57,601 nucleotides of DNA. It comes from Prorocentrum cordatum (Eukaryota). The notes below the pieces were generated by a model. It was not told the DNA's origin and made no database searches. It worked only from the letters and a program-made list of their open reading frames with translations. Positions 1 through 57,601 of this stretch are shown one piece after another. The stretch lies in NCBI GenBank assembly GCA_963575745.1, contig CAUYUJ010000012.1, positions 62,001-119,601 of the forward strand. The letters are read 5' to 3'. The position numbers and the translations under genes are program-made. Numbering within the stretch: the first letter of the stretch is position 1; every line of letters starts with the position of its first letter.

Positions 1-14237: not shown

Positions 14238-14496
14238 TCGTCGTCGTCGCCGTCGTCATCGTCGTCATCGTCGTCGTCGCCGCCGCCGCCGGCGTCGTCG
14301 TCGCCGCCGCAGCCGTCGTCGTCGTCGTGGTCGTCATCGTCGTCGTCGTCGTCGCCGTCGTCGTAGTCGTCGCCGTCGTCGTCGTCGCCGTCGTCGTTGT
14401 CGTCGTCTCTGGGACCATACCATCTGGGGGGGGGGGGCCCGAAGAATCCTGGGACCATACCATCTGGGGGGGGGGGCCGTGGGCCCGGAGCCCGGG

Positions 14497-14500
<4 letters not shown>
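13915..14500. mobile_element. TIR element embedded in (TA)n and carrying a (GTC)n microsatellite
   Basis: Left end TGATCCAGGGCTTGGGCCC; right end reverse-complements to TGATCCCGGGCTCCGGGCCC; (TA)n on both flanks. Confidence 0.7.
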
Positions 14501-14541
<41 letters not shown>

Positions 14542-15093
14542 GTGTGTGTGCGTACGTGCATCCGCGATCGAAATCGGAGCGCAGCATGTCTTACCTCCCG
14601 CATGCGATGTCGGATTAGCATCAGCATTCGTCGTTTATTATGATGTCAGCGTTGACGCTTGTGTTCGCAATTGGAGAACAGCACCCACGATGTCGTCGCG
14701 TCAATCTTCTGGCTGACTGTAGCGAAGGAGAGAGGAACCCAGAGGAGGGTCTAGGGGCCCAAAAGTTTTTGGCGGCGCAGGGAGAGACTTGGCGATGGCC
14801 GAATGGGTGATGCACCTTTTCAGTAGTGTAGCCTGCCCCCCCGAGGCCCCCCGTAGCTCGCCGCCCTGGCCCCTCCCTGAATGTCAAATGCCAGGCAAAC
14901 CATACGTTCACTTGATGCCGCAGAACACGACAGGAGCACACCAGGCAGACAACGACGCTGAGCTACGACTAGAGAACATCAGAAAGCGACCAGGCGATAA
15001 CTCTTCCTTGATACGATGACTCCTCCATCGTTGGGCACACTGACAGTCTGGGGGCCGTGCGCTGCGAGATCCGCCGCCGCGCCGGCTCCCGGC

Positions 15094-15135
15094 CTTGGCC
15101 TCCTTCTTCTCTAGCTCGATGAGCTTGTGGTACTC
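15094..15135 (-). CDS. Oxidoreductase exon G: EYHKLIELEKKEAK
   Basis: ccgaag|GAG TAC...GCC AAG|gc; 42 nt. Fits the helix preceding the second Rossmann motif. Confidence 0.8.
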
Positions 15136-15316
15136 CTTCGGAGTTCGCTGCGCTTGGAGGACGTCGATCGACATCAACACACTCCGAAGCAGCTAGTTGA
15201 GAAGGAGACGGGGGAATTAGGGGGGATGGAGGACATGCTAGGTGCGTCCGCTTCACATCTGACAGATTTCACTCCCATCAATGTCTTCCCATGACACTCA
15301 CTATTTCTCTGTAATT

Positions 15317-15359
<43 letters not shown>

Positions 15360-16923
15360 CAGACGGGTGATATAGTATATAGTAGACCTGGAACCCCCAA
15401 AAAACACCATCAAGGGAGGCTGCGTACACTGTTGGAGGATGTGGCGAATGGGCTGGATGATGAGCAGGAGGCAAAGAAGCAGGACGAGGAAGGAGAAGGA
15501 GAAGGACGATGAACAGCAGCAGGAGGAGCGGTCAAGCTGGCAGTGTCCGCAGACGTGACGGATGAGATTCTGCCGTGCCCATATTTTTTCTCTGAGATTT
15601 CAGCGCGTCTCTGGCGGGCGCGACGGCCGCGTGATCGGGGGGCCCTGGCGCGGGGGCCGCGATGGCATGAATGCCTTGCCCTGCAAAGAAAAATGACCGC
15701 AATGCGACCGCGGCCCGGATCTACGACGAACGCGCCCCCCGGAAACAGTCGAGCAGCTCGACGACACAACGACGTGAAAATGCAAGCCCGCATCACCAGA
15801 AGGAGCGATGAAAACCGAAATGAAACCCGCTTAAATTCCAACGAAAAATTGAATGGAAGTTCCGCGGACAAAAAATACTGTCTCGTTTCAAGACACTATT
15901 TCTCACCGAACTTCCATCCAATTTTTCACCGAAATTCCATCGGGTTTTCATCGGGCGACGAACTCGAACAAAGACGGAGGGCAGGCAAGGGAACGGCGGC
16001 GATGCCCAACGTGATCCGCTGCGAACCGCGCCCAACACCACCCCCGCCCAACACCGTCTCTGGAACCTCTGATCAGCAGGAGTGGGAGGAGCGGGAGGAC
16101 GGGGAGGACGAGGAGGAGGACCAGGGAAGGCGGAGGAGGCAGGAAGGAGCGGGGGGACAACGGTGAAGAAGGACTCGGAGTCCCACAAAGGTAGCCCGCG
16201 CTGAGGCGCAAACGATCGGAGCAAAGCGCCGATCCAAAAATGAGGCCCACGCGGGAGCGCCATTCGGGAAGGACCGGTAACGCTCGGACTTAACAAGACA
16301 CCCAATAACAACCAACTGGACAGATCCTGTGCAAAGAACAATTCGCGGAGAGGGGCGTGCCAATCTGTGGACGTCGGCGGAGGAGGAAGGAGAGTAGTTC
16401 TCATATCGCATACTTGCTGAGGGGGACCGAAAGGAGGGGAGAAGGATCGGAAGGACCAAGGCTCTGTGAGTGCTAAGCCAGAGGTCATCCGGGAAGCAGC
16501 CGTCGTGTCCCTCCTTCCCTCCTCGTCTCCCGTCCTCTGTATTCCCTCCTCCGTCCCCCTCTCCTCGTCGATTCTCCCTTTTTCCAAGTCTCCTCCTCCC
16601 CCCTCCTCCCTCCTTCCCGCCCCCTTCCCACCTCTCCGTCGCAGTCCCCCCCTCCCACCGTCCCCAGGGTGAACGCGTCCTGGACCCTGGGGCGCTCCCT
16701 GGGATCAGCTCTTCAAGCTGGGGTGGTTCCCGGCGGGCCCGTGGACTGGAAGGGGGCCGAGAGCGGTGCAACACTCGGGAGCCCTTTCCCTCAAAATTCC
16801 CGTGGCCCCTCCTCCTTTTCCTCCTCTTCCTCCTCCTCCTCCTCCTCCTCCTCCTCCTCCTCCTCCTCTCCTCCTCTTCCTCCTCCTAATTTTCTTAAGC
16901 AGGGACCGATCGTCCCGGCATTC

Positions 16924-17100
16924 CTATAGACCTACCACGACATGTTCTTAGAACCCAGAAATGTTCTAAGAACAAAAGCCAGGTTCTTAGAACATAAACC
17001 CGATGAGTTTAGACAAGACAGTCCCAGCCACAAATGTTCCAAGAGCATTTCGTGGAAACCACAAAACGAGTTCTTAGAACATTGTTTGGTAGGCCTATAG
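16924..17100. mobile_element. MITE-like element
   Basis: TIR CTATAGACCTACCA...TGGTAGGCCTATAG; internal GTTCTTAGAAC repeats; related partial copy at ~19155-19250. Confidence 0.65.
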
Positions 17101-17417
17101 ACACGCCAGGACGCTTCGCCACTGCTTGATTTTCCTCCTCCTCCTCCTCCTCCTCCTCCTCCTCCCCCTCCTCCTCCTCCTCCTCCTCCTCCTCCTCCTT
17201 GCGTCCTTGACCCTGGTGAGGACGCGGGGAACGTCGACGGCGGAAAATATGGACTCTCGCCTGCGTACCGCGCGGACCGCGGTCCGCATCGTGGCCCGTG
17301 TGCACGGGGCCACCTCCTGGCGCACGCCATGGTCCGAGATCTGCTGCTGCTTCCACGGGGGTCGCCAAAACCGCGCGGTGACAGACCGCGCGGGGACGTC
17401 GGACTCCCCCCCACGAC

Positions 17418-17588
17418 TAGGGGAACGAAAAGTGTCATGAACATAAAAACTCGGAGGTCCGCGCGGATTTCTCGGATCGGCGCTGGGCCCCCCGGCGGCG
17501 CCTCCGGCGCCGCCCCTGGCGCGCGCCGATCCGAGAAATCCGCGCGGACCTCCGAGTTTTTATGTTCATGACACTTTTCGTTCCCCTA
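17418..17588. mobile_element. Hairpin MITE with ~66-bp perfect inverted arms
   Basis: TAGGGGAACGAAAAGTGTCATGAACATAAAAACTCGGAGGTCCGCGCGGATTTCTCGGATCGGCGC and its exact reverse complement around a ~39-bp spacer. Confidence 0.9.
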
Positions 17589-17591
17589 ACC

Positions 17592-17933
17592 GACTACCTA
17601 CCAGACCACCCCAACCCAACCCGAAGACCCGAATTGGACCCCAATTTCGGGTTGGGGGGGGTACGGGCTCCACCTGTTGTTTCAACGTTCCTCGACCCCC
17701 CCCCCTGGAAATGGAGGGCAAATTTGAAGGGAAACTGGGACACACAAATAAATACACACAAATAAAATGATTCCCCATATTTTCCCATATTTTCTGGGTT
17801 TTTGTCTTCCCCCCCACTTCCCATATTTTCCCATATTTTCTGGGAATCGCAGATTACTTGTGTCTGTGTGTTTTTTTCCCTCCTGAAAATTGAGGGCTTC
17901 GGGTTGGGTTGGGGTGGTTTGGTGGGTGGTGAC
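17592..17933. mobile_element. MITE (ACCAGACCACCCCAACCCAACCCGAAG TIR family), copy 1, containing a nested MITE
   Basis: TIR ...CCACCCCAACCCAACCCGAAG / CTTCGGGTTGGGTTGGGGTGG...; second copy at 18514-18687. Confidence 0.8.
17725..17886. mobile_element. Small element TGAAGGG...CCTCCTGA, copy 1, 5-bp TSD AAATT
   Basis: AAATT at 17720-17724 and 17887-17891; internal CCCATATTTT repeats shared with 18814-18977. Confidence 0.8.
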
Positions 17934-18106
17934 TAACGACCTCGCCGCGCGGGCCCGTCCCCGCACGGCGCCCGGGCCCCCGAGGCCCGGGCTGCCGCTC
18001 GAGCACGGCCCGGCCCCCCCACACAAGCCGCGCGAGATGCCTTCGGGACGTCCCCCACCGGCTCACCACGCGGCGAGGTCGCCACCCCGCCTCGGGGGCC
18101 CACCGA

Positions 18107-18302
18107 TCGGGTCGGGCGAAAGGGGGGGATAGCAAAGGGGGGGTTTGGAGAATCAGCTCGCGTAGCTGATTTTCCCGGCGCCTCTCGGCGCCGGAGGCGA
18201 CTGTGTATCGAGGAATGGGCCCGGCGGCGGGGCCGAAACCAGCTGCATGCAGCAGATTTCGTACCCCCCCTTTCTCAATCCCCCCCCTTTCGCCCGTCCC
18301 GA
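18107..18302. mobile_element. MITE TCGGG...CCCGA (family 1), 5-bp TSD ACCGA
   Basis: TIR TCGGGTCGGGCGAAAGGGGGGG / CCCCCCCTTTCGCCCGTCCCGA; ACCGA at 18102-18106 and 18303-18307. Confidence 0.85.
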
Positions 18303-18513
18303 ACCGAGGTGCCACGGGGGCCCAAGCCTGGCACCCGCCCGAGTCCGAGAGATGTGCTGCTGCTCGCCTGGATGGTGGGCGGGCCCCCTGCCGTGGTGGA
18401 CGACAAGGGGGGCGCGGCAGCGGCGGGGCTGCATGCGAGGCGGGGAGGCACCCAGAGATCCACCGCCCGGGAACCGATGCCCTGGTGCCCCAGCGGGCGG
18501 CGGACGTGGGTAT

Positions 18514-18687
18514 GTGACTACCTACCAGACCACCCCAACCCAACCCGAAGACCCGAATTTCGGGTTGGGGGGGGGTATGGGCTCCATATATGTTTTTTTT
18601 TCGATGCTCCTGGACCCCCCCCCACTAGAAATCGAGGGTAAACCTGAGCCTTCGGGTTGGGTTGGGGTGGTTTGGGGGGTGGTGACG
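18514..18687. mobile_element. MITE (ACCAGACCACCCCAACCC family), copy 2
   Basis: Same TIRs as 17592-17933; flanked by GTAT on both sides. Confidence 0.8.
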
Positions 18688-18813
18688 TATGGACATGGAT
18701 ATGTCTCGGCCTCCAGGGGGCCCGCAGCTGCCCACGTCCACCGCCTGCCGAGGCCCCCGAAAATGGATCCCCCAGGCGGCAGGCTCATGCCCGAACTCCC
18801 GCCTCGGGTTGTA

Positions 18814-18977
18814 TGAAGGGGCCCCAGGACACACAAAGAAAGACACACAAATAAAAAGCTGTCCCCATATTTTCCCATAGTTTCTGGGTTTCTGTCTTCC
18901 CCCCCACTTGCCATATTTTCCCATATTTTCTGGGGAATCGACGATTAATTGTGTCTGTGTGTTTCTTTTCCTCCTGA
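18814..18977. mobile_element. Small element TGAAGGG...CCTCCTGA, copy 2, 5-bp TSD TTGTA
   Basis: TTGTA at 18809-18813 and 18978-18982. Confidence 0.8.
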
Positions 18978-19683
18978 TTGTAGCGCATCCCCCGCGCCCC
19001 GCCCGCCTCGCGGGCGCCCAGAGGCGCACGCCGAGGAGCGCGGCCGGCCTCGGGGCCGAGGCCCGGCCGCACGCGGCAGCCGCTGTGACCCCCCCCCCCC
19101 CGCGGGCCCCCGTCGTCAGGAAGCCCCCAGGCGTGCCACGTTGGCGCTCTCGGCTAGAAATGTTCTCGGAACATTTCGCGCAGCTCACAAAGGGTTCTTA
19201 GAACATCCTTCGGTGAGCCTGTAGGAAAGCCAGGACGCCTCGCCAGTGCTCCAGGTCAAGACGGATCGGCCCTCGTCCCCAGTCGGGCGGCGCTCACAAA
19301 TGGGTGGCACGAGGGGGGCGGCCTCCTCGAGTCGTGGTGTCGGTGCATCTGGGCGGACCGATCAGGTTGGAGTCGACGTCTTTACGTAACGGGCGAGCGT
19401 GCGTTTCGGCCCTACTTCTGCGGCTGCAGGAGCACGTGCGACAAGATGCGAAGCGCGTGGGACGAGCGCGGTTGATCTCCCCGGCACGCCTGCAGAGAAC
19501 GACGACACGATGCTGATGAAGACCTCAGGACTGAATCAGGAACGATGCTTGAGCAAACAAGAACCCAAATAGAACCAACACAGATCTATGGAGAGGAAGA
19601 TGAGTGACGGTGAGGAACGAGGATCGGCAGATGAGGTGGGAACGTAGCAATGGGGGGAGGAGAGGATGTGAGGACAGAGGGTC

Positions 19684-19777
19684 CTCCAAGATGTGACGGC
19701 GACGCCCTTCGATGAAACGCTCGTCAATGTGCGCCCACTCGCTGCCAGCGCGCCCGAACTCGTGAACAGTCGGGAAC
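19684..19777 (-). CDS. Oxidoreductase exon F: (W)FPTVHEFGRAGSEWAHIDERFIEGRRRHILE
   Basis: ggcgag|G TTC CCG...TTG GAG|ga; 94 nt. Its first G completes the split TG|G Trp codon from exon E. Confidence 0.85.
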
Positions 19778-20827
19778 CTCGCCGCGGCACGAGACATGGG
19801 CAAAAAACTCAAGGAAGAAGGGCGATTGCCTGCCTCGTCCGATTCCTTCCGAGCTACGCCAAGAAACACTCAGTTGGGGCTGGGCAAGCGGATTGTTCGA
19901 TCTCATGGCTACATGGGCACCGAAAAAATGAAAGAGCGCGAGCATGTTCACAAACTCCCACACGCGCATTCCAAATCCCGACCCGCAACAACCGTTATGG
20001 CCTCCAAGATACCACAAGATCGCCCAAAAAGTTAACAAGTTCTGACATATGGCCGCCGGCATGCGTCAAATAGGCCACAGGGTAGGCCCCGCAAGGGCTT
20101 GAGGAGGCCACAGGGCCCCCCAAGGATGCGATCGAGAGGCCAAGCCCCAATGAAACTGGATGACCGATTGATTTGGAAAGCCTCGCCTCTTCGCCTCCGA
20201 TCGGCTTCCGAGGCTCCAGCACAGCCCGAGGCGGCCCTCCCCAGAGCGGAAGAGGAAGGTCCATCCCGATGCATACGGTTGCCCCCCTTTGGTGTGGGAA
20301 GGTACTGCTTCCTGGCCGAGCGCAGGATCAATTCGTGGCTGCCCACTTGGCACTCGAAAGGGCAAAGCGAAGCCCATCCCTTTCCCATGTCCGCAACTCG
20401 CTCCTCCGTCTTCCCTCCCCCCGTTGTGGGCTCATGGGGATCTCCTAGGGCCCACGGCAAGCTCGTGTCGTGACGTGCGCGTTGTTTTCTCACCGTGTGG
20501 ATCGTTCAGCGCTGAAAGACTGCGGCTTTGCCAACGATAGCTCAGATCATTCGATGTCGGCCAGCTCCGGGTCACCTGTGGCGTTCGAGCTTGGGCGCCC
20601 GCGCTGGGGTCACCGCCGCGTCGACACGGCACGAACCTGCCCGACCGGACTGGTTCCCCCTCCTGCACTTCGACCAATTTGCCGCCGCCGCTGACGCGCA
20701 GGCTCTCTAGGGGTGGGCGGGGAGGGGGAGGGGGAGGACAGGGCAGAAGGATGGATAGGCAGGAGGAGGGAAGGTAGGGAGGCCGGGAGGGGGAGGGGGC
20801 GGGGCCGCCCTTCCCCCACAGGGGAGC

Positions 20828-20925
20828 CACAGGGACTCTCCCGTCGTCGACGGCTTCATGTCAACGTTGAAGGGTCCGAAGTTGCAGCCGGAGCAGATGA
20901 TGCAGAAGTCGAAGCCGACCTCGTC
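20828..20925 (-). CDS. Oxidoreductase exon E: DEVGFDFCIICSGCNFGPFNVDMKPSTTGESL(W)
   Basis: gtgag|GAC GAG GTC...CTG TG|gc. FDFCIICSG corresponds to the YDYLVIATG motif of this family. An alternative acceptor lies 6 nt downstream (20919). Confidence 0.85.
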
Positions 20926-21559
20926 CTCACGCAAGGCTTGGACCCTGGCCTACCTCGCGTTTACTCATCACCTCCCACTGCTTCCTCCTTCTTCCCTCCT
21001 CCCCGTTCCCTCCCTCACTCCCCCTCCTCCCAGACCCCTGCTCCCTCAATGATCCTCCATCCCTCCCTCCATCCCTCCCTCCCTCCTCCTCCCTCCCTCC
21101 CTCCCTCCCTCCCTCCACCCTCCCTCTCTTCTACGACCTCCACTTACGTCCCACATCTGTTTTTTTTTTCTCTCTCTCGCTCTCTCTCTCTCTCACTATC
21201 TCTCTTTCGCTCTCTCGCCCTCTCCCTCTCCCGCGCCCTCTCCCTCTCACTCTGTTGTTGCGTATACAGATGTCACCCATAAATATAAACATGTTTGTTG
21301 TGCGCTCCCGAAAGCTGCGCGAAACGTCGCAAGAATACAGTTGTCCATCCCACCGTCCAGCAGACTGCGTCATCGGCGGGCAACTGGGTTTCCCATCCGC
21401 TCGCAAACACACAACCTCCAGTTGCCAGTGTGTGTTCGAGTGGCCTCGTCGACGGGCTCCCTTTTTTGGAGCACCGTTGTCGACGGCGCCGAGCGCAGGA
21501 ACCTCCTCGGCCGGCAGCTGCCTGTGCTGGCTGGGTGAGTGCAACGCTCCGTCCACCTC

Positions 21560-21701
21560 TCTGGAGGTCGGAAAGGGGTGTGGCATAAAGGGGTGTGGTG
21601 CCAATGCTGAATCTGGCAGTGTTGTCCATCGTGGATAGCATCTCCATTTCCACGATTGGCACCACACCCCTTTGTGCCACACCCCTGTGCCTCGCTCCAG
21701 A
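21560..21701. mobile_element. MITE-like element
   Basis: Arms GGGGTGTGGCATAAAGGGGTGTGGTGCCAAT / ATTGGCACCACACCCCTTTGTGCCACACCCC with TCTGGAG...CTCCAGA ends. Confidence 0.7.
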
Positions 21702-23291
21702 ACCACCTGCGCCCTCGGGATGGTTTTCTCCGGCGGTGCTGGGGGAGCGGCTGGGGCGTGGAAAGCCACGCCGCCATCGTCGCAACGGAACGGGCGGGTC
21801 ACAGTCGCTCCTTGCGAGCCTGCGCCCAGAGCGCAGCAAAGGGAGCCCGCGAAGAGCACAAGAGACACACGCTTCCATCGCAACGGGTCGGATACAAGAA
21901 TTAACGAGGTCGCGTTTCGAGATCCGCGTCCAGATCTGGCAACGGACTGCAGCGGGTGACCAGACCCCGCATGCGCTTCATGTTCTCGAAATTTGTAATA
22001 TAATGAGAAAGATAGAGATAGATAGAGAGCGAGAGAGAGAGAGAGACATATATAAGATATGTGTGAATATGTAGACAATGGTACTAAACATATGTATACG
22101 AATATTTCACTTGAACAAAAAGTCGAGCGGGCATCGCGAAGCCGCTGCCGGAGGAGAGCGAGCACGGAAAGGGGCCGCGCCCGCAACAGGCGCACAGAAT
22201 GCGCGAGGCGTTCGCGCACGGGCACGCAATGCAACGACGGCGCCCGACAGCGGATGCGGAACCCCAAATGAGTCTCGCACGGAACGCCCGGGCGCATAGC
22301 ATTGAGCAGCCAGCGCGCGCCACGCATGCACAGATCGTTCCATATTGACATGAACGGCTCGGGGTGCACCACTATGTGCAGATGGAACGACAGCCTGGGC
22401 AGAACTGACGGCTGCAACGTCCAGCTGCGGATGTCCAGCGACATCTGAAAAGAACCAAAGACTGCAACCGAGAGCGGGACACACGCGACCAGAGCTCGTC
22501 TCTGGCGACCAAGCGCCAGTGGGGTGATCGAGCCTGACAAGGAGATTTCGCCTCCGAGGTGCCTGCGTTCACTCACAGGGCGAAACGCATGGCAGTACCC
22601 ACGGACTGAGACGACCAGAGGGACGGCTGGGCTTGGCCGGCGAGCGCGCAGGCGCGCCTCGGCGCCGCCTCCCCAGTACTTGATCGGAGCCTCCGTTTTC
22701 CCAGGGCCCCCATTTATGTGAAGAGTCCTGCCATGAGAAAAATTGCACCGTGCGCAAGGGAACATAAATTGCGTAACCGAACACTCGAATAGGTCTAACA
22801 CAAAACGCTAGGCCTGCCTCGTGCACAAAAACCGCATCGAGGACACGATGACGCGCGTCGTCGCCGCCTGCTACGGGGGGCGCTGCCGCCCATGGAGGCA
22901 GGGCGTCACTGGCGAGCGAAAGCACGACTCCCGCCTCCACTAGCACATCGAAAATCATATGCAAAACGACGGTGAACACGGAGTTAAACAGGCAAACTCC
23001 GAATTTGCACCCTTGCCGCCCCCCCGCCCGAGTGGCCGCCGCCTTGCCCACATCGCCGCATACCATGATTGCGCGCGCGCGATTTTTTTCTCCGGCAAGA
23101 GCGCCACTTTACATTGCGCCCCCCCATTGCATCCATGCACAGCGAGAAACTTAACGACCCACTCCGCCCGATGCGGCTGGAGCCCAAACGAAACAAAATT
23201 AGTGCGAGGATCGTCGGCGCAGGCCAGCCAACCCATAGCGGTATCTCTGACGGCCCGGCCAAACGCCTTGACGAGGTCCACGCGCAAGACG

Positions 23292-23468
23292 TGTGTGAGG
23301 GGGAGGGGGACCGAAGGACCGAACCCACCCCCAAAGTGTCCGTAGGTAGACGTGATGAGGATGATGGTAGTTGTCCTCTTCACCCTCTGAGTACGAGTAC
23401 CTGCATCCGAGCCGAAAGGGGCGATGGATATGAGCAAGATAGGAGGAAAGTAGGGGGATTCACACACA
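23292..23468 (-). repeat. 3' LTR (177 bp)
   Basis: No difference from 30304-30480 seen by eye. Confidence 0.97.
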
Positions 23469-23480
23469 CCCCCCGTCCCG
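23469..23480 (-). promoter_or_regulatory. Polypurine tract
   Basis: Minus strand CGGGACGGGGGG immediately before the 3' LTR. Confidence 0.7.
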
Positions 23481-24356
23481 ATCCCGCCCGATGCCCACGC
23501 ACAAAGGCGAAAGGCACCGAAGCGGGGATCGGGATAGGAGAGTGAATCTCTACTGAACTCCTGTCTGCAATCCACTGCTTCAGCCCAGGAAGGAAAGAAG
23601 GGACAGCCAAAACTCTGTCGTAAGGTTCGCACCCAACGGCGGCGCTAACCCGCAAACAAAGTTTTACAGCGCCTGCCGCCGAGATAGAACCCAGGACAGT
23701 GCTGTGGGCTGGAGAGAAGTGGAATGGAGAGACTGAGCTCTTATGACACCGACCCAAACGGTCGGTGCCCGAAGCAACACATGATATGAATGCAACGATG
23801 TGTGCAATGAGCCAGATCCAATCCAAAGCAAAACGCAAAACTTTGAGATATGAGGAGTAGAGTGCATGCGCAAGTTCCAAGAAAATCTTGTACGTCTTGC
23901 ACCAGTAATGAAGAATCAAGTGTATTTATGCAATTATGCTTTTTCACATGTTTTTGCAATTGTGCATTTTCAACAGTACATGCTAGACAATCATCTTTGT
24001 GGCTCTTTAGGCCGTTTTGTCAAGACTGCAATCGATAATAAGGTTGTCACCTGCTCTACTATCGCGAAGCTAACGCCCCAGAGATAACGCACAAAACTTA
24101 TGCCATCGCTCCAACCAAATTCTCGGCGTCGGCTGCAAGAAATGGTGAGTAGGCTGGTTGCGGTACCTTTTCATATACAGCTGGGCCTGTCCATGGTGAC
24201 AAGTATGGTTTTGATATCGACCAAGATGTGAGAGGCACGTCAAAAGTCAGAAGAAATTTGGAAGCCATCAAAATTGTATGCAGATGTCATCGTCCATCAT
24301 GATGTGGTGCTGGTATGCTCTGATGTCCATGAGGTACAATTGCCGAGCCTGCGTAA

Positions 24357-27300
24357 TCAGCGGCGGCAGAACCAGCGGCACGCCATGGGGGCGCCATAGG
24401 AGGCGGAACCATGGCTCGAGGATGCGCCGGATGATGTACCGTAAGGGGAGTTGTGGTGTGTAGGGGGGGCAGGGTCGGCCTCCGGTCCCCCTTTCGACGT
24501 GCCCTTCGTTGCGCCGTACTCGCTGCGGCTGCCCGCTGCAATTTCGGCGTCCAGATGGGCAGCGCCCCTTATGACATCTGTTATGTAGTCAGACCACGCA
24601 CGATCGGCGCTCGGGAGAGCGACGGCGTCTCTGGTCTCCGGACCGAGAGTGGGCGAATGGAAGCCGGGGCCAGGATCCAGCGATCGATCCGCGTCCGATC
24701 GGCGATCGGGGTCCCAATCGACCGGCTGATCGGGCTGGTCGGCGGTGGCTGAGCTCGCGGCTACCTGCTGTCGAGGGAGGACACAAAAACAACCTGAACG
24801 CGAGGGAGGCGTCTGCCTCTTCAGCACAGGGGGGTCTGAACTAAGAGCCGGGGTCTTGATTTTGACCGTCTGTCGAAAGAACAACGGCTTAGCCAGAGCC
24901 AGCGGGCTCCTGCTTCGGGATTTCTTCAGCCGAATCGGATCAGGAGAGTCCTGGGAGCGGGAAGATTTTCCGTGCCGGGTCGTTCCTGGAGAGTCCCGTG
25001 TTCCGCGCCGCGGGGGCAGGGGAGGTGGGTTTCTCTTCCTGTGTCCAGATCCTCTGGGCGCTCTGGTGTCCAGATGCTCTGATGGAGCAGCAGCCGGGCG
25101 TGTCCTTGAAGACGTAACAGAAGCATGCGGCTTTTGAGCCGGAGCTGAGTCATCTCCTTGCCGTGGCTGGTCCTTCGTGGCGCCGCAGCACGGACAGGGC
25201 GCGCTAGTCGGAGCCAACTCGACCGTGTCGATTTCGCAGGCGTCCGTCGGGACGAAGGTATCGTCGCAGGCATGTGATTGCCATGTGACGGTGCCACAGC
25301 AGAGCAATTTGACCTTGCGCCTCGAATGAGCCTCTGGGCGTCGACGACAGTGCCCCCCCGGATTCGGTGGAGGCGGAAACACTAACTCCATGTTATCGGC
25401 GTCAACGTGTGGTATGTAGTCGCGAACAGGGGCCCTCCGTGATGGTCCACCATCTGGTGGTGAGAGAACACACCCATCTTTTCTGCTCCAATGGATGGTC
25501 CAATCCTCATCCTCGACGAGACGACCCATGGAAATAACAGACGGACAACCTTTGAGAGCCAAAGAACCTGTGTGCAAGTTAATGGAAGGCACAGAAATAT
25601 TGATGTGCTCATTAACAACTCGATCGCCGTTTGCTGTTTCCAATACGTATTCATGTCCACGACGAATACCACATGTTTCAGCTTGAGTCAAATCGTCCTT
25701 GTCCGTGATGTGGTGCGCAGAACCACTATCCAAGACCCAAGACCGTGCGAGAACCGCGGGGGACTTTGCTGCAGTTTCCTGCTGCATGGTCCCTGCTGCA
25801 GTTCCCTGCTGCACTAGCTGCTGCTGCAGCCCTGCTGCAATTCCCTGCTGCACTGCCCCGGCTGGGACAAGCGGCATGCAGGTGTCGAGGTCGTCGTCCA
25901 GGCGCTTGGTCAAACGGATGGCGTTCTCGATTGCCTCCTGGAGCGCATCCGCGGAGGTCTGCAGCCAGTGGTCCGGAAGAACATCAGGAACGTGGACCAC
26001 ATATCCCTGGTTAGGGGAAGTACGGTGTCGACGCATTTTGGTCTGAACAGGGAAGTAGTGAATCTCTGTGGCTGCAAAGTTCCATTGCAAGCCTTTCGGC
26101 GTCTGAGTCTTCCTGCCAGGGACTACAGCGAGAGCGAAGGATCGTGGACGACAGACGTCAACTTGAGGTCGAAGACAGCCGGGAGGCCGATCACAAGGGC
26201 TCGGGTCGTGATCATTGCTTTGGCTGCTGCGGCGTCGGTCGCGGGAGGGGGAGCGCCGTAGTCGACAGGAGTCGTAACAGCGCGTGCCCCCCGGACTGTT
26301 GGACACTCGCGTGCTGTGTCCAAACTGGGGGCCTGGCGAGGCACCAGGCAGGGCGCCAGGCTCGGCGCCGGATTGGGAGCCGGGCTCGGAGCCGAGAAAG
26401 GTGCTGCGCTCAGAACAGCCGGGTTGGGGACCGGACTCGGAGCGGGACTGGGAGCCGGCAAAGGCGCCGGTCAGGGCGCCGGGCTCGGAGCTGGTCTGGG
26501 GGCCGTGCTCGGAGCCGGCCTGGCAGCCGGCGCGGGTGCCGGTCAGGGCGCCGGGCTCGGAGCTGGTCTGGGAGCCGTGCTCGGAGCCGGGGGGGGCGCC
26601 GCCAGGCAGCAGTGCGCCAGGTGGGGAACCGGGCTGGGAGCCGGCCTGGGAGCCGGCAAAGGCGCCGGTCAGGGCGCCGGGCGGCGAGCCGGGCTGGGGG
26701 TTACGCTCGGGGCCGGCCTGGGAGCCGGCGCGGGTGCCGGTCAGGGCGCCGTGTTTGGAGCGTATGACGTACACTCGGTTCCAGGGAGCGGCAGGTGACC
26801 GGGCCCTCGTGCTCGTGCTGCTCCGCTGGCTGGTACGGTCTGAGTCGCGAGAAGGTCGACGTCCGCGCTGGGAGTCGTCGTGGAGCGTGCCTTCCTGACT
26901 CTCATACCCGTCTTGGTTGGGAGCGGGCCGAGATCGCCAGTTATCCCAGGTCTGAGATTGGGAGGCGTCACGAGGAGGCTGCTGAGATCCCCCCGGACTC
27001 CTGGACGAACGGTGGTTTCGACCAGATTTCGGTCCACGCGAGGGGGGGCGGCCACGGCTGTCCTGACTCCGCGGGCGGCTGGTGCTCTGTGGCGGAGTCG
27101 CAGCGTTGGCTGCCAGGTGTGCGTAGGTGCACGCGTCGCCCTTGGCGCAGTGGCCTGCCTGGAAGTAGCTGCAGGCGGGCACGTGGGGGTAGCGGCAGCG
27201 GTCGCCGTACGAACAGGCACCAGTTTTGGCGAATCTGTGGCAAAAACGCGCGGCGCCGCCGTGAGGCTGCTGCGAGCCGGGTGGCTGGGCGGAACGCTGG

Positions 27301-30230
27301 GGCTGGCGAGTGTTCTCGCTGTGAGGGGCGCCAGTGTCAGGGCGGCTGCGGGAGTCCACCATGTGCAGGAGCTTGCACGCGTTTCCCTTGGGGCATTTGC
27401 CCTTGCTGAAGGGCACGCAGAAGCCAGTCTTCGGAGAGACGATGGCTGCGGTGTCCCTGTTGCCTGTCCTCAGGTGGTACTGGTTGCGCCGCGTTCGGTG
27501 TAGCTCAAGAACAGCTGTGACTCGGTGGTGGAGCCAAGTGTAACAGCGCTCTGGTGCCCCTTTAGGAGCTTTGTTGTACGTGTTCATGTCGTCCTTCATC
27601 CAAGGATGCAACTCAATCTGTGTACGAAACAGTGACTCCATAATGTTCGGCGGAGGAAGCTCCCGGAGCTCCAGGAGCAGTTGGTCCCACTCCGTCACGA
27701 ACCTTTTGAGGTCATCTCCATGCATACGTAGAGTGTTGATCCTTTCGAAATCATGAATCGTATCGTCGGCGTCGGTCACATCGTAATAACGCAAAATCTT
27801 CCAGTAGATCTGACGTCCCTTTATCATGCGACCGTGCTTGTGCTCTGTGTTCTCCAGCAATTTGATATCCAGTTTCAATTCGCTGCTGAGAATCGCTTGT
27901 AAAGCTTCCGCGAACTTCAGATCCAAACTTGCGAAATCACCGCTGTCCTGTAGATCATCCAGTGTCACACCGGGCTGTTCTGCAACACAGAAGAACTTGT
28001 ATGCAGCATCTGGACGCCCAGAGGCACTGCAGAAGGCCTTGCGGACTGCGTGCTGCCACTCAAGAACATGTCCGATTCTGGGAAGACCTGGAACACGCAC
28101 ACGCTCGCTCTCCTTCACCGGTGTGATGGTAGCAACAGGGCTCCCTCCGATGGTGTATTGAGACTGCATGACAGTAGCACCAAGGACGTTGGGCACTGGT
28201 GAGTGCGTGCGAAAGCTTGCAGCGTCGAAGTTTGCCTCCTGTGCAGGTGCTGCGGAAGCGGCCGGGGCCGCGGTCCTGCTGGCAGCTGACGGTGACACAC
28301 GTCGGGCCTGTGGCTGGTAGCCAGCGGCTGGGGTTTCCCCCTGCACACCCCCCGCGTTCGAGGCAGGGGCGCCGGGGGAAGTGCGTCTGGAGGTCGGGGC
28401 TTGTGGTGGTACAGGTGTGTGCTGTGTAGCGTCAGCTACGTGGGCCTTGAATTGGTCTTCGAGAATGATGTTGTCACGTTGCAACTGTTCGATGCAGCCT
28501 GAGAAACCATCAACATTCCTCTGGACCTCGCGGGTCTTGTCTGTAAGCACGGAATACTGTCGTTGAGTAGACTGGGAAAGGTCTGTAAGAAGAAAACGTA
28601 GCTGATCCATGTCGGCCTTTACGCGCGACAGCTCCTGCTGCGTATCCGCCAGGCGGGTCTGCACTTCAGATACCCGTGCCTTTCCAGCATCCCTCTCAGA
28701 GCGAAGCTCGTGTAACTGCCTTTGCACGCGGTCCGCCTCCGCACGCACGGTCCGTTGTACGGCTGCCAGTACGGCGGGGTCGTCAACCGAAGAAGGGGGC
28801 ACCAGCTGGCCAGTCTGGGCCCTTACAACGCGCAGTTCAGTCACGGCCTCTTCGAGAGTCAGGACTCTGGCGGTGAGCTTTGGGATCGAATCAACTTGGG
28901 AATCAGAGAAACGCTGGTTGACAGCATTATCGGCTTGACAGAGTTTGCCGTAGAGATCTTGTTGGATTTGTTGGGTCTCAGCACGAAGATCAGATGTAGC
29001 GGACATCGTGGCGTCACGAAGCTCAATAATCTGGCCCTGGAGAGCTGAGGGAGCCGCGCCGGCGCTGGCGGCAGCAACTGCTTGGATTTCATCGTGGAGA
29101 AACTTGGCGCGAGTATCATTGTGGTCACGCATATGGATAAAACGTGCTTCCAAATGAGAGAACTCGGAGTGCACAGCGGCAAGCTCGGAGTGGTCTTGGC
29201 CACGCTGAGCGGCAACAGCATCGACCTTCGAAACGAGTTGACACATGACGTGACGATCCTCGTACAACCTAGCGTCGACTTCCTGCAGACCTTTAGCGAG
29301 ATCCGATCGCAAGATCGCAGTCTCAGTGGCGGTTGCCTGGTGCACGAGAGCAGTCTGATGCTCCACATACGTCTGTACCTGGTCTCTTAGCTCAGCCATA
29401 TCTGTTAGGGGGACGGCGGCAGGCGCAGCCACAGGTGAGCTGACAGCGCGTCTTCGTGCCCTCTGGGAGGGACTGCGGCTGTGCAAATCCTGGGCTGCAA
29501 TCTGGAACTGTTCGGGGCCACGTCTGTCACGAGGCGAAGCTGCGCGAGAACGAGAAACAGTGACTTGACGACCGGCGAAGGCTGCGCCGTCGCGGGTCTG
29601 AGCACGAAACTCGAGGGCGCGGATGTGCTCTCGGACTGGCGTCACGGCACGGGTGACTGGGTTCCGTCCTGGCGCGCCGGCGTTCGCGTGACTCCCGCCC
29701 CAGCGGCGAGATCCTCCAGAGCCTCTCTGCACGGGACTTCCCTGTGGAGGCGAAAGAGCCTCCGAGTGGGCCCCCCCAGCAGGGGCCCGAAAAGTCGGGG
29801 TCAGATTTTGAGGAGGTTGAGGAGTCTGGAGCTGAGGAACTCCAGGAGCCACAGGGTGTCTCGCTCTGACAGCATTTCTGGGCGGATCATTCCGTGGCAC
29901 GAGGACCTCAGCGCTCTGAAAGAGATGCGGTCTCCCGCTGCGGTCTCCCGCTGCATCCGAGCTGCGGTCTCCCGCTGCATCCGACACGACGGGCGACGCG
30001 ACGGGAGGAACGACTGACGACGAGGAAGGGGCCTGGAACTGAGGAGTACCAGGAGCGTGTCCTTGTCCAGCGTCAAGACCCTCAGTACCTGGAGAAATGG
30101 CCACACGATCAGCTCGCGGGATGCCATGCACGTCCATCAAAACTTCAATCTCCTGCTCCAAGTTGCGCGCCACGGGGTCCGCCACGCCGTCGCGAAGAGG
30201 CGCGGGGCCGAGAGGCGCACCGCCCTCCAT
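24357..30230 (-). CDS. 1957-aa Gag-protease polyprotein: coiled coil, Gag core, 3 CCCH zinc fingers, repeats, aspartic protease
   Basis: Open frame. CCCH fingers CVPFSKGKCPKGNACKLLH, CHRFAKTGACSYGDRCRYPH, CSYFQAGHCAKGDACTYAH (27118-27420). Copia-type protease WVLDSGSAHH (~25722). No integrase, RT or RNase H motifs recognised. Confidence 0.88.
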   Translation of the reverse strand: MEGGAPLGPAPLRDGVADPVARNLEQEIEVLMDVHGIPRADRVAISPGTEGLDAGQGHAPGTPQFQAPSSSSVVPPVASPVVSDAAGDRSSDAAGDRSGRPHLFQSAEVLVPRNDPPRNAVRARHPVAPGVPQLQTPQPPQNLTPTFRAPAGGAHSEALSPPQGSPVQRGSGGSRRWGGSHANAGAPGRNPVTRAVTPVREHIRALEFRAQTRDGAAFAGRQVTVSRSRAASPRDRRGPEQFQIAAQDLHSRSPSQRARRRAVSSPVAAPAAVPLTDMAELRDQVQTYVEHQTALVHQATATETAILRSDLAKGLQEVDARLYEDRHVMCQLVSKVDAVAAQRGQDHSELAAVHSEFSHLEARFIHMRDHNDTRAKFLHDEIQAVAAASAGAAPSALQGQIIELRDATMSATSDLRAETQQIQQDLYGKLCQADNAVNQRFSDSQVDSIPKLTARVLTLEEAVTELRVVRAQTGQLVPPSSVDDPAVLAAVQRTVRAEADRVQRQLHELRSERDAGKARVSEVQTRLADTQQELSRVKADMDQLRFLLTDLSQSTQRQYSVLTDKTREVQRNVDGFSGCIEQLQRDNIILEDQFKAHVADATQHTPVPPQAPTSRRTSPGAPASNAGGVQGETPAAGYQPQARRVSPSAASRTAAPAASAAPAQEANFDAASFRTHSPVPNVLGATVMQSQYTIGGSPVATITPVKESERVRVPGLPRIGHVLEWQHAVRKAFCSASGRPDAAYKFFCVAEQPGVTLDDLQDSGDFASLDLKFAEALQAILSSELKLDIKLLENTEHKHGRMIKGRQIYWKILRYYDVTDADDTIHDFERINTLRMHGDDLKRFVTEWDQLLLELRELPPPNIMESLFRTQIELHPWMKDDMNTYNKAPKGAPERCYTWLHHRVTAVLELHRTRRNQYHLRTGNRDTAAIVSPKTGFCVPFSKGKCPKGNACKLLHMVDSRSRPDTGAPHSENTRQPQRSAQPPGSQQPHGGAARFCHRFAKTGACSYGDRCRYPHVPACSYFQAGHCAKGDACTYAHLAANAATPPQSTSRPRSQDSRGRPPSRGPKSGRNHRSSRSPGGSQQPPRDASQSQTWDNWRSRPAPNQDGYESQEGTLHDDSQRGRRPSRDSDRTSQRSSTSTRARSPAAPWNRVYVIRSKHGALTGTRAGSQAGPERNPQPGSPPGALTGAFAGSQAGSQPGSPPGALLPGGAPPGSEHGSQTSSEPGALTGTRAGCQAGSEHGPQTSSEPGALTGAFAGSQSRSESGPQPGCSERSTFLGSEPGSQSGAEPGALPGASPGPQFGHSTRVSNSPGGTRCYDSCRLRRSPSRDRRRSSQSNDHDPSPCDRPPGCLRPQVDVCRPRSFALAVVPGRKTQTPKGLQWNFAATEIHYFPVQTKMRRHRTSPNQGYVVHVPDVLPDHWLQTSADALQEAIENAIRLTKRLDDDLDTCMPLVPAGAVQQGIAAGLQQQLVQQGTAAGTMQQETAAKSPAVLARSWVLDSGSAHHITDKDDLTQAETCGIRRGHEYVLETANGDRVVNEHINISVPSINLHTGSLALKGCPSVISMGRLVEDEDWTIHWSRKDGCVLSPPDGGPSRRAPVRDYIPHVDADNMELVFPPPPNPGGHCRRRPEAHSRRKVKLLCCGTVTWQSHACDDTFVPTDACEIDTVELAPTSAPCPCCGATKDQPRQGDDSAPAQKPHASVTSSRTRPAAAPSEHLDTRAPRGSGHRKRNPPPLPPRRGTRDSPGTTRHGKSSRSQDSPDPIRLKKSRSRSPLALAKPLFFRQTVKIKTPALSSDPPVLKRQTPPSRSGCFCVLPRQQVAASSATADQPDQPVDWDPDRRSDADRSLDPGPGFHSPTLGPETRDAVALPSADRAWSDYITDVIRGAAHLDAEIAAGSRSEYGATKGTSKGGPEADPAPPTHHNSPYGTSSGASSSHGSASYGAPMACRWFCRR

Positions 30231-30292
30231 CGCGACTGAGTGGGGGGCTCAGGAAGCGCGGAAGTTGGAGCGATTGCGTTTTGAACAGAGAA

Positions 30293-30303
30293 GGCTGATA
30301 ACC
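30293..30303 (-). promoter_or_regulatory. Primer-binding site GGTTATCAGCC (half-tRNA type)
   Basis: Directly abuts the 5' LTR; resembles the GGTTATG PBS of copia/Ty5-type elements, which is complementary to the tRNA-iMet anticodon arm. Confidence 0.65.
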
Positions 30304-30480
30304 TGTGTGAGGGGGAGGGGGACCGAAGGACCGAACCCACCCCCAAAGTGTCCGTAGGTAGACGTGATGAGGATGATGGTAGTTGTCCTCTTCACCCTCT
30401 GAGTACGAGTACCTGCATCCGAGCCGAAAGGGGCGATGGATATGAGCAAGATAGGAGGAAAGTAGGGGGATTCACACACA
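30304..30480 (-). repeat. 5' LTR (177 bp)
   Basis: Plus strand TGTGTGAGGGGG...GGATTCACACACA; matches 23292-23468. Confidence 0.97.
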
Positions 30481-33400
30481 AGACGAAAACGCAGAGGCGA
30501 GTGGAAGCGGCAGACGTAATGGCCACGCAAACTAACTGCGCGGCGATTTTCGCGCTGCGGCCTCGAACGGCCAGGCGCAGCGCCGGCGGCCGGCGCGCAG
30601 CATGGGCGGGCACGACGGACGCGGCCGCGCGCCGCTCGAGCCCGCTGGCCACATGATTCTCGCGGATGACCCCGCGCGACTTGCCCCACGCAGCTCGACC
30701 CCCCTTATTCCTGAAAATGCCCCCCCCGCGCCCGCCAGCCCGCGCAGCAGGCCCGCGCTCGAAAAAGACCGCATCGCCGCGCCTGTAGCCAACGGCGCAG
30801 GCACCGGAGCAGCAGCCACGAGAAACTCGGCAGAACGGCCACGAGGGCCCACGCTCTGCTGCGCCCCAGAGCCCTCTGAACATCGACGGCGCCACGGCCG
30901 CCCGCTGCGCGCGAATCAACGATCGGAGTTTCATAGGACTGGCCCCGCAACTCTTTCAGGGAGACGGCGCGGCCGCGGAAGCCGCGTTTGAAGCGCCCCC
31001 GTCATCGTCGCTGTCTGTCGGCCCCATTGGCGGCGAGCTCACCGCTCTTCTGCCGCGCCGGGCGCGGGACAGATGAGGCGCTGAGGCCACCGAAGGGCCG
31101 GGCGACGCCATGGAGGCCTCTCCAGGCATGGCGCGCAGCTGCAAGCTGAGCCTCGGATGCACGACACTCGAGGAACAGCATGCTGTCGCTGGCCAAGTAG
31201 ACATGGAAGAGCTTCTAAAACAACATGATCAATTTTTGTGAACGTGCTCACAAAGCCGCCCACGTCCATGACCCCCGCCACAATTCCAGCGACCGCGAAC
31301 GAGCCCCCCGCCCGAGCTCCGGAGGGGCAGCTCCGGGCGCGCGCGGCGGGCGGGGCGACAGCTACCACGAAAACACAAAAATACGGAGATCATTACGGTG
31401 GACGATGGCGACCGCGCCGACGCGTCGATTTAGTCTCTGCACTATGATCAGGGCCCCGGTGACTGGCTGCGTCCACCGCTTGCGCGGGCAGTCGCCTGGC
31501 CAGCCCTCGCGGCCTCGGCCGCCTCTTGAGCGGCCCGCGCCCAGCTCGACAACTCGTCGTTGATATTCGACTGCGGGTCGGAAGAGAAGCTCGGGAGCTG
31601 CCAGCGCACCATGCACGGCATTGCGCTGCAACACATCAACGATCTTCGCCACCATGCAATGCGATGTCGGCCACTGACGGCGACCCGGCAATGGGGACCT
31701 ATCGGCGGCGTCGACGCCTTGGCAGACGCAGTCGACGCAGGCGCCCCTTCCATGCCCAGATCGTCACGCATAGCTCATCGCGTAGAATGCGACGACGGCG
31801 CGTGGACCAGCCAAGCAGAAGAGCGCCGAAAGATGCCACAGTCGGGTTGGTCACTGCCGCGTCGCACTCGCCGAAGCAGGGCATCAGCGGGCCCGCGCGC
31901 CTCTTGCCGTCTAACGGGAGGCATGCCTGGGCCTCGCGCTAGCGGTGGCGGAGCGTGAGCAACATCTGCGCCAGACTGTCCCAAAACGCCCCCCTCTTCT
32001 CGAGGGGCCGATGCCCGTGCGGCGCGCGGGCAGAGACCAAGACGCAAAGGCCCAGACGCGCCCGGAGGCAACCCGCCATACCAAGCGCGGCAAATGCACG
32101 GCGTGAGCCTGGAGCTCGAAGCCGGGCGCTCGCCGGAGCCAAAGCTCACACCCAAAGCATCCAACAGCGTCAGCTGTGCCAGCGCATCGCTCATAGCGCT
32201 AACATGGGCGGATCTCACTCACGCGAGCTCGCCCTTCCTGCGCCTCAACATCAATGCCGGCAGCGCTAAACTCCTCCTGAAAAACATTGACTTTGCCCAT
32301 GAGCTGCACTCCGGCCACCTGCACACGGGCAGCCTCGTGGGGGCCAAGAAATCCAACATTCGCAGTGGCGACGCACACTACTACTCCTTCATCGGTACTA
32401 CTGTCGACTCCGATCGTATCCACAGGGTGGCGAATCTGTCAGCGTGGACGCCAGAGGCCCCCCAACGGCGGGAGCATGGCGGCTACGGCACTCGAAGCAG
32501 ACAGGGGCAGAGCAGCCGACGATGCGCCCATACAACAAAGAGTCGAACAGGTCGTCGAAGCTGAAATCGACGTCCATGCTCCGGCCAGGGGCACGGCCGG
32601 CACGAAGACCTCCGAGGTCACCCCACAGGAGGTGATAGAGATTCCAAACGAACACGGCAAGACGATGGTCATCTCGCCCTCAGACCCCGACGGTTCGGTG
32701 CTCCTGGCCCCCGCTCGAGCCTTGGGGGGGCACCTCAGAAGTGGTCGGTGATGAGGCGTTTCGGCCGCTGCTTGCCACTCATGCAAACGTAGGTGCTGAT
32801 CGGAAGTGGGCCCAAGGGCTGCTTGCCCCCGCGCCGCGTACTCAGATCCCCCATGACCAAGTCCTGCTGTCCGTGCTGCTGGGCGCGGGCCTCGCGCAGC
32901 GTTACGGTGAAGCCCTCGACGAGCTGCTGGCAGTGCTGCGAGGCAGCCTCGACGGTGGCTGGGTCGAAGTACTCGTCGTCCTGGGTCTCCGAAATCATGC
33001 CGCTGTGCAAGCGGTGCACCTTAGCGAGCGGTGTTTCCGCCGGCTCTGGGGGCGAAGGTGCATGGACGAGCTGCCGTTCGAGATCGGCAACCTCCTTGGC
33101 GTACTGCAACGCCTCGGCGTCGACGACCGTGTTGAGAGCGACGGCAACGTCGATCGCCGCCTGAGCGTCCGCTTGGCGCCCTGGGCCCTCGCCAAGGTGG
33201 CCCAGGCTTGGTTCAGACGCGCACCAAGAGGCTTGCCAACAGCCAAGAGCTGCTTGCCACAATGCGCTCCAGGATGGCCGCCTTGCGGGTCTCCTCGCCC
33301 TCGGGGACTTCCGCCACAGATCCAGCTTCTCAACTGAAGCAAAATTCAACTTGGTGTCGACAGGCTCGGCGGCCGTCGCGGAAAGCGGCGCCTGCTGAAC

Positions 33401-33567
33401 GCCCTGCTGCTGCGCCTCCGCGAGCCTGGTCGTGATGGCCGTGAGCTGGCCCCTCGTGGACTGGCCAGCCATGGGCGGCGAAGCAGCGCCCCCAGTCTCC
33501 CCAGACTGCGGGCTGCGGCCGCCATCGCGCTGCGCATCCACACACGCAGAGCATGCCACGACGCTGT

Positions 33568-33760
33568 TCGGGAGCGGCCAAGAGGGGGGTGTCCAAGAGG
33601 GGGGGGTGCAAATCATGACCGGCGGCATGTGCGCGGGCCAGCGGGGGGACCAGGGACGTAATGAAATAAGAAGAGGCGCCATGAAATCTGGGGAAATATC
33701 ATGGCCCCCGCCATGATATCCACCCCCCCTAGTCATCACCCCCCTCTTTGCCGCCCCCGA
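33568..33760. mobile_element. MITE TCGGG...CCCGA (family 2), copy 1, 5-bp TSD GCTGT, inside ORF1 of the decayed LINE
   Basis: TIR TCGGGAGCGGCCAAGAGGGGGG / CCCCCCTCTTTGCCGCCCCCGA; GCTGT at 33563-33567 and 33761-33765. Confidence 0.9.
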
Positions 33761-34041
33761 GCTGTACGTCCTCTTGACCCCGCGCGTGGCGCAGGATCTC
33801 TTCGACGTGTTGGTGCTATTGCACACCGTGCAATGCCACTGATTGCGTCGGTGGCCCGAGCCCCAGCCCCAACCCGCCGGACCACGACTGCCAGCCAAAC
33901 CTCGGCGGCTACGGCTGATCGGCCTGCTGCCATCGTTGCGCCGAGGCCGTCCGAAGCAGAGCGCACGACGGCGGTATCGGGAGGTTCTGTACAACGAAGG
34001 GGCGCTGTGATGTAGACTTAACATGTTATTGAAGCTTCTGA

Positions 34042-34056
34042 CTGGAGCCAAAATGG
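34042..34056 (-). other. Relict dinoflagellate spliced leader
   Basis: CCATTTTGGCTCCAG matches 14/15 of the DinoSL 3' part CCATTTTGGCTCAAG and sits at the 5' end of the decayed LINE. Confidence 0.75.
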
Positions 34057-34194
34057 AACCCGATGTTTATGTACATACATATGTCCGCCACCGTGCCCCC
34101 TGGCACGTTGAGACGTGGAAGACTGCCAAGGTCTGACTGGTAGGGTTCTTGAACTGTAATACGGGACCGCCCCTACCTCTACTTGCAGTCTCTT

Positions 34195-34530
34195 GCGTGC
34201 ACTGCCCCTTGTTCAGATGCCACTCCCATCGTGCCCGCTCGAGGATGGTGCACTTCCAGCATGGCAGTTAATGCGTAATCCCATATTCCACGACGGGCCC
34301 ACTCGAGGATGGTACACTTCCTGCATGGCAGCCAATGCCTGAACCCTTATTCCATGCGCGCCCGCTTGAGGGTGGTGCACTTCCTGCATGGCAGCTGATG
34401 CCTGAAAACCCCCCTTCCACGCGTGGCCGCTCAGGGTTGGCGCACTTCCCGCACGGCAGCTGGTGCCTGAACCTCCATTCCATGCGCGCCCGCTCGAGGA
34501 TGGCGCATCTCCCGCACGGCAGCTGCCTCC
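34195..34530 (+). repeat. Degenerate ~60-bp tandem repeat
   Basis: GCCCGCTCGAGGATGGTGCACTTCC..CATGGCAG recurs about 5 times. Confidence 0.75.
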
Positions 34531-34578
34531 TAGACTTATGCTGTTCCCATGCTACTTGAGGACCACACCCCAGAAGTA

Positions 34579-34706
34579 ATTTCGAGCACCCAGAAAAGTG
34601 TCGAAACAGTGTCGAAAGAGTGTCGAAACAGTGTCGGGCGAGTCTCTCCCAGGGCCCGACACGCAGAAACCCTCGAGTTTCGGTATTTGTTCTGGTGCTC
34701 GAAATT
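34579..34706. mobile_element. MITE-like element with (GTGTCGAAASA)n interior
   Basis: AATTTCGAGCACC...GGTGCTCGAAATT inverted pair; true ends not resolved. Confidence 0.55.
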
Positions 34707-34744
34707 CTGTCTCGTGATCAAGGCTAAAGTAGGTTGGAACATCA

Positions 34745-35400
34745 TAATCCTGGACCCATCCCACGCGCACCCGCTCGAGGCTCGCGCACGTCCCACACTC
34801 CCGGGCGCTGCGCTCGAGCGCTCCCCGGGCCTCCCAGGCCACGATCCCGCGCTGCAAACCCATGGATCTGCGTTCCGAGCGTCCGAGACCGCGCACGGAG
34901 GCGACCGAGGAGACCAAGATGGCCCAAGATGCCTCGAAGACGGCCCAAGATGGCTCCAGGGCGGCCGAGTAATGCTTCAAGACGGCCCAAGATGCCTCCA
35001 AGAGGGCCCAGAAGGGCCACAAGAGGACCTCTGATGGCGTCCGAAGAAGCCAGAATCTTTGATTCCCGTCCGATTGTTGCATGATGTTCGCATTCTCGCC
35101 TTTTCGGGCTGCCGTCCGCTCAAGAGGGCCCACGAGGACTCCACGATGGCCCAAGAGGTACCCAAAACGGCCCCATGGCGGCCCCAAGGCGGCCCCCAGA
35201 CGGCCCAAGAGGGCCGTCCTGTGGGACCCAAGGCGGCCTCAGAGGGCACTCGGACGGCTCAAGACGACGCCACGACGGCCCGCAGACACCCACCGTACAG
35301 CCAAGATCGCGTAATTGGGCACCACGACGGCCCAAGAGGACCCCAAGGGACCCCCAAGACTGCCTCACGGGATACCAAGACAGCCATGAGACGGCCTGAA
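34745..35400 (+). repeat. CCAAGA-rich interspersed repeat (similar region at ~41905-42610)
   Basis: Many GGCCCAAGA/CCAAGATGG motifs in both regions. Confidence 0.6.
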
Positions 35401-35405
35401 CGACC

Positions 35406-35420
35406 ATCATCATCATCATT

Positions 35421-35499
<79 letters not shown>

Positions 35500-35572
35500 G
35501 CATCAGCAGCATCATCATCATCATCATCATAATCATCATCATCATCAGCATGAGCATGAGCATCAGCATCAG

Positions 35573-35603
<31 letters not shown>

Positions 35604-35632
35604 GTCATCAACATCATCATCATCATCATGAG

Positions 35633-35671
<39 letters not shown>

Positions 35672-36322
35672 GATCATGATCATCATCACCATCATCAGCA
35701 TCATCATCATGATCATGATCATCATCATGAGCATCATCATCATCAGCATCATCAGCATCAGCATCATCATCATGATCATCATCATCAGCATCATCAGCAT
35801 CAGCATCAGCATCATCATCATCAGCAGCATCAGCATCATCAGCATCATCAGCACCGTCATCATCATCATCAGCATCAGCATCATCATCATCATCACCAGC
35901 AGCAGCATCATCATCAGCATCATCATCCTAATCATCATCAGCAGCATCAGCAGCAGCATCATCAGCATCATCAGCATCAGCATCACCATTAGCAGATTCA
36001 TCAGTGGCATCATCACCAACATCATCTGCATCATCAGCATCAGCATAATCGTCAGCATCAGCACCAGCGTCATCATAATCACCACCACCATCATCTTTGT
36101 CATCGTCAGCAGCAGCCTCAGCATCAACAACATCCTAATACGCATCACCATCATTACAACCACTGTCATCATAATCGGTGTGGCCACCGTCATCGGCACC
36201 ATCATGAACAACAACGACGGCGACAGTAACAGCAATCGAAACGACAACAATCACAACAACCACACCAACAACACTAACCTCAACAGCAACAACAACAGTA
36301 GCAGCAGACAGCAGAACCACAC

Positions 36323-36360
<38 letters not shown>

Positions 36361-36800
36361 TGCAGTAGAAGCAACAGCAACACCAAAGGCAACAGTCACA
36401 ACAACATTAACTACGGCAACAACAACAACGACAACCGCAACCACAACATCAACCACCACAGCAGCAGCAACAACCACAACAACAACAACCACAACAACAA
36501 CGACAACAGCAGCAGCCTCAACAGCGTCAACAACAAACAGCAGCAACACCAGCCTCAGCTCAGGCATCAGTAGCAGCATCATCAAAATCATCTCCAACAA
36601 CAAATAAGAGCCACCGTCAGCAGCAACAACAGCATCATCTTCACCAACATCATCATCAACAACATCAGCATCATCATAGCCGATCACCACACCTGCTATC
36701 ATCACCATCACCATGAACAGCATCATTGCCATCAGCAGCAGCATCATCACCATCAACAGCCATCATCATCCATTATCATCATCGCAATTCGGAATCGTTA
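35406..36800. repeat. (ATC)n grading into (AAC/AGC)n degenerate microsatellite
   Basis: Direct reading. Confidence 0.95.
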
Positions 36801-38297
36801 TCATCCCCATCACACTCATCATTACCATCCTTATCACGGTTACTCCAAGCCTGGGGACACGAGGTGTCACACGTGACGGCCTGCCCCCGCAAACAATCGC
36901 CACCCAGAATGCTGGACTGGCACGATGGCTGGACTTGCCGCAGGGTGTGCACGCATGTATACACGTGAGTAAATCAGAGTGTGAGGGGGCCGAACGGTCC
37001 CACAGTGTGGCCCTGGGTGCGTGGCTGAAGCGGGGCTCCGAGGTGCAGATCGTCGTCGTTGCTGGTCGACGACGCCCCTCGGCCCGCGAACTGCCCCGCG
37101 GCCCGCCCCGCGGCCCCGCCCGGGGTGGGAACCTCAGGGGCTGGGGCCCCCACGGGGTGGACCGCCTGGGCAGGGGTCGAGCAGGGGATCGACTACAGAA
37201 TCGCGTCTGCCCCAGAGTGGGTGCCCCGTCGAAGCTACGACGCATACCCACACTGCTCCGCAGATCGATTGACTATTCCTACGTGGTCTTCTCCTCATGG
37301 GTTCGACGGGAAAATAAGTCACCTTTGGGGTAAAGCAATTCTGCAGTCGATCCCCTACTGGAGAGGGACGGGGCATCGCGCTCAGACTCGTCGCTGGGAG
37401 CTCATTCGTTGGACTGGTGGCCGCCAGGCTCCCCCGCCGGGACTGGGACGGCGGCCCCCCCGCGACCCACCGCGTGACCTGCCACGTGACCTGCCCTTGT
37501 GATTAGCTGGCCGAGCTCAAGAGAAGTTCAAAGCGAATGTTCTCTGATTCGGCGTTTCGACACTGGGCGGAAGGGGGGGGGAGTGGGGTGGTCTGGCTCC
37601 GAACCTCTGCTTAAGGCGACTGTTTGCAGCAGTGCTTCCTATGGAGGAGGCCCCACCTGCTTGAAAAAGGCGCCAAAAATAGCCAAGATCTACTCCATGA
37701 GATAACAATCACATACGCACTCCGGATGTTCGGAACCTCCTCGCCGCCGAACTGTGTCCAGACTGCTTCCGAACTTCGAGATCTTAGCAGCGTTGGATTT
37801 GAGCTTTGTATCAGCATTGGTCCTGAAGTCTTTGTTCGAATGTCCTGGATATTCTAACATGGGGGCGGTTTGCGCCAACTCGGGCAAATACAAACCTACC
37901 CCGGCCCGCGACCCAACGCAAACGGTGTGTTTCAAAAGCTCGCTGCAAGCGTTGGGGGACAGCACCTCAAAACGAGAGGGCAGTTCCTGAGCGGCGAAAG
38001 CGCGATTGCTGGTTAAACTGCGAGGGAGTCCCAAGCGTGCTTCTTGAGCAAGCGCAGTGAAGTCTCGAGCGAGGATACGATTCATGAATAACTTGCAAGG
38101 TAGGCTCGGGCGGGAGATGTTGGTGCTGTAGCTGGGAGCTAGGGGAACAACAATGACTATTGTTCAAAGATCGGAGTGCATAACACCAGTACTCAGACAC
38201 AAAAAGACTGGTGGCAGGCGTCTTTACATTGGCTTCCGATTCTCGCAAACTGCCGACGACACCCGCGCCCGTCACTCTTGTCCGCAACGGCGGGGGC

Positions 38298-38895
38298 TAG
38301 CACCCCCTGGATTAAGAAAGTCCGGATCGGCACTGCAGGCCCCCTTGCATCGTCGCTATCAAATGGGGCCGGGAGCTTCGACCCTCGATTGTTCCTGGAC
38401 CTTCGATTATAGACCTTGGCCTCCGAGGTGACCCCCCGACAGGCCCGCGCGCCGAACAACAGAAAGGCACCGCAAGGCGCTGAGCACTGGAAGCAACAAG
38501 TTCTGTCTAGAATCGCCCACGCCGAGGGAGGTAAACCTGACCTGCAGGAAGTCCCACGCAGAAGCGCAACTTTCAGGCAACATAAATGAGACCAGTTCTT
38601 GTTTTGTGTGAGGAAGTCCTGGGTGGAATCGTCAAAATCCGGTGGCCTCTGAAATTTTCCGGTCGTCTGAAGAGCGACCGAAAACTGGTTGGGTGGAAGT
38701 GTTGGGCGGAATGGGAAGTTCCGGTCTTCACCCCATTTGGCGATTATGATGCTAGAGGGGGCGAGGATGCACCAGAAATTTGGCCATGGCGGCCTCTGCA
38801 ACATTGTACCGGGGCCCCGGGGCCTGACGGGGACCGAACGTCAGAGCTTCTTCCCCAACCTCTGCGGCCCGGACTGCTTAATCCAGGGGGCTGTA
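38298..38895. mobile_element. TIR element with a duplicated right end (second copy to ~39132)
   Basis: CCCCCTGGATTAAGAAAGTCCGG / CCGGACTGCTTAATCCAGGGGG; 38741-38890 is repeated at ~38980-39132. Confidence 0.65.
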
Positions 38896-39750
38896 CGACG
38901 TTTCGTTGCTCTGTTCGTGTTCTTTGTCTCAGGGACTGCCGATGACGACGACGACACCGACGACGACGACGACGACAGCGATTATAATGTTAGAGGGGGT
39001 GAGGATGCACCGGAAATTTGGCCATGGCGGCCTCTGCAACATGGCAGCAGGGCCCCGGGGCCCGACAGGAACCGAACATGACAGAGCCTCTGCCCCGACC
39101 TCTGCGGCCGGAGACTCCTTCATCCGGGGGGCTGCGGGGCGCGCCCTCGGCCTGCCCGCCGTCCCCCTCCCTCCCCTCCCCTCGCCCCTCGCTCGTGGGA
39201 TGAGGGAGGAGCGCGGGGGAGGAGGGGGAGGAGGAGGACGGGAGGAGGGGGACGGGAGGAGGGGGACGGGAGGAGGGGGTGGGAGGAGGGGGATGGGAGG
39301 AGGGGGAGGAGGAGCAGCGCTCGCCCGCCGCCCCCAGCAGCAGCGCACGCTGCCCCCGGGCGCGCCTCCCCGCGCAGCGGCTCTCCCGCCCCGCCCCCCC
39401 TCCTTCCCAGCCGCTTCGCGTCGGGGCGGCACGGGGCCGCCCGGAGCCGCCCGCCCTCTCGCCATCGCCCCGTCCCCGCCCGCTCTCTCCACGGCGCTCG
39501 GCGGCGAGCGAGGGGGGGAGGCGAGGAGGAGAGGGCCTCCTCAGAGGGGCGGCGGGGCGCCTCTCGGGGGCCCCCTCGCGCCCTCTCCGAGAGGCTTGCG
39601 GCTCGGGCTTCGAGGGAGGGCTCCAGAAGGCTTCGCTCGGAAGGCCGGGGAGCTTCCGAGCCTTCTGAGGGGGCCTTCTCCTGCCCACTTCACCCCCTTC
39701 GCCCGCCGCCGAGGCCTGCCTGATGCCTGCCCGCTCTGGCTGCGGCGCTC

Positions 39751-39807
39751 CTCCTCGGAGGAGAACATGGTCTTGATGCTGGCGGTCCTCTCCTTGAGCG
39801 TCTTGAC
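39751..39807 (-). CDS. Oxidoreductase exon D: VKTLKERTASIKTMFSSEE
   Basis: cggcag|GTC AAG...GAG GAG|ga; 57 nt. The donor could lie 3 nt earlier because of the GAG repeat. Confidence 0.8.
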
Positions 39808-40224
39808 CTGCCGCAGGGGGGGGGGGCGCGGGGGACGGGATCGCGTTCTCCGGACGGGGCCGCGAAGCGCGGACGTGGGCACGACGAAGGCTTCTCTTGG
39901 CCGGGGCGCCGTGCGCTGCGCACGCTCGTGCGAGATGGGAAGGGAGGGCGGCGGAGGAGGGAGGGAGGGAGGAGCACGAGGACGAGGGCCGCGAACGCCC
40001 TCGGGGGTGCACGATGCAAAGGCCACGGCCCGGGGCTCCGAGGCTCCTGGCAGCCGAGCCCCTCGCCGACCTTCGGCCGGGGGCTCCTGCGGAGCACCTC
40101 GCCCGATGTGGTCCGGGCCGCCGCCCGCGCCATGCGGCGCCGAACTTCGGCGGCGAGCCCGAGGGGGAAGCGAGAGGGGGGGGGGCTTCTCAGCAGGCTC
40201 GGAAGACCCCCGGCCTTCTGAGAA

Positions 40225-40416
40225 TCGGGAGCGGCCAAGAGGGGGGTGTCCAAGAGGGGGGGTGCAAATCATGACCGGCGGCATGTGCGCGGCCCAGCGG
40301 GGGGGCCAGGGACGTAATGAAATAAGAAGAGGCGCCATGAAATCTGGGGAAATATCATGGCCCCCGCCATGATATCCACCCCCCCTAGTCATCACCCCCC
40401 TCTTTGCCGCCCCCGA
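40225..40416. mobile_element. MITE TCGGG...CCCGA (family 2), copy 2, 5-bp TSD GAGAA
   Basis: Near-identical to 33568-33760; GAGAA at 40220-40224 and 40417-40421. Confidence 0.9.
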
Positions 40417-43400
40417 GAGAAGTGTCCTGAGCCTTCCCAGAGGGCAGAGACAAGAAACCCCTCAGAGGGCGCGAGCGAGGGCTTCTGAGAAGCCCCGCCG
40501 CCCTCTGAGAAGGCCCTCTCCTCCGCATTTCCCCCCCTCGCTCGCCGCCGAAAACTCCCCGGGAGCCCCGAGGACACTGCGGCGGCGGCACCTGCGCCTG
40601 GCGTCCCTCGGAGAGGCCGGGGGCCCGGTGCCCCGCGAGTGCGCCGCGCCGCTCCGCCCAGGAGGTGGCGCGGGCTCCACGCCCGGCGGCCAAGCTGCGG
40701 CATCTCCGGGAGCAGCGAGCCAAAGGCCAGAGCACGCTGCTGATGCACGGGGCTCGGCGGCGAGCGAGGGGGGGGGGGCAGTGGGGAGGAGACAGCCTTC
40801 TCGGGAGGCGGCGGGGCTTCTCAGGAGCCCCCGCGCCCTCCGAGAAGTTGTGTGTGTGTGTGTGCCTTGGGGGAAGACTTGGAGCGCTTCGCAGAAGGCC
40901 GGGGGACTTCTCAGCCTTCTGAGGAGGCCCGCCCTCTCTCACTCGCCCCCTCGCTCGCCGCCGAGAAACGCGCTCCCCTGCGGAGGATGGTGCTCACGAG
41001 ATGCACCGAGCAAGCCCTGAGAGTCGGTCGGGGACCACAGCGCAGTGCTGAGGCGGGCCTACGCGCGCGAAAGCCTGGCCTGTGTGGCAGCCGTCGGCTG
41101 GAGAACGTGAGCCGGGGTCGCTGGGATCGCAGGGAGCAGAGGGCTGGGATCCTGACTCGGCGGCGAACGAGGGGGGGAAGCGAGAAGGGGGGGGGGCCTT
41201 CTCAGAAGGCTCGGAAGACCCCCAGCCTTCTGAGAAATTGTCTAAGCCTTCCCCGAGGATAAGAAAAAACTTCTCTGAAGGTGCGAGGACTTCTGAGAAG
41301 GCCTTCTCCTTCTCATTTCCCCCCTCGCTCGCCGCCGACAGAGAGCTGGGATCCTGACGGGCACGGAGCCTGCGGATGCTGGGCTGATGGAGCTCCGCTG
41401 AGCCGTCAGAGCACGCACCCAGCCCCGCGCGCTGCACACACTCAGCAGCGCATCGCCCCCCCCCCGAGGAGAGGCCGGGTATGGCGCAGATGCCCGCAGC
41501 ACGCTGCTCTCTAGGGACTCTCTGGGGACGCGGGAGGTGGCGACGACGATGCTGCGCCAACGCTTGGCAGCGCTGTGGAATCGAGGTGTTGCCTGTGATG
41601 CCCGCAGCGCGCCGCTCTGCTGGACCCGCCAAGGGAGCTCCAGGCTGGGTGCTCGTGGCACACGACTCCGCCGACCCCCCGGCTCAGGAAGTGGCGACGA
41701 CGAGGCTACGCTTGGCAGCATCCAGGACCAGCGAAGAATCCCAGCCGCCCTCTAGGGCGGAGGTGGCTCAGGGCGCTTCCTCCTCTGCCCACCCCTTCTT
41801 CCCCCTTCGGAAGGGGGGTGTCCACTCCCCCAATACCCCCTACCACTGGGCCTATGGACAGGCCGCCCCGCGAGTTGTTGGGGCTTACGACTGCCAGAGG
41901 TGGATCTAAGATGGTCGTGAAGAGCCCAAGATCATCTTAGGCATCATCTTAGACGTCATCATCTTAGATCATTGTGAGTCATGTTGAAGGTAAGCTTAGA
42001 TGGCCTTCGAAATGGCTCAGGCTATTCCAAGATGGCTCGGTGCAGCCCAAGAGGTGCCTCCAAGAGGCCCCAAGGCAGCTCCAAGTGGCCACCTCCCGAG
42101 TATGCCCCCATGTGGCCAACAAACGGTCAGTACCTAAAGGAAACAAGTGTGTGTTGCATTCTCGCCTGGTCGCTTCCGATAGGCTTCCGATGCTACAACA
42201 TGACTCCTACAAGCATGGTCCAAGAGAGCCCTAAGAGGGGCTCCAAGGCGACCCCAAGAGCGCCCCAAGAGCGTCCTGGCTCAAGAGGGGCGGCCCAAAT
42301 TGTGGAGCCCCCTTCTTTGATCGCTGGGCTCCAAGACAGCCCCAAGAAGGCCCAAGTGAGCCCCGAGAGGGCCCCAACAGAGACGCAAAGCCCTTGAATC
42401 TTGCCCTCAGGGGCCCCAGGTTGGCCCAAGTGAGCTGCCAAGAGGCTCCCAGATCGAGAGATCCAAAGGCATGTATGGCTGACTCCTGGCTATGCTCAGG
42501 CTGGTCCCGAGCTTCGGCTTGACGGCAGCCTCCTACACTTCACCGATCAAGGCAACTCGCCTTGGCATCGTTTCCGGATGGGCTGGTGGGGACTCGCGCA
42601 GCGCCAAGAAGTGGCTTGTGTGCCCGTGCTGCACGCTGCTCGCTGGGCACTCCTCGACACGGAAGGTGATGACAGCTGCGTGGTAGGCGCCAAGGACAAG
42701 CAGGGAGGAGAGGCGGTCAGAGGAGAGGATGAAGGGGAGAGAAGACAGGGAAAGCGGGGGAAGGGAGGAGGACAGGAGAGGAGCAATGACTGCCCCTCTC
42801 AAAACAGGGAACCGACTCCAGAGGGCTGGGAGTTACAGGCTACGTCAGGGAGGGAGGGGAGGCACGGAGGGAGGAGAGGGAGGGAAGCAGCGGGAAAGGA
42901 CGTCCTGGATAAGAAAATAAAAATGGCCCGGGTCAATGCAAACCCAGGCCAGCGGAAAATCCAGGTCAGCCAGGCGTTGCAGGATCCTGCAAGATCCTGC
43001 AAGATCCTGCAAGATCCTGCTAGATCCTGCACGCTAGCCTGGGTCAACGCAGCCCTGGCTCTGCAGGATCCTGCAAGATCCGGCGCTCTGGCTGACCCGC
43101 GGTTGCATTGCCACCCCACCTTATGACAGCTTGAGAGAGATGCGGCCTCCCCTGCCCGGCAGGAGCCGAGAGGTGGTCTGACTACCGCTCTGTTCTCCCC
43201 CTTTGGTCCTCCCACTCCAGGGGCGCCTGTCCTGAGCCTGACGGCCTTCGGTCCCGAGGCGCCCCAAGATGCTTGAGGGGAGGACGAGAAGGAGGAGGAG
43301 GAGGAGGAGGAGGAAGAGGAACGAGAGGAGGAGGAGGAGGAGGAGGAGGAGGAGGAGGAGGAGGAGGAGGAGGAGGAGGAGGAACGAGAGGAGGAAGAGG

Positions 43401-43539
43401 AGGAAGAGGAGGAGGAGGAACGAGAAGAAGAGAAAACGGAAGAGGAGGAGGAGGAGGAGGAGGAGGAGGAACGAGAAGAGGAGGAGGAGGAGGAGGAGGA
43501 GGAGGAGGAGGGGGAGGAGAGTGGGGGGGGGAGCGTGGC

Positions 43540-43626
43540 CTCGCCCCAGATGAACTTCACGCCGATGCGGCGCTCGTACACGGGCTGCAGGGTGAAGGTG
43601 AGGGCGTCCAGGTGGCAGGGCTTCAC
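43540..43626 (-). CDS. Oxidoreductase exon C: VKPCHLDALTFTLQPVYERRIGVKFIWGE
   Basis: ccgaag|GTG...GGC GAG|gc; 87 nt, strong GC3 codon bias, in frame with exons B and D. Confidence 0.88.
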
Positions 43627-45971
43627 CTTCGGCCGCCGAGCGGGAGCGATCGGGCGAGGCACCGGCAGCGGGGACAGCCGTGGCAGCGTCGACGGCGGCA
43701 GCGGATGGGATGGAGCCGTGGGGGGGGCGAGCGAGAGGGGCCCTGACCGAGCCCTTTGGGGAGAAGGGTGGAACAAATAAGGGAGACAAGAAACGGAGGA
43801 ATCGCGCGTCGCAGTCCAGGCACGATCTCTCCGATAGCACAACCTTAAGAAAATACATCCACTGGAGGGCGCACAACCCAAATGATGCAGGCTACTCTTC
43901 CTACGTCGAAGGACCCAAGCAAGGAAGCACGCAAAAAGACCACCGATGGAGCATGCAGGAACGTCCTGCCAATGAGCGCAGACGCCCGCAATCATCGCAG
44001 GTGTGGTGAGTGCGTCGCTCGAGCTGCCCCGACGGTTCCTCAAGCGGGCCCGATCGCCGCAGCAACTGGGCAGAGCTCTGCCTCAGAATGGGGTTCCCGC
44101 CTTGGCGTCGGCAACGCTCCTGCCTCTGAGTGGTGCTCGCACCTTGGCGCCAGCCAGTCCTGCCTCGAAGGGTGCTCTCGCCTCAGATCAGGCCATGCTC
44201 CTGCCTCGCAACGGTGGCGACACTCCTGCCTCAAAACTATGGCTTCGCCTCAACGCCACCCACACTCTTGCCTCTGATCGGCAGCAGAACGCGCAGCTGC
44301 AGCACAAAAGTAGCTGCAATAACAGCCTAACAGCAGCACTAGCGGCGTAAAAATACCAAAGGCAATAAGAACGGCATCAGCCACGGTAGCAGCCGCAGTG
44401 GAGGCAGCGGCGGCAGCAACAGGATCGGCAACCGGCGTGGAACAAGCAGCCGCAGTGGCAGCAGCAGTTGCAGCAGCAGCAGCACCGTCAGCGCTGACAG
44501 CAGGCAGTGACAGCAACGCACTGTCATTAAGTCGGGCCTGTCCTCCCCCAGGGGGATTGTGGACGAAAAATGAGAAATATTCCAAAAATGCCCCAAAATG
44601 GTCAAAAAAATCAGAAAAATCGTCCCCATACTATTGTTAGACTATTTTTGAATATTCCTCCTGTAGAGGGACAGGCGCGGCTGTCCCTGTACATAGAGGG
44701 TGGTATTGGGAAATACCAACCATAATAGTGATAATAACGATAATACAAAGTACGAATAGTAATAATAACAATAATACTAATAAAACTAAAAATTATAAGA
44801 AGAATAATAATAGGAATCGAAAAATAATAATAATACTAATGATAATACAGACATAGCAGATAGCTACCGCATACTCTTTTTTACAAAGATATGATGCTCA
44901 TAAGGTCGCCACATCAGTGATTGAGCTGGTTCTTGAACATCTGCCAGTGCCCTCGAGGTCCTCCACATTCGCCACCGCCATGACGGCATCCACAAGGTCT
45001 GGCCGGCTCAGCGCAGTGATTCCTGTCGGCCGCGATGGGTCTCATCTCGGTGCCCCTGGGGTCGCCGAGGGCGAACGGGGCCAACATCACGGTGGAGGAC
45101 GCCGCGATGGCGCGGGAGGTGGAGGAAGTCACAGGCAAATCTTCAGAATGAGCTGCTCCGCTGCCAAGCGAAAAAGCAAATGGTCGGGACGAGAAAAGGA
45201 TGATATTGCCCGAATGACAAGCAGAGATCACGTTTGGTCACAGTGGCCTATCACACTGTTGCGGGCGCGGCAAAGCTCTGAGAAGCCCAGACGGCACTGG
45301 ACAAGACGATATCAGGTACCGTTCGAACGGAGGGAGAAGGATCGAGGCGGGAGGAAGCGGAGGGAGGGAGGAGGGAGGAGTAGGGAGGGAGGACGAGGGA
45401 AAAAAGGAAGAGGGGGAGCTGCTCCACTGCATACACATAAGACTCTAAAAAGACGAGACTGGTACCCCCCCCCTGCCCAGGGGGTGGCGCACTGGAACCA
45501 CCTCCGACACCGCTGGGGAGGGCTTCCAAGCTGCCCAGCTGATGGGGAAGGGACTCCACGACGCTCGCTCGCACTCGCCGCCTCAGACGGGAGGGCGCAG
45601 GCAGGGCTGAGCAGCGCCAGAGGAGGAGGAGGAGGAGGAGGAGGAGGAGGAGGAGGCGGAGGAGGGGGAGGAGGAGAGGAGGAGGAGGAGGAGGAGGAGG
45701 GAGGAGGAGGAGGCCCCACTCTCCTCCTCCTCCTCCTCCTCCGCCTCCTCCTCCTCCTCCTCCTCCTCCTCCTCCTCCTCCTCCTCCTCCCAAGAACCGT
45801 TTGGCTCTGGCGTCCCATTTTGGGACCCTGGGGCCGCGCCGAGCCTCCGCGAGGCGTTCTTGGGGGCCGCGCGTGCCATAGGCCTGACGGGCCTGGCGGC
45901 GTGCGGTGCAGATTCGGCGCTTCAGAAGGTATCGGAGGCTTGCTTCTCGCTCTTCAGGTCTCTTGGGCACC

Positions 45972-47162
45972 ATGGGCCGTGGGGCTTCGCGTCGGCCCAG
46001 TTCTTCCCAGGGCAGGAAGCAGGCTTCCGTCGCTGCTCGCCCTTGGTCGCGGTGCTCCACGTGCCGCCGCTGCGAGTACGACGACATCCTCTTCGGCCAG
46101 AGCTGGAAGTGCGTCTGCGGGAGCCGCGTGACGCAGTACCGCCCGCCGTCCCAGCCGCGCTCTCGGGGACAGCACGGCGGCCGCTCGCGTGGCGATCCAG
46201 CTCCAGCAGCTCCCCCAGCCGACGTGAGCAACCCGCTCGAGGCCTTGCTGCGCCCAGGTGCCGCCTCGTCGGCCTCTTCAGGCCCTGTGCCGCCCGAGTT
46301 GCTGGCCGCTATGAAGGTGGTGGAGGCCCACGCGCAGGCGGCGGCGGAGCGGGCAGCCAAGCCCGCCAAGGCGCCATCGCCTGACGCTGCACTTCGCCGC
46401 GCTTCGGGCGAATGCCGCGATCTTCATCGCCGTCATCAGGCGGCCGTGGACCAAGTTCTTCGCTGCAGGAAAGCGCTCCTGCTGGCCGAGAATCGGGAGA
46501 AGGAAGTGGCCCTTCTTTTGGCCGAGGCGGAGGCCGCCAAGCAGAAGGCCGCCGCTGCTGTCGCTGCGCTTGGACCAGTCGCTGGCCCCGCCTCGACGAC
46601 CGCGCCTGCGGCTACTGCGCCTGCGGCTTCGGCGGAGTCAGGCGACCTCTTCTCCTTGCATTGGGACGATGCGGTGTTCGACGAGGGCGTCCTCTGCGAG
46701 CTCGATCCCGACGAGCAGGCCACGTTGGCCGCGCTGAGGAAGGAGCTGCTCGCGGCGAAGGACCTGTTGCAGTCGCACTCGAGCGAGGTCCGCGTGAAGC
46801 TCACCGCGGCCAAGCAGCTCGCCGCCATGGGCCGGCAGAGGATGGCCAAGAAGCGGAAGAGCGACGCTGACGGGGCGCCAGCTGGACAGGCCGCTGCCGA
46901 GAGCTCCGCGGCCACTCCTCGGGTGCGCTTCGAGGACTCGCCTCCTGCCGCGGGCGCGTCTGCTGGAGCGAGCTCGTCCCCCGACGAGGCTTCGCTGGCA
47001 GCCGCTGCAGCCAAACTCAGCCAGGCTAAGTTCGCCGCGGCGCAGCAGGCCGCCGCCGCCACCTCTGCTGCTGGGCCCTCAGCCACGTCGTCAGCGCCTG
47101 CAGCGGGCCCAGGCAGTCCCTCCTTGGCGTCGGCGGCCGGCGCTGAGGACAGCGGCCTTTGA
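45972..47162 (+). CDS. LINE ORF1 (~396 aa from first ATG): N-terminal Cys motif and Ala-rich coiled coil
   Basis: WSRCSTC...WKCVCG putative zinc finger, helical E/A/K-rich segments, position upstream of pol. Confidence 0.8.
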   Translation: MGRGASRRPSSSQGRKQASVAARPWSRCSTCRRCEYDDILFGQSWKCVCGSRVTQYRPPSQPRSRGQHGGRSRGDPAPAAPPADVSNPLEALLRPGAASSASSGPVPPELLAAMKVVEAHAQAAAERAAKPAKAPSPDAALRRASGECRDLHRRHQAAVDQVLRCRKALLLAENREKEVALLLAEAEAAKQKAAAAVAALGPVAGPASTTAPAATAPAASAESGDLFSLHWDDAVFDEGVLCELDPDEQATLAALRKELLAAKDLLQSHSSEVRVKLTAAKQLAAMGRQRMAKKRKSDADGAPAGQAAAESSAATPRVRFEDSPPAAGASAGASSSPDEASLAAAAAKLSQAKFAAAQQAAAATSAAGPSATSSAPAAGPGSPSLASAAGAEDSGL

Positions 47163-50100
47163 CGCCAGGCACAGCCAGCGGCGTGGGACGACGCCGCTGG
47201 CGCGGCTGCGACGAGGCCCTCTCAGCCGCCCAGTTTTGATCACGTACGCGACGCCAGCTCGGCAGACGCAGTCGCAGCCGACTGCTCGGGGTCAGCCGCT
47301 GCTTGCGCAGGCGTTTCCACAAGGGTAACCACTGGTGGCCATGCATCTCACGGGGAGCTCATTGTTGACGGGGTTCAGGTCAACAGAGATGCGCCATCTG
47401 ACGGGCAGACTCGCAACCTCTTTTTCGCGAACATCACTGCGATGGGGCCGCAGGCTTGGGAGTTCGTGCAGAGGGGTTGCTCGAGCTACGACTACGTTGG
47501 CTTCGTCGAGACTCACGTAGGGAATGAGTCCGCACTCAATGAATGGAGCCGCAAGGCTCGCTCAGCTGGTTGGCGTCTTCACGGGAATCTCTCCCGCAGT
47601 ACTGGGGCTGGCGGAACTGAAGGTGGCGAATGGTGGCTTACGAGGCGACACTTGCACACTCACATGCTGGCTGCAGCTCACTCGAGTCGCGATCTTCGTG
47701 CTCCCAGCGCGGCCGCCTCGGACGGCTTCCAGGCCAGCGTGCTGCACATGAAGGGCTACGCCGTGGTGGTCATCGCCTTTTACGCCTTCGCGTCGGTGGG
47801 CTGGAGTGGGGCGAACCTTCGCCGCTTCGCTCATCTCGGCGCACTCCTCTCGGCGCTTCAGCTCCCCTGGTTGGTCATGGGCGATTTCAACATCGAGGCC
47901 TCGACCCTGGAGCGCACGGGCTTTGTCACCCGCGTCGGCGGCCACATCATCCAGAGCTCGGCCCACTACACGTGCGCAGCTGGCCAGGGAGGATCTCACA
48001 TTGACTTCGGGCTCGCCTCCTCGTCATGTCTTCCCTACATCCTCACCATGAGCGACATCCAGGCGGTACCATGGAAAACTCACTGCGGCTTGCAGGTTCA
48101 ACTTCGTGGACGTGGAGAGCAGTTGGTTACGCGGAAGTTGGTGGTTCCTCAGCCCCTGCCCGCTTGTTCGAGACCTTCGCCTCCGCCCACGTCTTCAGCC
48201 AAGCGTCAGGACGCTCTTCTTCGTCGAGCGGCTGCTCGGGAACGTCGCGAAGACTTTCTAGGTAAGACCTTTGGTCGCACCTGGGAAGGCGAGCCTCGCA
48301 CGGACGTGTCCACGGACGTCGCCTCCGACGGCGAGCTCCTCTCCTCCAGCGATGACTCCGAGTCATGGGCTGTCGCAGTTGAGAGTCGAGCCATACGCAC
48401 GGCCGAGGTTGCAGCGCCCCCCGCGAGGGAGAGAGGCGCTCCCTCGGTTTCTTCATGTACTCCTCACACACGCAGTCTTTCCACTTACGCGACGCCACCG
48501 CTGCTGGTCGGCGAGCTTGGCCAGGCCTCGAGCTCAACCCCCACGGGTGCCCCTTCACGGTTATCCACCATGGACGATGCCGATGCTGACCCGTTCGCGG
48601 ACGTCGACGCTCCCATGCCCATCGACGACGGCTGGCCCGAGCCGCCCGAGTTCGAGCAGGAGGACCCCGAGGTCGGTCAGGATCGCACGCAGGAGAGCTG
48701 GGCTGGCGGAGATCTGTCTCGGGGCCTCCCTCACCCTGGGGCGAGGCAACCACAGTCTGGTTCTTCCCGCAGCGACCTGCCCCACCTTGGGCGGCCCCAC
48801 ACCCCGTCGCTCGACCAGGACGTCAGTTTCGAGGTCTCCGAGTCTACCTGGTTGCGTGCAGCTGGCGTACCTGCCCCTGCCGTTGCAGTCTGGCCACCCA
48901 TTGCTTCGTCGGACGCCTACCGTGTTGGCGGCGCGGCCATCGACGGCATCAGCGCGGACTACGCTCGCTGGGTCAGGCAGCTCGAAGGCGCAGTTCGGCG
49001 GCACTCTCGTCTTGCCGAACTTGGTGACGGGCCCTCCCGTGCGGACGGCGTCCGCCTTCGTGAATGTGCCGTGGCGACCCCAGCCGTGGCCATTGCGGCG
49101 GAGGTCTCCGACGAGGAGGCCTCGCTCAGCTGGTGGGCCGCCCTGCACACGCTCCTCGTCAAGCTCCTGCACTTCACCAAGTGCACGTCGCGGGCTGCGC
49201 GATCCCACCCTGGTCACGAGGCAGAACGTCGACGCGCAGCTGCTGAATGCCGTCGCCTCGCCCAGGATCGGCCACCTCATGCGCGCCGAGCCTTCGTTGG
49301 AGGTGCTCTTCGTCGGCGGCCTGTTCAGGCTGGTCAGGGCGCCCCGAGGTTATCGTGGCATGGCTTCCTACGGGAGCTTCGCGCCCTGCTTCGTGCGCCC
49401 ATCCACCTCCTGGAGCATCTCGAGGAGCTCGTGCAGAAGTGCCTTCGCCGCGGGCGAGGTCGCGCTGTCGGGGCATCCTTGAGGTCTTTCAAGGAGTGGA
49501 TCGTCACGCCGCAGGGTTCGACGGTGCTCTTCAGAACGCTGAAAAGCCAGCCTGTCCTGGCCGACGAGCTCCTCGACCCCACAAGCAGCCTGCACCTCGT
49601 CCATCCGAAGGATCTCGTCGACCTCAAGGCCCGCACTTGGCACGAGTTGTGGGCGCCGTCGCAGGTGGACACGTCGCTCGTGGACGGTTTCTGGCTCGAA
49701 CTACGGCAGCTCCTTGGTGAAGGCGATCTCCCTGAGCTCGACGTGGTTCAATTACGCAGCGCCTTGCGGCGCATGCGCCCACGCGCAGGACGAGGCGCCG
49801 ACCAACTTCGGCCGACGGATGTCGAACGGCTTCCTGATTGCGGCTTGGAGGAGCTCCTGCGGTTGTATCGGGCCTGCGAGCACGGCGGAAGCTGGCCCTG
49901 GCAGCTTTTGATTGTTGTCGGCCAGCTTCTTGCGAAGAAGTCGGGTGGCGAGCGTGTCATTGGCTTGATGTGCATGATCACCAGGATCTGGAGCCAGGCT
50001 CGCGAACCAGTGGTGCAGGACTGGAGCCAGGAGAGCGCGCCCCCGTGGGACGCCGCCGTCCGCGGCAATGCCGCCATCTTCGAGGCCTTCGCGCGCGCGA

Positions 50101-53100
50101 CCGACGAGGAAGCGTACAGCACCTTGGGCTTCGCGTACGCTCACGCCATGCTGGACGTGAAGTCGTTCTACGACTCTATGGACTGGGTCAAGCTCGGCCG
50201 CGCCGCGCTTCGGCTCGGGTTCCCTCCCACCATGCTCGCCCTCGAGCTGCAGCTCTGTCTGGCTCCTCGCGTGCTGGTACGAGATGGCGCAGCTTCGCAG
50301 GCGTTCCAGCCGTCCCGCTCCATTGTTCAGGGACTGCGGTCTGGCACTCGCTTCGCCCGCTGCTTGACCCACTTCATCCTGGACTCCATTACTCGGCAGC
50401 GCCCACAGGGTCTTCTACCGCCACGCATCTGGGTCGACGACTTATCCCAGGCCGCCGTGGGCACCGAGACCGTCGTGGAGCAGACGCTCACCCACGTCGT
50501 GGACGAGACGTGTGCGCTGTTCGAGGGCGACGGGCTTTCCATCTCGCCGAAGAGCGTCATCATCGCCAACCGTCGTGGGCTTGCCAGGCGCATCATGGAG
50601 TCCCTCAGGAGCCGTGGGCACATCGTCACTGCCACCAAGTGCGCCCCGTGCTTAGGAGTTGATTTGGGAGCTGGCCTGGGCCTTCGCCGTCCCACACGCA
50701 CAATCCGTCTCAAGAAAGCCGCCAGTGGGCACGCGCGAGTGCGCCGTTTCGTTCGGGCCAGCAGGCGCTACGCCACGTGCGCCAGGATCGAACGAGCATC
50801 CCCGCAAGCAGCAGGCAGCTACGGTCACCAGGTTTACGGAACTCCGCCGTCCCTTCTGTTGCAGGCTCGTCGTCGCCTCGGTGCTGTCAGCTCCGCAGCC
50901 GGCGGCGGCAAGTGCTTGACCACAGTGCTCCAGCTACGCCACGATCATCACGATCCAGCACGCAGCTTCGCCAGGCAACAGCTGGAGCTCTGGTTTCGTG
51001 CCTGGCGTAGTGACCCTGACTTTCGGCGGCGAGTCCAGCAAGCGTGGATCCCTATCCACGCCAGGTTGCGGGACACTCCGTCGGCGCAGCGTCATCGCCA
51101 CGTTCGAGGCCCGATCTCCGCTCTCATGACCTTGCTGATGGAGTACTCCTGGGACCCCGTCGGCCCGTGCGGCTGGGTATGTCATCTGGGAGCTGGAGCA
51201 TGGGAACGCTGGACCTTCCCCGACGCGAGCGCCCTCTCCGACCGTGAGATTCGTCAGCTCACCAGCGCCTTCGACGCCTCCATCCTCGCGCAGCTATGGG
51301 AGGCCGCCTCTACCCACTGGTGCGGCGAGGGGCTTCAGTTCGGCACGGACCTCACTTCGTATCGCCATTTGGTTCGCTCTCTCGAGAGGTCCCGCCACTC
51401 GCACTTGGCCCCGCTCATGGTCTCCATCGCGGCAGGGGGCTCGTGGCCAGGTTCGCGTCTTCTGGACACCGACTCCGTACGGGATGGATTTCATGGCCTT
51501 TGTCCTCGTTGCGGGCATGAAGTCGAGACGCCTGTTCATCGGATGTGGACGTGCGAGGCCAACAGCGACTCTCCCGCGTACCGCATGAGCAGTCACTTGG
51601 TTTCTCGAGCAGTGGCCGAGTCCGACGCGTACCCGTGCTTCTGGCTCCGTGGCCTTCTCCCATCGCCGTGGGTCGACGTTCCACCCCCGATCGAGCATCC
51701 CGAGTGGACACCTATCGGTCTCTCCGACGACGACTGGAGCTTCGGCCAAGGGTCTGTTCAGGCCCCCCTCATGCTGTTCGGAGACGCGAGTGGAGGCTGC
51801 GACTCCATGGTACCGAGGTTGCGGCGAGTGGGCGTGGCCGTTTGCCGTATGCAGCCTGATGCCGTGGACATCGAGTTCGGGCTCTTCGGTCCTCTCCCTG
51901 GCCAGTCCCAGACAGTTCATCGAGGAGAGCTTCAAGCGCTAGTATTGGGAGCACGGTATTCGACAGGGGCCACGGTTTTCGTGACGGACAACCTGGCTGT
52001 TTGCGAAGGTTGGTGGGCTCGTCTGGACCTCGCACCCCACCAGTCCAGCACGGAGTCCGACTTGTGGCAGGAGTTGCAGCAGATTTTCCTCACCCGCCCG
52101 CGCTCCGAGTTCACCGTCGAGCACGTCAATTCTCACTTGACTCCAGCCGCCGCCCAAGCTGCAGGTGTCCCTCACGCGGTGGTACGCGGGAATGCAGTTG
52201 CCGACATCCTGGCGGGGGCCGCTGCAGGTCTGGCCCGTGTCCCTCACGAACCTCGCCAGCGCTTCTTTGCCCACGAGGTCATGGCGTCGCAGGTCCGCTG
52301 GAGGCTCCTCCGAGCCACGCTGGATGCCCAGGCAGCTGCCACTCTCCGTGCTCGTGGTCTACCCCGCCGACGTCGTCGTCCACGCCAGGCTCCTCCCCGT
52401 CTGCGGTCTGTTGCCACGTTTGCCTCTCGCCACGTCCTCAGCGATGATGGTTTACGTTGTCTGGCCTGTCACACGTCTGCGGGCCACTCCAGTGCTGACT
52501 TCTGGTTGGTGTCTCCGTGCGTTCCGTTGATTTCTTGTGGAGAAGGATGGGCAGGTTTCGCACCGTCTGTGGCCGCTCTCGTGCACATCGGCGACCACGC
52601 TGTTCATCCCACGCACATGATGAGGTTCCAGACTACGCTTGGAGTATGGATCTGTTGGCATTGCGGGTGTTACGCTTGGCCAGGTCTTCGTGCTCTAGGC
52701 CGCGGTCTCCTCGTCTCATGCCAGAGCCCGACCGACATGGGGCGCGAGCACCTCTCCAGAGTCCACCGCGGTCTGTGGCCCAAGGCTGGTGAACGTCCCA
52801 GTTCCGAGAGCTACGACGACGCCCCGCAGACCTGCGCTACGTCCTCGGGGGAGTTGTCAGAACGCAAGGGATGCCTCGAGAGCGGAGGGGGCCTTCGGGT
52901 CCCCGCTGCTGGGGGACCTCCCGCCCCGAGGCCTGGTAAGGTCGCCAACCCCCCTGCCTCGACGACGTTCTCGCTGGACCGTAGGGGTCCGAGGACGAGG
53001 GGGAAGGTGCGTAGCCAGGCCTCAAATTTGGGAGGTATTCGTCGCCTCGAGGATTCGCCCCCGAGGACGGCTGGGGATCGGTCTGGCCACAGTGTCTCGC

Positions 53101-53597
53101 TCCAGGTGGACGACGAAGGACGTGCTCAGCTGGTCGCTTCCCTGGTCCGAGCTGCTACAAGGGACCCTTCGGACCCTTCGGCAACTGCGTCCGCTCCAGC
53201 CCCGCCCGATTCGACCGCTGCGGGAGCCCCCTGTTGTTCCAGAATGCTTTTGTCGGCGACTGGGTCATCGAGGACTGGACGCTGTTCGGGGTCTGGGAGT
53301 TCGGCCCCTTTGCCACGGCGAATTTCACGGTCTCCATCCAAGCCTCCCATACGAGAGGAGGGCGGTCACTCGCCTCACGACCTCGAGGGCCTCGCGGACT
53401 GCGACACCAGGCCCCTGGCGGAGGACGGCAGCGGCGCGCGAGGGCCCACCGCGGTGCCCACCGCGCCGAGCGCGCTGCCGCCGCGCGGCGCCCAGGCGGC
53501 CGCTTTCAGCGCGCTCGTGCGCTGGGCGGCGGGCGGCTCGCCACGTCGACGCAGTGCTCCTGGCGCTGGACGCCGCGCTGCTCGTCCAGGTCATTAG
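47163..53597 (+). CDS. LINE ORF2: APE endonuclease, reverse transcriptase, Cys/His motifs, RNase H (frame open from 47163, first ATG at 47442)
   Basis: APE: FFANIT, FVETH, VMGDFN, HIDF, KTH. RT: LDVKSFYD, QGLRSG, IWVDD (50430-50441), CLGVDL. CPRC...HRMWTC. RNase H: FGDAS, RGELQA, VTDN, HVNSH, GNAVADILA. C-terminal WICWHCG. Confidence 0.95.
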   Translation, partial: RQAQPAAWDDAAGAAATRPSQPPSFDHVRDASSADAVAADCSGSAAACAGVSTRVTTGGHASHGELIVDGVQVNRDAPSDGQTRNLFFANITAMGPQAWEFVQRGCSSYDYVGFVETHVGNESALNEWSRKARSAGWRLHGNLSRSTGAGGTEGGEWWLTRRHLHTHMLAAAHSSRDLRAPSAAASDGFQASVLHMKGYAVVVIAFYAFASVGWSGANLRRFAHLGALLSALQLPWLVMGDFNIEASTLERTGFVTRVGGHIIQSSAHYTCAAGQGGSHIDFGLASSSCLPYILTMSDIQAVPWKTHCGLQVQLRGRGEQLVTRKLVVPQPLPACSRPSPPPTSSAKRQDALLRRAAARERREDFLGKTFGRTWEGEPRTDVSTDVASDGELLSSSDDSESWAVAVESRAIRTAEVAAPPARERGAPSVSSCTPHTRSLSTYATPPLLVGELGQASSSTPTGAPSRLSTMDDADADPFADVDAPMPIDDGWPEPPEFEQEDPEVGQDRTQESWAGGDLSRGLPHPGARQPQSGSSRSDLPHLGRPHTPSLDQDVSFEVSESTWLRAAGVPAPAVAVWPPIASSDAYRVGGAAIDGISADYARWVRQLEGAVRRHSRLAELGDGPSRADGVRLRECAVATPAVAIAAEVSDEEASLSWWAALHTLLVKLLHFTKCTSRAARSHPGHEAERRRAAAECRRLAQDRPPHARRAFVGGALRRRPVQAGQGAPRLSWHGFLRELRALLRAPIHLLEHLEELVQKCLRRGRGRAVGASLRSFKEWIVTPQGSTVLFRTLKSQPVLADELLDPTSSLHLVHPKDLVDLKARTWHELWAPSQVDTSLVDGFWLELRQLLGEGDLPELDVVQLRSALRRMRPRAGRGADQLRPTDVERLPDCGLEELLRLYRACEHGGSWPWQLLIVVGQLLAKKSGGERVIGLMCMITRIWSQAREPVVQDWSQESAPPWDAAVRGNAAIFEAFARATDEEAYSTLGFAYAHAMLDVKSFYDSMDWVKLGRAALRLGFPPTMLALELQLCLAPRVLVRDGAASQAFQPSRSIVQGLRSGTRFARCLTHFILDSITRQRPQGLLPPRIWVDDLSQAAVGTETVVEQTLTHVVDETCALFEGDGLSISPKSVIIANRRGLARRIMESLRSRGHIVTATKCAPCLGVDLGAGLGLRRPTRTIRLKKAASGHARVRRFVRASRRYATCARIERASPQAAGSYGHQVYGTPPSLLLQARRRLGAVSSAAGGGKCLTTVLQLRHDHHDPARSFARQQLELWFRAWRSDPDFRRRVQQAWIPIHARLRDTPSAQRHRHVRGPISALMTLLMEYSWDPVGPCGWVCHLGAGAWERWTFPDASALSDREIRQLTSAFDASILAQLWEAASTHWCGEGLQFGTDLTSYRHLVRSLERSRHSHLAPLMVSIAAGGSWPGSRLLDTDSVRDGFHGLCPRCGHEVETPVHRMWTCEANSDSPAYRMSSHLVSRAVAESDAYPCFWLRGLLPSPWVDVPPPIEHPEWTPIGLSDDDWSFGQGSVQAPLMLFGDASGGCDSMVPRLRRVGVAVCRMQPDAVDIEFGLFGPLPGQSQTVHRGELQALVLGARYSTGATVFVTDNLAVCEGWWARLDLAPHQSSTESDLWQELQQIFLTRPRSEFTVEHVNSHLTPAAAQAAGVPHAVVRGNAVADILAGAAAGLARVPHEPRQRFFAHEVMASQVRWRLLRATLDAQAAATLRARGLPRRRRRPRQAPPRLRSVATFASRHVLSDDGLRCLACHTSAGHSSADFWLVSPCVPLISCGEGWAGFAPSVAALVHIGDHAVHPTHMMRFQTTLGVWICWHCGCYAWPGLRALGRGLLVSCQSPTDMGREHLSRVHRGLWPKAGERPSSESYDDAPQTCATSSGELSERKGCLESGGGLRVPAAGGPPAPRPGKVANPPASTTFSLDRRGPRTRGKVRSQASNLGGIRRLEDSPPRTAGDRSGHSVSLQVDDEGRAQLVASLVRAATRDPSDPSATASAPAPPDSTAAGAPCCSRMLLSATGSSRTGRCSGSGSSAPLPRRISRSPSKPPIREEGGHSPHDLEGLADCDTRPLAEDGSGARGPTAVPTAPSALPPRGAQAAAFSALVRWAAGGSPRRRSAPGAGRRAARPGH

Positions 53598-54280
53598 GAC
53601 GGAGGTCCCTCTTCTCTCAGGGGGGCACCTCCGTCCTGCGCCGCGCTATGGCGCGCCGCGGCGCCCGCGGTCCGCGGGCGGCCGTGCGCGGACCGCACCT
53701 GTGCGTCCGCGTAGCGGTGTCCTCACTCACTCACTCACTCACTCCTCCTCCTCCTCCTCCTCCTCCTCCTCCTCCCTCCTCCTCCTCCTCCTCCTCCTCC
53801 TCCTCCTCCTCCTTTCTCTCCACTCCTCCTCCTCCTCCTCCTCCTCCTCCTCCTCCTCCTCCTCCTCCTCGTCCTCATCCTCCTCCTCTTCCTCCTCCTC
53901 CTCCTCCTCCTCTCCCTTCCTCCTCCTCCTCCTTCTCCTCCTCCTCCTCCTCCTCCTGGTCTGGTCTGGTCTGATCTGGTCTGGTCTGGTCCTCGGCAGC
54001 AAAATGCACATGGACGCCGGCACGAACGTATACACGGCCGACAGTCTTCCCTGAGAGGAAATCGCAGATGTATACCGTAGTAGTGTTTTTGGCCCGAGAA
54101 GGCTAAGGCAACGAACTCACTCCTGGCTTAGGCAAGTCCCAGGCGGGCCGAGCATGCGTGTCAAGGTGCGCCCGAGTGCATTAGCGGAGCAAGAAAACAC
54201 ATCATCCCCATCCTTCTTTCTCCACCTACTCCTCCTTCCTGACGAGGCCGGTGCAGTGACGGTCACGCTAAGGGGGTCGC

Positions 54281-54319
54281 GTATGCGCGCAGCACGCCAG
54301 GGGTGTACTCGAAGTACTC
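54281..54319 (-). CDS. Oxidoreductase exon B: EYFEYTPGVLRAY
   Basis: cctcgcag|GAG TAC TTC GAG TAC ACC CCT GGC GTG CTG CGC GCA TAC|gc; 39 nt. Resembles the segment after the first Rossmann fold in AIFM2/NDH-2-type proteins. Confidence 0.85.
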
Positions 54320-54575
54320 CTGCGAGGGGCGCCCTTTTAGGGTGGTGATCTTGTTCGTCCTCGTCCGCCCTCATCCCATGCCATCCCCTCCCCATCGCTC
54401 TCCTCCATTCTGCCCCTCCCTGCGCCTCCCATGTCCGACCAATCCCATCGAATCCATCCGCCTCTTTTCCGTCCTTGCTACATCAAAAAGAAAAAGTACG
54501 TCTCTCTGTCTCTCTCTCTCTCTCTTTCTCTGTTTCTCTCTCTCTCTCTCTATCTCTCGATATCTTTATAACTCG

Positions 54576-54622
<47 letters not shown>

Positions 54623-55483
54623 TATGTATATACACACATACAAACATATGCATATACATGTATGTAGCTGCACATGTACATATATATATACATATATAAA
54701 TATAGAGAGACAGAGATTGACACGTGCGTCCACCTCTCTCTCCATCTCCCCTTCCACTTTCCCTGCCCATCCCTCTAAATCCGCCTGTGAAATTATCTCG
54801 CTCTCACGCTACATTGGAAGGCACTGTACATGTTCGGAATGTTATACATGTGACCCCGTCATCCTGCTATCCTCGGCCGTCCCTCCTCCTCCTCCTCCTC
54901 ATCCTCCTCCTCCTCCTCCACCTCCTCCTCGTGAGGAAAAACACGGTAGGCACTTCACCCAACGCAGGCACTTGCCGATAACGCAAAACAGCAGACAAAC
55001 CAACGACTCCCCCTCTCCACCATAAAGGCAGGAGCGCCGATTGCCCACCCAGGTTAATGACGTTTCGGAATCGGTGAATTTCGATTGTAGAGGTCCCTGA
55101 ACACAACGAAATACCCCGCGGAACAAAGACCCGTTCTTCACGTCCCAACGGAGCTACGGCCGATATGTGTTCGTCGGCTTCTGTGAGCACTTCGCCACCT
55201 CCAGTCACAAAGGGGACAACTTTTAACCCTCGCGAAAATAGACATGGGAGCACACATCGCAGACGTCACAGCCTGGCCTTGCCCAAGAAATGGCCGAGTA
55301 TCTGGGATAACGAAGCCTGGTGGACAAACATAGCGAACGAGTCTGGACCTCCGAGTGCATATGCCTGAAGAAATACTCAACTCACAGCATCGGAAGGGTG
55401 AGGTGGATAAGTGTGGAAATCCGTCTCCCGGGGCCAGGCGTGCATGTGGACCTTTTTTGTTGGATCGCAGCCATCTTCTGGTC

Positions 55484-55550
55484 CTTGGCATCGACCACCG
55501 TGACGTGGAACTGCTTCTTCAGGTCGCGCGCGCAGAAATTCCCAGTGAAC
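55484..55550 (-). CDS. AIFM2/FSP1-like pyridine nucleotide-disulfide oxidoreductase, exon A (most 5' exon seen): (x)FTGNFCARDLKKQFHVTVVDAK
   Basis: Minus strand ccgag|G TTC ACT GGG...GCC AAG|ga. Resembles the end of the first Rossmann motif plus the VTVVD strand and joins in frame to exon B. Not in the ORF track; upstream exons were not found in the window. Confidence 0.85.
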
Positions 55551-57299
55551 CTCGGTTTCGGAAGCGTCGACGACAGGCTGCTTGGGCTCGGGAAGGGGGA
55601 GTGGGGGAGAGGAAGAGAAGCGACGAGGGTGTTAGCAGGAGGGGAGTCGGCGGCTACAGTCGAAGGAAGGATGGGAAGGAGGCGGAAGGGGCATGGATGA
55701 CGCTCATATACTCTGTCCGCCTCATTCCATCTGTCCCCTATCCCCCCTCCCTCCTCCCCTCCCGCTCCTCCAGTTCTTCCTCCAGCTTCGTCCTGGAAAG
55801 GAGCGCCCTCGCCATCGCACAGTCAGTTAGGACGCGATTGGTATGCGCACCTATGGGCATCCATCGGATGTGATATGTGGAATTACCATGTGCAAATCAT
55901 CCACTGAGGCCCCGAGCACGCTTGACCCTGCAGTGCAGCCTGTGACTACCCAGGAGAAGTCAACACCCTCCCCGATCCCCTTCCCGTCGTCCCCCTTCCC
56001 GCACGGCCCCGCGCCCTCCCCGCCCACTCCCGATGCCCCCCCCTGACGCCGAGCGCCACTGGGATGGCCTCGGAGAGCTCGAGCAGGTGCCCCAGACACG
56101 GCCGAACGGGCACCCAGGAGAAGGCCCAAGAGGCACCAGGACAACCGCAGGGTGACCCCGAAAGGCTCTGAGACGGCCTTGCGCGGGGCCTTCCCCTTCG
56201 CCTCGTCTTTCCAGCCGACTGGCGCCCCGCGACCAGCGTGCTCCCGAGATCCCAGGACGGCGCCGTCGGCGACCAACTGCGGCCATCTGTGGCCATCGGA
56301 TGCCTCCTCCTCCTCCTCCTCCTCCTCCTCCTCCTCCTCCTCCTCCTCCTCCTCCTCTCCTCCTCCTCCTCCTCCTCCCCGTCCCTCCTCCTCCTCCTCC
56401 TCCTCCTCCTCCTCCGTCCTCTCCTCTCCTCCTCCTCCTCCTACTCCGTCCTCCTCCTCATCCCCCTCCTCCTCCCTCCTCCTCCTCCTCCTCCTCCTCC
56501 CTCCTCCTCCTCCTCCTCCTTCTCGCCTCCTTCGCCTCCCCTCCTCCTCCTCCCCTTCCTCCTCATCCCCGTCCTCCTCATCCTACTCCTCCTCCTGATC
56601 CTCCTCCTCCTCTTCTCTGAGTTTTAATAGTATTACTATTATGATTATGAATATATTAGTAGTCGTAGTAGTACTCTGATTAGTAGTATTATTACGACTA
56701 GTCGTATCATTATTGTTCGTAGCATTAGTATGAATACTAGTATTACAATTATGATTACCAATATTATTAGTACATATTGTCATTTGTTTTAGTACTCGTG
56801 ATATTCTTCTTATTAGTAATAGTATGATTGTTACTATTGTTACTTACTACTGACTCGGACAAACTGTCCTGGAGTACTATTCTTAGCATTGATATTATTT
56901 TATTATTATTCCCCTGCTCCTCCTCCTTCCCTCCTCCTCCTCCGTCCTCCTCCTTCGCCTTTTTCCTGCCTCCTCCTCCTCCTCCTCCTCCTCCTCCTCC
57001 TCCTCCTCCGTCCTCCTCCTCCTCCTCCTCCTCCTCCGTCCTCCTCCTCCTCCTCCTCCTCCCCGTCCTCCTCCTCCTCCTTATCCTCCTCTTCGTCTTC
57101 TCTTCATGGTATGATTAGTCGTATTAGTCGTTGTATTATGCGTATTCGTGGTATTAGTATTATTCGCATTCGTCGGAGGTGAGGGGGTGAGATCGAAGTG
57201 GAACGGAGAGCCCCCCTACCGGGAAATCGATTTCGGTTTCGTGTTCGTGCGTGCCGTGCGTGCGGGCGAGGCGAAGCTGCGTGTGCGGGCGAGAAAAAG

Positions 57300-57529
57300 T
57301 CTCCTGTGGCTGAGGCGCCGCCGGACCAAATGTCTCCCTTCCGGGCGGCCGGGGGCCCGCGGTGTCCCGCCGGTGTCCCGCTGGTGTCCCGTGTGGCTGA
57401 GGCGCGGCCGGACCAAATGACTCCCTTCCCGGCGGCCGGTGGCCCGCGGTGTCCCGCCGGTGTCCAGCGGTGTCCCGCGGTGTCCCGCGGTGCCCCGCGG
57501 TGTCCCGCCGGTGTCCCGCGGTGTCCCGC

Positions 57530-57601
<72 letters not shown>
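57300..57601 (+). repeat. GGTGTCCCGC(C) 10-11-bp tandem repeats followed by (GAT)n to the window end
   Basis: Direct reading. Confidence 0.9.

What the first reader, a model, noticed from the sequence alone, without database searches (positions are those of the whole stretch)
47160..47445. LINE ORF1 and ORF2 in one frame, separated by a single UGA-C plus a perfect hairpin: candidate programmed readthrough
Seen: ORF1 ends at TGA 47160-47162. The same frame continues for 93 codons with no stop and no ATG until 47442. The first APE motif (NLFFANIT, with the conserved Asn) lies upstream of that ATG, so initiating there would truncate the endonuclease. Eleven nt after the stop is a perfect 11-bp GC-rich stem, GCCAGCGGCGT-gggacg-ACGCCGCTGGC (47174-47201). 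Known: UGA followed by C is the leakiest stop context, and 3' structures stimulate readthrough in gammaretroviral gag-pol and alphaviruses, whereas characterised LINEs mostly use reinitiation or overlapping ORFs. Inference: this LINE makes a ~2540-aa ORF1-ORF2 fusion by readthrough.
Basis: partly seen in the sequence, partly recalled or inferred. Interest (0 to 1): 0.82.

Follow-up and report, generated by a model that had tools for sequence, protein, structure and literature searches.

The report
Dinoflagellate LINE with in-frame stop and hairpin
An intact jumping gene in a dinoflagellate genome has its two genes in one reading frame, split by a single UGA stop followed by the element's strongest RNA hairpin, so the ribosome may read through that stop, but no related DNA copy could be checked.

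Summary
A full-length non-LTR retrotransposon lies at 45791-53957. ORF1 is 396 aa and ends at TGA 47160-47162. The same frame then runs 2144 codons to TAG 53595-53597, and TGA occurs only once in the 2541 codons.

No in-frame ATG, GTG, TTG or CTG lies in the 93-codon spacer. The first in-frame ATG (47442) falls after the first beta-strand and the conserved Asn of the endonuclease. Two out-of-frame ATGs precede it.

The 11-bp hairpin (47174-47201, starting at +15 from the U of UGA) is the most stable 30-nt and 40-nt fold of the whole element.

The stop is not a private mutation. A 62%-identical ORF1 ends at the same aligned residue, and three families of directly called ORF1 proteins (11 sequences) also end shortly after the conserved motif.

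Programmed UGA readthrough is my leading explanation (about 0.45) but is unproven. No DNA of sister copies could be obtained, so conservation of the TGA, the frame and the stem is untested. An open in-frame spacer is expected by chance about 1 time in 10. Relatives' ORF2 calls start with their own Met. SART1/L1-like reinitiation without an AUG is the main rival.

The parts
45721..45790 (.). (CTC)23 microsatellite abutting the 5' end of the element, preceded by (GAG)31 at 45620-45713. Probably the insertion target or an older tail.
   Evidence: Tandem Repeats Finder; sequence read
45791..45971 (+). Presumed 5' UTR, from the end of the microsatellite to the ORF1 ATG. The boundary is inferred.
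   Evidence: no spliced-leader relic within 3 mismatches anywhere in the window
45972..47162 (+). ORF1, 396 aa plus TGA. The start context is caccATGg. It has an N-terminal Cys motif (WSRCSTCRRCEY...CVCG), a coiled-coil-like middle, the motifs MAKKRK and LSQAKF, and the C-terminus ...AEDSGL.
   Evidence: relatives; no Pfam family
47160..47162 (+). The single in-frame UGA, in the context CUU UGA CGC.
   Evidence: codon counts in the frame are TGA 1, TGG 59
47163..47441 (+). 93-codon spacer, open in the ORF1/ORF2 frame, with no ATG, GTG, TTG or CTG in frame. The other two forward frames have 1 and 3 stops. Out-of-frame ATGs lie at 47341 and 47389.
   Evidence: for the ATG positions
47174..47201 (+). 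Perfect 11-bp GC-rich hairpin with a 6-nt loop. Its first paired base is at +15 counting the U of UGA as +1. It encodes PAAWDDAAG if translated.
47202..47229 (+). Second, weaker hairpin (7 + 2 bp) directly abutting the first.
   Evidence: MFE and centroid structure
47163..53597 (+). ORF2 frame: 2144 sense codons plus TAG.
47409..48107 (+). Apurinic-like endonuclease (APE/EEP) domain. Its first strand, TRNLFFAN, lies upstream of the first ATG.
   Evidence: Pfam PF03372 at 21 bits, below the 24.5 cut-off; model pLDDT 89.8; Foldseek hits to ExoIII, human L1 EN, TRAS1 EN and R1Bm EN, E about 1e-8 to 1e-10
49932..50489 (+). Reverse transcriptase core.
   Evidence: Pfam RVT_1 at 19-21 bits, below the 29.6 cut-off
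51885..52226 (+). RNase H-like region.
   Evidence: Pfam RNase_H at 15.5 bits, below the 25.8 cut-off, E 0.02
53598..53721 (+). Highly structured 3' UTR, with a long hairpin directly after the ORF2 stop.
   Evidence: fold of 53440-53745: z = -5.3, 0 of 100 shuffles as stable; the most stable 60- and 90-nt windows of the element start at 53445-53480
53722..53957 (+). 3' tail: (CTCA)5.8 followed by (CTC)73.

Best explanation
This is an intact, recently active non-LTR retrotransposon (ORF1, then APE-RT-RNase H ORF2, with a structured 3' UTR and a (CTC)n tail) of a dinoflagellate. Most ribosomes stop at the UGA and make the 396-aa ORF1 protein. A minority decode UGA with a near-cognate tRNA and continue through the 93-codon spacer. 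That gives a roughly 2540-aa ORF1-ORF2 fusion carrying a complete endonuclease. The leak is promoted by the UGA-C context and by the very stable hairpin that meets the ribosome's mRNA entry channel while the stop is in the A site. The logic is the gag-pol ratio of gammaretroviruses.

Shown here: the anatomy, the lack of an AUG, how exceptional the hairpin is, and that the ORF1 stop is old. Inferred: that readthrough occurs, that the hairpin stimulates it, and that the fusion is the active ORF2 form.
For: 1. ORF1 and the 2144-codon ORF2 share one frame, with one TGA in 2541 codons.
2. There is no in-frame ATG, GTG, TTG or CTG between the stop and the endonuclease. The first in-frame ATG (47442) lies after beta-strand 1 and after the Asn present in 16 of the 16 covering rows. 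Two out-of-frame ATGs (47341, 47389) come first, so scanning or reinitiation at an AUG would give a truncated enzyme or the wrong frame.
3. The hairpin is rank 1 of 7595 (30 nt) and rank 1 of 7585 (40 nt) windows of the element, and one of 3 such loci in 57571 windows of the + strand. My arithmetic puts the chance of one starting within about 12 nt of a given site at about 6e-4.
4. The stem starts at +15 after UGA CGC. The table in the review PMC13517186 (passages seen) lists UGA CGG or UGA CUA with structures starting at +12 (VEEV, CTFV; MoMLV with UAG), +16 (SINV) and +9/+13 (CHIKV).
5. The stop is ancient.
   - P0005 (62% identical ORF1) ends ...AEDRDL, in the same aligned column as the window's ...AEDSGL.
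   - A second copy of that family, inside gene model P0064, has its homology end at the same residue.
   - Direct ORF calls on ENA/JGI contigs end in the same region: 5 of 5 members of the P0090 cluster end ...DDGL, 2 of 2 of P0082 and 4 of 4 of P0139.
6. The family is multicopy and under purifying selection. 25 of the 40 listed variable places are third codon positions (only 40 of 464 rows were shown).
7. Two contigs from two other studies bridge the stop and the hairpin with 0 gaps, so the frame relation is kept there: X2 record 9 (46972-47242) and X3 record 16 (46802-47233).
Against: 1. Nothing shows that the TGA or the stem is kept in sister copies. The differences table was cut before this region, and no relative's DNA was obtained.
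2. An in-frame, open spacer is expected about 1 time in 10 by chance.
3. Direct ORF2 calls of related families start with a Met 14-45 residues before the first endonuclease motif. These are P0043 (5 of 7 cluster members are 1729 aa, on contigs of 6410-6517 nt), P0087 (6 of 6 are 1676 aa) and P0146. Five of the 16 shorter calls start 1-4 residues before the motif. This suggests separate ORF2 initiation in the wider group, although these Met may be GTG or TTG chosen by a gene caller.
4. The +4 to +6 context is CGC, not the canonical CGG or CUA.
5. A 111-nt fold is unexceptional (z = -0.97) and 90-nt windows rank only 326 of 7535. There is no long extended stem as in alphaviruses.
6. A downstream structure also supports stop-start coupling in SART1.
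7. No LINE is known to me to use readthrough. The fusion would have no protease to release ORF2p.
Confidence: 0.45

Rival explanations
1. Termination-coupled, AUG-independent reinitiation or non-AUG initiation. Ribosomes finish ORF1, the hairpin stalls or tethers the post-termination 40S subunit, and translation restarts nearby on a non-AUG codon (for example ACG 47211 or ATT 47361). ORF2p is then made as a separate protein. This resembles SART1 stop-start coupling and the unconventional ORF2 translation of mammalian L1.
For: - SART1 coupling needs a structure downstream of the stop-start site, and L1 ORF2 is made by an unconventional termination-reinitiation (PMC5972666 passages; PMC2951350 passage).
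- Human L1 ORFs are separated by a 63-bp spacer with two in-frame stops, so in-frame ORFs need not mean readthrough (PMC5860796 passage).
- Related families appear to have their own ORF2 start.
- In-frame near-cognate codons exist: ACG 47211, 10 nt past the stem, and ATT 47361.
- The open in-frame spacer is not strong evidence.
Against: - There is no AUG or stop-start overlap at the junction. The only overlapping UUG (47159-47161) is out of frame.
- Zorro3, a tested LINE, needs its first ORF2 ATG (PMC1965478 passage).
- The two out-of-frame AUGs at 47341 and 47389 would capture scanning subunits before any start near the endonuclease.
Confidence: 0.27
2. ORF2 of this copy, or of its recent sub-lineage, is not translated at all. 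The copy has lost an ORF2 start codon that its master had, or depends on ORF2p supplied in trans. The hairpin then has another role (RNA packaging or stability) or is fortuitous.
For: - Relatives' ORF2 calls begin with Met close to the endonuclease, whereas this copy has none.
- Only one copy could be examined at the DNA level.
- In-frame plus open is about 0.1 by chance.
Against: - ORF2 is open for 2144 codons, while the other two forward frames carry 29 and 34 stops. The copy is therefore young or selected.
- The family shows third-position-biased variation (25 of 40).
- The hairpin's rank-1 stability exactly at the junction is hard to credit to chance.
- LINE ORF2 proteins act preferentially in cis (established knowledge, recalled).
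Confidence: 0.12
3. The UGA is removed at the RNA level or is not real. Either mRNA editing (reported for this species) changes UGA to a sense codon in part of the transcripts, or the TGA is an assembly or allelic variant of a single-ORF element.
For: - The multi-omics paper on the species mentions mRNA editing in a figure legend (PMC10666404 passage).
- All 8 proteins that fuse ORF1 to the endonuclease without a stop come from this species.
Against: - Those 8 fused proteins are all eukaryotic gene models that allow introns. The model made on this very window (P0003) is demonstrably an artificial splice of 45035-45118 onto 45942-47048.
- ORF1 ends at the same residue in a 62%-identical family and in direct ORF calls. 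That is a DNA-level stop.
Confidence: 0.06
4. UGA is decoded as an amino acid by rule, either as selenocysteine or through a reassigned genetic code.
For: A hairpin just after UGA recalls selenocysteine redefinition elements (recalled). One parasitic dinoflagellate relative is reported to read stops as sense (PMC11453091 passage).
Against: - No SECIS or any other relevant Rfam family at E <= 1 in 45700-54000.
- TGA occurs once against 59 TGG in the frame.
- The same review passage says dinoflagellates otherwise use standard codons.
- Relatives' ORF1 calls stop here.
Confidence: 0.02

Closest known systems
Gammaretroviral gag-pol readthrough (MoMLV UAG plus pseudoknot)
   Same: A structural or RNA-binding protein lies upstream and the enzymes lie downstream in the same frame, split by one stop. 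A stable 3' structure begins about a dozen nucleotides after the first base of the stop (+12 in MoMLV, +15 here; PMC13517186 passages). The result is a low ratio of enzyme to structural protein.
   Different: Here the stop is UGA rather than UAG. The structure is a simple 11-bp hairpin (plus an abutting second one) rather than an H-type pseudoknot. The element is a non-LTR element with no protease to cut the fusion. Nothing has been tested experimentally.
Type II viral readthrough (alphaviruses, coltivirus: UGA CGG or UGA CUA plus a stem-loop)
   Same: UGA is followed by C (here UGA CGC). The structure start lies within the tabulated +12 to +16 range. Leu precedes the stop, as in ONNV and CHIKV (table).
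   Different: The third downstream base differs (CGC, not CGG). The viral stems are 68-177 nt extended structures, whereas here the exceptional stability is confined to about 30-60 nt.
SART1 (Bombyx mori LINE) UAAUG translational coupling
   Same: A LINE in which ORF2 expression depends on events at the ORF1 stop and on a secondary structure downstream of it (PMC5972666 passage).
   Different: SART1 has an overlapping stop-start (UAAUG). Here there is no AUG for 279 nt, and the ORFs are in the same frame.
Human LINE-1
   Same: ORF1 and ORF2 are separated by a short spacer with in-frame stops (63 bp, two stops; PMC5860796 passage). ORF2 is made rarely, by an unconventional mechanism (PMC2951350 passage). 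The endonuclease fold is similar (Foldseek E about 5e-10 to 7n8k and 8sp7).
   Different: L1 ORF2 has its own AUG before the endonuclease and two stops. Here there is one stop, a 93-codon open spacer, no AUG and a strong hairpin. ORF1 has no detectable L1-type domains (no Pfam hit).
Zorro3 (Candida albicans L1-like LINE)
   Same: A two-ORF LINE with an inter-ORF region that affects retrotransposition.
   Different: Changing the first ORF2 ATG to ACG cut retrotransposition to below 5% (PMC1965478 passage), so it uses conventional start-codon-dependent ORF2 initiation.

Membership tests
Non-LTR (LINE) retrotransposon with APE-type endonuclease | N-terminal apurinic-like endonuclease fold in ORF2 | tested here: met
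   Model pLDDT 89.8. Foldseek E 2e-10 to 1e-8 to ExoIII, human L1 EN, TRAS1 EN and R1Bm EN. The Pfam hit is below its cut-off (21 against 24.5 bits).
Non-LTR (LINE) retrotransposon with APE-type endonuclease | Reverse transcriptase domain downstream of the endonuclease in the same ORF | tested here: inconclusive
   RVT_1 scores 19-21 bits, below the 29.6 cut-off. No PDB sequence match at E <= 0.01. Long relatives (1676-1889 aa) share the architecture.
Non-LTR (LINE) retrotransposon with APE-type endonuclease | No LTRs; a 3' tail of simple repeat; multicopy in the genome | tested here: met
   (CTCA)n(CTC)n tail. No second copy or long direct repeat of the element in the window. 137 contigs of run X1 and 12-33 contigs of three other runs lie on it at 80% likeness or more.
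Programmed stop-codon readthrough (type II/III signal) | Leaky stop context (UGA followed by C; canonical CGG or CUA) | tested here: inconclusive
   UGA CGC: +4 C and +5 G match, +6 does not (table).
Programmed stop-codon readthrough (type II/III signal) | Stable 3' RNA structure starting about +12 to +16 | tested here: met
   The stem starts at +15. It is rank 1 of 7595 and of 7585 local folds.
Programmed stop-codon readthrough (type II/III signal) | Stop, downstream frame and structure conserved among relatives, with coding-type substitution after the stop | not testable with these tools
   Stop position is conserved at the protein level. Two bridging contigs have 0 gaps. No relative's DNA was available to test the frame, the stem or the spacer.
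Programmed stop-codon readthrough (type II/III signal) | Measured readthrough product | not testable with these tools
   Needs a reporter assay, ribosome profiling or peptides.
SART1-type stop-start translational coupling | Overlapping or adjacent stop and in-frame start codon (UAAUG) | tested here: not met
   No ATG within 279 nt in frame. The UUG overlapping the stop is out of frame.
Selenocysteine recoding | SECIS element in the 3' UTR | tested here: not met
   No SECIS family at E <= 1 in 45700-54000.

The most novel reading that the evidence does not exclude
A whole clade of dinoflagellate LINEs expresses its endonuclease-RT as an ORF1-ORF2 fusion. It does so by programmed UGA readthrough, driven by a conserved acidic-Gly/Asp-Leu-UGA-C signal plus a downstream hairpin. 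This would be a gag-pol-like strategy evolved independently in non-LTR elements, and the first recoding signal described in dinoflagellates.
Probability: 0.3. Interest if true: 0.8.

Novelty: new variant of a known kind. Interest (0 to 1): 0.6.

Why it matters
How LINEs translate their second ORF is still only partly understood. The documented routes I could read about are stop-start coupling, unconventional reinitiation and 2A peptides. My four literature searches on the point returned no paper reporting a LINE that uses stop-codon readthrough. Apart from the reviews, I judged them only from the listed titles and abstract starts, and most subscription papers are not held.

If this family does use readthrough, three things follow:
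- Readthrough would extend from retroviruses and RNA viruses to non-LTR elements.
- It would show an ORF1-ORF2 fusion that works without a protease.
- It would provide a compact, natural recoding signal (UGA-C plus an 11-bp stem) from an organism group in which translation control is believed to dominate gene regulation and genetic tools are scarce.

It also bears on annotation. Gene models of this species splice around such stops and create chimeric proteins.

Tried and rejected
**Searches for DNA of relatives**
- No whole genome is held for the window.
- There is no second copy in the window (blastn and tblastn).
- Metagenome contigs: 2 scans gave 270 and 597 pattern matches, none confirmed.
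- Viral contigs: 4 scans empty.
- Prokaryote genome contigs: 2 scans empty.

**Word-based protein searches**
- 3 of 3 were used. They found only the window's own gene model P0003. The Ala-rich words swamped the candidate lists.

**Sequencing runs**
- No RNA holder is listed.
- The one read-laying run showed only 40 of 464 difference rows, none in 46800-47600. It therefore says nothing on the TGA or the stem.

**Other searches that led nowhere**
- Earlier findings of this scan: nothing.
- Rfam at E <= 1: only three weak miRNA-like hits, in the GAG/CTC repeat.
- ESM Atlas for ORF1: no usable hit.
- PDB by sequence for ORF2: none.
- Spliced-leader relic: none within 3 mismatches.

**Measures and readings rejected**
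- GC3 by codon position does not separate the spacer from coding or untranslated parts, so I rejected it as a test.
- The 8 fused ORF1-endonuclease proteins are not evidence for a sense codon, because all are intron-allowing gene models.
- TGA as a sense codon is rejected.

**Not confirmed**
- I recall, but could not confirm in the held library, that some plant LINEs were described with in-frame ORFs split by one stop. The paper of Alisch et al. 2006 is not held.


Full report
**1. What is there**

The window holds one full-length non-LTR retrotransposon on the + strand. A (GAG)31/(CTC)23 microsatellite ends at 45790. The element body runs 45791-53721 and is followed by (CTCA)5.8(CTC)73 up to 53957.

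ORF1 starts at ATG 45972 (caccATGg) and ends at TGA 47160-47162. The same frame is then open for 2144 codons up to TAG 53595-53597. Read with TGA=X, the 2541-position frame has a single X, at 397.

ORF2 domains:
- An endonuclease whose AlphaFold model (pLDDT 89.8) matches ExoIII, human L1 EN, TRAS1 EN and R1Bm EN.
- A weak RVT_1 hit.
- A weak RNase H hit.

ORF1 has no Pfam family. The window's ORF1 is 99-100% identical to a protein that NCBI names as from the dinoflagellate Prorocentrum cordatum. The species' genome paper reports 59.7% G+C (PMC10666404 passage), which fits the 58-68% seen around the element.

**2.

- The spacer 47163-47441 is 93 sense codons without ATG, GTG, TTG or CTG in frame. 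The other two forward frames have 1 and 3 stops.
- The first in-frame ATG (47442) lies after beta-strand 1 (TRNLFFAN) and after the Asn found in 16 of the 16 alignment rows that cover it. Starting there would truncate the enzyme.
- Two out-of-frame ATGs (47341, 47389) precede it.
- The 11-bp stem 47174-47201 is perfect, and a second hairpin abuts it at 47202-47229.

**3. What is and is not beyond chance**

| Feature | Result |
|---|---|
| Hairpin, 30-nt windows in the element | rank 1 of 7595 (-25.8 against mean -6.6, sd 3.1 kcal/mol) |
| Hairpin, 40-nt windows | rank 1 of 7585 |
| Hairpin, 60-nt windows | rank 5 of 7565; only the 3' end of the element folds better |
| Hairpin, 90-nt windows | rank 326 of 7535 |
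| Loci this stable in the window's + strand | 3 in 57571 windows |
| 93-codon windows open in the other two forward frames | 33% and 29% |
| 111-nt fold around the site | z = -0.97 |

So the hairpin is the outstanding local structure of the element. The open spacer is weak evidence: in frame plus open is about a 1-in-10 event by my arithmetic.

**4. The stop is old, not private**

An exhaustive HMMER search with ORF1 + spacer + endonuclease found 992 relatives at E <= 0.001; the best 150 were listed.

- P0005 (62% identical over ORF1) ends ...AEDRDL, in the same aligned column as the window's ...AEDSGL.
- A second copy of that family sits inside the chimeric gene model P0064. Its homology ends at that residue.
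- Three families of ORF1-only proteins were called directly on ENA/JGI contigs of 1.4-4.4 kb. They end 17-38 residues after the conserved motif (LSxAKF or its counterpart):
  - 5 of 5 members of the P0090 cluster end ...DDGL.
  - 2 of 2 members of the P0082 cluster end ...DPDLTA.
  - 4 of 4 members of the P0139 cluster end ...PSSGS.
- The acidic-Gly/Asp-Leu end is shared by the window, P0005 and P0090, although the 30-40 residues before it are not conserved.

**5. Evidence on activity**

Contigs from four runs in four studies lie on the element at 80-99% likeness. Of the 40 listed variable places, 25 are third codon positions. Only 40 of 464 rows were shown, all of them between 47606 and 50576.

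Two contigs from two other studies bridge the stop and both hairpins with 0 gaps: X2 record 9 (46972-47242, 14 differences) and X3 record 16 (46802-47233, 22 differences). The frame relation is therefore kept there. Whether they keep the TGA or the stem was not displayed.

**6. Evidence against, or neutral**

- All 8 proteins that join ORF1 to the endonuclease without a stop are intron-allowing gene models of the same species (P0014, P0015, P0016, P0025, P0033, P0109, P0143, P0149).
- The model made on this window (P0003) is an artificial splice of 45035-45118 onto 45942-47048. These fusions therefore prove nothing either way.
- Directly called ORF2 proteins of related families begin with a Met 14-45 residues before the first endonuclease motif. 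P0043 has 5 of 7 cluster members at 1729 aa on contigs of 6410-6517 nt. P0087 has 6 of 6 at 1676 aa. P0146 is 1889 aa.
- 5 of the 16 shorter calls begin 1-4 residues before the motif.
- If those Met are real AUGs, the wider group initiates ORF2 separately, and this family's lack of an AUG is a derived state.

**7. Mechanism**

Readthrough is the simplest route to a complete endonuclease in this copy.
- The context is UGA-C.
- The stem starts at +15. This is inside the +12 to +16 range tabulated for VEEV, CTFV, SINV and MoMLV (PMC13517186 passages).

I give readthrough 0.45.

The main rival (0.27) is termination-coupled restart on a non-AUG codon.
- In SART1 a downstream structure drives stop-start coupling.
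- Human L1 has in-frame ORFs split by two stops, yet uses an unconventional restart.
- Against this rival: there is no stop-start overlap, out-of-frame AUGs intervene, and Zorro3 needs its ATG.

Smaller rivals:
- A copy whose ORF2 is silent (0.12).
- RNA editing or a sequence error at the UGA (0.06).
- Sec or a reassigned code (0.02). No SECIS was found, and the frame holds TGA 1 against TGG 59.

**8. Novelty**

My four searches of the held literature on this point, and the passages read from two reviews, turned up no LINE shown or proposed to use stop-codon readthrough. I only recall, unconfirmed, old descriptions of in-frame single-stop plant LINEs. I rate this a new variant of a known kind: a known recoding mechanism in a class of elements where it is not established.

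**9. What remains open**

Everything that needs DNA of relatives is untested: conservation of the TGA, of the frame, of the stem with compensatory changes, and coding-type evolution of the spacer. Every route to such DNA was tried and was empty or capped. The junction part of the difference table was not shown.

Noticed in passing
window 45620-45790 and 53722-53991: The element sits between (CTC)n arrays: (GAG)31 + (CTC)23 directly upstream, and (CTCA)5.8 + (CTC)73 + (CTGGT)7 downstream. This looks like a LINE with a microsatellite tail that inserted into, or primes on, a matching (CTC)n target.
   Followed up: partly
window 53440-53745: The end of ORF2 and the 3' UTR fold exceptionally well (-192 kcal/mol, z = -5.3, 0 of 100 shuffles). 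They hold the most stable 60- and 90-nt windows of the element, including a long hairpin right after the TAG. This is likely the 3' recognition structure for the element's reverse transcriptase.
   Followed up: partly
window 45035-47048: The public gene model P0003 is an artificial chimera. Its residues 1-28 map to 45035-45118 and residues 33-407 to 45942-47048. It skips the true ORF1 start and stops short of the ORF1 end. Gene models of this species that fuse LINE parts should be read with care.
   Followed up: yes
ORF1 C-termini: window 47142-47159; proteins P0005, P0090, P0153-P0156: The last residues before the stop are alike in relatives of 33-62% identity (acidic residues, then Gly/Asp-Leu, then the stop), while the preceding 30-40 residues are not conserved. 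This may be part of a termination or recoding signal, or a C-terminal function of ORF1p.
   Followed up: partly
window 1-1607 and 7924-10331: Two very long trinucleotide arrays of complementary type, (ATC) about 536 copies and (TAG) about 800 copies. They explain the extreme GC skews of -0.60 and +0.70.
   Followed up: no
window 3070-3921 and 4849-5910: Two arrays of a 75-nt satellite (11 and 14 copies, with a 150/438-nt higher-order period), and a 432-nt duplication at 6635-7513.
   Followed up: no
window 12398-12427 and 17967-17996: These are the only two other 30-nt stretches of the + strand that fold as stably as the junction hairpin (-25.9 and -26.3 kcal/mol). Their context was not examined.
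   Followed up: no
proteins P0014, P0015, P0149 (gene models of the same species): In three fused ORF1-endonuclease models the linker just before the endonuclease is a Leu/Val-rich hydrophobic stretch. It could be a translated artefact of a conserved RNA element or of a mis-spliced region.
   Followed up: no
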